Below, piece after piece: positions 1 to 50,360 of a stretch of DNA of 50,360 nucleotides. The translations under genes were made by a program, and so were the position numbers. The first letter of the stretch is position 1, and each line of letters begins with the position of its first letter. The notes under the pieces are model-generated. The model made no database searches and was not told the DNA's origin. It saw only the letters and a list, made by a program, of their open reading frames with translations. The stretch covers positions 1 to 50,360 of IMG/VR virus record IMGVR_UViG_3300037743_000183; one strand, written 5' to 3'. This DNA comes from a virus. Its lineage: Duplodnaviria > Caudoviricetes.

Positions 1-21
1 TACACACATAACCCCGACGAC
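1..21. repeat. 21-bp terminal overlap (circular assembly), identical to 50340..50360
   Basis: tacacacataaccccgacgac at both ends; gene order HNH to terS is continuous across the join. Confidence 0.9.
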
Positions 22-143
22 TGCTTGCGTCGGCTGCGTGGCCAAGATCAAAAACTGACCCCCGGGGGGGACTTGGTACTGGTCGTGTTGCGATTGACGT
101 TTCGGGAACAAACCGGACATAGATGTTAGTCGCATAGATGCAT

Positions 144-443
144 TCACCAGTCTCTTGATCGTGGTTGGGGTGCCAAGCTGCGGTGGCCACGCACCTGGTT
201 ACAGTTTTGGGCGCAGGTTGGGCAGGGGTTGTGTGGTGCGCCGTGGGCTGGGGCGAGGTTGGAGCGGTGGTTCACCCCGTCGTAGTTACCGAACCGAGCC
301 AGCCAGTCTTTGACTCGGATGATGTGGTCGGCGGTGCGTGCGCCGTTGTGGCCGCAGAGCCAACACTGGTCTGATTCGGCGAGCATGGCGGCGACGATGC
401 TGCGGTAGCGCTGACCGTCTCGGGGGTCACCTGGTCGGGACAT
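144..443 (-). CDS. HNH endonuclease, packaging-associated (HK97 gp74-like position)
   Basis: CWLCG..TADHI..NLAPAH..CPTC..CN motif; lies just before terS across the circular join; ATG at 443. Confidence 0.85.
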   Translation of the reverse strand: MSRPGDPRDGQRYRSIVAAMLAESDQCWLCGHNGARTADHIIRVKDWLARFGNYDGVNHRSNLAPAHGAPHNPCPTCAQNCNQVRGHRSLAPQPRSRDW

Positions 444-468
444 CGGCCCATTCCCCGCACGAGCACGC
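443..468. repeat. 26-bp direct repeat, second copy at 1037..1062
   Basis: tcggcccattccccgcacgagcacgc exact in both places. Confidence 0.9.
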
Positions 469-475
469 CTGGCAG

Positions 476-712
476 TCAGCCACCGTCCGACCCCAGCACC
501 GCCCAGAGCACCAGCAGAGCCGCTACGACACCCCACAGCCACATGGTGATCAGCGATATACGTCCCTGCCGGCGCCAGAAGACCTCCATCTCCCGCCAGA
601 AGACCTCCATCTCCCGCCAGAACCGGACGCTGTCAGACCAGAAGTCAGGATGGCCCGGCGGCAGGGTGGTGGGCTTCGGAACCGGGTTGCTCAGCGGGTT
701 ACGCATGGTCAT
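476..712 (-). CDS. small membrane protein with FWREMEV tandem repeat
   Basis: C-terminal hydrophobic helix; 21-bp unit cgccagaagacctccatctcc x2 plus a partial copy at 573..622. Confidence 0.6.
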   Translation of the reverse strand: MTMRNPLSNPVPKPTTLPPGHPDFWSDSVRFWREMEVFWREMEVFWRRQGRISLITMWLWGVVAALLVLWAVLGSDGG

Positions 713-1034
713 CCTCCAGCATGGGTAGGCCGAGCCGGCGGGCCTCGGCGCGGATGTGCTGCCGCTCCTGTTCGAGGGTGGCCTGTCGGCGCTGGCGGCG
801 TTCGGCCCGGGTGGGGAGGGTGACCAGCCGGTAGGCGCCGAGCCCGGCGTAGTAGACGACCGCGAGCGCGGCTGTCAGAGGAGCGAGAAGCGGGGCGAAG
901 ATGATGATGACCGCGGTCATGAACACGTTCTCGGCGAGTTCGTCGTCACCGAACAGGTCCGTATGGTAGGCGATGCGAGCGAGGATCAGCCCGAGCAGCA
1001 ACCACCCGCCGGCGATCAGCAGCGGCTCAACCAT
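699..1034 (-). CDS. hypothetical membrane protein
   Basis: MVEPLLIAGGWLLLG...; two to three hydrophobic segments; overlaps neighbours. Confidence 0.65.
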   Translation of the reverse strand: MVEPLLIAGGWLLLGLILARIAYHTDLFGDDELAENVFMTAVIIIFAPLLAPLTAALAVVYYAGLGAYRLVTLPTRAERRQRRQATLEQERQHIRAEARRLGLPMLEDDHA

Positions 1035-1191
1035 CGTCGGCCCATTCCCCGCACGAGCACGCGGTGTCGCTGGTGCGCAGCACGCCCGTGCCATCGCATG
1101 CGTGGCAGCCGGGCCAGTGCCGCCAGCGTCGGCGCCGCCCCTGGTCGTCCAACCTGTAGTGCTCACGGGAGATCAGCTCGTAGCGCCTCAC
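1027..1191 (-). CDS. 54-aa Cys-rich (CxxC...CxC) protein, absent from ORF track
   Basis: Hand translation VRRYELISREH...GCHACDGTGVLRTSDTACSCGEWADDG; GTGA overlap with upstream stop. Confidence 0.6.
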   Translation of the reverse strand: MRRYELISREHYRLDDQGRRRRWRHWPGCHACDGTGVLRTSDTACSCGEWADDG

Positions 1192-1457
1192 TGGTCCGCG
1201 TCCTCTCCGCCGGCCGGGGCCAGCTGCGGGTTGCCGGACCTGTCCAGCCAGAGCAGCACCAGCACCGCAACCGCCCGGTCGCCACCCTCGCCGCGCTCCA
1301 GCCGCATCACCGTGGACGCGGCCACCCCGATCTGCTCGGCGGCCTTGTGCATGCTCAGCCGGCGGGCACGGCGAGCCTCGCGGACCAGCAGCGGAAGCTG
1401 CTCAAGCAGGTCGGCCAGCTCGGTGTACGAGATCAGGTCGCATGCCGGCTCACCCAC
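1188..1457 (-). CDS. XRE-family HTH DNA-binding protein
   Basis: VREARRARRLSMHKAAEQIGVAASTVMRLERG; GGAGG RBS before GTG. Confidence 0.8.
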   Translation of the reverse strand: MGEPACDLISYTELADLLEQLPLLVREARRARRLSMHKAAEQIGVAASTVMRLERGEGGDRAVAVLVLLWLDRSGNPQLAPAGGEDADQ

Positions 1458-3051
1458 CGTCGCCACCTCCGTCCGGCTCCGGGCTGCCGGGGACGGGGCG
1501 GGTGCCGGCGCGGATCTCGGCGACCCGCCGCTCGGCTGCGTAGGCGCCGCGCAGCAGCCCCCGCCGGTGGCTGTCCGCACCACAATTGGCGGCTTGCTGC
1601 CGGATGTGACCCACCAGGTTGTCGAGCGCGTCGGCTGCGGCGTCCCGGCGGATCTCCTCACGCAGCACGGGCTGCCGGGCCATCCACTGCTCGACCAGCC
1701 CCGGCGTGGCTACGTCGTCGCCCTCCTCCTCCGGGATGTGCTCGGCCAGCCGCTCGGCCCATCCCTCGTACTGGTCCACGTCGTCCAGCAGCGCCCGTAG
1801 CTGGTCCAGCTCTTCACCTGTGGCATCGGCGCAGCTCCGGGCGATCAGGCCTTCCACGGTGTGCCGGTCCCAGCCCGGCCCGTCTGTCGCCCGGTACTCG
1901 GCGTGCCGGCGGGCGGTGGCCAGCCGGTCCATGTCGGCCACCAGCTCGACCCGCTCAACGGTCAGCCGCTCGCACGCCTCATGCAACCGGCGCCCGGCGG
2001 CGGTCACCTGGGCCAGCTCGGCGTTCGCGTTGGCTAGGCGTAACTGCCATTCCTGGCTCTCGGCGCGGGCGGTGGCCAGTTCGCGCTCGTGCTGTGCGGC
2101 GGCCCATTCGTGCGTGCGGAACAACGCCTCCCGGTCGGCGGTCACCTGGGCCAGCTCGGCGCGGACGGCGTTGCGCTCGGCTACCCACTCGTCCGCCTGC
2201 CCCCACGGTCGATCCGCCAGGCGCCGTAGCCCGTCCCGGTCGGCGAGCAGGGCGACTAGTTGCTCGCCTGCACCGCGGCGCGTCAGCCGGTCCAGTTGCA
2301 ACGGGCCATCATCCGCGAGAAGCAGGTCGCGCAGCTGCGCGATAGTCTCCCGGTCCCACCCGGGGCCGCCGGCCGGGGGTGGGTCGGCTGGTGGTGTGCC
2401 GGCGGGCTCCCCGAGCGCGTCCACGGCGGCCCACACGTCCGATTCGGCATCGTCCACGTCCGACTGGCCGATGTCCGGGCTGATCGCGGTACAGATGTGC
2501 CGCCAGCGGCTGACCGCCTCCAGCACCCGGGCGACGGCCGGGTCCACCAGCAGCACCTCGCGCACGTCCGTCCATGTGGCCTCGATCTCGTCGCGAGTCC
2601 AGCCCCACCAGGCTTCGTTTCCGCCCCACCGGCCGTGAGTGTTGTAGACATGCGCGCCGTGCGCGCCGCCATTGGCCAGCAGCGCCCGTCCCAGGATGGC
2701 CGGGCCGGTGGGCGCTGATGCCAACGGAACGGCCGGTTCACTTTGCACGTCACCCCCTGACGCCAAGTCTGCTTGGGTCCCCCCCGGGGTAGGGGCGGCG
2801 GCTGCCGGGGCGTCCTGGGCCGGCTGGGTGGGCGCGGCGGATGGTTCCGGGGTGTCGGCCCACGGGAGCCCGTAGCCCGCCTCGATCTGGTTGGCCAGCC
2901 CGAGCAGCATGGCCCCGGGGGCGCGGGTCGGCTCACCGCGCAGATTGGCGGCCCACCGCAGCGCGGCGGCCCACTCCCGGCGGCGGGCCGTGGTCGGCAT
3001 CGGCTTGGGCTGGCCGAGCGGCACGCTCGGCGGTAGCGGAATGTCAGCCAC
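1450..3051 (-). CDS. large mosaic hypothetical protein with coiled coil and internal repeats
   Basis: Long ORF; GPGWDR x2, AELAQVTA x2 (26-bp DNA repeat 1998..2023 / 2136..2161); start uncertain. Confidence 0.65.
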   Translation of the reverse strand: MADIPLPPSVPLGQPKPMPTTARRREWAAALRWAANLRGEPTRAPGAMLLGLANQIEAGYGLPWADTPEPSAAPTQPAQDAPAAAAPTPGGTQADLASGGDVQSEPAVPLASAPTGPAILGRALLANGGAHGAHVYNTHGRWGGNEAWWGWTRDEIEATWTDVREVLLVDPAVARVLEAVSRWRHICTAISPDIGQSDVDDAESDVWAAVDALGEPAGTPPADPPPAGGPGWDRETIAQLRDLLLADDGPLQLDRLTRRGAGEQLVALLADRDGLRRLADRPWGQADEWVAERNAVRAELAQVTADREALFRTHEWAAAQHERELATARAESQEWQLRLANANAELAQVTAAGRRLHEACERLTVERVELVADMDRLATARRHAEYRATDGPGWDRHTVEGLIARSCADATGEELDQLRALLDDVDQYEGWAERLAEHIPEEEGDDVATPGLVEQWMARQPVLREEIRRDAAADALDNLVGHIRQQAANCGADSHRRGLLRGAYAAERRVAEIRAGTRPVPGSPEPDGGGDGG

Positions 3052-3289
3052 GGTCGGAGTCCTCCATCCACCCATATGTGTGCGCAACATGTTGGATGTT
3101 TCGGACTAGCTGGTCGAACTCAAAGGCGGGGTGGTGCCGCATAGCATGCGCGGGGGCCTTTATCTCGACGTCGGCCAGTCCACGCATCGCAAGGATCAGT
3201 GCCACCCGGTAGTCGGCGTGGTCGCGGCTCACCTTTATCAGCTGGCCGCCGCCATCGTCAGTCTCAAGCTTGATCGTGACCTTGTACAT
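3044..3289 (-). CDS. hypothetical protein
   Basis: MYKVTIKLETDD...; GGGAG RBS; protein-like composition. Confidence 0.6.
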   Translation of the reverse strand: MYKVTIKLETDDGGGQLIKVSRDHADYRVALILAMRGLADVEIKAPAHAMRHHPAFEFDQLVRNIQHVAHTYGWMEDSDRG

Positions 3290-3365
3290 TGACGTAACTC
3301 CCCGCGTCTGGTGGGTGGTCAAGGTGGGTCCTTTCGTGCGAGCCGCTCGGAGCGGCAGGTCGGGG

Positions 3366-4058
3366 TCATGGCGTCTGCTTGGCGCAGACGTTGCGGTGGT
3401 AGGCGCTGCTGGTGGGGTTGCCGCAGCGTGGGCAGGTGGGTGATGTTCGGACGTTCGGCTCACCGCCCGCCGCGCCGCCAGCGCGCTGGCGGCGGGCGGT
3501 GCTGCGGTGGCCCGCCACCGCCTCCTTCGGGGCGGGGCGGGGCGGGGTGGGCGTTACAGACGTGTCGTGAGACGTGTCGTTGGACGCGTCTATATCGGCA
3601 TCCTTTTTAGGACCATCCCGCGCGTTCCCGGACATACCCGTTGTGGATAAGTCGGCTGGCCCTGTGGATGACGCCCCGATCCGCTTGGCGAGCCAGCGGG
3701 CCTGCCGTTCGGCCTTGGCCCGGCGTTGCTGGACCACCTTCGCCCGGCTGGGCTGGTAGTTCCAGTAGTCGTGGATAACCCACCCGTCGGCGTGTGTGCC
3801 GTCTGCTGGGCATGCTGTCGACGGGCAGTTGTGGCCCGCTTCGTGGAACAATCCCCGCCGCACCAGTTCAAGGACGAACGTTGCCGGCTTGCGCACCTGC
3901 GCACACACCTGGTCGAGGTCGCCAGTGGGAATCCAACCGTCCATGAGGTTGCGATTGCTCCACGGGATGCTCGCCGAGTGTAGGCGGTACGCCGGATCCG
4001 ACAACGCCGCGACCTTGCGGTGGATCGGGTACTGGTCATCGAACCGGACCCAGGGCAT
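3366..4058 (-). CDS. replication initiator-like protein (actinophage RepA-like)
   Basis: MPWVRFDD..HRKV..LSD.AYRL..DGWIP..GWVIHDYWNYQPS motif; position downstream of RecT/RuvC; internal repeats. Confidence 0.7.
   Translation of the reverse strand: MPWVRFDDQYPIHRKVAALSDPAYRLHSASIPWSNRNLMDGWIPTGDLDQVCAQVRKPATFVLELVRRGLFHEAGHNCPSTACPADGTHADGWVIHDYWNYQPSRAKVVQQRRAKAERQARWLAKRIGASSTGPADLSTTGMSGNARDGPKKDADIDASNDTSHDTSVTPTPPRPAPKEAVAGHRSTARRQRAGGAAGGEPNVRTSPTCPRCGNPTSSAYHRNVCAKQTP
3558..3778. other. putative replication origin within rep gene (iteron-like repeats + DnaA boxes)
   Basis: agacgtgtcgt x2 (3558, 3570) plus a variant at 3582; TGTGGATAA 3642..3650 is a perfect TTATCCACA on the - strand; 1-mismatch boxes at 3663..3671 and 3770..3778. 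Confidence 0.6.
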
Positions 4059-4294
4059 CAGGCGGCTCCTTGCTCCGGTGCGCTTTCCGCCGTGGCGGGT
4101 GCGGGCTTCCGGATGGGTCGGTGGCCGAACACCGCGTGGTGCGCGGCCATGCTGTCGGGGTGGTCTCGGTAGCGGCCGAGGCAGGTGCATTCGAGCACGG
4201 GGGCGGCGGGTGGTATGGCGGTGGTGGTGTAGGCGGCGGCGGGCCGGTCTGGGTTGGCGGTGCGGCCGCGGTCGCGGGAGCCGGGGCGGGTCAC
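4058..4294 (-). CDS. hypothetical protein
   Basis: Coupled start/stop overlaps on both sides; CxC...H..H motif. Confidence 0.5.
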   Translation of the reverse strand: MTRPGSRDRGRTANPDRPAAAYTTTAIPPAAPVLECTCLGRYRDHPDSMAAHHAVFGHRPIRKPAPATAESAPEQGAA

Positions 4295-5031
4295 GGGAGT
4301 TGCTCCTCGTACCATGAATCGTCGATGCCGTCGCGGTTGGCCTGCCGTAACCGTTCATCCGGCGTCATAGGCATATGCCAGCCGGCACGCCACCAGAAGC
4401 CACACGCGAGGCACAGTCGGCCAAATCCACCTACGGCGTTCATGTCTTCGTTGGTGGGCATGACCAAGCCACCGGAACCACGCCACCACCAACACCGGCG
4501 GCACTGCTCCCAAATCCGCGACTCGTCCCAGGCGGTAAGTCCTTCGCTCTGCAGTACGAACTCCGGTGGCATGTCGCCCAGGTGGAACGCGCCGAATGTG
4601 CTGGACCCGTCGCGGTTGGCCTGCCGGCTGTAGTAGCCGCCACGCCTGAGGTAGTCGCTAAGGAGGCCTATGCTGCCGATGAACCACGGCCCGAGTCGGC
4701 GTGAGTCGGGTTCGGACTCGAAGCCGTAAATGGTGAAGTGCCCCCAGCCAGCGCGGATTTTCGGCATCTCGGTCTCGACGCGGGATGGTCGGTCCAGTCG
4801 GACGGTGAACTGGTCGCGGTAGCGCCGGATGTACTGGTGCCGCCGAGCTCGGGCCGAGATTCGGATCTCGCGATCCCGGACTGGCACAACGGTGGACAGG
4901 ATGAAGTCGGTGTTCCGCTTCCAGTCTTCCTCGGCCGGCGCGACGCTTACCCGCATCGCGTGCTGGGCGATCTCGCTGAAGTGGCCCCGGAACTTCTGCT
5001 GCCACTCGAAGTCTTCTTCAAACGTCCCCAC
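4291..5031 (-). CDS. putative PD-(D/E)XK-like nuclease with C-terminal Zn ribbon
   Basis: EED...TDF...RISARARR..YRDQFTVR..ETEMPKI..GWG..YGF; CxxC..CxxC; adjacent to MT-A70. Confidence 0.45.
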   Translation of the reverse strand: MGTFEEDFEWQQKFRGHFSEIAQHAMRVSVAPAEEDWKRNTDFILSTVVPVRDREIRISARARRHQYIRRYRDQFTVRLDRPSRVETEMPKIRAGWGHFTIYGFESEPDSRRLGPWFIGSIGLLSDYLRRGGYYSRQANRDGSSTFGAFHLGDMPPEFVLQSEGLTAWDESRIWEQCRRCWWWRGSGGLVMPTNEDMNAVGGFGRLCLACGFWWRAGWHMPMTPDERLRQANRDGIDDSWYEEQLP

Positions 5032-6058
5032 GGTGGCTCGCCTCCAACCCCCACGGCTCGAACCCGTCGTGCTCGACACCGGGGAACATGTCCAGCCGTG
5101 GGGCGGGGCTGGCTTCGCGCACCCGGTCGTAGAACACGTCCGGCTTGACGCTGTGGCCCCGCACTGGGGCGTCGAACGACAGGCGAAGGCCGAGCTTCTG
5201 TAGCGGTAGGTTCCCACGCCGCCCGAACAGGACATGTTCGGTGTCGTACATCCACGAGTACGGTGTGATGCCCACGTTCTTGCGCCAGGTCATGACGCAC
5301 TGGTAGCGGAAGCCCCACTTCTCCAGCAGCTCCAGTCCGAGCGGCAGGTACTTGTGGGTGACCCACAGGTAGATGTGCGCGTCGTCCGCCGAGGACTCGC
5401 GCACCGGCAGCCACGCTTCGTCGGCAAGCTGGTCGGCGGTCATGGTTGTGTAGTCCAGCTTCCGACCCTGGTCCGGGCGGGCGTCGCGGTCGATCTTCGG
5501 CATGGGCCACGGCGGGTCTATGACGATGCACCGGTACTTGCCCGGCGGCGGCGGCACGGGTTCGGCGACTGCGGCGGGACCGCGCTGTGCGGCGGCGGCG
5601 CGGCGCAGGCCACGGATGCCGAGGTCGTCACCGGCCTGGTTGGCCTGCTTCACGAGTTCGTCAATGTCAGCGCCTGCCAGGACAGCGCGCAGTTGTCGGG
5701 CGGCGTTGACGACCACTGCGGCATGAGTGCTAGCCGCCTTCCGCGCTTCGTCGGTGTCCTCCTTCGGGTCGATGCCGAGGAGCCCGGGTAGCGTGAAAGT
5801 ATTAGCACCGTTAATACTTTTCGGTCGCCCAGTGGCGATGCTGCCGTCGGCTTGTCCGGCGTCCACGAAGTCCGCGAGCAGGATCATCGCCTTGGCCTTG
5901 ATTCCGGTGGCGTAGTTGATCGCCTCATGACCGAGCCCGCGCATCTGTGCGTACCTGCGCGCAGCCTCAGCCGTCCGCGCCAGCTTCCACGCATCGCTGG
6001 CGCTGGACACTTCGGCCAGCGCCTTGGCGGCGTCGCTCAGCCGCTGCAATTCGTTCAC
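5018..6058 (-). CDS. MT-A70-family N6-adenine methyltransferase with N-terminal extension
   Basis: KYRCIVIDPPW, IYLWVT, WGFRY..MTWRK, TEHVLFG, HSVKPD..RLDMF. Confidence 0.9.
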   Translation of the reverse strand: MNELQRLSDAAKALAEVSSASDAWKLARTAEAARRYAQMRGLGHEAINYATGIKAKAMILLADFVDAGQADGSIATGRPKSINGANTFTLPGLLGIDPKEDTDEARKAASTHAAVVVNAARQLRAVLAGADIDELVKQANQAGDDLGIRGLRRAAAAQRGPAAVAEPVPPPPGKYRCIVIDPPWPMPKIDRDARPDQGRKLDYTTMTADQLADEAWLPVRESSADDAHIYLWVTHKYLPLGLELLEKWGFRYQCVMTWRKNVGITPYSWMYDTEHVLFGRRGNLPLQKLGLRLSFDAPVRGHSVKPDVFYDRVREASPAPRLDMFPGVEHDGFEPWGLEASHRGDV

Positions 6059-6273
6059 CCACGCCCCCTTGGTCGCTGCTGCCACGCATCCTCGATGGAC
6101 CTAGCGCGGGCCATGTGAGCCTCGTACTCGACCTTCGCCGGACCCTCGCCGCGCGCGAGCCGCCATCCCAACGGCGGCCACAGCCGCCCAGCCAAGTCGC
6201 AACCTGGGTGCGTGGTGTGGCCGCCATACGTGGCAGCCGGGTCGATCGGCAGCCCGCACACATCGCAGCTCAT
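6055..6273 (-). CDS. small Zn-finger-like protein
   Basis: MSCDVCGLPID..THPGC; ATGA overlap. Confidence 0.6.
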   Translation of the reverse strand: MSCDVCGLPIDPAATYGGHTTHPGCDLAGRLWPPLGWRLARGEGPAKVEYEAHMARARSIEDAWQQRPRGRG

Positions 6274-6533
6274 GCCGCACCCGGCCGGGGGCCGAACCTC
6301 TCGGCGGTCAGGTCCCGCGGGTCGCCGTCGCGTTCGGCCGCGAGCTCGGCGGCGACCGCGGCCAGCTTGTCCGCCGGCCGGTCGTCGAGCTCCCGCGCCC
6401 GGTCGTCGGCGCGGCATGGGCATTGGCAGTGCTCGGCGTCGCATTCCCACGAGATGTCACCAACGCACGCCCCGGTGGCGCAGTCGACGCACAGCGGCTT
6501 GCCCGACCCGTAGTCCTCGACGTACTCAGCCAT
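6270..6533 (-). CDS. Cys-rich hypothetical protein
   Basis: CVDC..C..C..HCQCPC; coupled overlaps. Confidence 0.6.
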   Translation of the reverse strand: MAEYVEDYGSGKPLCVDCATGACVGDISWECDAEHCQCPCRADDRARELDDRPADKLAAVAAELAAERDGDPRDLTAERFGPRPGAA

Positions 6534-6747
6534 GTCTCATCTCCCGTACGAGCGCTGCCACCTCGGGTGGTGGCCGGCGGCAGGTGGGGCAGGTGGCCTG
6601 ACCGTCGGGGGTGAGCGCCCAGCCGGCGGCCAGCGCTCGTGTCGCGACCGTGCCGGCGCCGCCGTAGAGCCGTTTGCCGCAAGGCGGGCCGTGGGGTTGG
6701 AGCCGGTCGTCCACCTGCCGGCCGGTGCACACGATGGTGACGTTCAT
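6526..6747 (-). CDS. small Zn-ribbon protein
   Basis: MNVTIVC...C...GW...CPTC; ATGA overlap. Confidence 0.6.
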   Translation of the reverse strand: MNVTIVCTGRQVDDRLQPHGPPCGKRLYGGAGTVATRALAAGWALTPDGQATCPTCRRPPPEVAALVREMRHG

Positions 6748-7277
6748 GCCGCCGCCGTCTCCTTCACTGCTGGCCACGCGACCTTCGTCAGCGCGGCCCG
6801 GTGGGCCTCGGGCATGTCCACCATCGGCACGCCCAGGTGGTCGGCGCCCATCGCGGCCAGGACCAGCGCGTCCGCCTCGTCGTTGCCGCGCACCTCAACG
6901 GCGGGGAACCGGCGCACCACCGCGGCTAGTACCTCGTCCTTGGGTGAATTCCCCTTGCCGGTGGCGTACCGTTTCAGCCCGGTGGGGGACACCTCGGCCC
7001 AGGGGATGCCGTGGGCGTCGACCCGCTCCATGACCAGGTGCCACAGTCCGGCGCGGGTGAGGTGTTGGCCGGTCTGCCGGCTGATGGCCAGCCCCTCGAC
7101 CACCACCAGGTCGGCGTCGCGCACGTAGTCCATGACCCGCTGGCGAACCACGCGCAGGCGGATGTACAGGTCCAGTGTGGGTGCCGTGCGGATCCGGTCG
7201 GCCCATCCGGCGCTGCCGGCCACGCCGGTTGATGTGAGGGACAGGTCCAGGCCGATCACACGGCTACGTGGTGGCAT
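6744..7277 (-). CDS. RuvC-like Holliday junction resolvase
   Basis: VIGLDLSLTSTG, LVVVEG, LKRYATGKGNSPK, NDEADA. Confidence 0.9.
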   Translation of the reverse strand: MPPRSRVIGLDLSLTSTGVAGSAGWADRIRTAPTLDLYIRLRVVRQRVMDYVRDADLVVVEGLAISRQTGQHLTRAGLWHLVMERVDAHGIPWAEVSPTGLKRYATGKGNSPKDEVLAAVVRRFPAVEVRGNDEADALVLAAMGADHLGVPMVDMPEAHRAALTKVAWPAVKETAAA

Positions 7278-8154
7278 CGGTCACCCCGCTGCCGGGTTCG
7301 GCCGTGGCCGGCCACTCCTCAGCGACCGGCTCGTCGACCACCTCACCGTCGATGTCCGGCGGCGCCATGTCCACCCCGGCAGGCATCCCCGGCGAGGTGG
7401 CCACGCGGTTCGCCTCAGCGATGGCACGGGCGATCTCCATCCGGAACTCGGCGGACGTGGGCACCCACTTCTGTAGCTGCCGCACGCCGGACTTGAGCCA
7501 CATGCTGGAGGTGTGCAGCTGCCACGGCGAGTATTCGGAGTCGGCACCCTCCGCCGAGCGCTTAATCCGCTCGATGTCGTCTACGTTCAGCTCCACCACT
7601 TGAGATACGGCGCCGTCCTTCATCCGGCCGTAGGCGTACACCCCGACCCGGTCGCCACGTTCGGCGTACGGCGCGAACGGTGTGAAGCGGTGCACCGGCA
7701 CCTCATCGACACCCCGGTCGTACCGGTACTCGTCTTTGAGGTGGACCACCTGCACCACCACGCTGGACACGGCACCGGCGCGGTAGATTAGCTCGATGTG
7801 TCCCTGGTAGCCGACGATCCCCAGGATCTGCAGCCGGCCCTTGACCTTCCGGGGGGTCAGGTAGTACTGCTCGGTGCCGGGTTCCAGCCCTAGCCGGGCA
7901 GCGTCGAGCAGCGCTGCGAGGAACACGCCGGGGTTGTTGGCGGCGGCGGCTTCGAGCACGAACATGCCGCGCTGAGGCGACTTCGGGTCGTCGATCCGCT
8001 TGCCGCGCTTGAGCGCGCCCTGGGCCAGCCGTACCCAGGTCTCGGCCTTGATGTGCGACGGGAGTACCTGGGCGAAGCTGGTGGAGTACTGCTTGATCAG
8101 CCCGGCGGGGCTGTTGTCGCGTTGGGCGACTGCGTTGGTGACGGTCTCAGCCAT
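7264..8154 (-). CDS. recT: RecT-family single-strand annealing protein
   Basis: AARLGLEPG..YYLTP..IVGYQGHIELIYRAG..SPW..MWLKS.VRQLQKWVPTS. Confidence 0.92.
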   Translation of the reverse strand: MAETVTNAVAQRDNSPAGLIKQYSTSFAQVLPSHIKAETWVRLAQGALKRGKRIDDPKSPQRGMFVLEAAAANNPGVFLAALLDAARLGLEPGTEQYYLTPRKVKGRLQILGIVGYQGHIELIYRAGAVSSVVVQVVHLKDEYRYDRGVDEVPVHRFTPFAPYAERGDRVGVYAYGRMKDGAVSQVVELNVDDIERIKRSAEGADSEYSPWQLHTSSMWLKSGVRQLQKWVPTSAEFRMEIARAIAEANRVATSPGMPAGVDMAPPDIDGEVVDEPVAEEWPATAEPGSGVTDATT

Positions 8155-9148
8155 TGGTGAGCACCTTTCCCGGGTTGAGCTTGTCGATGGTGGTGGGTCC
8201 TACCTCGTAGGGTTTGCGGTCGTAGACGGACCGGGAGGCGACCAGCCGGCCGCCTAGTGTGAGCCGGCGGCCGTCGCCGAGCAGGCCGCGGGCGCGTGCC
8301 TCGTAACGGGCGCACACCGCGGCGGCGCGGTCCTTGAGCCGACGGGCGCGGCGCCAGCCGTCGGCGAACTGGTGGCCGACCTCGATTGGGTCGTCGTGGG
8401 CGATGGACGGGTGGAGCTGCTTGAGGGTGGTGATGGTGGCGGGGTGGCCGTCGTCGATGTCGGGCGGGTCGAGCCGGTTGAGCCGGTCCATGAACCGGCG
8501 TCCGTGCTCGACCATCAGCTTTATGTCGGCCGGGTCGATCGCGCCGTCGTAGGTGCGGAACCCGGACGGGCCGAGCACGCCGAGGTACCACTGGTCGACG
8601 CCGAGGACGTGGCACTGCCAGAGCGCCTGTGCCCGGTAGTAGACGGGGATGTCGTCGGTGCCGTCGTCGCCCCAGCCGTCCCACGTGCCGGCCCACTTGC
8701 ACTCCAGCACCGCGTCCGGCGGCCCGGCGCAGCCCGTGTTGCGGCAATCCCAACAGCCGAAAGACTCAGGCGGCCGGCTACCTGACCCGCACGACGGGCA
8801 CGCCTGGTGCACCAGCCGGTCCGGTGTGGCGAGCTGCCACGATCCGCTGGCCGCAGCGTAGAGACCGGCCCGGGCCAGGGTGAGGTTCTCGTGAGGGTCG
8901 CACCGGTCGGCCCACAGGTCGGCAACCGCCTGCTCCACGGCGGCGCCGATGCTCATCTCGTCCGACTGCTCCTGCCGCCAGTCGTTGGCCTTGGACCAGT
9001 ACAGGCTGAACGGGGAGTCCCACTTGGAGATCCCGAGCACCGCGGCTATCTCGCTGGCGGAAATGCCTTCCCGCCGTAGCCGGTGCCACTCCGGCTCTGT
9101 GGGCACAGCCCGGTCCGGTGGCAGCAGCTCTACGGCCAATCCACCCAC
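8147..9148 (-). CDS. YqaJ/RecE-like exonuclease
   Basis: WHRLRREGISASEIAAVLGISKW, LATPDRL, LECK, IPVYYRAQALWQ; upstream of recT. Confidence 0.9.
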   Translation of the reverse strand: MGGLAVELLPPDRAVPTEPEWHRLRREGISASEIAAVLGISKWDSPFSLYWSKANDWRQEQSDEMSIGAAVEQAVADLWADRCDPHENLTLARAGLYAAASGSWQLATPDRLVHQACPSCGSGSRPPESFGCWDCRNTGCAGPPDAVLECKWAGTWDGWGDDGTDDIPVYYRAQALWQCHVLGVDQWYLGVLGPSGFRTYDGAIDPADIKLMVEHGRRFMDRLNRLDPPDIDDGHPATITTLKQLHPSIAHDDPIEVGHQFADGWRRARRLKDRAAAVCARYEARARGLLGDGRRLTLGGRLVASRSVYDRKPYEVGPTTIDKLNPGKVLTNG

Positions 9149-9531
9149 TACGGCAGCACCCCCACGGGGAAGCCGCCGACCCGCTCGGCCAGGGTGGACC
9201 ACAGGGGCCGGGGTGGGCGCCACCCGCCGGGGACGATGCGCCGCAGCACCGCCGCCGGCTCGTGAACGCCGCGGGCCGGGCTCCACATGGTGTAGCCGAG
9301 CGCGGGCGCGTGCTGCCCGCCGCAGTCGGCGCCGGTCTCCCGCCACGGCCGGCAGTGTGAGCCGCCGCAGCGGCCGCAGTCGGTGTCCCGTCCGGCGGGG
9401 GGCATGGCCTGGGTGCGGGCGAGCAGCGCCTGGTCTTCGAGGTCGAGCCGCCGCCGGCCGACCACGCCGGACCACCACCACAGGCTGCCGAGGGTGGTGG
9501 CGATGAGCAGGACGAGCAGGCTACGGATCAT
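9148..9531 (-). CDS. hypothetical protein with N-terminal TM helix
   Basis: MIRSLLVLLIATTLGSLWWWSG; CGRC..HC motif; ATGA overlap. Confidence 0.55.
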   Translation of the reverse strand: MIRSLLVLLIATTLGSLWWWSGVVGRRRLDLEDQALLARTQAMPPAGRDTDCGRCGGSHCRPWRETGADCGGQHAPALGYTMWSPARGVHEPAAVLRRIVPGGWRPPRPLWSTLAERVGGFPVGVLP

Positions 9532-9941
9532 GGTCGTGTCCTCTCTGCGGCGGCCAACCTGTGCCGCCGCGCCTCGGCCAGCCGGGCGGTCTGATGGCAG
9601 ACCACCGAGCAGAATCGACTTCTCACATCCCTGGCGGTGTACCAGCCGGAGCACTGGTGGCAGATGGACAGCCGCCGGCCGTCTCGTTCGGCCGGGGTGC
9701 GGGCACCCCACACGCCGTGCCGTTCGCCGGTGTCGATGGCCCATTTGAGGCAGGCGGCGGTTACCGGGCACTTCTGGCAGATACACACGGCGGGGAGTAC
9801 GTCGGGGTGGCTGCTGGTGGCGCCGGTGTCCAACGCGACCGGGTAGAAGATCTCCGGGTCCTCTGACCGGCAGGCGGCCTCGTCTGCCCAGCCGGGGCCG
9901 GGGGCGAGGGTGTGGGGCGGGTGCCGGTCAGCCGGGCGCAT
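9528..9941 (-). CDS. whiB: WhiB-family Fe-S transcription factor with C-terminal Zn-finger extension
   Basis: W..AAC..DPEIFYP..ICQKCPVTAACL..GVWG..TPAER; extra CHQC..FCSVVC. Confidence 0.9.
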   Translation of the reverse strand: MRPADRHPPHTLAPGPGWADEAACRSEDPEIFYPVALDTGATSSHPDVLPAVCICQKCPVTAACLKWAIDTGERHGVWGARTPAERDGRRLSICHQCSGWYTARDVRSRFCSVVCHQTARLAEARRHRLAAAERTRP

Positions 9942-10203
9942 CGGCCACCTCCGTGTTGTGTCCGGTCGTGATCCGGTAGGCGACGCCGGACCGTTCGGGC
10001 TGCATCGGAATGCAGCGCCCGATCGAGTGCCAGCCGGCGGTGGTGAGCGCCTCCAGCACCGCCCGGGCGAACCCGGCGAACTCGTCCAGGTCGCACGGCA
10101 GACCTTCCTCGGACCAGCTACAGCCACCACCCGAGCAGGCGTAGTCATGGACGGCCCTCGCCACCAGTTCCACATCGGCGTCGGTCCACAGCGGCTCAGC
10201 CAT
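9928..10203 (-). CDS. hypothetical protein
   Basis: MAEPLWTDADVELVARAVHD; coupled overlaps. Confidence 0.55.
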   Translation of the reverse strand: MAEPLWTDADVELVARAVHDYACSGGGCSWSEEGLPCDLDEFAGFARAVLEALTTAGWHSIGRCIPMQPERSGVAYRITTGHNTEVADAPG

Positions 10204-10433
10204 CACCGCCACCCTTCGAGGTCGTCCTGGGGGCGTCGGGTGGCGACCGGGCTGTCGGCGGCGAGCCGCAGCACCCGGCTGATCTGTCCGTGCGCGGTCG
10301 CCTGCCGCCGGGTCCATGCCCGTTCGGAGAGCACCGTCCGGCCGCCGCGTGTGAGCGACCATTCCCAGCTGCGGCGCCACGGGGTGAGGCGTCCCCAACG
10401 AATCCGGTCTACGTGCAGCGCGAGCTCAGCCAC
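10203..10433 (-). CDS. hypothetical protein
   Basis: Fills the operon gap; GGAGG RBS before GTG. Confidence 0.5.
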   Translation of the reverse strand: MAELALHVDRIRWGRLTPWRRSWEWSLTRGGRTVLSERAWTRRQATAHGQISRVLRLAADSPVATRRPQDDLEGWR

Positions 10434-10749
10434 GGCGGCTCGCCTCCCACTCAATGCAAGCCACCGCCGTCATGCCGTTGACGGTCACGCCCGGCGCGGC
10501 CTGTTTGGCCAGCCGCAGCGCGGTGTCCAGGTCGAAGCGGTGCGCCTCCAGCCAGTCGTCCTCACGGTTCGACGGGCTAGGTTCGTAGTCCCACTCGCTG
10601 TCGGCATTCAGACATCGCCCCAGCCAGCAGACCCCCCACCGGCCGGGGTGGCGCTCTTCTACAGTGATGTCGTAGTGGCCACGGTTGATGCTGCCCTCGG
10701 GCAGTACCGAGACGGTGTACCGGGTGGCCTCCACGCGCGGCTCAGCCAT
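10426..10749 (-). CDS. conserved-type actinophage hypothetical protein
   Basis: ATRYTVSVLPE..WDYEPSPSNREDDWL..HRFDLDTAL. Confidence 0.7.
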   Translation of the reverse strand: MAEPRVEATRYTVSVLPEGSINRGHYDITVEERHPGRWGVCWLGRCLNADSEWDYEPSPSNREDDWLEAHRFDLDTALRLAKQAAPGVTVNGMTAVACIEWEASRRG

Positions 10750-11083
10750 GGTGGGTCTCCGTTCCGTTGGCGGCGGCGACCTGCCGGGTGAGCTCGGCCA
10801 GCTCGGCCGTGGCCCGGTCGATCCGCTGGCCCAGCGTCTCGGCGGGCATGGCGCACATCAGGGTCAGCTCGACCGTCCCGCCGGCGAGCATGCCTTTGGC
10901 CGCGTGCACGTCGACCCCGTGGCCGCTGGTCCGTACCCCGGTGGGGATGCCGGCGGCGCGGGCGGCGGCGTCCACGAGCTCGGGGTGGCCGGCCAGGTAG
11001 TGGAGGGTGATGCTGGCCGTGTCCGGCGGGTGCTGGTGCACCAGTACGGCGAGGTTCTGGCTGATCACCCGGCGGGCGCTCAT
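10742..11083 (-). CDS. hypothetical protein
   Basis: MSARRVISQNLAV; ATGA overlap. Confidence 0.55.
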   Translation of the reverse strand: MSARRVISQNLAVLVHQHPPDTASITLHYLAGHPELVDAAARAAGIPTGVRTSGHGVDVHAAKGMLAGGTVELTLMCAMPAETLGQRIDRATAELAELTRQVAAANGTETHHG

Positions 11084-11298
11084 CGGACGGCCCTGCCCAG
11101 CCGGGAGTGGGCGGTGACGATTCGCACCAGCCGCGCCAGGTCGCTCAGGTCGGGCGCGGTGAGCGCGGCGTCGACGGCGTCGGCGAACTGCTGGTAGACG
11201 GCGAGCAGGTCGGCCGGTGCCCACTGGCCGTTGTCGTGCCGGGGGTCGCCGTGGCGGCCACCCACCGGCTGGCTGTTAGGCTCGGGCTGGCTGTTCAT
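11080..11298 (-). CDS. hypothetical protein
   Basis: AAGGAG RBS then ATG. Confidence 0.55.
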   Translation of the reverse strand: MNSQPEPNSQPVGGRHGDPRHDNGQWAPADLLAVYQQFADAVDAALTAPDLSDLARLVRIVTAHSRLGRAVR

Positions 11299-11786
11299 GG
11301 CAGCTCCTTTCGGTGGTGGTCCGCTGGCCCCGCCCCTTCCCGGGCGGGGCTGGTGTGTGTCTGGTGGCGGCCGTCAGCGGCTACGGCAGCGGCCGCCACC
11401 AGAGAGCCACCCCGCCCGGGCTGGGCTGAGTCCCGGGCGGAAGTCTGGTGGTCTGTGCTGGCGCAGCACCAGGGCAATGCGAGCCCGTCATGCTCTCGCC
11501 TAGGCACCACGTGGACGTGAAGGTGAAAGATCGACTGAGTTGCCTCACGCCCCGCTGAGGTAATCAGGTTGAACGGCCGTACAGCGATCTCCGACGCTCG
11601 GGCGAAAGTCAGTGCCGTCACCGAAGGTGATACGGCGGCGTCCTCCACATGCTCACGAGGGATCACCAGCAAGTGGCCATCCACCACCGGGTTGAGAGGC
11701 ACGATCGACATCGTGTTGGGCCACCGATGAACGATGATGGCCGGTAGTCGGCCCTGCCAGATGTCACAGAACACACACATCGTCAT
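11295..11786 (-). CDS. HIT-family nucleotide hydrolase
   Basis: CVFCDI, PLNP..GHLLVIPREH, QSIFHLHVHVVPR histidine triad. Confidence 0.92.
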   Translation of the reverse strand: MTMCVFCDIWQGRLPAIIVHRWPNTMSIVPLNPVVDGHLLVIPREHVEDAAVSPSVTALTFARASEIAVRPFNLITSAGREATQSIFHLHVHVVPRREHDGLALPWCCASTDHQTSARDSAQPGRGGSLVAAAAVAADGRHQTHTSPAREGAGPADHHRKELP

Positions 11787-12283
11787 GCCGCACCTCGCAC
11801 GGCGGCCCGGCCGGTCGCGTAGACCACGGGTCCGCGGCGGGCGGGCATCTGGGTGCCGCCGGTGCGGTGCCGGCCGGTGGCAGGTGTCCGGGGGAAGTGG
11901 GAGCCCACCACCGGCCGGCCGGCCCACCCGGTTAGCGGCCGGGTGGGAGCGTTGGGCCTCGCCGTGGCTGCCGGTGCCGCGGCGAGGGTGTTGCATCCTG
12001 TGGTCGGGCCGCCCTTACCCGCACCCGCGGGCTCGCGCCCGGCCGGCAGTGCATACCCGGACCCCGCAGCTACGCCACGGGGTAGCGGCCCTAATGGGAA
12101 TCTGTGGGCGGCGCCCGCCCCCGCACCCCTACCAGGGGCGGGCGCCACAACCCCGGCTGCCACCGCGCCACCTAACGCGGGAGCCTGGGGGACCACCCGG
12201 GCAGCCAGCGCGGCCGCCGGGTGGCGTCTCGGAAGCAGGGTGCCGACCGCGAGCAGCAGCACGGCGGCGATGGCGGCGGTCAT
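11783..12283 (-). CDS. low-complexity hypothetical protein
   Basis: ATGA overlaps at both ends; N-terminal hydrophobic stretch. Confidence 0.4.
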   Translation of the reverse strand: MTAAIAAVLLLAVGTLLPRRHPAAALAARVVPQAPALGGAVAAGVVAPAPGRGAGAGAAHRFPLGPLPRGVAAGSGYALPAGREPAGAGKGGPTTGCNTLAAAPAATARPNAPTRPLTGWAGRPVVGSHFPRTPATGRHRTGGTQMPARRGPVVYATGRAAVRGAA

Positions 12284-12990
12284 GCCACACCTTCTAGCCG
12301 TGCCATCGGTAGCACGTCCTGGGCGAGCCGCCGGGCGGCGATCTCGCAGTAGCGTTCCTCGATCTCCACGCCGATGGCGCGGCGGCCGAGGTTGCGGGCG
12401 GCGACCAGCGTGGAGCCGGAGCCGGCGAACGGATCCAGCACGACGGAGCCCGCTAGCGTGGTGTCGTCGATGAGCTTTTCCAGCAAGGGAACCGGCTTCT
12501 CGGCCTCATGGTTAGGGTGGGTGCCGTACGGCCAGCGGAAACGGAGCACGTTACGGATGTCTCGGGCGAGTTCCCAGCGGAACTCGGGACCGCGTACAAA
12601 GGCGATCAGCTCGTGTGAGGCGCGGTACGGAGACCCCAGGCCGATCGATTCGCGGTCCCACACCAGGCACTGCGACACCCGCCAATCGGTGCGTACCTCC
12701 GCGAAAGCCCGCTCGACTAGTCCAACCGTCCGGTAGTCGGTGAAGACAAAGCCGTGACCGTCGGGGCGAGTACGTGCGGTGAGTCGCTTGGCAACGTCGG
12801 TAAACCAGTACAGCCAGAACTGATCCGAACCAAGCAGATCGCCGTTGCTGTTGGTGCGCCCAGTGTGAAGCGCACCGGCGCGGGAGTACGGCGGGTCTGT
12901 GACGAAGGCGTGGGCCACCTCGGGCGTCGGCTGGCTGAGGGCGTCGCCGTGATACAGCACCACCTGGTCGTCGGCGTAGTAGGGCGTCAT
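12280..12990 (-). CDS. DNA methyltransferase, N6/N4 beta class
   Basis: LYHGDAL, FVTDPPY, HEAEKPVPLL, VLDPFAGSGST, IGVEIEERYC. Confidence 0.93.
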   Translation of the reverse strand: MTPYYADDQVVLYHGDALSQPTPEVAHAFVTDPPYSRAGALHTGRTNSNGDLLGSDQFWLYWFTDVAKRLTARTRPDGHGFVFTDYRTVGLVERAFAEVRTDWRVSQCLVWDRESIGLGSPYRASHELIAFVRGPEFRWELARDIRNVLRFRWPYGTHPNHEAEKPVPLLEKLIDDTTLAGSVVLDPFAGSGSTLVAARNLGRRAIGVEIEERYCEIAARRLAQDVLPMARLEGVA

Positions 12991-13487
12991 GCCGCACCTC
13001 GCCGGGGGAGCAGGGTGGCCACGGCCCACAAGGCAGCGGCAGCGGCCCGGCGGCCACGACCAGCCACAGCCCGGCCGCAGCGCCGGGCAACGACTGCTAC
13101 GGCGGTGGCGGTGTGGGCGGTGGCCGGGTGGGTGGCCGCGACAGCCAGGTGGTGGCGGATCACGACGCACCGCCGTGGGGGCAGTAGGCCGACGACTCGG
13201 GGCGAATGTGGTCGCTCTCCAGCCAGCACCGTTCGCAGATCGGCCCCCAGGACTGGGGGGCCGGTGCGGACAAGCTGCACGATCCCCCATCCGGCTTGAG
13301 GGACATGATCCCGACGACGCGATAGCCGCGAATGGACCCCGGCTGGCACGCGGCGATGCCGGTGATGGCCATGGTCACCACCCGGCCGCGTGCAGCCAGA
13401 CCAGCGCCAGCGCCGCGACCACGGCCAGCAGCACGGTGAGTTGGGCCAGGCCGCGCAGGTGCCGGCCCAGGGTCGGGTCGCGGCGGC

Positions 13488-13718
13488 TCACGACGCACAC
13501 CCGGGGGTGGCGGAGCGGGTGTCGATCAGCTCCCGCCACGCCGGGTCATGAGTGTAGGAGGTGCACCGGTCGGGCTGGCCGCAACCGCACACCTCGCCAG
13601 GCGCGTGCAGCGGGCAACCCGGATGCGGATAAGCGATCTTGGCGGACGGGACACCGACATCACTGCCGGTCAAGCACATCCCGTCGCACTCGGGCGTGAC
13701 CGGGATCGGCTGGCTCAT
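13488..13718 (-). CDS. Cys/His-rich small protein
   Basis: CDGMC..HPGCPLH..CGCG; GAGGAG RBS. Confidence 0.5.
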   Translation of the reverse strand: MSQPIPVTPECDGMCLTGSDVGVPSAKIAYPHPGCPLHAPGEVCGCGQPDRCTSYTHDPAWRELIDTRSATPGCAS

Positions 13719-13957
13719 GCCGGCAGCTCCTCTCCGGTGGTGGCCGGGTCGATCCCGATCATGGTGGTGATGGTGGCGACGCCGCCGCCGGCGGTGAGCG
13801 GGTGACCGTCGGCGTCGCGGCGTCGGCGGACGACCTCCAGCCACCCGCCGGCGGGGGTGGCGCGGAGGGACAGGTCGAGCACGTCGCCGGGGTCGACCTG
13901 CCAGTCGGTGAGGGCGGCGGTGAGCGCGGCGTAGGGGATGGCGACCGGGTCACTCAC
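13715..13957 (-). CDS. hypothetical protein
   Basis: GTGA overlap; protein-like composition. Confidence 0.55.
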   Translation of the reverse strand: MSDPVAIPYAALTAALTDWQVDPGDVLDLSLRATPAGGWLEVVRRRRDADGHPLTAGGGVATITTMIGIDPATTGEELPA

Positions 13958-14142
13958 TGGACTGCCTCAAACTTCGAGGTGTGCGCCCAGTCGTTCCCGT
14001 GCCCGTCCGGGTCCTGGAACCGGAACGTCTCCAGCCCAAACGGACAATTCTCCCCCTCCTCACAGGTGCCGATCTCCAACACCGTCACGACGAACGGGAT
14101 GCCGGGCATCTGAACCTTGTCGCCGATCTCAAACTTGGCCAT
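13954..14142 (-). CDS. small beta-rich (SH3/KOW-like) protein
   Basis: MAKFEIGDKVQ; GAGGAG RBS. Confidence 0.65.
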   Translation of the reverse strand: MAKFEIGDKVQMPGIPFVVTVLEIGTCEEGENCPFGLETFRFQDPDGHGNDWAHTSKFEAVQ

Positions 14143-14143
14143 G

Positions 14144-14458
14144 TCAAGTCTCCTCAGTGGTGGTGTCGGTGGGGTGGTTGAGCCGGCGCAGCAGTTCGGC
14201 CGCCGGTGTCAGGTGGTCCGAGAACCCGGTGGGTTCGTGGCCGCCCAACCGGTCGGGGTGCTGGTCGTGCCGGTCGGGCTGGTCGTCCGCGCGGTGGCGC
14301 AGCAGCAGCCACGGCAGCATTAGCAGCGCGAGCGCGCAGCCGGGCCGCTGGCTGCGGGCGCGTTTGCGGACGGCGGCTTTCTGCTGGCGGCTGATCCGCC
14401 CGGCGCGGGCGGCGGCGCGGCCGGCTTCGTACCCGTCCAGGTACCCACGGCGGCTCAT
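14144..14458 (-). CDS. hypothetical protein
   Basis: ATGA overlap; short hydrophobic segment. Confidence 0.45.
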   Translation of the reverse strand: MSRRGYLDGYEAGRAAARAGRISRQQKAAVRKRARSQRPGCALALLMLPWLLLRHRADDQPDRHDQHPDRLGGHEPTGFSDHLTPAAELLRRLNHPTDTTTEET

Positions 14459-15273
14459 GACTCCGCGTCCCGCCACCACGAGTGCAGCTTCCTTCCGCCC
14501 CGCCCGGCGTTGTTGATCTCGACCGCGGCAGCGGCCACGCAGTAGCCCCTGGCGTTGTTGGTCTCCTTGCGCAGCTTTGCCGCCTTGTTCAGCAGACCGT
14601 TCAACCCTCCCATCGCCGACGACAACCGCTTGACCAACTGCTCGTCATCCATGTCGCCGTTGCTGTACCGGTGGCACAGCAGCCCGATCCCGTCGATAAC
14701 TGCCGCATCCAGGCCCGGGTCCCCGTAGGCGTCGCGGACGATCCGTAACGTCCGGGCCAGCGTCGCCGGGTCGGACCGGCGGTAGATCCGCATCAGTGTC
14801 CCGACTGCCGAGATTGCGCCCTCGCTGCGGTCGAACGACACCCGAAGGCCCTGAGCGCGGACGATCCGGTCCACGTCGGACTCGTCGTGCCGGCCAGCCT
14901 GGACGCCGACGCGGAACTTGGACATGGCGTTGACGGCGAGGGTGTCGTTGAGCTTCAGGAAGACCTCAGCCTCTTCCTGCTCGGCTAGTCCGTCGTAGCA
15001 CCAGCACTGGATCTGCTGGTCCTCCCACTTTCCTTCGCCGAGCCACAGCTTGTACGCCTCGATGCGGTGGTGGCCGTCGATTATGTAGTAGGCGTCGCCG
15101 CGGTGGTTGACGGTGGGCGAGCCGAACTGCTCGGGGTCGAAGTCGGCGGCGAGGTGGTCGACCCGGGCGGGCTTCAGATCTCGTTGGGCCATCGGGTTGA
15201 CCCGTAGGTCAGCCATCGGGACCCATCGAAGCCGGGCTGTCCGCTCCATTTTCTTGGTAGGCTTAGTTGTCAC
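14455..15273 (-). CDS. ParB/Srx-like domain protein (DUF6551-like)
   Basis: LRVNPMAQR..FDPEQFG..YYIIDGHHR..EEAEVFLKLN. Confidence 0.75.
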   Translation of the reverse strand: MTTKPTKKMERTARLRWVPMADLRVNPMAQRDLKPARVDHLAADFDPEQFGSPTVNHRGDAYYIIDGHHRIEAYKLWLGEGKWEDQQIQCWCYDGLAEQEEAEVFLKLNDTLAVNAMSKFRVGVQAGRHDESDVDRIVRAQGLRVSFDRSEGAISAVGTLMRIYRRSDPATLARTLRIVRDAYGDPGLDAAVIDGIGLLCHRYSNGDMDDEQLVKRLSSAMGGLNGLLNKAAKLRKETNNARGYCVAAAAVEINNAGRGGRKLHSWWRDAES

Positions 15274-16325
15274 TGGTCGATCTCCTTCAGTCTCTTGGTC
15301 AGCCGGTTGAGCACCCGGATGCTTTTGCTGAGGGAGGTCGTCCAGGTCTTGATCTCGGCCTTGTCGAGCTCGGCGAAGCGGACCAGGCCGAGTGACATCT
15401 CCAGGTTGTCGAGGTCCTGGACGATCTCCCGGATGATGCGGCTGGAGTCGATCCGCTTGTGGGATCGGCCGAGCGCGACGTCGGCGGTGATGGTGGTCCC
15501 GTTGTCGCGGGCGATCTTGCGGATGGTCTGGGGCAGGATGCCGAGCTTGTCGGCGATCTGGTGTGAGGTCCAGCCGGTCCGCCCATACTCGGCGATCAGC
15601 TCCCGGCGGCGGGCGACCGCCTCCCGGTCCCTATCGTTGGGCTTCGGAATCCAGTCGGGATCGCGCGCGTCGCCGGTCTCCGGTTGCGGTTCGGGGGTTG
15701 GTTGCGGGTCGCGCAGCTTGAGGTATCCGCCGGAGATGGTCTCCTTGCCCGCGTCGATCTTGTCGAGTGTCGCGGCGGCAGCCTGGTCCCCTTCTTCGGC
15801 GCGGTCGCCGAGATGCTTCAGCCGCGACCACTGCGGGGCCGACATGCCGATGCTCTGGCCGACAGCCTCGGCGGTCGGGCGCCGCGCGGCGTACGACGTA
15901 ACTTCTGCATCCGCGGATACAGAAGTTAGATCCGTCCGCGCACCCTGCCGTTTGGCCGCCTTCGGCCGCTCCAGCGCCTCCAGCGCCTTGCCGTGCGCGT
16001 ACAGCTCGCTGGCGGTCATGTCCTTGCGGCACACGTTCTCGTCCCGCTCGGCACGCAGCAGCTTCGCCGCATCGTTCAGGTTGTCCACGAACCGCACCGG
16101 CACCGTGTCCATGCCGATCAGCCGGCAAGCCTCCATCCGCCGCTGGCCGGCGACCAGCCTCAGATCCCGGGTCAGCGTCACCGGGTTGATCAGCCCGACG
16201 TCGACGATTGACCGGCCGAGCGCCTGCAGGTCGCCGAGGTCGCGGCGATGCCGGTCGACGATCCAGATTGAGTCGATCGGCACGTAGTCGTCGATCGCGG
16301 CCGGGGTGATCGTGACGGCGCTCAT
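15270..16325 (-). CDS. ParB N-terminal domain protein with HTH segments
   Basis: RHRRDLGDL..SI..VGLINPV..LVAGQRRMEAC..ERDENVCRKD; C-terminal HTH (SHQIADKLGI). Confidence 0.85.
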   Translation of the reverse strand: MSAVTITPAAIDDYVPIDSIWIVDRHRRDLGDLQALGRSIVDVGLINPVTLTRDLRLVAGQRRMEACRLIGMDTVPVRFVDNLNDAAKLLRAERDENVCRKDMTASELYAHGKALEALERPKAAKRQGARTDLTSVSADAEVTSYAARRPTAEAVGQSIGMSAPQWSRLKHLGDRAEEGDQAAAATLDKIDAGKETISGGYLKLRDPQPTPEPQPETGDARDPDWIPKPNDRDREAVARRRELIAEYGRTGWTSHQIADKLGILPQTIRKIARDNGTTITADVALGRSHKRIDSSRIIREIVQDLDNLEMSLGLVRFAELDKAEIKTWTTSLSKSIRVLNRLTKRLKEIDQ

Positions 16326-16497
16326 CGGGTCACCGCCGGGGTTTCCGACCGTGGGCAGCTGCGCCGTTCGGGTGCCAGGTGCCGGGGGAGCATCGTCCCG
16401 CCGCGGACCAGTCTGAGCAGCCGGCCGCATGCCGGGCAGCGGCCGGTGGGGTCGCCGAGCTTCCGGGCGATCAGGGCCACGGCAGCGTCCCGGGCGT

Positions 16498-16749
16498 TCA
16501 CGACGTCACCGCCGCATCCCGCGCGTCCTGGGCGTCACGCAGCACGGCGTAGGCGAACGCGGCCGCCACATTCTCGTGGGGGACGGCCCGCCATGCGACC
16601 TCGTAGAGGATGCCGAACGCCTCGGCCGGGTCGGCGCCGTCGTCTAGCTCGTCACGCATGGCGTGGACGCTCTCGGCCCACGCCTCGGCTACGGCGGCCC
16701 GCATCTGGTCGAGCTGGGCGCGGTAGGCCGTCGTGAACGGGGCGTTCAC
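16498..16749 (-). CDS. hypothetical protein
   Basis: GTGA overlap; helical composition. Confidence 0.55.
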   Translation of the reverse strand: MNAPFTTAYRAQLDQMRAAVAEAWAESVHAMRDELDDGADPAEAFGILYEVAWRAVPHENVAAAFAYAVLRDAQDARDAAVTS

Positions 16750-16979
16750 CGGGTCACCGCCGCGTACTCACCGCGGCGCAGCCGGATCGCCAGCAGCGCC
16801 AGGTTCCCCGCCGCGATGCACTCCAGCCCGAAGCGGACGGACAGCAGCGCCAGCCGGCCGGCGGGGATGCTGCACAGCCAGGCGTAGGTGGGGTGGCGCC
16901 GGGTGGCGGGGCCGCCCCGGTGCCCCCAGATGATCAGGTCCCAGGTGATGTCCGCGAGCGCGGCCAGCCGGGCGGTCAC
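16746..16979 (-). CDS. hypothetical protein
   Basis: GTGA overlaps. Confidence 0.45.
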   Translation of the reverse strand: MTARLAALADITWDLIIWGHRGGPATRRHPTYAWLCSIPAGRLALLSVRFGLECIAAGNLALLAIRLRRGEYAAVTR

Positions 16980-17242
16980 CGGGTGTCCCCCGCCTGCTCG
17001 GCGGGCAGCATGGGCTCGACTTGCCGCAGCGCCCCCCAGGCGGCACCGTGCTGGTACGCCTCGACAGCCTGAGTGACCAGGTATCGCAGGTCCGATGTCC
17101 GCGGCGGGCCGCCGTTGGCCAGCCGCGTCTGAATCTGGGCCAGCTGTGCGGCGGCCTCCTGGATGGCCCGGACGGTGTTGTCCCGCTCGGACCGGACCTC
17201 CTGCTCGAAGGCGCGGCGGACCTCCGCCGGTGGGAGTGCCAT
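16976..17242 (-). CDS. hypothetical protein
   Basis: MALPPAEVRRAFEQ; TGATG overlap. Confidence 0.55.
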   Translation of the reverse strand: MALPPAEVRRAFEQEVRSERDNTVRAIQEAAAQLAQIQTRLANGGPPRTSDLRYLVTQAVEAYQHGAAWGALRQVEPMLPAEQAGDTR

Positions 17243-17535
17243 CACCGCGCACCCCCCGCCGGCTCGGCGGTGGGCTCGGCGGGCTTGTCCCACCGGTCCA
17301 TGAGGGCCTCGAACTCCTCCGGGGTCAACAGCCCGGTCATCAGGTCATCGGGCTCGGCCTCGCGGATCATCCCCGCGAGCCCGAGCAGCTCGGCCCGGTC
17401 GACGGTGACCGCGATGACGCGCTTGAACCGGGAGCGGGTGTGGATGATCAGGTAGCCCTCGTCGCCGGACGCGGCGATCTCGATGCCGGTGGCGTCCACG
17501 TCGCGGAAGATCCACCAGTCGTATAGCCAGGTCAC
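17242..17535 (-). CDS. hypothetical protein
   Basis: GTGA overlap; GGGAG RBS. Confidence 0.55.
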   Translation of the reverse strand: MTWLYDWWIFRDVDATGIEIAASGDEGYLIIHTRSRFKRVIAVTVDRAELLGLAGMIREAEPDDLMTGLLTPEEFEALMDRWDKPAEPTAEPAGGAR

Positions 17536-17831
17536 CGGGTGCTCCCGGTTGGCTCGGCGGTGGTCTGGGTGTCGAGCCGGTCCAGGTAGGCGAACGCTGG
17601 CTCTGCGAACCACCTCCTCAGACCGGTATGGCTAATCTCGATCCCGGTCCTCTGCTCGATCTCTGTGGCGATGGTTCGCCAAGAGGTCCCGGCGATGCGA
17701 TGGGCGATCACGAACTCGGCAACCGGCACACCGAGTCGCTCACTGGTCAACTGCTGGAGTCGGGTTGGCGTGTCCGTTTTCCTTAGTGGAAACCTCCGGA
17801 CCAGCTCGGTCGGGTCGAACGTGGTGGCCAT
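17532..17831 (-). CDS. HTH DNA-binding protein
   Basis: SWRTIATEIEQRTGIEISHTGLRRW. Confidence 0.7.
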   Translation of the reverse strand: MATTFDPTELVRRFPLRKTDTPTRLQQLTSERLGVPVAEFVIAHRIAGTSWRTIATEIEQRTGIEISHTGLRRWFAEPAFAYLDRLDTQTTAEPTGSTR

Positions 17832-18067
17832 CAGCGGACACCTCCGGCCTGCTCGGCCGCGGGCAGGAACCGGGTCACCGGCACGTCGAGCGCGGCGGCG
17901 ATCTCTTGCAGGTCGGTGACGGTGAGCGCGACCGCCCCGCTGATCCGGCGGTGGGTGTAGACGTGGTCCCAGCCGAGCAGCCGCGCCAGGTGGCGCTGAG
18001 AGACCTGACGTAGCGTCATCTCGCGCCGGATAGCGTCGAGCACGTCGCCCGAAGCGGTGGTAGTCAT
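17831..18067 (-). CDS. Cro-like XRE HTH regulator
   Basis: IRREMTLRQVSQRHLARLLGW..RRISG..DLQEIAAALDV; divergent from the repressor. Confidence 0.85.
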   Translation of the reverse strand: MTTTASGDVLDAIRREMTLRQVSQRHLARLLGWDHVYTHRRISGAVALTVTDLQEIAAALDVPVTRFLPAAEQAGGVR

Positions 18068-18191
18068 GGCTAGATGATGCTACGGGCTACGTAGCAGCGT
18101 CAAGCTACGCCACGCGAAACACCCGAACGGATGACACGGCATCGTCTCAGTGGTCTTGACGGATACACAGACTCCGTGCCACCGTTACGCC
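18068..18191. promoter_or_regulatory. divergent lysis/lysogeny switch promoters, both apparently leaderless
   Basis: Leftward TTGACG-18-CATCAT-6-ATG; rightward TTGACG(18156)-18-CACCGT-6-ATG(18192); GCTACG repeats including the palindrome GCTACGTAGC. Confidence 0.7.
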
Positions 18192-18650
18192 ATGAGTAAC
18201 AGTGAGACGCTGAGCGCTCGGGTCGCGGAGGAGATACGCGCCATGCTGGCGCGGCGCCGGGTCAGCGGTCGCGAACTGGCACGCAGGCTGGCTGTCTCGT
18301 CTCCGTGGGTGTCCAACCGGCTGACTGGACACCAGGAGATCGGACTCAACGACCTGGAGCGCATCGCCGACGCGCTCAGCGTCGAGGTGACCGAGCTGCT
18401 ACCACTGGCTGACCAGCCGGCCGAGCGGGTCCTGACGCGCCGCCGCAGGTTACCGGCAAGCTATCCCATTGCTGCCGGGCAGGCCACCCCCGACCAGCCG
18501 AACGGCCACACGATTCGCCCGACCGGACGGGCCACCGGCTCCCTCAGAAGCATGAGCCGCGTACCCGCCCAAACCGGCGGCGGCATCAGCCGCCCGGCCC
18601 GACTCTCCCACCCGCCAGCCCCGGCACCACACAGCGCCACCACCCGATAA
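18192..18650 (+). CDS. immunity repressor (XRE HTH) with long low-complexity C-terminal tail
   Basis: EIRAMLARRRVSGRELARRL..VSNRLTG..DLERIADAL; divergent from cro, co-oriented with the integrase. Confidence 0.85.
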   Translation: MSNSETLSARVAEEIRAMLARRRVSGRELARRLAVSSPWVSNRLTGHQEIGLNDLERIADALSVEVTELLPLADQPAERVLTRRRRLPASYPIAAGQATPDQPNGHTIRPTGRATGSLRSMSRVPAQTGGGISRPARLSHPPAPAPHSATTR

Positions 18651-18656
18651 CCCGAC

Positions 18657-19457
18657 ATGAGCACCCCCGACGCCGACATCCTCGAGGACTACCTCGAACA
18701 CCTCACCCGCATCGGCCGTTCCCCGAAGACGATCCGCACCTACGGGATCGCGTTGCGCGCCGCGCACCGGGAGCTGCCTGCCGGGGTGCCCACCGCCACC
18801 GCCGCCGAGATCACCGCCTGGCTCGGCCGGTACGCCAGCGCGGCCACCCGCCGCACCTACCACGCCGCGTTGACCGGCTGCATCTCCTGGGCGGTCGCCG
18901 TCGGGCACATCAGCCGGGACGAAGGGGCGCTGGTCCCCCGCCCCCGGGTCCGCCCAGGCCTGCCCAACCCGTGCAGCGACGCCGAGCTCGCGGCGATCCT
19001 GGCCCGGGCGGCCGAGCCGTACCGGCTGTGGTCGCTGCTCGCCGCCTACGCCGGCGCCAGGTGTATCGAGATCGCCCGCCTCCGGCGTGAGCACATCGAC
19101 CCCGAACGGGTGACGCTACACGGCAAGGGCGACAAAACCCGCCGGGTGCCCACCCACCCGCTGGTCTGGGCGGCGGTCGAGGGCCTGCCGCCGGGTCCGG
19201 TGGCGCCGGGGCGGGACCCGTGGCGTGACCAGGTGTCGGCCGAGCTACGCCGCACCTACCTCGCCCTGGGGGTGGACGTGACCGCGCATCAGCTCCGGCA
19301 CTGGTACGGCACCGCGCTGGTGATGTCTGGGGCCGGGCTGGAGGAGGTGCGGGAGCTGATGGGCCACGCGTCGATCTCGACCACGCTGGGGTATGTCCGG
19401 GTCGCCAGCCCCCGGTTGGCGGCGGCGGTCGGCCGGCTGCCGGCGTTGGTCGGGTGA
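18657..19457 (+). CDS. tyrosine integrase/recombinase, short (no arm-binding domain)
   Basis: YAGARCIEI (R), HGKGDKTR (K), AHQLRHWYGT (HxxR), LMGHAS (H), TLGY (Y); 266 aa. Confidence 0.93.
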   Translation: MSTPDADILEDYLEHLTRIGRSPKTIRTYGIALRAAHRELPAGVPTATAAEITAWLGRYASAATRRTYHAALTGCISWAVAVGHISRDEGALVPRPRVRPGLPNPCSDAELAAILARAAEPYRLWSLLAAYAGARCIEIARLRREHIDPERVTLHGKGDKTRRVPTHPLVWAAVEGLPPGPVAPGRDPWRDQVSAELRRTYLALGVDVTAHQLRHWYGTALVMSGAGLEEVRELMGHASISTTLGYVRVASPRLAAAVGRLPALVG

Positions 19458-19476
19458 CGGGTTCACCCGTTCGGGC

Positions 19477-19523
19477 ACTGTAGCGCGCTTGACACCCCTG
19501 CTATAGCGCGCTACAGTAAAGGC
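19477..19523 (+). promoter_or_regulatory. consensus-like leaderless promoter overlapped by a 13-bp inverted repeat (operator)
   Basis: TTGACA(19489)-17-TACAGT(19512)-6-ATG; arms actgtagcgcgct 19477..19489 and agcgcgctacagt 19505..19517. Confidence 0.8.
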
Positions 19524-19889
19524 ATGACGCAGACGGGCTACCGAGTCCAGCCAGGCAACCGCCCCACCGACACGCTGCTGCACGCCGAGGCGCAGATCTC
19601 CAGCGCCTGGCACCGCGACGACCTCGACCGCTCCGGCATCTCCGTCTGCGAGTCCCGCCAGGCGCTGGCCGGCTACCTGGCCACCGTCGGCGAGGGCATC
19701 CCCTACGGCTCCGGCGGCTGGGTGCTGGTCGAGCTTGAGGGCACCGAGTCCGACGACACCCCGCTAGACGCCGAGCACGGCGAGATCCTGCTCCACCCGA
19801 CCCGGATCGTCAGCGTCACCAGCCTCGACGACGACACCGAGATGTGGGACATGATCGGCGCCGCCTACGACACCGCCACTGAGGAGTGA
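19524..19889 (+). CDS. putative ADP-ribosyltransferase-fold protein (R-S-E pattern)
   Basis: GYRVQ...GISVC-helix...WVLVEL...GEILLHP-RIV; ORF is solid, fold call is by eye. Confidence 0.5.
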   Translation: MTQTGYRVQPGNRPTDTLLHAEAQISSAWHRDDLDRSGISVCESRQALAGYLATVGEGIPYGSGGWVLVELEGTESDDTPLDAEHGEILLHPTRIVSVTSLDDDTEMWDMIGAAYDTATEE

Positions 19890-20323
19890 GCATGACCACG
19901 ACGACCGGGACGGCCTACGCCGCCCACATCATCACCGCCACCGACCAGCTCGGCGACCCGGAGGTCGTCATCATGACGGCCGCCGATGAGGTCGGCGCCG
20001 CTGACCTGATCACGGCCTACCCGCTGGCCGATGACGCCGATTGGCGCGACGTGCTCGCCGGGCACGGCTGGCGGATCGTCGGCGACCCAACCCACGAGCC
20101 GTACACCATCGTGCCCGTGTCGCCGGTCGACTGGCCGGCGCTGGTCCGGGCGGTCACCTTTGCCCGGGCGCAGGCACAGGCGGAGTTGGACCGGCAGGAC
20201 CGCGCGTGGCGGACCGTCGTGAGGGACGCCATGGTCACCGATGGCGTGCCGCGCCAGGACATCGCCGAGGCCGCAGAGGTCACCGTGGCCCGGGCGTACC
20301 AGATCCGGGACGGGCGCAGGTGA
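19886..20323 (+). CDS. protein with C-terminal HTH (likely autorepressor or partner)
   Basis: GVPRQDIAEAAEVTVARAYQIRDGRR; GTGA overlap. Confidence 0.7.
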   Translation: MSMTTTTGTAYAAHIITATDQLGDPEVVIMTAADEVGAADLITAYPLADDADWRDVLAGHGWRIVGDPTHEPYTIVPVSPVDWPALVRAVTFARAQAQAELDRQDRAWRTVVRDAMVTDGVPRQDIAEAAEVTVARAYQIRDGRR

Positions 20324-20331
20324 GGCCGCGC

Positions 20332-20595
20332 TCAGCTCAGCCGGCGGGGCCGGCCCCGCCGGTCCCGGCCCGGCGGATCGCTGACCACCACCACCGCCAG
20401 CGCCACCGCCGGCAGATGACGCGGCCGGGCCACCACCACCACATCCGCCGCACCGGCCAGCACCAGCCGCCGGGCCGTGTCCGCGTCCCCGGTCACCGCG
20501 GCCACCTGCCAGCCGCGCACCCGGCACAGCCCCGCGCACTCCTGCTGCCAGCGGGTCTGGTCGACGCCGGCGGGGGCGTAGATGACGGCACGCAC
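20332..20595 (-). CDS. degenerate resolvase-N-like small protein
   Basis: MRAVIYA..Q..C..RGWQV..GAADVVVV; lacks the RVS catalytic motif. Confidence 0.5.
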   Translation of the reverse strand: MRAVIYAPAGVDQTRWQQECAGLCRVRGWQVAAVTGDADTARRLVLAGAADVVVVARPRHLPAVALAVVVVSDPPGRDRRGRPRRLS

Positions 20596-20664
20596 CGGGG
20601 AGCCTCCGCACTCCCGCCGTCCGGTGCAACGATGCGAGACCGGTTCGCGTCGCTGTGAGCATGC

Positions 20665-20886
20665 TCACCAAGCCGGGTCGACAAAGGGACGGACGTCCGG
20701 GACCTCCACCGTGAGCGTGCAACTCCGGCCGTCCGGGCTCACCTGTGCCCCGACCACCGTCCCACGTCGGGACAGTCCCGGCAGCTTCACCGGCACGGTC
20801 TTGCCGATCTGGCTGTCGAACGCGTCCGGGGCGAACACCTCGTCAGGCCCGGCCCGCACGTTCATTCCGATCCGCATAGTTTCCAT
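20665..20886 (-). CDS. hypothetical protein
   Basis: GAGAGGA RBS; FAPDAFDSQIGKTVPV. Confidence 0.6.
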   Translation of the reverse strand: METMRIGMNVRAGPDEVFAPDAFDSQIGKTVPVKLPGLSRRGTVVGAQVSPDGRSCTLTVEVPDVRPFVDPAW

Positions 20887-21003
20887 GAGCTGATCCTCTC
20901 TCTACTCACCCGGTCGGGGTGGGCCACTCGGCCGGTGGTGGCGGCCGGCAGCCGGGGGTTACCGTCGCGCGGGGGGCTGCGAGGGGTGCGGGGTGGGCGC
21001 CGG

Positions 21004-21222
21004 TCACCCGGGGGCCGGCGCCTCTTCCTGGCACTGCTGAGGCTCCGGATGCGCATCGTCGTACAGGAACGCGACGCTGGCGCCCATCACGAACACGGCG
21101 CCGACCAGCACGATCCCCGACACGAACACGCCGGCCCGCCACCAGCCGGTGGTGCCGGCGCTCAGCTCGCCGCCAAGCCCCAGGCCCGTGAGCAACAACA
21201 ACGCGATGATCAGCCAGTCCAT
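21004..21222 (-). CDS. small two-TM membrane protein
   Basis: Two hydrophobic helices; TGATG overlap. Confidence 0.6.
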   Translation of the reverse strand: MDWLIIALLLLTGLGLGGELSAGTTGWWRAGVFVSGIVLVGAVFVMGASVAFLYDDAHPEPQQCQEEAPAPG

Positions 21223-21449
21223 CAGCTACCCTCCCGCCGCCAGTTGGCGCCCTTCCCCGGCCGCCCCTTCATCAGCGCATCCAGCCGCAGCGCCAGGTAC
21301 AGCGGCTTACGCCCGTCCAACATCGCATCCGGCACCACCCGCAGCCGCGACAGGGCGCTAGTCATCGAGTGGGGCTTCAGCCCGTACCGGGCGGCGGCCT
21401 GCTCAACCGTGAGCGCAAGCCGGCCGTCCAGGGTGATCCGCAGCTTCAC
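21222..21449 (-). CDS. small winged-HTH/excisionase-like DNA-binding protein
   Basis: LTVEQAAARYGL..SMTSALSR..LY..RPGKG. Confidence 0.6.
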   Translation of the reverse strand: MKLRITLDGRLALTVEQAAARYGLKPHSMTSALSRLRVVPDAMLDGRKPLYLALRLDALMKGRPGKGANWRREGS

Positions 21450-21685
21450 AGGACCACCCACCAGACCAGCAGCGGCGCCACCGGTATCCCGATGATGCCC
21501 AGCAGCATCCCCAGCATGGCGGCCACGAACCGGTTGTCGTACCGCCTCCGGGCCACCTGGTCGCCCCGCCTCTTGGCCTTCACCCCGTCGATCCGCTCGG
21601 CCACCGCCCAGCCGAAGCAGGCCAGCGCCACGACGGCGGAGGTCATGGCCACCTGGGTGAGCATCGCCCACTGCTGCCCGGTCAT
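21446..21685 (-). CDS. small two-TM membrane protein
   Basis: AGGAGG RBS; two hydrophobic helices. Confidence 0.65.
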   Translation of the reverse strand: MTGQQWAMLTQVAMTSAVVALACFGWAVAERIDGVKAKRRGDQVARRRYDNRFVAAMLGMLLGIIGIPVAPLLVWWVVL

Positions 21686-21701
21686 GTCCCCTCCTGTCCG
21701 G

Positions 21702-21983
21702 TCATGCCTCAGCCCTCGGCTCGGGCAGTACCGGCGGGGTCCACAGAGTCTCGATCGGTACCGGGCCGCTGTACCGCCGGCACCGACAGGTGTAGTCGTA
21801 GTAGCCGTCCTTGACCCGAGCGTGACAAGCGCCAGACTCAGGATCATGCATGGAGCGGTGGTGGGTACACCCGCAGACCTGCTGGTCGTCCGGTGGTCGA
21901 CGACTGACCCGACCGATCCGGCCAGCCAGGAAACCCACGGCCAGCAGCGCAGCCCCGACGGCTAGGCTCAGCGGCTCAATCAT
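21702..21983 (-). CDS. membrane-anchored Cys/His-rich protein
   Basis: N-terminal TM; CGCTHH..H..C..CRCRRY; TACGCT-6-ATG leaderless start. Confidence 0.7.
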   Translation of the reverse strand: MIEPLSLAVGAALLAVGFLAGRIGRVSRRPPDDQQVCGCTHHRSMHDPESGACHARVKDGYYDYTCRCRRYSGPVPIETLWTPPVLPEPRAEA

Positions 21984-22104
21984 GCCCCCAGCGTACACCC
22001 GGTGGCAGTCTCAGGGTCCTACTTGCAGCCAGAGCGCGTCATCCGAACGGGTGAACTTCACCCAGGGACTTGTGTTTGCCGCGCTGGTGCTGCATACTTA
22101 AGGT

Positions 22105-22590
22105 ACAACAGAAAAAAGAACACAAGATCTCAGGAGAAACCACAGGGCCGCGGAAGCGGAAGCCGGAACCGGGAGGACAGACAAGAAGGCACCTGATGCC
22201 ACGAGGGGAGCCGACCGGACCAGTTGCGACGATCACTGACCGCCCAGGCGGTCGGGCTCTCGACCGGCACCCGCAGCCACGGCTCGGGACCGCCCCAGAG
22301 AGGCTTCCCCGGCGGCTCCCCCCGTGGCATCAGGTACACACAGACAACTTGCACCCACATGGCCGGCTCGCCGTCCCGTGAACCGGTGGTGGCTGCCCCT
22401 CCAGGCTCAGGCGGGTGGGGCGCATGCCGAAGCCACTGGCGAGGAGAGCCCTCCGGCGAGCCGGCCATGTGGGTGCAGGTCCACACACCGGCACCCGAAC
22501 GAACCGCTGACCAGCCCGGTGCGGCCCCGGACCCCGGGGCCGTGCCGAGTCGGCCACACTGGCAGACACCACCACCGAAGGAGAGACACC
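22105..22590 (+). ncRNA. candidate structured ncRNA or long leader: array of long hairpins
   Basis: Promoter TTGTGT(22070)-17-CATACT(22093); stems 22191..22213/22313..22335 and 22347..22373/22454..22480; CAGACA linkers; no credible ORF. Confidence 0.6.
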
Positions 22591-23163
22591 ATGACCTACC
22601 AGCAGCCCGACCCGCAGCCGGCCCACAGCCAGCCGCCGGCGCCGGTCAAGGCGCCCAAGCACAAGCTCACCGCCCCCACCTGGCTGATCGCCATCAGCAT
22701 CACCCTGGTTGCCCTGTGCTGCATCGGCGGCGGGATCCTCGCCGTGGTCGGCATCGCCGGCACCGACACGGACGGCGACCCGCTGAACGACGCCAGCCCG
22801 GTCACCCAGCCCACCGAGCAGGGCACGCCAGCACCGGCCGGCCCCAACCCCGACGGCACCGTCGAGGGCGCCTGCGACCTGCTCCTGTTCGTCGAAGGGG
22901 ACCAGTCCGAGTTCGCGGCGTCGATCGACGTGGCCAACGTGGGCAACGTCGGCATTGTGGTCGAGGTGACCGCAGCCTTCGACCAGCTCGGCCAGGATGA
23001 CTACACGATCACCGATGAAGTGCGGGTGGAGGTGGGCGCGACTGAGACCGTGCACCTGGCCGAGCGGATCGACCACGCGGCGGTGGCCCGGCATCAGGAC
23101 GGCGGCTATGAGTGCCGGGTATCCGGGGAGATCGTGGACACGTTCGGGGACGTCCAGGACTGA
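22591..23163 (+). CDS. single-pass membrane protein with extracellular domain (superinfection-exclusion-like position)
   Basis: GAAGGAG RBS; Pro-rich N-terminus; TM WLIAISITLVALCCIGGGILAVVG; paired Cys in beta-rich ectodomain. Confidence 0.75.
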   Translation: MTYQQPDPQPAHSQPPAPVKAPKHKLTAPTWLIAISITLVALCCIGGGILAVVGIAGTDTDGDPLNDASPVTQPTEQGTPAPAGPNPDGTVEGACDLLLFVEGDQSEFAASIDVANVGNVGIVVEVTAAFDQLGQDDYTITDEVRVEVGATETVHLAERIDHAAVARHQDGGYECRVSGEIVDTFGDVQD

Positions 23164-23181
23164 CCCCGGACACGGCGAAGG

Positions 23182-23211
23182 AGCCCTCCCGGGCTGTCAC
23201 CCGGGAGGGCT
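23182..23211. terminator. hairpin between convergent genes (likely bidirectional terminator)
   Basis: agccctcccggg-6-cccgggagggct, 12-bp stem. Confidence 0.8.
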
Positions 23212-23232
23212 TCCCTTATGCCATTCTTCGGT

Positions 23233-23448
23233 TCAGGGCTGGAAGTCGCCCTTGTCGGCGTTCGGCGGGCGCGGGTCCTCACTGCTGTTGCCGTGGCCGC
23301 CCTTGTTGACGCACATCCAGCCGCCCTCGGACGGGTTGACCGCCGCCTCCTGGCCGGGTGGGCATTCGATCGGGTCGGCGTGCGCCGGGCTGGCCGCGGC
23401 GCCGACGCCGGCGGCGACCAGCGCCACCAGGATGATCAACTTACGCAT
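23233..23448 (-). CDS. small secreted protein
   Basis: Signal peptide MRKLIILVALVAAG..PAHA; two Cys; GAGGAG RBS. Confidence 0.75.
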   Translation of the reverse strand: MRKLIILVALVAAGVGAAASPAHADPIECPPGQEAAVNPSEGGWMCVNKGGHGNSSEDPRPPNADKGDFQP

Positions 23449-23473
23449 TGCGTTCTCCTCTGCTCAGGTCCCA

Positions 23474-23707
23474 TTATCTCGCGGCCCGCCGACGCTTGCG
23501 CCGGTACGCCACCGCGAAGTGGACCACCAGCCACAGGCTGAGCCCGCCGATCAGCGCGGCGGTCACCTCACCGGGGATGTGCCGCACTACCAGCGTGGTC
23601 CACGGTTCGGTGTCGGCGCTGCCGTCACAGGCGGCGAACAGCTCCATGCCGATCACCAGCCCGGTCAAGCCGAGGAACGCAATCCGCCAGCGGGTCGCCG
23701 GGCTCAT
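23474..23707 (-). CDS. two-TM membrane protein (lysis region)
   Basis: Two hydrophobic helices with basic C-terminus; EPWT.LV motif. Confidence 0.65.
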   Translation of the reverse strand: MSPATRWRIAFLGLTGLVIGMELFAACDGSADTEPWTTLVVRHIPGEVTAALIGGLSLWLVVHFAVAYRRKRRRAAR

Positions 23708-23838
23708 AACAGCGCCACCAGGAGCAGGATGCACAGCGCCAGGCCGATCATCAGGATGCCGGGGCCGAAGTCGGCGCCCGGGTCGCGGATCTCCTCGGTC
23801 TCGATCCAGCTTTCCGGCCGGTCATCCGGCTCGTTCAC
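23704..23838 (-). CDS. small membrane peptide
   Basis: AGGAGG RBS; C-terminal TM; overlaps both neighbours. Confidence 0.5.
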   Translation of the reverse strand: MNEPDDRPESWIETEEIRDPGADFGPGILMIGLALCILLLVALL

Positions 23839-24092
23839 CGTGGCGCCTCCTGCCCGGCGGCGCGGACGATCCGGGCCACCGTCGCCCCGGACCACGCCCG
23901 CCGGCGGCCCCACGCCCACACCAGCAGCGGCCCAGCGGTCGCGGCCAGCGCGATGATGCCCGGCCGGGCGTCGTCCGGCACCGGCAGGCCGTACCCGACC
24001 GCCACCCCTACCGCCGCCGTGGCCAGCGCGGTCCACGTTGCCGGCTTCGCCAGCGGCTCCCGGTCTTCTGGGTCAGGTGAGTACTCGCTCAT
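23835..24092 (-). CDS. putative holin
   Basis: REP..two TM helices..RRRAWS; downstream of the endolysin. Confidence 0.6.
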   Translation of the reverse strand: MSEYSPDPEDREPLAKPATWTALATAAVGVAVGYGLPVPDDARPGIIALAATAGPLLVWAWGRRRAWSGATVARIVRAAGQEAPR

Positions 24093-24108
24093 GTCCTCGT
24101 CCTCTCGC

Positions 24109-24465
24109 TCAGCCGCATCGTAGGCTCGGCGGCTCCGGCACCGGGTTGGCCACCAGCGCCTCCCGGTGGGCGTCGGACGCGGCCAGGTAGGCGGCCAGCG
24201 CCGCCGCGAACTCCTGCTCATCCTGTGAGGCGACCGCCCGCACCAGCCGGTCCAGCGCGTCCGTCCGGTCCCCGGCCAACCCACCTAGCACGTTGGACCG
24301 CGCCACCGTCGCGTCCCCCCACGCCTGCGTGCATTCGACGATCTCGGCCTGCTGCCGGGCCAGGCCCTCCACCCGTACGAAACCGGGTACGAACACGAGC
24401 GCCAGCATCAGCAGCATGACCGTGTACGGCCGGTCACGCAGCCAGTCGACTACGCGGCGGGTCAC
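24109..24465 (-). CDS. membrane-anchored helical protein (lysis cassette)
   Basis: N-terminal TM; C-terminal NPVPEPP..C. Confidence 0.65.
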   Translation of the reverse strand: MTRRVVDWLRDRPYTVMLLMLALVFVPGFVRVEGLARQQAEIVECTQAWGDATVARSNVLGGLAGDRTDALDRLVRAVASQDEQEFAAALAAYLAASDAHREALVANPVPEPPSLRCG

Positions 24466-24560
24466 GGGACCAGCCCGGCCAGCCAGAGAATCGCGAACAC
24501 CGTCGCCACCGACGCCAGGTACATGACGGTCAGCGGGTAGCGCCTAGTCAGGATCGCCAT
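24462..24560 (-). CDS. 32-aa membrane peptide, absent from ORF track
   Basis: MAILTRRYPLTVMYLASVATVFAILWLAGLVP; GAGGAG RBS. Confidence 0.5.
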   Translation of the reverse strand: MAILTRRYPLTVMYLASVATVFAILWLAGLVP

Positions 24561-24753
24561 TACGCCGTCTCCTCGCCTCATCGAGGGCCATCACCACAGG
24601 GCTGAGCAGGATCGCGCCCAGGAAGCTGAGCACCGCCGGCCGCGCCCCGCCGAGGATGACCTCCCACACGGCCAGCCCGAGCACCACCGTGACAACGGCG
24701 GTCTCCCGTATGGACCGGCTCACCCATCGGCCTGACCCTTGGACATCGGTCAT
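24544..24753 (-). CDS. two-TM membrane protein (holin-like)
   Basis: Two hydrophobic helices; directly after the endolysin. Confidence 0.6.
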   Translation of the reverse strand: MTDVQGSGRWVSRSIRETAVVTVVLGLAVWEVILGGARPAVLSFLGAILLSPVVMALDEARRRRNGDPD

Positions 24754-24760
24754 CTCCGGG

Positions 24761-25666
24761 TCATGCCGTCGTCTTGGTCACGATGCCGGCGAACGTCACC
24801 TCGGTCGGGGTCGGTCCCGCCGGCCCGGCCGGGCCGGGCTCACCCCGGTCACCCTTGACCCCCGGCTTGCCAGCGGCACCCGCCGGTCCGGGCGGACCCG
24901 GCGGGCCGGCCTTCCCGGCGAACACCTCGGACTGGATCGCGGTGGCCATCCACGGCGTGATGGAGTTGGACCCGCCGAGGTCGTGGTCGGCGCGGAACCC
25001 GTCGGCAGCCGCCTTCGTGGCCGGGCCGTAGTCCCCGTCGACCGGCCCCGGGTCGTAGCCGGCCAGCTTCAGCATCCGCTGCCAGTACTCCACCACGGGT
25101 CCCTGGTCGCCCAGCTCTGGGAGCATGTCCCCTCCTGTCGTCTGTCCGAGTAGCACGTCCCCCACCAGCCGCATCGCCCCCGTGTCGGCCACCTGCCGCC
25201 GGTCCAGCGTCAGATGGAGGTGCCACAGGTGGCTCGCGTCGCTGGTGGCGATGCGGTTGAGGATGTTGTTGTAGCCGTCCACCCGCTGGTCGCCGTCGAG
25301 GTTGCCGTACCACTCGCGGACCACCTCGAGCTGCCCGGCGCGGACCGGCCGGTCCAGCCGGGAGCAGATCTCGATCATCCGCGCGGTGGAGCCCGGGTTG
25401 AAGTCCAGGCCGGCGATGTACCGCGCCTCGGCGGCGGTCAACCCCGACTGGACTGTGTAGGTCCGGCGGGTGCAGAAGCGGCTGTTCAGGATCCACTCCT
25501 GTGAGCGGTGGGCGCCGCTGAGGTGCACGTTGTCGCCTTTGGTGCCGGCGGCGTTCAGCGGCCGGCCGTAGGCTCGGCACAGCCGCTCCCCCAGCCCACG
25601 CAGCGGGTCGGGCACGATCTCCCTGCCCCACCAGGATTCTGTCTGCAGCTCCGCGTAAGTCGGCAT
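24761..25666 (-). CDS. endolysin: Zn-peptidase-like domain + PG-binding domain + collagen-like tail
   Basis: GD..H..GAH, GLDF, HLWHLHL; LGDQGPVVEYWQRML..VDGDYGPAT; GXY repeats. Confidence 0.8.
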   Translation of the reverse strand: MPTYAELQTESWWGREIVPDPLRGLGERLCRAYGRPLNAAGTKGDNVHLSGAHRSQEWILNSRFCTRRTYTVQSGLTAAEARYIAGLDFNPGSTARMIEICSRLDRPVRAGQLEVVREWYGNLDGDQRVDGYNNILNRIATSDASHLWHLHLTLDRRQVADTGAMRLVGDVLLGQTTGGDMLPELGDQGPVVEYWQRMLKLAGYDPGPVDGDYGPATKAAADGFRADHDLGGSNSITPWMATAIQSEVFAGKAGPPGPPGPAGAAGKPGVKGDRGEPGPAGPAGPTPTEVTFAGIVTKTTA

Positions 25667-25816
25667 CAGCTCACCCCCTCAGACTCGGCCGTTCGGACAG
25701 ACCACACACATGGCCCATTCTAGGTGTTAAGGCCAACCCGGGCGGTGAAGCAACCGCTGGTACCGGGGGTGTCACAGATGTTGACACGGCCGGCTCTGTG
25801 GGGTGAAACTGCCCCG

Positions 25817-25975
25817 GTGGACCTGTACGTGTCACCTGAGTGCGGCGGTGGCGATTGTGATGGTTGTGAGCCGACCGAGCTAGATCTGTTCCTGGCCGGT
25901 GATGACCCTGGCCGGCCGTGTGGGCACGTGTGCCACGGCTGGCCGGACGTGGCCCCGCAGCTGGTTGAGACCTAG
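25817..25975 (+). CDS. 52-aa Cys-rich protein with its own leaderless promoter
   Basis: TTGACA(25781)-18-GAAACT-6-GTG; C..C.GC...CGHVCH. Confidence 0.55.
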   Translation: MDLYVSPECGGGDCDGCEPTELDLFLAGDDPGRPCGHVCHGWPDVAPQLVET

Positions 25976-25980
25976 GACGG

Positions 25981-26727
25981 TCAGAACGAGATCACGTCCA
26001 GCGTACGGTCACCGAACAGCGCGCCAGGAGAGCTGGTCGAATCCGTCCGGTACTTGGCGGTCACCGTGTGCAGCCCAGGGTTCAGCCCGGTCACCGGGAA
26101 CTGCCGACCCGCCGCTATCGCGTTCGGCCCGTCACCGGCAGCCGCCAACACGGACACGATATGACGCAGCGTCGGAGCCCTCGACGTGGCGCCACTGACC
26201 TCCACGCTCATGTACCCGGCGTTGTCGTCAGCTGAGACGAAACAGCCCACCTCCACCAGCATGACGCCCGTGGAGCTGACCTCGATGTCCGTCAACGTCG
26301 GCCCGGGCGAGCCCGGCAGGTCGATCCAGTCGGTTGAGGAGATCTCCACGTAGTCTCCAACCTCAGCGGTGCGTATCCGGGCGGCGAACACCTCCGCGCT
26401 GATTTGACTGGCCAGTGAGGAGTTCATGAACTGGATCTGGGCCGCGGCCGCCCCGCTGCCAGGGCTGACCCACTGTCCGAAGATCGCCCAGGAGCTGGCG
26501 CCACCACCGGGTGCCCAGCCGATCAGCGCCACCGTGATCCCCGGGGTGAAGCTGTTCGCCGCCGGCCCGGCCAGCACATCCAGGTTGGTCAGCGTCGCAC
26601 CCCGCCACAGGACCGTGTTCTCAAACGTGTCCGGGTTCCACGCCAGCAGCTTCCCCTGGCCGTAGCGGACCCCGACGTTGTCGGGTGGTTGGCGGAGAAC
26701 CGGGGTCAGGTCGTCGGTGGGGCTCAC
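25981..26727 (-). CDS. minor tail protein
   Basis: DDLTPVL..YGQGKLLAWNPDT.ENTV; beta-rich C-terminus; last gene of the tail module. Confidence 0.7.
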   Translation of the reverse strand: MSPTDDLTPVLRQPPDNVGVRYGQGKLLAWNPDTFENTVLWRGATLTNLDVLAGPAANSFTPGITVALIGWAPGGGASSWAIFGQWVSPGSGAAAAQIQFMNSSLASQISAEVFAARIRTAEVGDYVEISSTDWIDLPGSPGPTLTDIEVSSTGVMLVEVGCFVSADDNAGYMSVEVSGATSRAPTLRHIVSVLAAAGDGPNAIAAGRQFPVTGLNPGLHTVTAKYRTDSTSSPGALFGDRTLDVISF

Positions 26728-26762
26728 ACGAACACCTTAGCCTTGCACACGTAGCCTGAAGA

Positions 26763-27563
26763 TCAGACAAAAATCTCGATGATCACGATCCCGGCCGCCC
26801 CGGCGGTGGACCCGCGGGCCGACTCGGATGGGCCGTTGTTGCACCCGCCGGAGCCACCACCGTACAGCCGGCCCGGTTCGCCGATGGTGTTGCTGATGCC
26901 GGCCGACGCGCTGCCGGACATGTGGGAGTGGCCGCCGTAGTTGGCCTGGGTGATGTCCGCGCCGATCCGCCGGCCGGTGCCACCGTCCGACCCGTCGATC
27001 AGCAGATCACCGGTGCCGCCGGTGCCACCCTCACCACCGGCGTTGGTCAGGTTGCTGGACCCGGCGGTGCTTCCGTCGCCGTGCTCCCCACCGTTGGCCA
27101 CCACCTTGCTAACACCGAAGCTGGACACAGCTCCGTCGCTGCCGTTGTTGTTGCCCGCCGCCGCCGCCGCCCCCCCACCGCCGACGGTCACCGTCTCCGA
27201 GCTGGCCAGAGCCGCGGCGAGTAGGAAAGACTCGGCATACTCACCACCACCACCACCACCCGGGATCGCACCCTGCCCAGCCGTGGTGGCGGCCGCACCG
27301 CCACACGAACCGCCGCCACCCACGGCCCTGACCCGCACGGCCTTCAACCCGGGGAAGCTGCCCTTGGCGAACGAACCACTGGCGGTGTAGTAGACGGTGG
27401 TCAGGTAGACGTAGCCGGTGCGCACCGGCTGGAGCTCGGCGTCCAGACCGGACACGGTGCCTTCCACCGCTTCGGCCAGGTTGGCCAGTTGTTCCGGCCC
27501 ATCCGGCGGGTCGTTCCGCCCTGGCCGGGGCCAGCCGTAGATCGGTGTGCTCGCCACCGTCAC
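26763..27563 (-). CDS. minor tail protein with glycine-rich domain
   Basis: TPIYGWP.P..DPPDGP..LA.AVE N-terminus; VRAVGGGG..GAAGIVIIE. Confidence 0.75.
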   Translation of the reverse strand: MTVASTPIYGWPRPGRNDPPDGPEQLANLAEAVEGTVSGLDAELQPVRTGYVYLTTVYYTASGSFAKGSFPGLKAVRVRAVGGGGSCGGAAATTAGQGAIPGGGGGGEYAESFLLAAALASSETVTVGGGGAAAAAGNNNGSDGAVSSFGVSKVVANGGEHGDGSTAGSSNLTNAGGEGGTGGTGDLLIDGSDGGTGRRIGADITQANYGGHSHMSGSASAGISNTIGEPGRLYGGGSGGCNNGPSESARGSTAGAAGIVIIEIFV

Positions 27564-29914
27564 ACCTCCACTCTGACCAACGTCTGCTCACGGGTCGTCC
27601 CTACCATCGGACTACCCACGTCCAGGGGGATGGTCAACGACTCCATGACGTGCCGCTCCCGGTTCCCATCCAGGTAACGCACCTCGATCGGATCATGCGG
27701 CCGCAACGCCGGGTTGACGACGGCGCGGAAGTTGACCTCGTACGGCATGCCGATACTCCGGCGCAGCATGTTCCCGGCCGCGACCGACGCCTGACCGACC
27801 GTGGTCAGCAGCGGCGACGCGTAGAACCGTGGCACCTTGCCGAACGGGCCGCCGAAGAACGTGGGTGACAGCGGGTTCGCGTCGACCGCCACCGCCCGCA
27901 CCGGATCAGACCCGTCACCGGCCTCACCGGTGGCAACCACGGCGTTGTACACACCCACCCGGGTCAGGGTGCGGGACACCTGCAGCTGCACCCCATGGTC
28001 GCCGGCGTTGACCGTCCACACCGGCATACCCGGGTCGGGCGCCTGCTCCACCCGCAGGAACCCTTGCCCGTCCCAGAACATGACCTTCCCGAGGCTGTCG
28101 GCGATCTCCCGCAGAAACTGGTAGCGGGACTCCTCGGCCACCAGCTGCCGGCCCAAGTTGTCCATCGCCATCGAATCGAAGATCACCGTCACGTCCGGGT
28201 AGATCTCCCCCACCAGCTCCTGAAAAACCGACTGGTTGGTCCTGCTGCCGGAGAACACCCGCGGGCCGAGTAGCCGCCCGTCGACGATCCCGGACATCCG
28301 GTCCTGGCAGGACAGGCGGATCGGCCCGTCCGGTGCGTCATCCTGCTCCGGAGTGGCGATGCGGAAGTAGCCCAGTGGGAACCACAGCGGCTCCAGGTCG
28401 GGGCCGAGGTCGACCGCCCGGCGCACGAAAATCTCATTCCCGTACGGGGTGAGCAGGTCGGATGCCCGGCGTGGCCACAGGTCCCCGGTGGTGGTCAGCT
28501 CCAGGGTCCGCTGAATCTCCGCGGTCCCGTCGAGTGTCACATCCCCGCCGAGGATCGTGATCTGGACACCGTCCGGGTTCCCGCCGGTTTGGAAGGTGGT
28601 GCATACCCTGGCTTCGACCAGCACCCGGTGGGAGCCGGACAGGGTCCGCAGTAGCGCCCCGGTGGCCGGTGCCGGTGGTGGGGTTCCGGCGACGGTGAAC
28701 GTGTGGGTGAACACCGCGGAGGTGCCACGCCACGCGGTGAGGGTGACCTGCAGGTGGGTGCCGAGGTCCTGGACGGTGACCGTGCCGTACTGGTTCCGCC
28801 CGTCGAGTGTGCCCGCGGAGTAGGTTCCGCCGGTGCCGAGCCCGGGTGTGGCGTCCAGGCTGGCGGCCTGAAGGACGGGGATGTTGCCGGGGGAGTTGGC
28901 CCCGTCGTCGATCGCGAGCCCGTGGTAGTCGCCGGAGACGATGCACATCCGCCCCAGCCAGCCGGTGCTGTCGAACATGGCCACCAGCTCGGCCTGCTCG
29001 GTGGTGAAGCTGGCCCACGAGTCGGTGGCGGTGCCCAGCCACTGCTGGGGTAGCAGCCACACCAGCAGCTTCGCGTCACAGCTGGCGAGTAGCCCGGCCA
29101 GCCACGTCTTCTGGGCGGTGCCGAGCATCGTCTTGGATGCGTCGTCCGGGTCGGAGTTGTCCGAGCCGTAGTAGCGGACATCGGCGCCGACGAACAGAAC
29201 CCGGCCGATCTGCCAGGACTGCCAGATACCGGCCGGGTCGGGCAGGTCGTAGTGGGGTGTCCGCTCGCGGTAGACCTGGGCGGCGTTGGGTGAGGCGCCG
29301 CGCTGGTTGTTGGCCAGGAAGTCGTGGTCATCCCACAGGTAGCCGAATGCGACCTCGCGGTAAAGCTGGGCCTGCCTGGACTGGGCGAGGTTGTCGTCGA
29401 AGAACGTCCGCCGGTTGGCGAGGGTGTCGGTGAGGGTCACATCCCAGTCGGGGTAGCCGAAGTCGCCCAGGTTCACGAACTTGAGCCAGTTGTTGGTCAG
29501 GGCCTGGGTGCGGATGATGTCGAACACGGGGTGGTTGGATACCAGGTCGGCGTCAAGCTCCCCCCCGGCGTCGCCGGGGAAGTCCGGGTCGAGCCCGGCG
29601 CACGACGCGGCCGCGATCGTGAAGCTGGCCGGCAGCCCCAGCGGCGGGTGGGTGATGAACTGGCCGGTCGGGTCGGTGTCCAGGGTCGCGTTGTCTTCGA
29701 CCTGCCACCAGTATCGGGTGGACGGGTCAAGGCCTGCGATGCTGACCTTGGCCACGCCCTGAGCGTCGACCGCCTGCGAGCTCGTGAACACGGGCGAGGT
29801 CATGGCCGGGTTGGCGGCCACCGCCACCCGCACCGGCCCGCCACCGTCAACCTTCGCCACGAAGGTGGCGCCGGCCGGGGTGACCGCACCAACCACCATG
29901 TTGACGACGCTCAC
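27560..29914 (-). CDS. PhoD-like phosphatase fused to tail hub-like (DUF5047-like) protein
   Basis: ASC, NLGDFGYPD, WDDHDF, DVRYY, TMLG..QK.WL, VSGDYH; then LSGSH..PYGNEIFVRR..PLGYFRI..GPFGKVPRFYASP. Confidence 0.8.
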   Translation of the reverse strand: MSVVNMVVGAVTPAGATFVAKVDGGGPVRVAVAANPAMTSPVFTSSQAVDAQGVAKVSIAGLDPSTRYWWQVEDNATLDTDPTGQFITHPPLGLPASFTIAAASCAGLDPDFPGDAGGELDADLVSNHPVFDIIRTQALTNNWLKFVNLGDFGYPDWDVTLTDTLANRRTFFDDNLAQSRQAQLYREVAFGYLWDDHDFLANNQRGASPNAAQVYRERTPHYDLPDPAGIWQSWQIGRVLFVGADVRYYGSDNSDPDDASKTMLGTAQKTWLAGLLASCDAKLLVWLLPQQWLGTATDSWASFTTEQAELVAMFDSTGWLGRMCIVSGDYHGLAIDDGANSPGNIPVLQAASLDATPGLGTGGTYSAGTLDGRNQYGTVTVQDLGTHLQVTLTAWRGTSAVFTHTFTVAGTPPPAPATGALLRTLSGSHRVLVEARVCTTFQTGGNPDGVQITILGGDVTLDGTAEIQRTLELTTTGDLWPRRASDLLTPYGNEIFVRRAVDLGPDLEPLWFPLGYFRIATPEQDDAPDGPIRLSCQDRMSGIVDGRLLGPRVFSGSRTNQSVFQELVGEIYPDVTVIFDSMAMDNLGRQLVAEESRYQFLREIADSLGKVMFWDGQGFLRVEQAPDPGMPVWTVNAGDHGVQLQVSRTLTRVGVYNAVVATGEAGDGSDPVRAVAVDANPLSPTFFGGPFGKVPRFYASPLLTTVGQASVAAGNMLRRSIGMPYEVNFRAVVNPALRPHDPIEVRYLDGNRERHVMESLTIPLDVGSPMVGTTREQTLVRVEV

Positions 29915-30483
29915 AGCGTCACCAGATCCTCGGGCGACCCGACCGTATCAAGCAGATCAGCCCACGTCGGCTGGGCTGATACCAGCGCCTCCCACGACCC
30001 GTACAGATTCAGCACAGTGCCCCAGGTGAGGGTGCCGCCGACCACATCCGGCCCGGGGGCGGCCACCTCGACCAGCGGCAGGGTGAACCTGAACCACGGG
30101 TCGGCCACCCCGGCTGGCAGCTTCCGGTCCACCCGATGTTTGGTGACCGTGCCGATGGCCACGAACATGGACCCGGGCAGGATCCGCCGGCTGGGTGGAA
30201 CGTGGAGGAAGAACACGTCCCCGGCCATCAACGACAGGTCCAGCTTCCGGTGTGCCGCGTCGGTCTTGGTGAGCAGGGTCAGGATGTACGCGCGGCTGGC
30301 ACGTACGTCGATCTGACCGACCGGTGAGGAGCGGCCCCGGACCGGGAAGATACCCATCCGGGCCTCCCGGTCCACCGGCTCAACATCGTCCACGGTGACG
30401 GCCTGGTTGAGGAAAGGGTGCCGGACGGACTTGAGCCACACCTCACCGGCGAGGCTGGGGGTGATCGAGTCGATCTCAGGCAT
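29911..30483 (-). CDS. distal-tail (Dit-like) protein, C-terminal portion
   Basis: SITPSL..VWLKSVRHPFLN..R.G.F.V.GRS.P..LPLVEV..P; position after the tape measure. Confidence 0.6.
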   Translation of the reverse strand: MPEIDSITPSLAGEVWLKSVRHPFLNQAVTVDDVEPVDREARMGIFPVRGRSSPVGQIDVRASRAYILTLLTKTDAAHRKLDLSLMAGDVFFLHVPPSRRILPGSMFVAIGTVTKHRVDRKLPAGVADPWFRFTLPLVEVAAPGPDVVGGTLTWGTVLNLYGSWEALVSAQPTWADLLDTVGSPEDLVTL

Positions 30484-30489
30484 GGCAGC

Positions 30490-31350
30490 TCACCCGGCGA
30501 AGATGTGCTCTACCAGCACCAGGCCACCGCCGCCGGCGCCGCCGTTACGGGCAGTGCCCTGCGAGGGCAGGGTGCGGGTGCCACCACCACCACCGCCGAA
30601 CTGGCCGTCGAACCCGTCACTGTTGCTGCCCGCCCTGCCTCCGGGACCGGCCCGCGAGTCCCCGCCGTTGGGCAGGGTTGAGCTGGGCGCCACCCGTAAG
30701 AAGCCTTCACCGTGTGACCCGCCCATGACCACGTCGCCGGTGCCGCTGCTGCCCCCGGTGCCGCCGAACAGAGAGGCGTTGCCGGCCCCGGTCGCCAGGT
30801 TGTTGCCACCCGACCCGGCGCCGGCGACCACGTGGGAACCGAACGAGCTGCTGCCGCTGCCGCTTGAGCCGCCGTTGGCACCCACCCCCCCGGCGCCGCC
30901 GGTGCCCACGGTCACCGTCTCGGTGGCGCCGAGCGACGCGGCGTCGATCACCGACACGGACACCGCTCCGGCACCACCGCCGGAACCGCCGGACACCTCA
31001 CCTGATCCGGTGGTCCCAGCCCCGGCGCCCCCACCACCCGGGCCGACCACGGTAATCCGGGCGGCAACCAGCCCCAGCGGCTTGGTCCACGTGTCGGACG
31101 TGGTGAAAACGTCCACAGTCTCCTCCAAACTCGCCTGTGACACCCGGTAGAAGTTCTCCACCGCATCAGGCCAGTAGTAGTCGTCCAGCTGGGCCGCGCC
31201 GGCGACTACCGGCAGTGCCACACCACCCTGAACCGTCACCCACCACAGCTGGTTGATTGACCGCTCCACCGTTACGGCCCCGTTGGGGTAGCCGGAGATG
31301 GCTATCCGTACCCGTTGCAGGTCCGTGAGCTGTGAAAGGCCGATGGTCAC
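30490..31350 (-). CDS. tail protein: Dit-like N-terminus + glycine-rich domain
   Basis: RVRI..VERS..W.TV.GG..LDDY..N.YRV, then FTTSDTWTKP..GGGGLVLVE. Confidence 0.65.
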   Translation of the reverse strand: MTIGLSQLTDLQRVRIAISGYPNGAVTVERSINQLWWVTVQGGVALPVVAGAAQLDDYYWPDAVENFYRVSQASLEETVDVFTTSDTWTKPLGLVAARITVVGPGGGGAGAGTTGSGEVSGGSGGGAGAVSVSVIDAASLGATETVTVGTGGAGGVGANGGSSGSGSSSFGSHVVAGAGSGGNNLATGAGNASLFGGTGGSSGTGDVVMGGSHGEGFLRVAPSSTLPNGGDSRAGPGGRAGSNSDGFDGQFGGGGGGTRTLPSQGTARNGGAGGGGLVLVEHIFAG

Positions 31351-33218
31351 CGCGCCGCCCCCGCCCCAGCCTCAACCCGCCGCCGCAGCCCGCGGGTACG
31401 GTCCCGGACCTCCACCCGCACAATGTCGGTCAGCTCCCGGTCCCCGATGAACACGTGAACCTCGGGTGGCAGCCCCCCGGCCGGGGCGAGCGCGGCCATC
31501 TGCTCCCGGGTGAACACACCCTCCCGGCCCTTCGCCACCACCAGCTGTTCGCCGATCCCGGGAATGATCCCACCACCGTGGAACCGGGGGATCTGGGGCA
31601 CCCGGAACGTGGTCCCGCCGATCGTCTTACCCAGGAACTTCACCGTCGGCAGGGTGAACGACAGTCCGTTCCACTTCCCGATGATCCAGTTAAGTGCCGA
31701 CTGGAACGCGCTGCGGATCCCGTCGAACAGGCCGGCGGCGGCCGACCGGACCCGGCCGGGAAGCCCCCGGATGAAGTTGACCACCGCGGTGAAGTTGGCC
31801 ACGATCCGGTCCTTCACCCCGACGACCCAGCCGATCACCGCCGCCAGCAGCCCGCGCCAGAACCCGAAGTACCGCTTGACCCCCTCCCACAGGAACCGGG
31901 CCACCGCAACGGTCAGCTTGAACTGGGCGACGATCAGCCCGAACGCCGGCTTCAACACGTGCTCCCACAGCCACTTGCCGGTTGCGGCCACAACCCGGAA
32001 CGCCCCGTCGACGATCTTTCGGAATGTCTCCGAGTGCTTGTAGGCGTATATCAGCCCGGCGACCAGAGCGGCGATCGCGATGACCACCAAGCCGATCGGG
32101 TTGGCGATCAACGCGGCGTTGAACGCCCACACCGCGGCGATCACTAGCTTGATAAACATGAACGCCTTGAACGCGACCAGCGCGGCGCCAAGGATCATGA
32201 CGAACGGGATGAAGAAGTCCCGGTTGCGGGAGATGAACCCGGCCAGCGTTGATAGCGCCGGCACTACGGTGCCGGTCAGGAACCCGGTGACGTTGCGGAA
32301 CCCGGCCACCAACCGTGGCAGCCACACCGCCGCCACCTCCCGCACCCGCGGCACCACCACGGCGGTGAAGAACGCACCGAACCGTTGCAACGCGGGAATG
32401 ATCTTGTCGTTGATCGCCGGGATGATGTGCTGCTGAAGAGCCCTGGACGCCTTGTCCATCGTGGCCAGGATCACCGGCTCAAGTGGCTCCAGCGCGTGGG
32501 AGATCAACGTTTTGAACCGCTGCCACGGGGTGGCCGCTGCGGCTGCCGCACCACCGAACTCGGTCGCCAGCTCCTTCAGGATTATCTTCTGGGCGCCCAT
32601 CACATCGCCGGACTCGACCAGCGCCTTGATCTGATCCTTCTGTGAGGCGGTGAAGCTCACCCCGACCCGCTGCAGCGCAGACACACCCTTGATCGGGTCG
32701 TTTAGTGCCTTGCCAACCTGGATCGCCTGGTTCTTCATGTCGGTGCCGAGCGCGGCCGACATGTCGGTGACGGTCTGGGTGGCCTGGTCGAAGATGTCGT
32801 TGCCCTTGCCCACCTCGTTACGGATCCGGGTGAAGGTGAGCAGCATGTTGGAGCCGGATTGGATGGCCGCGTCGTCGATGCCGCTCTTGCGGGAGATGGC
32901 GTGGGCCAGCTTGGTGATCTCCCCGGCGGTGACGTTCGCCGCACCGCCGGTGGTCTTGAGGACCTGGGTGGTCAGCCGATCGATCCGTGCTCCTTCGGCT
33001 GCGCCTTTCGCGAAGTCGCCGACCGCGGTGGTGATCTTCCTGAAGGCGGCGGTGATCACCTGAGCCCCGAGGATGCCCTTGACGATTCCGGAGAACCCGC
33101 CGCCGAACGCCTTACCGGACTGCTGCCCGGCTTTCTTGGCCCCGGGTTCGGCGTCCCTACCGAACCGGGCGGTGTCCGGCCGCACCCGGATGAACGCCTC
33201 ACCGATACGCCTAGCCAC
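31347..33218 (-). CDS. tape measure protein
   Basis: IGEAFIRVRPD N-terminus; QVGKALNDPIKGVSALQRVGVSF; ANPIGLVVIAIAAL; Trp/Phe-periodic repeats. Confidence 0.92.
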   Translation of the reverse strand: MARRIGEAFIRVRPDTARFGRDAEPGAKKAGQQSGKAFGGGFSGIVKGILGAQVITAAFRKITTAVGDFAKGAAEGARIDRLTTQVLKTTGGAANVTAGEITKLAHAISRKSGIDDAAIQSGSNMLLTFTRIRNEVGKGNDIFDQATQTVTDMSAALGTDMKNQAIQVGKALNDPIKGVSALQRVGVSFTASQKDQIKALVESGDVMGAQKIILKELATEFGGAAAAAATPWQRFKTLISHALEPLEPVILATMDKASRALQQHIIPAINDKIIPALQRFGAFFTAVVVPRVREVAAVWLPRLVAGFRNVTGFLTGTVVPALSTLAGFISRNRDFFIPFVMILGAALVAFKAFMFIKLVIAAVWAFNAALIANPIGLVVIAIAALVAGLIYAYKHSETFRKIVDGAFRVVAATGKWLWEHVLKPAFGLIVAQFKLTVAVARFLWEGVKRYFGFWRGLLAAVIGWVVGVKDRIVANFTAVVNFIRGLPGRVRSAAAGLFDGIRSAFQSALNWIIGKWNGLSFTLPTVKFLGKTIGGTTFRVPQIPRFHGGGIIPGIGEQLVVAKGREGVFTREQMAALAPAGGLPPEVHVFIGDRELTDIVRVEVRDRTRGLRRRVEAGAGAAR

Positions 33219-33417
33219 CGACCATCTCACCCCCGACCGCCTCGGTCATCTCCGCCACCCGCGCCAACCGATCCGAACCGGCCACAGCGCCCCGCAGCGC
33301 CGTGTCCAAAGGGGCCGGGTCCTCAGCACCCAGCAGCTTCAGCACCCCCCGCCGCCACATCCACTCGTCGGCCAGCACATACAGGACGCTGAGCCCTTCG
33401 GCGGCGGGAAGGGCCAT
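33211..33417 (-). CDS. tail assembly chaperone downstream ORF (possible frameshift extension)
   Basis: Between chaperone and tape measure; its frame stays open upstream into the chaperone gene. Confidence 0.55.
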   Translation of the reverse strand: MALPAAEGLSVLYVLADEWMWRRGVLKLLGAEDPAPLDTALRGAVAGSDRLARVAEMTEAVGGEMVGG

Positions 33418-33860
33418 CAGCCGGCCGCCCGGTCCACCGCCGCCCGCAACTCCGCCTCCCGCTCCGGGGTCAGCACCTCCTCCCGCCAACTGCCATCGGC
33501 AGAGTGAACCCTCCACGTACGGCCAGTGGTCGGCGGCCCATCGGCAGAGTCCGAGGGCCGCCGGGTAGGGCGCTCCGACACCGCCTCGATCACGTCGGCG
33601 ACGATCTGAAGCAGCGTGTCCGGGTCGGTGCCATGCTCCCGGCAGTGGACCCGGAACCGGTCGTAGTCCTGGCCGAGCAGGCTGCGGAAGAACTGGCCCA
33701 GCGCGGCGGCACCCTCGACCGAGGCCGAGTCGACGTCGGCAACCTGGGCCAGCTCGCACAGCTCCAGCAGCTTCACCCCGCCGGTGGCGACAAACTGGAC
33801 CCCGTCCAGGTCGAAGCTGACCGGCTCGGTTGGTTTGGAGGTGTAGGAGCGGCGGCCCAT
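33417..33860 (-). CDS. tail assembly chaperone
   Basis: EPVSFDLDG..F; ERPT..PS.S..G C-terminus; follows the major tail gene. Confidence 0.75.
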   Translation of the reverse strand: MGRRSYTSKPTEPVSFDLDGVQFVATGGVKLLELCELAQVADVDSASVEGAAALGQFFRSLLGQDYDRFRVHCREHGTDPDTLLQIVADVIEAVSERPTRRPSDSADGPPTTGRTWRVHSADGSWREEVLTPEREAELRAAVDRAAG

Positions 33861-34399
33861 CATGCCCTCGCCGGAGACGCCATGATCACCTTGAACGGCT
33901 GCACGCCGGCCGGCTTCTCACAGTTCAGCTCGAACGGGAAGCCTGCCTTGTCCGCGCCCTTACGCCGGGCGGTCTCCACCGTGCCGGACGACAGGCACTG
34001 CCGGAAGACCCACCGCTCCTGGGCGTCGTTGGACTCCCACCCGTACATCTTCCGGGTTTCGGTGCCAAACGCCGGCGGGTCATATGTGACGAACCCGGAG
34101 CCGGTGGTGATCGTGCCCCCGTTGAGCGCACGCTTCAGGTTGGTGGCGGTGATCTCCGCCAGGGTGAAGCGGACCATGATGGTCCGGCCGGTGGGCGCGT
34201 AGCGGATCGGGTCCAGCTCTTCGGCCACCTCCACCGGGTCCACGTTCAGCTGGTAGGCGAACTCGGACCCCTCGAAGGTGTATCCCAGGTCCACCCACGC
34301 GGCCACCCACCCGGTGGTCAGGTCGGTCGGCTCGGTCGAGCCCAGGTCGGCGATCCGCAGCGTCCCCGGACCCAGGCTGATCGCATTCGGATTGCCCAT
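33860..34399 (-). CDS. major tail protein
   Basis: ISLGPG.L..W.DLGYT.EG..EITATNL..ALNGG; AAGGAG RBS. Confidence 0.85.
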   Translation of the reverse strand: MGNPNAISLGPGTLRIADLGSTEPTDLTTGWVAAWVDLGYTFEGSEFAYQLNVDPVEVAEELDPIRYAPTGRTIMVRFTLAEITATNLKRALNGGTITTGSGFVTYDPPAFGTETRKMYGWESNDAQERWVFRQCLSSGTVETARRKGADKAGFPFELNCEKPAGVQPFKVIMASPARA

Positions 34400-34411
34400 C
34401 TCTCACTCCTT

Positions 34412-34714
34412 CTACAGGTACACGTACTGGTTGAGCAGGTCGCGGGCGAACCGCTGGGCCGGCTGACGGTCGGTGCCGTACTCCGGAAACGTCAGGTACC
34501 CGTGTTCGGCGTCCCAGCCCACATCTACGGCCCCGGCGGTGCCGGAGTCCCGCGCCTCGATGCTGGCGGCCGCCTCCCCGGAGTCCCGCGGTGCCGCCGC
34601 CGCCAGCTCCCGGGCCATGTCCTCGGCGGCCCGTTCGATGTGGGCCACCACCTGAGGGTCGGTCTTCAACCCGCGCAGGGCGGCACGGTCCCACACGATC
34701 CGCACGTCAGACAT
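34412..34714 (-). CDS. HK97 gp10-like tail component
   Basis: AP.DSG.AAASI..FPEYGT..QPAQ.F. Confidence 0.8.
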   Translation of the reverse strand: MSDVRIVWDRAALRGLKTDPQVVAHIERAAEDMARELAAAAPRDSGEAAASIEARDSGTAGAVDVGWDAEHGYLTFPEYGTDRQPAQRFARDLLNQYVYL

Positions 34715-34883
34715 CGACCCGCCTCACCTTGTCATGCCAGCCGTAGGCGTCGACGTGCTCCGGGCGGACCCGGTCACCCGGGCTGTGAGCGCGCACCCCG
34801 GCCACGAACAGCGGCTCCAGCGCCTCGAACACCCCAGCAACCAGCGGGGCGGGCGGGACGTCGACGGGCTTCTTGGCGGGCAT
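34707..34883 (-). CDS. 58-aa protein, absent from ORF track
   Basis: MPAKKPVDV..GVRAHSPGDRV..YGW; GGGAG RBS; fills the gap exactly. Confidence 0.6.
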   Translation of the reverse strand: MPAKKPVDVPPAPLVAGVFEALEPLFVAGVRAHSPGDRVRPEHVDAYGWHDKVRRVDV

Positions 34884-34892
34884 CGGGGCTCC

Positions 34893-35231
34893 CTATGGCA
34901 GCTGGAGGACGGCGATGGTCAGGTTCGTCTCGACGTCGTAGGTCATCGCCACGAGCCCGTCGGCGGCGGCGAAGATGTCCGCCGGGAACGGGCCGATGAT
35001 CTTGTCACCGGTGGTGGCCGGGATCGTCGCCACCATGTCCGCCACGTCGAACTCGGCCAGCTTCCCCGCGGTGGCGAACGTGATGATCCGCGGGGACGCG
35101 TTGGTGTTCTTCGCATGTACGAACACCGACGCCCCGGGTGAGAACTTGTCCCCGCCGGCCTCGACCACGTTGTAGGTGGGCGTCACACCCGACCCGGTGC
35201 GCACCACCTGCTGAGTGACTAACGTCGCCAT
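34893..35231 (-). CDS. virion structural protein (decoration-like)
   Basis: MATLVTQQV..GGDKF..FVHAKN..IPATTGDKIIGPFP. Confidence 0.7.
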   Translation of the reverse strand: MATLVTQQVVRTGSGVTPTYNVVEAGGDKFSPGASVFVHAKNTNASPRIITFATAGKLAEFDVADMVATIPATTGDKIIGPFPADIFAAADGLVAMTYDVETNLTIAVLQLP

Positions 35232-35241
35232 GACATCTCCC

Positions 35242-35715
35242 TCACTGAACCCACGAATCGACACCGACCCGGTACGACAGGATGCTGACCGCCTGGTCAT
35301 CCACAGGGGAGTAGTCCCCCTGCCCGGACACCACCCGGGCCACACTGCTACCACCGGCCAAGTTCGGCTCGGCCAGCAGCAGCCGCCCAACCTCCGCCCC
35401 GACCGCCTCGGCCAGCTGATCCGTGTCGGCGATCCCACCCTCACCCGGTGGGGACTGGGCCACCCGGATATGCACCGTCACCGTGGCCGCCTCCTTGGCC
35501 AGCCGGTCATGAGGCCCGGACTGCACGGCCTCCTCCTCCGGCTGGTCGAACAGCACCCCCCCGCCGTACACGCACACCAGCTCCGCCGTGGCACCCGGCC
35601 ACGCGTAAGCCACCTGAACCCCCGACAGTGGATTCCCGAGCTCGGCCGCGCGCTGCTGAAGCCGGGCGATGATCGCCCGCTTCGCCGCGTACACGTTGGT
35701 GGTCAAGCGATCCAC
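35242..35715 (-). CDS. tail terminator/neck protein
   Basis: Position and size; VQVAYAWPG. Confidence 0.6.
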   Translation of the reverse strand: MDRLTTNVYAAKRAIIARLQQRAAELGNPLSGVQVAYAWPGATAELVCVYGGGVLFDQPEEEAVQSGPHDRLAKEAATVTVHIRVAQSPPGEGGIADTDQLAEAVGAEVGRLLLAEPNLAGGSSVARVVSGQGDYSPVDDQAVSILSYRVGVDSWVQ

Positions 35716-36569
35716 ACCCTCTCGAACCCGGCGCGGTGGTATGCCGCGTCAACCTCCGAGTAGCCGGTGGACCGCTTCCCAGCCGTGGTCAGCCGGTACA
35801 CCCCACCCTCGGCGACCGTGAACGACACCGCCCGGTCGGGGATCTGGGTGCGGGTCTCAGACAGCTTCGAACGCAACCGCAGGATGCCCGCGTCCCGCAC
35901 CGTCACCGGTGGCATGTCCAGGCCGTGCTCGTACTCGACGATCACGTTGCGGTGCCCGTCCGGCCACGTCGCCCGGTCGTCGCGGACCAGCACCCCCTCC
36001 GGCTGGGCGGCGACCTCCGCCAGCTCGTCCACCCCCAACGCGGTGAACACCCCACCGGCCCGCGGTGCGACGCTGGCCGCCCGGACCGCCCGCAGCTCCA
36101 CATCCGGCACGCACAGCTCCGAGGTGCCGGTGCCGTCGAGCAGCCGCCGCTTGAACCGGGGCACGAACGCCACCCCGGCGATGTCCTCGGCCTCCACCTC
36201 CACCGAGGTGCGCTTCACGGCGAGGGTGGCGGTGTCGTAGCTGGCCGCCAGCCGCAACTCGGAACGTGCCTCCGCGAGGCCGAACAGGAACCCGCCGACC
36301 ACCTCTACCACGTCCCGCACGACCACGGTGGCGCCGCCGACCAGCCCCGACCAGTCCACGGTGAGCGTGTCCACCAAGGGTTGCTCGGGCAGCTCGAAGT
36401 CGTACACCCCGGCGCCGATGCTGGTGGCCGCCCCGGAGGTGACCAGGGTCCCGTCGAGCCGTTTCACCGTGACGGTCACCGCCCCGGCCGCGTCGGTGGG
36501 GGTCTCCCCCGCGTAGAACGTGTGGGAGAGGGTGACCCGGCTGGTCGCCAGCACCCGTAGCAGGCTCAT
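35703..36569 (-). CDS. head-tail adaptor with N-terminal Ig-like extension
   Basis: FVPR..LDGTG..NVIVEYEHG..PP.V..TGYSEVDA. Confidence 0.7.
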   Translation of the reverse strand: MSLLRVLATSRVTLSHTFYAGETPTDAAGAVTVTVKRLDGTLVTSGAATSIGAGVYDFELPEQPLVDTLTVDWSGLVGGATVVVRDVVEVVGGFLFGLAEARSELRLAASYDTATLAVKRTSVEVEAEDIAGVAFVPRFKRRLLDGTGTSELCVPDVELRAVRAASVAPRAGGVFTALGVDELAEVAAQPEGVLVRDDRATWPDGHRNVIVEYEHGLDMPPVTVRDAGILRLRSKLSETRTQIPDRAVSFTVAEGGVYRLTTAGKRSTGYSEVDAAYHRAGFERVWIA

Positions 36570-37144
36570 GGCGCACCGCCCACGGTGATGACACCCCAGC
36601 CGTAGGCCGGGTGGTCAGCCGAGCGGATCTCCACCACCTGATCCGGCGGCAGCATGCCCACGAGCTTGGGCCACAGCTTCCACACCTCACACCGCAGATC
36701 CCCGGCGCTGTCGATGTCGTGGAACAGAACCAACCCACCCGGGCGGACCAGCCGGCCGTACATCTCCCAGTCAGCCCACACCCCCGCGAACAGGTGATCC
36801 CCGTCGAGCACCAGCACGTCCAACGGCCGGCCGGCGAGCTGACCAGTCAGCCACTTCAAAGTCAGCGGATCGTGCGAGTCGCCGATGTGCACGGTCGCGC
36901 CGTGGGTGTTCAGCGGCTGGCCGGAGCCGCCGCTGGCGTAGGAGTTGTCGGCCAGGGTGATGCCGTACACGTCCGGGCACACCTGCCGCCACGCCCACAG
37001 CGTCCCGCCCCGGTCGCATCCGATCTCCACCAGCACCTTCGGCTGGGCAGCGGCCACCAGCTTCACCGCGGCCGCCAGCTCGTCCCGTTTCTGAGAGGCG
37101 CGGTGCTCATCGCAGGCGATCTGGGCGATCCGCTCGGGGGTCAC
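36566..37144 (-). CDS. class I SAM methyltransferase (Methyltransf_24-like)
   Basis: LVEIGC..GGT, GDSH, LDVLVLDGDH, VRPGGLVLFHD. Confidence 0.88.
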   Translation of the reverse strand: MTPERIAQIACDEHRASQKRDELAAAVKLVAAAQPKVLVEIGCDRGGTLWAWRQVCPDVYGITLADNSYASGGSGQPLNTHGATVHIGDSHDPLTLKWLTGQLAGRPLDVLVLDGDHLFAGVWADWEMYGRLVRPGGLVLFHDIDSAGDLRCEVWKLWPKLVGMLPPDQVVEIRSADHPAYGWGVITVGGAP

Positions 37145-39126
37145 GGTGTCACCGGCCGGCAGATCAGGTAGTCGGCCTTCGCCGGCTCAGCCCGGGGACC
37201 CTCCGGGCTCCAGTGGGTCTCGTAGGTGAACGCCACCTCCCAGTCGTAACCCAGCTCGGTCAGCAGCGCCTCCAGGTCGGCGCGCTCGTAGTAGCCGCAG
37301 TAGTCGTGACACTCCACGAACAGCACCGGCCGGTGCCGGGCCAGCAGCCCAGCCATCCCCCGCAACGCGTGCAGATCCGCGCCCTCCACGTCCAGCTTCA
37401 CCAGATCCAACCGGTCCAGGTCGACCAGCTGAGGGTCGGCGTCGAGGCGCCGGGCCAGCACCGCCCCGCGGTAGCCCGGGCACTGAGCCAGGAAACAGTC
37501 GTGACCGTCATCCGCTAATACTTCAGTGTCAATGTGAGACAGCGGGATCGCCCTGGTCGACCCGCCGGACTCCTTCCCATGAGGATCGTCCAGGCTGAGC
37601 CAGGTGTACTTGTCCCACGCGGCGAACTCCAGCACGGTCACGTTGCCGATGTCGTTGAGTGCCAGGTTCCGGCGCAGCCCCGACACGGCGGCCGGGTTCG
37701 GCTCCACCGCGAACACCTGGGACGCCTTGCCGGCCAGCCGCACCGAGTAGTGACCGACGTGAGCGCCAACGTCCAGCAGCACCCCACCATCCGGCAGCAG
37801 CGGCTCCACAATCCCCAGAAGCTCGGACTCGTGCTCGCCCAGGCCCAGGTAGTCCTCGGAACCCTTACCCCGGTCCAACCACAGCAGCCCGTCGGCCTCC
37901 CGCACCCGCACCCGGGGACGCCCCGACGCCTTGGCCGCGTCCTCACCACGGCGGGTCAGCGCATCGGCCAACTGCTTCAACGCCGGCTCCCAATGCTCGG
38001 CCAGCACCCGGTCGGCGTCGTACTCCTGGGCGAACCCCCACGCCTGCGCGCGCATCTCCTGGTCGCGGGCATGCTCGTACGCCTCCTCGTACGCGTCGAC
38101 TATCGAGGCGATGAACGGCCGCCGCGCCCAAGCGCTCTGCGAGTCGTGCCACATCGGCTCCCCGGGCACCTTCCACCCGGCGCCCACCAGCTCCGGCATG
38201 CTGGTCGTATCCGACACCACCACCGGCGTGCCTACCGCCTGAGCCTCGACAATCGGCACCCCGAAGCCCTCGCCCCAGGAGCAGTTGGTCAGCACATCCG
38301 CGGCCCGGTAGATGTCGGCGATCGTCGACGCGGGCACACCCACCTTGTACGCGTACTGGTCGGTGAACCAGTACGACCCCTCGGGAAAGTCGCTGAGCAG
38401 GTGGCGGATGTCCACCCCGTACGGTGAGGTCACGTCGGTGTGGAGCGCCAGCACCGCATCCGGATGCTTCCGGCGCAGCTCGCCGAAGGCGAGGATCTGC
38501 TCGTAGAACGCCTTCCGCGCCCCGTCCTTGCCCACGTTCGCGGCGACCATAGCCACCACGAACGCATCTTCGGGCAGCCCCACCCGTTGCCGGGCCTCCG
38601 CCTTGTCCCCCGGGCAGAAGATGCTGGTGTCGATGCCGTGGGGCACGTACAGCGGCTTCAACCCGGCCTCAATGAGCGCCCGTTCCCCGAACCGGGACAT
38701 GGCGATCGGGATCGCCCCCATGGTCTGAAACCAGTCGACCACCGCCGGGGGCACGTGCTCGTGGTCGACCGGCACCCACGCGGCCACGTTCATCTCGGCC
38801 AGCAGTGGCGCGTTGAAAGTCCACACGTCCCCGAGGGTGATGATCAGCCCCTTGTCGGCCACCTCCCGGAAGCTCTTGCCGGGTCCGCCTCCGAAGTGGT
38901 CCACCGCGTGGGGCACGATCACATCCCCGCCGTAGGACTTGGCGTAGGCGGGGTAGCAGGTGATGCCCCGCCAGTTCAACTTGGTGCCCATCAGCCCGTA
39001 GTAGGCGGAGATGGCCAGGTCATGCCCCAACGCTTTGATCCGCGGGGCGAAGGTGGCCGTCTGCTGCCCGTACCCTGAGCCAACGAATGGGGCCACGCTG
39101 TGCCATAAGATCTTGATCAGACTCAC
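37141..39126 (-). CDS. GT4 (GT-B) glycosyltransferase fused to FkbM-family methyltransferase
   Basis: SGYGQQ, VPHGIDT..F.P, EGFGVPIVEAQAVGTPVV; then LDVGAHVG, EPNP, VKLDVEGA, FVECH. Confidence 0.9.
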   Translation of the reverse strand: MSLIKILWHSVAPFVGSGYGQQTATFAPRIKALGHDLAISAYYGLMGTKLNWRGITCYPAYAKSYGGDVIVPHAVDHFGGGPGKSFREVADKGLIITLGDVWTFNAPLLAEMNVAAWVPVDHEHVPPAVVDWFQTMGAIPIAMSRFGERALIEAGLKPLYVPHGIDTSIFCPGDKAEARQRVGLPEDAFVVAMVAANVGKDGARKAFYEQILAFGELRRKHPDAVLALHTDVTSPYGVDIRHLLSDFPEGSYWFTDQYAYKVGVPASTIADIYRAADVLTNCSWGEGFGVPIVEAQAVGTPVVVSDTTSMPELVGAGWKVPGEPMWHDSQSAWARRPFIASIVDAYEEAYEHARDQEMRAQAWGFAQEYDADRVLAEHWEPALKQLADALTRRGEDAAKASGRPRVRVREADGLLWLDRGKGSEDYLGLGEHESELLGIVEPLLPDGGVLLDVGAHVGHYSVRLAGKASQVFAVEPNPAAVSGLRRNLALNDIGNVTVLEFAAWDKYTWLSLDDPHGKESGGSTRAIPLSHIDTEVLADDGHDCFLAQCPGYRGAVLARRLDADPQLVDLDRLDLVKLDVEGADLHALRGMAGLLARHRPVLFVECHDYCGYYERADLEALLTELGYDWEVAFTYETHWSPEGPRAEPAKADYLICRPVTP

Positions 39127-39608
39127 CTCCCCGACTTGTCGTACCGGTTATGGCAGGTCCGGCATAGCTCGCGATAATCCGCCCGATCGCGGGTGTAGTC
39201 CCTGCCGTGGATCTTCGCGTAATCAGTCGGCCCACTTGCGCCACACTGTTCGCAGGCACCTACCTTCGGAAAGTGGTTGGCCAGATACCGGTGAACGTCC
39301 TGGTAACTGACTGCATCGCCCCTCCACTTGTTGTTGCCCTCGCCATAACGGACAGGTGGAGGAGTGGCCGCAGCGGTCCGAGAAAAGTGGCCCTGTACGA
39401 ACCGCATCGGTTGGCCTTTGCGGTACCCACGCCTAGTCACGGCGGCAAGAGGTGAGAGTTGCCCACAGCCGCACCCACAAAGCTGCTGAGTGAACTCCTG
39501 TTGTGGAACGCGACCGTTGCCCAGGTAATGACCATGCGCGAACTTAGCCCGCTCGGATACAGGCCGGCCACAGCCGCACCCGCACAGCCTTGTCGCCGCG
39601 GCAATCAC
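39123..39608 (-). CDS. HNH-like homing endonuclease with CGCGCG repeats
   Basis: CGCGCG x2; NKWRG..Y..VH..CEQCG..LCRTCH..YD; more AT-rich than flanks. Confidence 0.7.
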   Translation of the reverse strand: MIAAATRLCGCGCGRPVSERAKFAHGHYLGNGRVPQQEFTQQLCGCGCGQLSPLAAVTRRGYRKGQPMRFVQGHFSRTAAATPPPVRYGEGNNKWRGDAVSYQDVHRYLANHFPKVGACEQCGASGPTDYAKIHGRDYTRDRADYRELCRTCHNRYDKSGR

Positions 39609-40003
39609 TCGGTCACCGCCTGGGCGGCCGCGATCTCCTGCCGGAGCCGGTCGGCACCCCAACGCCGGTCCACCTTGACACCCAGGTTCTGGGCGGTACG
39701 ACGCAGCGCGTCCAGGTCATCCCCGGAGACGATCCGGGCGTCCTTCACCTCGGCCGGGTCGGCGATCTTGTCGACCGTCTCCGGGTCGGACTCCTCCTCC
39801 TCATCCGGCTCGGGTTCCAACTCCGGCTCCGGGTCGGGGTCCTCGGGCAGGATGTCCACCTGACCAACCCCAGCCAGATACCGCATGTGGGCGACCGCGT
39901 CCCGGTCGCCGTCGTCGACCACACTGACCGTGCCCTCACCAGCGGCGTACGTACGGCCGTCCGTCCACCGGCTGTTCACCTGCGTGATGGTCCTGATTTT
40001 CAT
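39605..40003 (-). CDS. acidic head-module accessory protein with C-terminal helical (Rho-N-like) motif
   Basis: EPEPDEE tract; LDALR..A..LGVKVDRRWGADRLR. Confidence 0.7.
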   Translation of the reverse strand: MKIRTITQVNSRWTDGRTYAAGEGTVSVVDDGDRDAVAHMRYLAGVGQVDILPEDPDPEPELEPEPDEEEESDPETVDKIADPAEVKDARIVSGDDLDALRRTAQNLGVKVDRRWGADRLRQEIAAAQAVTE

Positions 40004-40293
40004 GAGACACCTCGCAGGGAGTACACAACCGTGGTCGCAGACTGCATGTTGATCCCATCGAGATGTACCCGAACAAACGCGGCACCCGGAACGACATCTC
40101 TGCTGTGATACCCGGCAATCACGTCCGTTGCGTTATGCGATTCCTCGATGGTGTAGTTGGGCAAACCTGAGAACCAGTTGACGAAGGCCAAGGCCACTCG
40201 TTGTAGCCCGGCAGTGGGAATCCAGGGTCCGAAGTGGTGCTCCCCGGGCTGAACAGTCACTTCATCCTGGTCCAGGATGTCTCTAGCTGGCAT
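40000..40293 (-). CDS. hypothetical beta-rich protein
   Basis: AAGGAG RBS; follows the capsid gene. Confidence 0.6.
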   Translation of the reverse strand: MPARDILDQDEVTVQPGEHHFGPWIPTAGLQRVALAFVNWFSGLPNYTIEESHNATDVIAGYHSRDVVPGAAFVRVHLDGINMQSATTVVYSLRGVS

Positions 40294-40335
40294 TTTGTTA
40301 CTCCTTCCGTGTCTCCCTTGCGGATGGTTGAGCCC

Positions 40336-40373
40336 GGCCCCGCCGGCACATCGGGAGACAAGCCGGCGGGGCC
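40336..40373 (-). terminator. hairpin after the major capsid gene
   Basis: ggccccgccggc-14-gccggcggggcc, 12-bp stem. Confidence 0.65.
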
Positions 40374-40379
40374 AGACGA

Positions 40380-41666
40380 CTAGAGCAGGTACTTCGCGAA
40401 CGCGGCCGGGCGCATCACGTCCCCGCCGACCCGCATGTGGAACAGAAACGCGACCAGACCCAGCTCGGCGTACCGCTCATCGAGCCGCTGGACGGTGATC
40501 CGCTTCCTGTCCGCGATCACATACCCCAGGTTCGGGTCACCGAACAGCACCGACGGGTCCACCGCCGCAGCGCTGGCACCCATGGACGGCAGCCCTTCCA
40601 GGTTGAAGAACCGCTTCCCGAACAGGGTGTCCGGCTCACCCGCGCGAACGCTGGGCTGCCACAGGTAGTTCGAGTTCGCGTCCTTCAGCAGTGCGATCGC
40701 CTCGGAAGCGTCGTCACTGGCGAAGTAGGCCCCGTTGCGGCGGAACCTACTTGGAATCCGGTACTGAAGCTTCTTCAGGTCGTCGCCGATCGGGGCCGAG
40801 TCTGTGTCGGCGGTGACCGCCTGGGTGATCTGGTTCGCCGCAGAAGTAGCCCGGGCGGCCAGACCCCACGGCTTCGACACCCCGTTCCCGGCGGCGAAAG
40901 CATCGTCCTCCATCTCCGCGCACTTCTGACCCACGATGTCCTGGATCAGGGCGACAATGTTCGCGTCGGTGTCGGCCAGCTCATCGACACCGATCCGCGA
41001 CATGGCGGTCAGGTCATGCACCGACACCTCATCCACCGGAGTGTTCGGCACCACGTTCGCGTCCACGGTGGTGGCGGTGAGTTCAAGCTGCCCCCACCCG
41101 GCCGTGGCACCGGTCAGCGACCGGATATCGATCTTGTTGGAAGTGGTCGGCCGGACCAGCGGCCCGGAGCCCCGGAACACCCCCAGGTGAGGCAGGGTCT
41201 TGAAGATCGGGCCGGCGATGTCGTGGGGGACGATCACCTGCCCGGTGGCGTCCTCGATCAGCGCGGCCTTCTCTGTCGCGTCGAGCCCGTCCACCCACGG
41301 CTGACCCTTCACCCCGTGGCGCAGCGCCTTGGCGAACAGCTCGACCTGCCGCCGCTTCATCGCCTCCTCATAGCCGGAGCCGACCACCCCGTCCTTACCG
41401 GCCTGCCCGGCGGCCACCGCCGCCTCAGCGGCCAGCGCCGACGGGACCCGGTCCGGCTCCGCCCCCCAGGACTCCATCGAGTCCTGCTCCTTCTCCAACG
41501 CGGCCAGGCCCTTCAGCCGGGTGGCCTCGGTGAGCAGGGTGGACATCTTGGCCGCGTCCTCGGCCGGGATCTTCGTCGGGTCCGGCCACCGGTCCCGGAT
41601 GGTCCGGGCCAGGCTGATGCACTGCAGGGCCTTGTCCTGCAGCGCCTTCTGGGTGACTTGAGACAT
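40380..41666 (-). CDS. HK97-fold major capsid protein
   Basis: N-terminal coiled-coil delta domain; GNG..KPWG; LKDAN.NYLWQP; LDERYAE.G.V.F..RVGG. Confidence 0.95.
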   Translation of the reverse strand: MSQVTQKALQDKALQCISLARTIRDRWPDPTKIPAEDAAKMSTLLTEATRLKGLAALEKEQDSMESWGAEPDRVPSALAAEAAVAAGQAGKDGVVGSGYEEAMKRRQVELFAKALRHGVKGQPWVDGLDATEKAALIEDATGQVIVPHDIAGPIFKTLPHLGVFRGSGPLVRPTTSNKIDIRSLTGATAGWGQLELTATTVDANVVPNTPVDEVSVHDLTAMSRIGVDELADTDANIVALIQDIVGQKCAEMEDDAFAAGNGVSKPWGLAARATSAANQITQAVTADTDSAPIGDDLKKLQYRIPSRFRRNGAYFASDDASEAIALLKDANSNYLWQPSVRAGEPDTLFGKRFFNLEGLPSMGASAAAVDPSVLFGDPNLGYVIADRKRITVQRLDERYAELGLVAFLFHMRVGGDVMRPAAFAKYLL

Positions 41667-41673
41667 GCCTTTC

Positions 41674-42531
41674 TCACTCCTTGCCGAGTTCGGCCGCCAG
41701 CGCATCCAGTTGGGAGCTGACGGTTGTGGCCTCTGTGTGTGCCAGAAGCTCGGCGAGTGAGTCGGTCGGCTCGCCGCCGGGTGGGCTGCTGCCCGGCCCG
41801 GACTGACCGATGATTGCTAGAGCGTACTTCGACGCGTCGTCGGGGTCCGGCGCTGAGGCCGGGCTCCCACCGCCGTCGTTGTTGGGCTCCGTCGTGCCGG
41901 CCGGAGCGTTACCGGGGCGGTATTGCATGACCACCAACTGGTCCACGGCGTTCTTCCGCACCAAAGGGCTACCGATGGACAGCGCGGCGCGCATGTCCGT
42001 GACCCACGCCTCGGGTAGCGCCCCGGTCTTCGCCGCGGACACCATCGCCCGGTCGTTGGCCGGGAACGGGGTCAACGACACCTCCGTCAGACCCAGCTCA
42101 TGCAGGATTCGGATCTCCCGCCCGTCGCGAGTCTCGAAGGACTTCTTGAAGATCGGGGAGAAGATCGACAGGCCGGCCAGGTGACCCTCCCGGGCCTTCT
42201 GCCGAGCCTCCTGAGCCACTGGGGTAGCAGAGAAAGCGGCGGTGAACTTGAACCCGAACGTGTCCTCAGCACCCGACTTCAGCGACCCGATCACCCCGGC
42301 GGAGCTGTGCTCGTGGTCCAGCACCAGTGGGATCACCCGCTTGGAGGCCCGCCACTCCTGGAGTGTCTTGCGGAACGCGCCCCGCAACACGACGTCATCC
42401 TGCTGGTCGACGACGTTCCACACCGACGCGTAACCCTCCAGGCTGCCAGGGTCACCGTCGTCGGCCTTGGAAACATCCCACTGGATCGGGACCACACCGC
42501 CGATGCCGATCCTCAGCCACTCACCATCCAC
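41674..42531 (-). CDS. HK97-family prohead protease
   Basis: LEGYASVW..VD..DVV..GAF; DH; GLSI; EVSL..FPAN. Confidence 0.93.
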   Translation of the reverse strand: MDGEWLRIGIGGVVPIQWDVSKADDGDPGSLEGYASVWNVVDQQDDVVLRGAFRKTLQEWRASKRVIPLVLDHEHSSAGVIGSLKSGAEDTFGFKFTAAFSATPVAQEARQKAREGHLAGLSIFSPIFKKSFETRDGREIRILHELGLTEVSLTPFPANDRAMVSAAKTGALPEAWVTDMRAALSIGSPLVRKNAVDQLVVMQYRPGNAPAGTTEPNNDGGGSPASAPDPDDASKYALAIIGQSGPGSSPPGGEPTDSLAELLAHTEATTVSSQLDALAAELGKE

Positions 42532-43978
42532 GATCCGATCCCTCCCGGGCCTGTAACACCGCGACCTCGTCCCGGCTCAGCTCAACCCCGTACTCGGCGG
42601 CCAGCAGCACCGCACTGGCCTCGATCTCCTCCGCCGCCGGCAACGCCTGCCCAACCTCCTGGGGCACCACCCCCGACGGGGTCAGGAACACGTCCCCACC
42701 CGGCACCGCCGCCAGGCCGACCATCTGCCGGAAGTCGTTGCGGGTGATCCCACCCCGCGCCAGCGCCTCAGTGCCCCGCTGCCACAACGCCCCGGCCGCC
42801 TCCTTCAGGGCGAGCACCCCGGAGTTGTCCCACGCGGTCATCACCCGCCGCCGGCCCACACCGGCGAAGCGGGGCAGCAGCCGCGACCGGACCGGCTCAA
42901 TGAAGCGGCGCTGCTCGGAGAACATCGCCTCTTCCCAGAAGCTGAGCCGCGCCTCCCGGTAGTCCTTGTACGCGTTGTGGGTGAGCCCAAGTTTCGTGCC
43001 GACCAGGATCGGCTCCACCCCGAAGGCCATGCAGATCCGCGCCTCGGACACCTCCCGAAGGTCCGGAAACTCCAGATCGGTCAGGTTGTACACCATCTGG
43101 TGAATCTTCATGCCCTTTTGCAGGAACGCCGGATCACCCTTACGGTTCCCGCCGAACGCCTCCCGCCACTTCGCCTTCAACCGCTTGTGCAGCGCGTCGG
43201 TGATCTCCTGCTCGGTCTCCACCACCACACTGGGCATGGCGTGGTTACGGAGCATCGTGTCGACGAAGTCGGTCGCGGCGTTGTCGAGGGTGGTGGCCCG
43301 GGCCGCCGGCCGAAGCGGCGGCTGCCCGAAGTAGCGAGAGGCCGGGTTCAGCGGGTTCGGGTTCGGATACCTAATCCTGATCATGAACTCTTCGGCGCCC
43401 CGTGCCCGGGGGGAGCCGGCGTCGGGGATCGGCACCATCAGCTCCGGCCGGTCCGGGTTCGGCCGGTACACCCAGATGTAGTCACCCGGGTCCCGCGGGT
43501 TGGGTAGCACCCCAACCAGGTCCGGCCGCACCGGCCACACCTGGGACGGCAGCCCATCACGGCCGTTGACCACCAGCCAGAAGCAGGTGCCCGCCAAGTC
43601 CTTGTACGTCACACTCAGCTCGAAAAACTCGAACTCGTCCGTCACCGGGTTAGGCGTCTCGAACAGCCGGCGTAGCCGGTGGTCGTCGATCGCAGGGCCG
43701 TTACCGGCCGGGGTCGGTGAGGCACCCCACGGGTACACCCGGATCACCGACTGGGGAAGCGACTCCGCCCGGTAGCGGATGCACGCGTACACCAGCTCGT
43801 TGCGGCCGTACCCGGCGGTCGCGTAGTTGGCGTAGCTGCCGTCCTGTTCGAGCATGCCGGCCAGGTTCGGCCCGCCGGCGCCGGTGCCCGACGGGATGGA
43901 CATGAACCCTTGCCGACCGTCGACCACCGCCAGCTGCTTACTGGCCGGTGGCGGCTTCGGCCCGGTCAACCAACCCAC
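42521..43978 (-). CDS. portal protein (HK97-like)
   Basis: VYACI, PNP, G.P..WPVRPD, N.AMP, RIC.AFGV.P..VG. Confidence 0.93.
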   Translation of the reverse strand: MGWLTGPKPPPASKQLAVVDGRQGFMSIPSGTGAGGPNLAGMLEQDGSYANYATAGYGRNELVYACIRYRAESLPQSVIRVYPWGASPTPAGNGPAIDDHRLRRLFETPNPVTDEFEFFELSVTYKDLAGTCFWLVVNGRDGLPSQVWPVRPDLVGVLPNPRDPGDYIWVYRPNPDRPELMVPIPDAGSPRARGAEEFMIRIRYPNPNPLNPASRYFGQPPLRPAARATTLDNAATDFVDTMLRNHAMPSVVVETEQEITDALHKRLKAKWREAFGGNRKGDPAFLQKGMKIHQMVYNLTDLEFPDLREVSEARICMAFGVEPILVGTKLGLTHNAYKDYREARLSFWEEAMFSEQRRFIEPVRSRLLPRFAGVGRRRVMTAWDNSGVLALKEAAGALWQRGTEALARGGITRNDFRQMVGLAAVPGGDVFLTPSGVVPQEVGQALPAAEEIEASAVLLAAEYGVELSRDEVAVLQAREGSDRGW

Positions 43979-43982
43979 GGTC

Positions 43983-44345
43983 TCACGCGTTCCAACCGGT
44001 GAACAACGACCCGGCGCCGAGGATCAGCCCGGCGGAGATCAACGCGAACCCCAGGCCGAAGCTGAGGCCCACCCCGACCGGGATGAGCACCACCGCCGCG
44101 GGGGCCGACACCAGCGCGGCCGCCCGCCGGCTGTGCGCAGTCACCCACCCGCGGCCGAATGAGACCGTGTCACGTAGCCGGGTTCCGGCCCGCCGCGCCC
44201 AGACAGCCACCAGGGCGGGGGTGGGGACCGCCCACAGCACGGCGGCGGCGGCCAGCAGCGCCCAACCCGGGCCGGCGAGTACGGCGACACCGGCCACGGC
44301 ACATCCGCCGACCAGCACCGCCCGCGCTCCGGCGACACGCTCCAC
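43983..44345 (-). CDS. multi-TM small protein preceding the portal
   Basis: Four hydrophobic segments; usual pre-portal position. Confidence 0.65.
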   Translation of the reverse strand: MERVAGARAVLVGGCAVAGVAVLAGPGWALLAAAAVLWAVPTPALVAVWARRAGTRLRDTVSFGRGWVTAHSRRAAALVSAPAAVVLIPVGVGLSFGLGFALISAGLILGAGSLFTGWNA

Positions 44346-44424
44346 GGCGGCATCGTAACACCGTGGCCTTCAAAACGAAGGCTACTAGCAGCCCAAACCT
44401 TTGATTCTGTGGCACGATGGGGCC
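44346..44424. promoter_or_regulatory. symmetric divergent leaderless promoters
   Basis: Leftward TGT-TACGAT-gccgcc-GTG; rightward TGG-CACGAT-ggggcc-GTG; internal inverted repeat gccttc-aaaac-gaaggc. Confidence 0.65.
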
Positions 44425-44547
44425 GTGAGCGACACAACCTCCACCCCCGAGCCGCCGGCTCAGGTGACCGCTCAGATCGACCTGTCGGTGGCCGCCGGGC
44501 AGCCCATCCCGCAGCCGGACCCCGAGCCAGACCCCGAGGAGGAGTAG
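44425..44547 (+). CDS. 40-aa peptide, absent from ORF track
   Basis: MSDTTSTPEPPAQVTAQIDLSVAAGQPIPQPDPEPDPEEE; starts 6 nt after the -10 element. Confidence 0.55.
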   Translation: MSDTTSTPEPPAQVTAQIDLSVAAGQPIPQPDPEPDPEEE

Positions 44548-44552
44548 CCGAG

Positions 44553-45074
44553 ATGAATACGCGTATCGCAGGGCTGGCCGCGCTGGCTCTCGCTCTGCTG
44601 CTGGTGGGTGGTGTCGCAGTCGCGTCCATCCCAGCCCCTGACGGCACCATTAACGGTTGCCGGCAGGACAGCACCGGCAACCTGAGGGCGATCGATTCTG
44701 AAGAGACCTGCCCGTCTGGCTGGTCGCCGCTGAACTGGCCATCTCAGGACCGTTACGCCCACTGGACTGACGGTTGGCGTGGCCGGCAGGCTCCGATCAC
44801 CAGCATCCCGGCCAACAGCACGGCAACGGTGACGGTCGATTGTTTCAGCGGTCCATTTGGCGATCCGAATGACGTGATGATCTACGCCGAGTACACGCTG
44901 TCAGATGACCCCGACCTGAAGATAACCAGGTGGTGGCCCAACCACAGCAGCGGCTTGGGATTGCTTTCCAACCAGTGGTCACTCAGCGTGAAGAACAACT
45001 CTGACACAACTGCGACGGGGAACCCTCTAGCCCGGCTAATCGGGTACTGCGTCGACGGCGACCCATTCCCCTGA
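44553..45074 (+). CDS. secreted protein
   Basis: GGAGGAG RBS; signal peptide; SIP.PDG.I.GC..GNLR.ID..C..L.W domain. Confidence 0.75.
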   Translation: MNTRIAGLAALALALLLVGGVAVASIPAPDGTINGCRQDSTGNLRAIDSEETCPSGWSPLNWPSQDRYAHWTDGWRGRQAPITSIPANSTATVTVDCFSGPFGDPNDVMIYAEYTLSDDPDLKITRWWPNHSSGLGLLSNQWSLSVKNNSDTTATGNPLARLIGYCVDGDPFP

Positions 45075-45092
45075 GAAGAGAGAGAGTAAGCC

Positions 45093-45434
45093 ATGGCTGG
45101 CGACACAGCGCTGCTGAACGCGGCCGCCGATGCGGCTGGGCTGAACCTGGAAGGCGCGTTCTTTGCTATCCAGGATGGCAACACGAACGCGGACCAGACG
45201 TCCGACCAGCGGCTGGCCCCGGATTACAACGCCGCATCGGGCGGGGTGGCGGCGCTTGCGGCGACGCTGTCGTTCACCGGTCCGAGTTCCCAGGCCGTAT
45301 CGCACCTGGGCGTGTGGGACACCATTGGCCCCACCGGTGGCAACCTCCGGTTCGCGGTCGACCTAGTCGGAGACCTGTTCTATAACGCCGCAGGCGACTT
45401 GGATCTCACCGCCGCACCGATCACCGTCACCTGA
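45093..45434 (+). CDS. small fibre/minor structural protein
   Basis: R...YNAASGG..LSF..VSHLGVWD..TGG.L pattern of actinophage small fibre proteins. Confidence 0.65.
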   Translation: MAGDTALLNAAADAAGLNLEGAFFAIQDGNTNADQTSDQRLAPDYNAASGGVAALAATLSFTGPSSQAVSHLGVWDTIGPTGGNLRFAVDLVGDLFYNAAGDLDLTAAPITVT

Positions 45435-45444
45435 GGAGGATGAC

Positions 45445-45759
45445 ATGGCCGCTGGATTCAAGGCGCTGCTCGACAAGACCCAGATCAACACCAGGATCGG
45501 TGGGATCTCGGTGAGGTTGCGTGAGGTGTTCGACGAGATCGAACAGTTCAACGCGTTCTTCCAGGCCGAAGGCGTCGCCGGGCTGGTCGCCAACTTCGGC
45601 TTCGACCCCACCGACACGGTCAACGCACCCGATGCCAACCTGGTCGGCACGGTGAACAACGAGTACGAGCAGCTGAGGCAGATCTACCTGGGCGCCCAGG
45701 CGCTGGGCACCGCCAAGGACTTCCGCGCCTTCGCGCCTCAGGTCGAAGCTCTGCGGTAG
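45445..45759 (+). CDS. helical hypothetical protein (fibre chaperone-like position)
   Basis: GAGGAGG RBS; clean codon pattern. Confidence 0.7.
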   Translation: MAAGFKALLDKTQINTRIGGISVRLREVFDEIEQFNAFFQAEGVAGLVANFGFDPTDTVNAPDANLVGTVNNEYEQLRQIYLGAQALGTAKDFRAFAPQVEALR

Positions 45760-45768
45760 GCCTGACCT

Positions 45769-48486
45769 GTGCCGACCGTCCGCCGGCTGGACGCCGATGA
45801 TGATGTCGTCTTCGCCGCCGGGTTGGGCGGGCTCGACAGCTTCGCCTTCGGCACGTTCGCGTTCTTGCTGCGGCCGCTGGCCGCCTACGACTCCACAAAC
45901 AGGACGTTGCTGGCCGCCTACGACTCGACCGGCGCCGTGGTCGGGAAGATCGACCTCAGCCTGAACAACAAGGTCCAGTGGTGGTCGGGCGGGTCGGGCG
46001 GCAACGGCCCGATCGTCACCGCTGATGACTGGCATCTGCTGGTGGTCCGCAAGGCGACCGGTACCGCGCAGGTCCGGTTCAGTTTGCTCAACCTGGTCAG
46101 CGGATGGACCCACGTTGACACCGCGGGCACGTTCGCCGACTGGGTGGCACCGACCGGCGGCACCTGGCACACGTTCGACCCCGTGTCCTCTTGGGGTCCA
46201 GGTTCCGACCTCGCGGCCATGGCGGTCTGGGCGAACGAGCTGCCGTGGGCCGCCGACACGTTCGGCGACGCGGAGATCCAGGCGGCCGTGCTTGAGGACC
46301 ACCTGAACAACTGGCGGGACGCGGCCCCGACCGCCGGGTGGGCGTTCTTCCAACCGCTGGCGATCCACAGCATCGAGGACTTCACGCTCGACCGGGCCGA
46401 TGAGATCAGCACGGCCGTAGGTGTCCCGACCGACGCCACCGACCTCGATTTTCAATACGAGGACGCCGGCCCGCTCGCATTGAGCCGGAACTTCCTACGC
46501 ACCACCCAGGACGAGCCCGGCGCCGGCGGTATCGTCCGGGACCTGTCCGAAACCCAGGGCACCCCGACCACCCTCAACTCGGGCAGTACCAGCAGCGGCG
46601 GCTTCACGAAGATGCTCGAATGGGTGCGGACCGTGGGTGCCACGGTCGGCTCGGCCACGATCTCCACCCAGCTTCAGGTCACCGACGTGTCCGCGGCCAC
46701 GCTCAGCTACAAATGGCAGGTCCACCGCTACAACTCCGCCGGGGTGCTTCAGGCCGACTCCGACTTCTCTGGCGAGCACAACACGACCGGCATCAAGGTC
46801 GCGACCCTCACACTGAGCACGACCTGGTCGGCCGGTGACTGGCTGGGGTTCTCGTTGTGGCTGCGGAAGGCCGGTGGCGGCGGGTCCCGCAGCATCACCG
46901 TCGCCGTCAACGATGCCGACTCGTGGGCCGAGTTCGAGGTGGCCGAGGTCTCGCCGGCCATCGTCACCGCCGCCATCCCCCTCACCGTCACGGTCGCGCC
47001 GGCTGTGGCCGCCGACCACGCCGCCACCGCCAACATACCGCTGACCGTGGCGGTTGCCCCGACCGTCGCGGCGCCAAGCGCCACCGGACTCATCTCCGGT
47101 GAGGTGTCGATCAACCCGGCCACCCTGTCCTGCGCCCCCGGCGAGCGGCTGATCTGCATAGCGTTCTCCCGCGGCGGCGGAACCGCATTCGGCGTCACCC
47201 CCGACGCCGGCGGCGGCGTCTGGACCAACCGGGTGGCCGAGGCCACCGTGCCGGGTAACGACCTGGCCCGCCGCTCCCTCGGCGTCGCCGAGCTCGTCCC
47301 CACCAGCGGCATCACCGACGGGCTGTTCACCGCCGCCTGGTCCGCCGACCCCACCGACGCCATATGGCTACGCGTCCAGGAGGGCGGCGCGTTCGGGTTC
47401 GCGGATGCCGCGGTCGCCGACTCTGACACCGGCTCCGTCACGTCCCTGGCCACCGGTGACACCGCCTCGATCCCGGCCGGTGACCTACTGCTGCTGGCCG
47501 CCGCCGCCATCCGCGACGGCGGTGCGGCCGGCACCGGCTGGGCCGCCGCCGCCATAAACCCGGCGTTGGTAGCCGGCGGGAACCTGCTCCTGGACGCCTA
47601 CGCCGGGAAGGGCGCCGGGGGGAACGCCGGGGTCGGCGGCTACCTGATCCTCGACAGCCAGCCGGCCGGGGTCAGGGCGGACACGGTCACCCTCCCCGGC
47701 GGGGACGCCGCCAAGCGGATCACCGTAGCGCTGGTCGTCTGGTCCACCGGCGTCACCACCACCCCCCAGGTCACCGCCTCGATCCCCCTGACGGTGACGG
47801 TTGCCGGCACCACCACGGCCGAACACCAGGTGACCGCCGACTTCCCGCTGGCCGTGGCGCTGGCCGGCACCGTGGCCGCCGCGCATCAGGCAACCGCCGG
47901 GGTGGACCTGACGGTCACACTGGCCGGCACCGCCGACACCGACCACACCGTCACCGCTGGGGTGCCGCTGGCGCTCAGCGTGGCGCCGGTGGTCGACGCG
48001 CCGGAGGTTGGCGCCCCGGCCGAGGTGACCGCCAACATCCCCCTCACGGTGACCGTGGCCGGCACCGCGCAGGCCACCTACCAGGTCACCGCCGCCGTGC
48101 CGCTGGCCGTGGCCGTCGCCGGCACCGTCCAGGCTGAGCACCAGGCCACCACCACGCTCCCGCTGGCCCTGACCGTCGCCCCGGTGGTCGACGCGCCCGT
48201 GCCCGGCGCACCCAACCAGGTCACCACCAGCATCCCCCTCGGACTGGCCGTGGCCGGCACCACCGCCACCGGCTACCAGGCCACCGCCGGCATCCCGCTC
48301 ACGCTGACGATCACCCCGACTGGGCACAACGACCGCGCGGTCACCGCAGCGATCACCCTTGCTCTGGCGCTCGCGGGCGTGGTCGCCTTCCCGCCGCCGC
48401 CCTACGAAGCCATCCGCACCAGCCTCGACGGTGCCACCTATGCCACCGGAATAGACGGGCGAACCCGAACCATCACCGTCGAATAG
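45769..48486 (+). CDS. large fibre/adhesin-like protein: LamG-like N-terminus, beta-sandwich domains, Val/Thr/Ala repeats
   Basis: DDWHLLVVRK..AMAVW LamG-like pattern; about 9 QVTAxIPLTVxVAG repeats; ends RTITVE. Confidence 0.75.
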   Translation: MPTVRRLDADDDVVFAAGLGGLDSFAFGTFAFLLRPLAAYDSTNRTLLAAYDSTGAVVGKIDLSLNNKVQWWSGGSGGNGPIVTADDWHLLVVRKATGTAQVRFSLLNLVSGWTHVDTAGTFADWVAPTGGTWHTFDPVSSWGPGSDLAAMAVWANELPWAADTFGDAEIQAAVLEDHLNNWRDAAPTAGWAFFQPLAIHSIEDFTLDRADEISTAVGVPTDATDLDFQYEDAGPLALSRNFLRTTQDEPGAGGIVRDLSETQGTPTTLNSGSTSSGGFTKMLEWVRTVGATVGSATISTQLQVTDVSAATLSYKWQVHRYNSAGVLQADSDFSGEHNTTGIKVATLTLSTTWSAGDWLGFSLWLRKAGGGGSRSITVAVNDADSWAEFEVAEVSPAIVTAAIPLTVTVAPAVAADHAATANIPLTVAVAPTVAAPSATGLISGEVSINPATLSCAPGERLICIAFSRGGGTAFGVTPDAGGGVWTNRVAEATVPGNDLARRSLGVAELVPTSGITDGLFTAAWSADPTDAIWLRVQEGGAFGFADAAVADSDTGSVTSLATGDTASIPAGDLLLLAAAAIRDGGAAGTGWAAAAINPALVAGGNLLLDAYAGKGAGGNAGVGGYLILDSQPAGVRADTVTLPGGDAAKRITVALVVWSTGVTTTPQVTASIPLTVTVAGTTTAEHQVTADFPLAVALAGTVAAAHQATAGVDLTVTLAGTADTDHTVTAGVPLALSVAPVVDAPEVGAPAEVTANIPLTVTVAGTAQATYQVTAAVPLAVAVAGTVQAEHQATTTLPLALTVAPVVDAPVPGAPNQVTTSIPLGLAVAGTTATGYQATAGIPLTLTITPTGHNDRAVTAAITLALALAGVVAFPPPPYEAIRTSLDGATYATGIDGRTRTITVE

Positions 48487-48495
48487 CCCACATGA

Positions 48496-50091
48496 TCAGA
48501 TGAAAATGTCCGGATCCGGCACAACCTCCGAGCCCTTCACCACCAACCCCAACAGCGCCAACGTCGCCGTATACAACGGCCCCAACTCCGATGATGAGCC
48601 CTTCTTCACAAACACGAACGACCCCGCGCCCAAATCCAGACGGCGGGCCTGACCCACCGCCCGGTCCAACACCGGCTGCCCCAAATGAAACAGCCGCAGC
48701 CCATCATCAAAATCCCGGCCCGGCCGCACCTCCCCCGTCGCATCAAAAAACCGGCCACACGCCCCCGCAATATCAGGCTGAGCCGGGGTCAACACATCAA
48801 TCCCCCGGTTCTTCAACGGCTGAACCAACGACGCCGCCGGCCTGCGCGGATCAACCACCACCGTCCACGGCAGGTGATCGGCCACCATCTCCACCGCCCG
48901 CCGCTCAATCCACTCCACACCAACCGCACCAGCCGGCACCCGACCACCCGGCTCCACAATCTCCACGTGATACTGGCCGTCCTCGCGGTAGCCGGCCACC
49001 CCGATCCAACCCCGGTCCCGCTCCTCATTCATCTCCACCGCCAACGCCGGCCGGCCCGCGATGCAACTCCCCGGGTCGTACCGTTCATCCCAGGTCAGCT
49101 GTGATACCAGCGTCCACCGTGGTGTCGACTCCACCGGCTCCCACCCCAAATACTCGGCGTACAGGTCCACCAGCGGCATCCCCGACTCGAAATCCTCACG
49201 CACCGCCCGCTCCGGCACCGTCAACCCCAACCCCGGCATACACGAATACCACGTATCCGGATCCTGCGGGTCCAACCCATCGGCCGCCGCGAAGTCGAAA
49301 AACGCCATACCATGCCGCACCCCAGCCTCCACCCGCTGCCGACCCAACACACGCTTCGCCCGCAGATACGGCCACTGATCCGGCCGCACCCGCGACAGAC
49401 CCGGGATCATCGACAGCACCCACAACTGACGCCCCGGGGGCAGCTGCGCCCGGGTCATCATCGCCGGCCGCATCCCCAACTCCGTCCGGTTATCCGGCCG
49501 CGACCACGCCTCATCAATCACACCCAAATCCAGCGTGTCACCCGTACCACCCGTCTTCCCCGTCGTACTGCCCGGCGACCACATCGACCCGTTCTCCCAC
49601 ATGATCGCCTCACTATTGCGCTGCAACCGGTCATCGAACCGCCGCCGCGGCCGGTAGTACGACGACCTCTTCAACCGCTTCAGATGCACATCCCGCCACT
49701 TCTCCCTCGCCTTGTCCGCCGTCTGCGCCGTGTACAACACCACCTGCCCATCCGGCACCGGCAGCGAGATACCCAGATGCTCCCGCGCCCAGGCGACCAG
49801 CGACCTATCCAACGTCGTGCACCGGTGAGTCATCACCGGCAACAACATCTCGGTCTTCCCGGTCGCCTGCCGTGGCCCGATCACCACCACCTCGGAGTAC
49901 GCCAGCAAACCAGTGGCCGGATCCAGCTCGAACGCCACATCGACAATCCGCCGCTGATGAGGCATCAACGGCTTACCCAGCCGCCGGGCCACCTCCGCCA
50001 CCTGCGGCCCCAACGTCGGACGCTCCGGGCTCCGCGCCGTCCCATGCAGGGGTAGGCATTCCCTCGTCCTCCCCACTACCGCCGCCGTCAC
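48496..50091 (-). CDS. terL: terminase large subunit
   Basis: LMPHQ, PRQATGKT (Walker A), YTAQT, LGVIDEAW (Walker B), EYLGW. Confidence 0.92.
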   Translation of the reverse strand: MTAAVVGRTRECLPLHGTARSPERPTLGPQVAEVARRLGKPLMPHQRRIVDVAFELDPATGLLAYSEVVVIGPRQATGKTEMLLPVMTHRCTTLDRSLVAWAREHLGISLPVPDGQVVLYTAQTADKAREKWRDVHLKRLKRSSYYRPRRRFDDRLQRNSEAIMWENGSMWSPGSTTGKTGGTGDTLDLGVIDEAWSRPDNRTELGMRPAMMTRAQLPPGRQLWVLSMIPGLSRVRPDQWPYLRAKRVLGRQRVEAGVRHGMAFFDFAAADGLDPQDPDTWYSCMPGLGLTVPERAVREDFESGMPLVDLYAEYLGWEPVESTPRWTLVSQLTWDERYDPGSCIAGRPALAVEMNEERDRGWIGVAGYREDGQYHVEIVEPGGRVPAGAVGVEWIERRAVEMVADHLPWTVVVDPRRPAASLVQPLKNRGIDVLTPAQPDIAGACGRFFDATGEVRPGRDFDDGLRLFHLGQPVLDRAVGQARRLDLGAGSFVFVKKGSSSELGPLYTATLALLGLVVKGSEVVPDPDIFI

Positions 50092-50302
50092 GAACCACCT
50101 CCCGCAGCTGATTCAACGTCACCCGCAGCTCCGCCACCAGCTTCACAGTGGTCGACGGGCCATCATCCATCCCCCGAGTATCAATTGCCCGGCTGAGCAC
50201 CAACGCCAACTCCGCCAGCGTCGACTTGCCAACCTCACCCATACCGTCCAGATCCCGGCGAACCGCAGCCTCAACCCGCCCCACCCGCCGACGCTCAGCC
50301 AT
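49973..50302 (-). CDS. terS: terminase small subunit
   Basis: Directly upstream of terL; LAELALVLSRAID..ELRVTL helical hairpin. Confidence 0.7.
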   Translation of the reverse strand: MAERRRVGRVEAAVRRDLDGMGEVGKSTLAELALVLSRAIDTRGMDDGPSTTVKLVAELRVTLNQLREVVRDGGGSGEDEGMPTPAWDGAEPGASDVGAAGGGGGPAAG

Positions 50303-50360
50303 CTACAACCCTCACTGTCAGAACTGAAAAATCGGACGATACACACATAACCCCGACGAC

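Follow-up and report, generated by a model that had tools for sequence, protein, structure and literature searches.

Hairpins processed by RNase III are found in phage polycistronic mRNAs, namely in the T7 early region and the lambda N leader, and processing stalks also flank the rRNAs in rRNA operons. RNase III is nearly universal in bacteria and cleaves double-stranded RNA about two helical turns long. The put RNAs of HK022 and the nut sites are antitermination elements, and c4 of P1 and the CI RNA of P4 are leader-encoded regulatory RNAs. Correia-type MITEs and REP/BIME palindromes are units of about 100–160 bp with inverted repeats of about 25 bp, and their transcripts are RNase III substrates. 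In Cluster A mycobacteriophages (L5, D29 and StarStuff), an abundant non-coding transcript of about 500 nt runs from the early promoter Pleft to gene 89 (PMC5712189).

The locus discussed here occupies positions 22105–22590 of the window, that is, the whole 50,360-bp stretch of viral DNA that was analysed. It is a conserved folded leader element, absent from Rfam and from matches among GenBank phages and plasmids, in a small group of uncultured high-GC phages. As in T7, the lambda N leader and the rRNA stalks, the phage transcript would contain a long double-stranded stem downstream of a strong promoter, and the stalk is made of the flanks of a folded interior; the stems of 23–27 bp exceed the length that suffices for RNase III. 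Unlike the known stalks, these hairpins stand in a leader and not between genes, enclose branched interiors of 52–130 nt, and come as near-perfect, interchangeable sequence types; they have no sequence or Rfam relation to those systems, and their processing is proposed by analogy.

The Cluster A leader is similar: it, too, is an ORF-free stretch, about 500 nt long, that links a repressor-controlled promoter to the first small gene in a temperate phage of a high-GC host (PMC5712189). It differs in showing no blastn similarity, and abundance and stability have been demonstrated for the L5 transcript (PMC5712189), whereas the present leader is known from DNA. The best inverted repeat in the L5 leader is 18 nt at 72%, and its fold has z = −5.2. 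The put, c4 and CI RNAs share with the present locus a folded RNA downstream of a regulated phage promoter, in its own operon, and put also consists of two adjacent hairpins; size and shape differ, however, and here there is no conserved target complementarity and no model match. Correia and REP elements resemble the present units in size and in the bounding inverted repeats of about 25 bp, but the units here are single-copy, sit at one syntenic position without target duplication, and were found nowhere outside the phage group. No description of the element was found in the literature.

Architecture of the leader

In agreement with the first-pass annotation, the tract is flanked by a promoter-like site, which is conserved in relatives, and by the gene at 22591. 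The features described below are on the + strand, save for the hairpin that closes the operon, which is assigned to no strand. Positions 22000–22540 are without third-position GC periodicity, and the gene from 22591 shows it. A coding reading of the tract was rejected on this ground, and also because indels of 1, 2 and 4 nt separate relatives. The description of the tract as the longest non-coding one in the genome is not established, as two more gaps, of 545 and 478 nt, remain in a crude GC3 map; the same map also shows low-GC3 stretches that contain ORFs.

The promoter-like site P1 (22070–22098) has the hexamers TTGTGT (22070–22075) and CATACT (22093–22098) at a spacing of 17 nt, as first described. 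Both hexamers are kept in five relatives (L010, L012, L015, L019 and L020), even where the spacer is different (L012). The site scores 8/12 and is therefore absent from the list of a strict promoter scan. A 16-nt operator-like motif, GTCATCCGAACGGGTG, lies at 22038–22053, 16 nt upstream of the −35 hexamer. The window has two perfect copies of it and no more; the second (18120–18135, − strand) sits between divergent Cro/C1-type HTH genes. A 266-aa XerC/D-like integrase is encoded 2.7 kb off, beside the repressor gene and its own regulatory region. An interrupted integrase, with 18150–18650 in frame with the integrase gene, was considered and rejected, since 18192–18650 is a separate Cro/C1-type HTH gene.

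The leader begins with pre-leader ‘a’ (22105–22190), an A-rich start followed by small hairpins at 22148–22159 (CCGC-GGAA-GCGG) and 22163–22172. This module is common to the window, L010 and L022 only, and the first stem differs by a two-sided change (CCGC/GCGG in the window, CCCC/GGGG in L022). An alternative pre-leader, ‘b’, is found in 13 other records.

Two long hairpins follow, and the arms of both were recovered as inverted repeats, so that the hairpins claimed at 22191–22335 and 22347–22480 are real. Unit 1 (22191–22335, type U1) has a stalk of 22191–22218 paired with 22308–22335 around a branched 89-nt interior; its arms, 28 nt each, are 89% complementary, and the inner 23 bp contain one A.C mismatch. 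Unit 2 (22347–22480, type U2) has 27-nt arms (22347–22373 and 22454–22480) that are 96% complementary, with one U.G. Its interior helix (about 22383–22399 with 22417–22439) carries an apical loop at about 22400–22416 with a conserved GGCTCA. An A/C-rich linker, ACACACAGACA, separates the units (22336–22346). The similar GAGAG..CC..GGCG elements ahead of both 3′ arms and the CAGACA-bearing linkers near 22178, 22341 and 22563 are present as first noted.

With an inverted-repeat finder set to stems of at least 20 bp, at most two mismatches and loops of 30–220 nt, units 1 and 2 are the only stems of at least 20 bp in the whole window; 40 block-wise dinucleotide shuffles of the window gave 0–4 stems each, counted at 16 bp or more only. 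Across 154 other viral and metagenome loci (1,274,111 bases), seven repeats passed the same thresholds: four in loci of the leader family, two of one other type (L072/L119) and one unrelated. L072 and L119 have a different, repeat-rich context.

The two units had been taken for paralogues with the common stem pattern ACyTG-NNN-CCAC-NN-GG. The pattern is indeed shared by units 1 and 2 in the window but is not family-wide. Only CCTR...YAGG at the stalk base recurs across the family; its family-wide count is biased because the hairpin finder demanded that start, and with unbiased finders it is seen in nine stalks. The case for paralogy of the two units is weak: under a covariance model of unit 2, the score of unit 1 is 26.7 bits (rough E = 0.039).

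Downstream of unit 2, a remnant linker (22481–22507) takes the place where relatives have their first cassette gene. In L011, a 76-aa gene lies between the same flanks, and 22481–22507 may well be a deletion junction. The supposed third paralogue at 22487–22550 proved to be something else, namely a cassette-boundary hairpin (22508–22556) that starts at a TGA and has the core stem GGCCCCGG/CCGGGGCC (22523–22530 with 22534–22541); the element recurs 3′ of cassette-gene stop codons in L010 (twice) and L011. A second A/C-rich linker with a ribosome-binding site, GAAGGAGAG (22577–22585), occupies 22557–22590, and the CCACCGAAGGAG context stands ahead of most cassette genes in relatives. The gene at 22591–23163 (GC3 0.93) encodes a predicted membrane protein of 190 aa without a Pfam or PHROG match, and is the sole operon gene in this genome; relatives of the protein (100%, 91% and 52% identity) are encoded by the last genes of longer cassette operons. 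The operon is closed by a convergent terminator-like hairpin (23182–23211; 12-bp GC stem, 6-nt loop, T-rich tail), which does not belong to the same class of hairpin as units 1 and 2.

The leader family

Relatives were gathered via flanking proteins and via leader sequence patterns. The same modular layout is found in 17 distinct uncultured virus records with 28 hairpins in total: a promoter, an A-rich start and conserved small hairpins come first, then one or two hairpins with long stalks, an A/C-rich linker with ribosome-binding site, and small orphan genes. The phages of the family occur in sediment and soil habitats. All 28 hairpins have stalks of 20–29 positions, with 0–4 non-Watson–Crick positions, and enclose 52–130 nt. 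In the six records searched whole (the window and five relatives), the leader occurs once per genome. In 17/17 records it points the same way with respect to promoter and operon, but these cases are not independent because the loci are syntenic.

The records have exchanged promoter modules with one another, and likewise the sequences of stalks, the interiors of hairpins and the genes downstream. Six or more different promoter/operator modules are found ahead of the leader, always in one orientation, and operator-like palindromes, identified by eye, overlap the upstream promoters. In a strict promoter scan of five leaders, two reach 10/12 (TTGACA-17-TACAGT in L009, TTGACG-17-TATAGT in L190) and three are without a strict promoter. 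Orthologues of U1 are present in L009, L011 and L188, and a variant, U1′, in six records. Linkers of 5–13 nt, poor in G and T, part the hairpins in all two-hairpin relatives. Each cassette in the relatives ends in a GC-rich hairpin, and the ten cassette proteins tested are orphans, none having a Pfam or PHROG match. The core of pre-leader ‘b’ was used as a search pattern, and its invariance is partly due to this.

L012 keeps the operon but has lost the bulk of the pre-leader, as well as the first hairpin's 5′ half, so that these parts are dispensable there. L012 and L184 have an inverted 7-nt loop segment. Mosaic joints between records cluster at the leader locus.

Covariation and strand

The claim of a structured, covarying non-coding element is borne out, as stalks and interior helices stay paired through many two-sided changes. 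In the U2/X stalk, 92.6% of cells are paired and 6 of 21 pairs have changed on both sides; this covariation score is reached by none of 500 shuffles, and slid controls are 24–38% paired. For the whole U2/Y/Y′ hairpin (seven records), 97.1% of cells are paired (38–41% in slid controls) and 14 of 44 pairs have changed on both sides, five of these changes being in interior helices. A further seven pairs have changed on both sides in the V/Z interiors. Single cases include GCCACG/CGTGGC in U1 (window) against GCTTCG/CGAAGC in U1′, a paired A/T indel that sets L019 apart from L015, and a U2 stalk pair that is T-A in the window, T.G in L009 and L011, and C-G in L188. Independent events are few, because most of the covariation goes back to a small number of deep divisions that separate the hairpin types, all within records that are closely related.

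A covariance model built from the seven U2/Y sequences (R1) was run over 940,694 bases. It recovers all seven training sequences and finds U1/U1′ weakly (E = 0.03–0.07, against E = 0.15 for the best background match), and the X, V and Z hairpins are missed in this search. Between close relatives, leader identity is 98.3% (window–L009) and 96.9% (L019–L020), and third-codon-position identity of the neighbouring genes is 98.4% and 94.6%, respectively; this comparison does not reveal purifying selection on the leader, because leader identity is taken to be no higher than that at third codon positions.

The indications of strand are of several kinds. The whole-tract minimum free energy is lower on the − strand (−274.6 against −262.9 kcal/mol), and the z-score is better on the + strand (−9.0 against −5.05). 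Consensus energy for U2/Y favours the + strand (−75.8 versus −67.2 on the − strand), and consensus energies for U1′, X and V+Z favour the − strand. In the U2/Y interior helix, 21 G.U and two mismatched cells on the + strand become one G.U and 22 mismatches on the − strand, a count biased by the fact that the structure was predicted on the + strand. Stem P1 of pre-leader ‘b’ has C-G in six records and U.G in seven, plus one G-C to A-U change. Across the 28 hairpins, stalk mismatches comprise 28 A.C-type cells, which are wobbles on the − strand only, against 16 G.U cells, and the cells are not independent. The linkers are A/C-rich on the + strand. Transcription of the + strand is hinted at, with mixed outcomes of the thermodynamic and wobble tests. 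Six sequencing runs are listed for the leader sequence; these are DNA runs, and none is on record as RNA.

Searches for known families, hosts and targets

The whole window has no Rfam 15 match that reaches gathering score. With the threshold relaxed to E up to 10, the sole match in 21900–22700 is a chance miRNA (15.3 bits), and at E up to 1 there is none inside the leaders of five relatives' loci. ARAGORN finds no tRNA or tmRNA gene in the window, and, in line with the first-pass annotation, the tract matches neither a tRNA nor a CRISPR; nor does it match an Rfam family. Blastn finds no match in 50,697 phage and 72,556 plasmid records (GenBank phages, plasmids). A pattern of 21 specified bases from the 3′ half of the unit has 34 matching stretches in a metagenome collection, none with a partner arm (best 14/20); these matches are due to chance. 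A loose stalk pattern hits at least 120 stretches in viral contigs, and among the matches listed a partner arm is present in known family members and in L072/L119 only.

A match to a MITE/REP or Rfam family, looked for because it would speak against a new element, is not found: the element is single-copy, and the unit flanks (GAAGGC/ACACAC and CAGACA/CCACAC) contain no target-site duplication. An integron attC site was rejected on the grounds that the long hairpins stand in tandem before the first gene, not after each cassette, and that the sole integrase is 2.7 kb off. A retron non-coding RNA was likewise rejected, there being no RVT_1 match anywhere in the genome.

In a collection of genome contigs, the promoter pattern has two chance matches (in Bacteroidales and Colwellia genomes), and neither a relative of the capsid protein nor one of the cassette alignment is found there. 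The portal protein is less than 30% identical to that of any GenBank phage. There is a weak hint that the host belongs to the Actinomycetota.

Complementarity between loops and targets, as an antisense role would predict, occurs in the window, and none of it is conserved in relatives. The interior of unit 2 (22385–22397) is complementary at 12/13 positions to the linker before the ribosome-binding site (22561–22573), which is within chance for this composition and is lost in relatives that bear Y or X. The apical loop has an 8-nt match to the start of the divergent gene that is not kept where that gene differs. A 19-nt near-identity of the unit-1 interior to 11961–11979 was rejected as a target because the match runs same-sense with the gene there.

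Proposed mode of action and alternatives

There is roughly an even chance that 22105–22590 forms the 5′ leader of an accessory-gene operon that runs rightward, a folded RNA acting in cis whose stalks are probable RNase III-type processing or insulating modules. The leader would be transcribed on the + strand from the promoter-like site, and its near-perfect stalks of at least 23 bp would be cut by the double-strand-specific RNase III of the host. Cutting would split off the part next to the promoter, so that the operon mRNA would start at a fixed 5′ end before an unstructured, A/C-rich ribosome landing site; expression of the cassette would thereby become independent of the upstream promoter module, and stable folded RNA pieces would remain as by-products. 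Both stems, 23 bp with one mismatch and 27 bp with one U.G, have the roughly two helical turns of an RNase III site. A search with Pfam finds no RNase III gene in the phage genome; the RNase III control has matches in 8 of 14 reference genomes.

Other functions can be envisaged for the same structures. Close to the first-pass reading, the stalks may be excision signals and the interiors of 52–130 nt the functional products, working in trans, whether as decoys, as antisense or as immunity RNAs, in the manner of c4 of P1 and the CI RNA of P4; this is possible but unlikely. The interior types (U1, U1′, U2/Y, X and V/Z) are exchanged as modules between genomes; U2 versus Y/Y′, and V versus Z, keep homologous interiors behind very different stalks, those of U2/Y/Y′ and V/Z with covarying helices, and the apical GGCTCA loop is conserved. 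The promoters, overlapped by palindromes when judged by eye, also resemble those of tightly controlled immunity-type operons. Against such a role, no target was found, the complementarities in the window not being conserved. A wider version, distinctly unlikely, combines both functions: in a modular platform, the conserved CCUR...YAGG stalk base would mark hairpins for excision, the interiors (at least five types in the 17 phages) would be released as stable trans-acting small RNAs that serve, for example, immunity, exclusion or anti-defence and change specificity by payload swap, and the same cut would set the 5′ end of the cassette mRNA. It is improbable that the hairpins, small or long, form a cis-acting antitermination leader that modifies RNA polymerase to read through the GC-rich hairpins between cassettes. 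The element does lie directly behind the promoter, usually with two adjacent hairpins; small hairpins with purine-rich loops come first (GGAA at 22148–22159, GCGG-GTAGAA-CCGC in pre-leader ‘b’), and a GC-rich hairpin follows every cassette in relatives. These boundary hairpins may not terminate, however, because they lack T-runs on the + strand; nor is there an Rfam match, L012 keeps its operon without the pre-leader, and no put or nut element known to us comes near these stalks in length.

A role at the level of DNA appears just as improbable as antitermination. Where replication or recombination takes place, the hairpins could form in single-stranded DNA, or they could be sites for dimeric proteins; in either case template-switch correction, and not selection on RNA, would keep them perfect. 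The stalks are unusually perfect and show no wobble preference for the + strand (16 G.U against 28 A.C), multi-base patches (TT to CA, for example) and the inverted loop segment of L012 and L184 resemble template-switch events, and mosaic joints cluster here. Yet the short interior helices covary, which is not required of duplex DNA and is hard to account for in a duplex-DNA site. The A/C-rich linkers and the U.G/C-G alternation in pre-leader ‘b’ fit RNA, orientation is constant in the 17 (syntenic, non-independent) records, and no replication gene is nearby, the integrase lying 2.7 kb off by its own regulatory region. Very improbable is a pair of polar terminators that would stop leftward antisense read-through from the convergent late operon ahead of the regulatory region and pass rightward transcription. 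On the − strand, where the linkers read GTTGTCTGTGTGT and CCTTCTTGTCTG, a T/G-rich run comes after each of the long hairpins, and terminator-like sites within leaders are listed on that strand only; these sites are, however, local hairpins of 5–7 bp and not the long stalks, and stems closing interiors of 80–130 nt are poor intrinsic terminators. A strong convergent terminator already stands at 23182–23211, and the conserved interiors and the pre-leader would be left unexplained. The idea that MITE/REP-like units with terminal inverted repeats landed in an intergenic region is largely refuted. Units of 134–145 bp with inverted repeats of about 25 bp at their ends and a shared outer motif would suit it, but the window and the five whole relatives have one locus per genome without flanking duplication, phages and plasmids give no blastn match, none of the 34 metagenome stretches has a partner arm, and the units are always at the same place in the same operon.

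Significance

Structured leaders before phage early or accessory operons are a known theme, mostly uncatalogued and with unclear roles. The present family is unusually easy to dissect; natural swap constructs exist because promoter, small hairpins, long-stalk hairpins, linker and cassettes have each been traded separately between close relatives. Should the stalks serve for processing or insulation, as in the preferred reading, they would explain how shuffled accessory genes can be expressed predictably, and they would be possible parts for insulating genes in high-GC hosts. Should the interiors be set free as small RNAs, they would form a new class of phage regulatory RNA.

Two long hairpins in a probable leader tract

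The tract 22105-22590 (+ strand), probably a leader and so called below, lies between a promoter-like site and the gene for a 190-aa membrane protein (22591-23163). It contains two long hairpins, unit 1 (22191-22335) and unit 2 (22347-22480), whose positions in the first-pass annotation were exact according to both sequence reading and an inverted-repeat search. Over the whole genome, these are the only inverted repeats with a stem of at least 20 bp and a loop of 30-220 nt; seven comparable repeats turned up in a further 1.27 Mb of viral and metagenome loci (mostly high-GC), four of them in relatives of the same element. Third-position G+C periodicity is absent over 22000-22540 and strong from 22591 onward, and the relatives' units carry indels of 1, 2 and 4 nt with respect to each other; the tract is therefore non-coding, as had been proposed. 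The promoter-like site described earlier, TTGTGT-17-CATACT, is present too. Both hexamers are retained in five relatives, in one of them with an altered spacer, and the site scores 8/12, under the threshold of the strict promoter scan; among five leaders scanned in this way, two reach 10/12 and three give no promoter.

The 'unit 3' hairpin (22508-22556), previously taken for a third paralogue, turns out to be a separate element. It starts at the TGA at 22508 and recurs after the stop codons of cassette genes, the swappable small genes downstream of the leader. The complete boundary element (stop codon, GC-rich hairpin, A/C-rich linker, GAAGGAG) spans 22508-22590 in the window; in two loci of other uncultured virus records, hairpin, linker and GAAGGAG likewise follow cassette-gene stop codons (L010, 2941-3018 and 3329-3410; L011, 1861-1940). 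It probably serves as a recombination joint, as a stabiliser of mRNA 3' ends, or as both. The element sits between interchangeable orphan genes, and L009, L010, L012 and L015 show a second, likewise recurring type of boundary. Between unit 2 and the boundary element, L011 carries a cassette that is missing from the window, apparently through loss.

A modular family of probable leaders

Relatives were sought via flanking proteins, one small cassette protein and leader sequence patterns, and the same layout was found in 16 further distinct IMG/VR records (17 with the window). In order of transcription, a promoter-like site, belonging to one of at least six different promoter/operator modules, is followed by an A-rich stretch of ~35 nt, a small conserved element (the pre-leader), one or two long-stalk hairpins, an A/C-rich linker with a strong ribosome-binding site, and 1-5 small genes that differ among records. 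Pre-leader b (13 records) consists of a closing stem, a GGCC/GGCC hairpin and a GCGG-GTAGAA-CCGC hairpin; pre-leader a occurs in the window, L010 and L022. None of ten cassette proteins tested has a Pfam/PHROG family, and in the longer operons of relatives the gene for the window's 190-aa membrane protein comes last.

The first hairpin position is held by type U1 (window, L009, L011, L188) or U1' (six records). The second or sole position is held by U2 (again window, L009, L011, L188), X (seven records), Y/Y' (L190, L182, L186), Z (L182, L186) or V (L183, L185, L191). Every part of the layout recombines among records; the window joins a promoter and pre-leader as in L010/L022 to a U1+U2 block as in L009/L011. 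Promoters and cassettes vary freely, and at least one long hairpin is retained in all 17 records, L012 included. In that locus (reverse strand, ~3640-3700), pre-leader b is mostly deleted, along with the first hairpin's 5' half (~100 nt in all); the second hairpin and the operon remain.

No similar element was present in the GenBank phages and plasmids searched, and a pattern of 21 specified bases gave 34 hits in a metagenome collection, none with the partner arm. A loose stalk pattern returned from IMG/VR, among the matches listed, only family members and L072/L119. In these two records, which are unrelated uncultured viruses, a hairpin with a 20-bp stem and an arm resembling the unit-2 stalk (L072, 10151-10238; L119, 8943-9030) is embedded in a run of ~25-nt repeats.

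Neither the window nor the relatives' leaders searched match an Rfam family. A tRNA scan of the window found none, in agreement with the first-pass annotation, and the window genome has no reverse transcriptase. In layout, the nearest described analogue is the abundant, ~500-nt non-coding transcript behind Pleft of Cluster A mycobacteriophages (PMC5712189). Unlike the window leader, the L5 leader is without long inverted repeats, and the two have no sequence similarity.

Evidence for a constrained fold

Between U2 and X, 92.6% of cells in the 21-bp outer stalk are paired and 6 pairs are changed on both sides (here as below, covariation events are few and the tree is shallow, so that two-sided counts overstate independence). 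Slid controls are 24-38% paired, and none of 500 shuffles reached the covariation score. For the whole U2/Y/Y' hairpin (7 records), 97.1% of cells are paired and 14 of the 44 pairs have two-sided changes, five of them within interior helices that extend the stalk to an apical loop with a conserved GGCTCA; slid controls reach 38-41% and 0-2 two-sided pairs. V and Z have common interiors, with 7 two-sided changes. The first hairpin is fully paired in both of its forms, GCCACG/CGTGGC (window, L009) and GCTTCG/CGAAGC (L015, L019, L020); L010, L011, L022 and L188 carry mismatched hybrids of the two arm forms. L019 differs from L015 by one paired A/T deletion, and one U2 stalk pair is T-A in the window, T.G in L009 and L011, and C-G in L188.

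Even so, the pairing pattern is too consistent for drift, and the covariation proposed in the first-pass annotation is supported across relatives. Because short interior helices covary, the data argue for a fold of single-stranded nucleic acid, not for a duplex-DNA site. Within the interior of hairpin X, a 7-nt loop segment of L012 and L184 reads CTGACGG, the reverse complement of the CCGTCAG present in five other records, and resembles the outcome of a template switch that inverted it inside a small hairpin.

Which strand is folded

The element sits between a rightward promoter-like site and a rightward operon in all 17 records, which amounts to one observation, not 17, as the loci are syntenic; this context favours the + strand. 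The linkers, A/C-rich on the + strand, count as a hint in the same direction, as may the closing stem of pre-leader b (C-G in 6 vs U.G in 7 records, plus one G-C to A-U change). The U2/Y interior helix has 21 G.U and 2 mismatched cells on the + strand vs 1 G.U and 22 mismatched on the − strand, a count biased toward + by the prediction of the structure on that strand; the U2/Y consensus energies are −75.8 (+) vs −67.2 (−). Against the + strand count the stalk cells (28 A.C-type vs 16 G.U), and consensus energies for U1', X and V+Z are better on the − strand. The whole-tract fold has the lower energy on − and the better z-score on +. A search for sequencing runs that contain the sequence listed six, none of them recorded as RNA. 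Overall, the tract is quite probably a structured + strand leader RNA.

Regulatory context

The 16-nt motif GTCATCCGWWCGGGTG has exactly two copies in the genome, at 18120-18135, in the intergenic region between divergent cro/cI-type HTH genes, and at 22038-22053, beside the leader's promoter (16 nt upstream of its −35 hexamer). The motif probably serves the immunity switch and the leader's divergent promoter region as a shared operator, and its presence at both sites suggests that the immunity regulators act at the latter as well. Three GCTACG repeats also lie between the HTH genes (17831-18067 and 18192-18650). The apparent start codon of the divergent leftward gene is ATG 21983-21981, just 6 nt downstream of a −10-like hexamer, TACGCT (− strand, within 21981-21995), so that a leaderless mRNA is possible; five relatives conserve the region by this gene as far as 22060. 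Alternative promoter modules occur in L009 (2400-2650), in L190 (8900-8980) and upstream of the leaders of L182, L184 and L191. In every one of them the promoter is overlapped by operator-like repeats particular to that module, such as TCTAGG repeats (L190) or CACCGCGCGGTG palindromes (L191), and a small divergent gene, probably for the cognate repressor, is present as well.

Genome and host setting

The window is a complete record of 50,360 bp with terminal repeats and a G+C content of ~70%, and its predicted gene content fits a temperate siphovirus. On the − strand, the genes for portal, protease, capsid, tape measure and tail run from ~43978 down to 24761, and RecT, RecE, ParB-like and methylase genes lie below 17613. 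The Cro/C1-type HTH genes are 17831-18067 (−) and 18192-18650 (+), the latter directly followed by a short (266 aa) XerC/D-like integrase gene (18657-19457). The structural block includes a 661-aa glycosyltransferase (37141-39126), best matched by the glycosyltransferases of two phages, one of Microcystis (42% identity) and one of Pontimonas (35%), and a 784-aa tail protein (27560-29914) that matches a phosphodiesterase/hydrolase PHROG over its N-terminal 400 residues. In protein comparison, the portal is <30% identical to that of any GenBank phage; no cultured phage is close. The label 'actinophage' is a weak hint, based on G+C content and a weak atlas hint to Actinomycetota.

Proposed mode of action

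In nearly all bacteria, near-perfect duplexes of at least 23 bp generally serve as substrates of RNase III. Functional analogies to the leader may be seen in T7-type RNase III sites, rRNA processing stalks, put RNAs, and the P1 c4 and P4 CI leader RNAs. The reading to which we commit is that the leader would act as a processing and insulating module. Host RNase III would cut the stalks (no phage-encoded RNase III was found in the window) and so detach the promoter-proximal RNA; the cassette mRNA would then begin at a uniform end, ahead of a free ribosome landing site. By sequence and predicted fold, the ribosome-binding site lies within the unstructured A/C-rich stretch, without sequestration. 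The RNase III step itself is put forward tentatively, as a possible rather than a probable part of this reading.

Several less probable rivals assign the hairpins other roles: they could be trans-acting payload RNAs, serve antitermination, act at the DNA level, or be polar terminators for leftward transcription. Termination of rightward transcription is unlikely, because T-runs are lacking on the + strand after the long hairpins and the operon's own terminator (23182-23211) is quite unlike them. A MITE origin is very unlikely; the window and five whole relatives' records each contain one element per genome. Processing and insulation, like any function assigned to the leader, is a proposal; its anatomy is well supported, and the element is real, constrained and uncatalogued.
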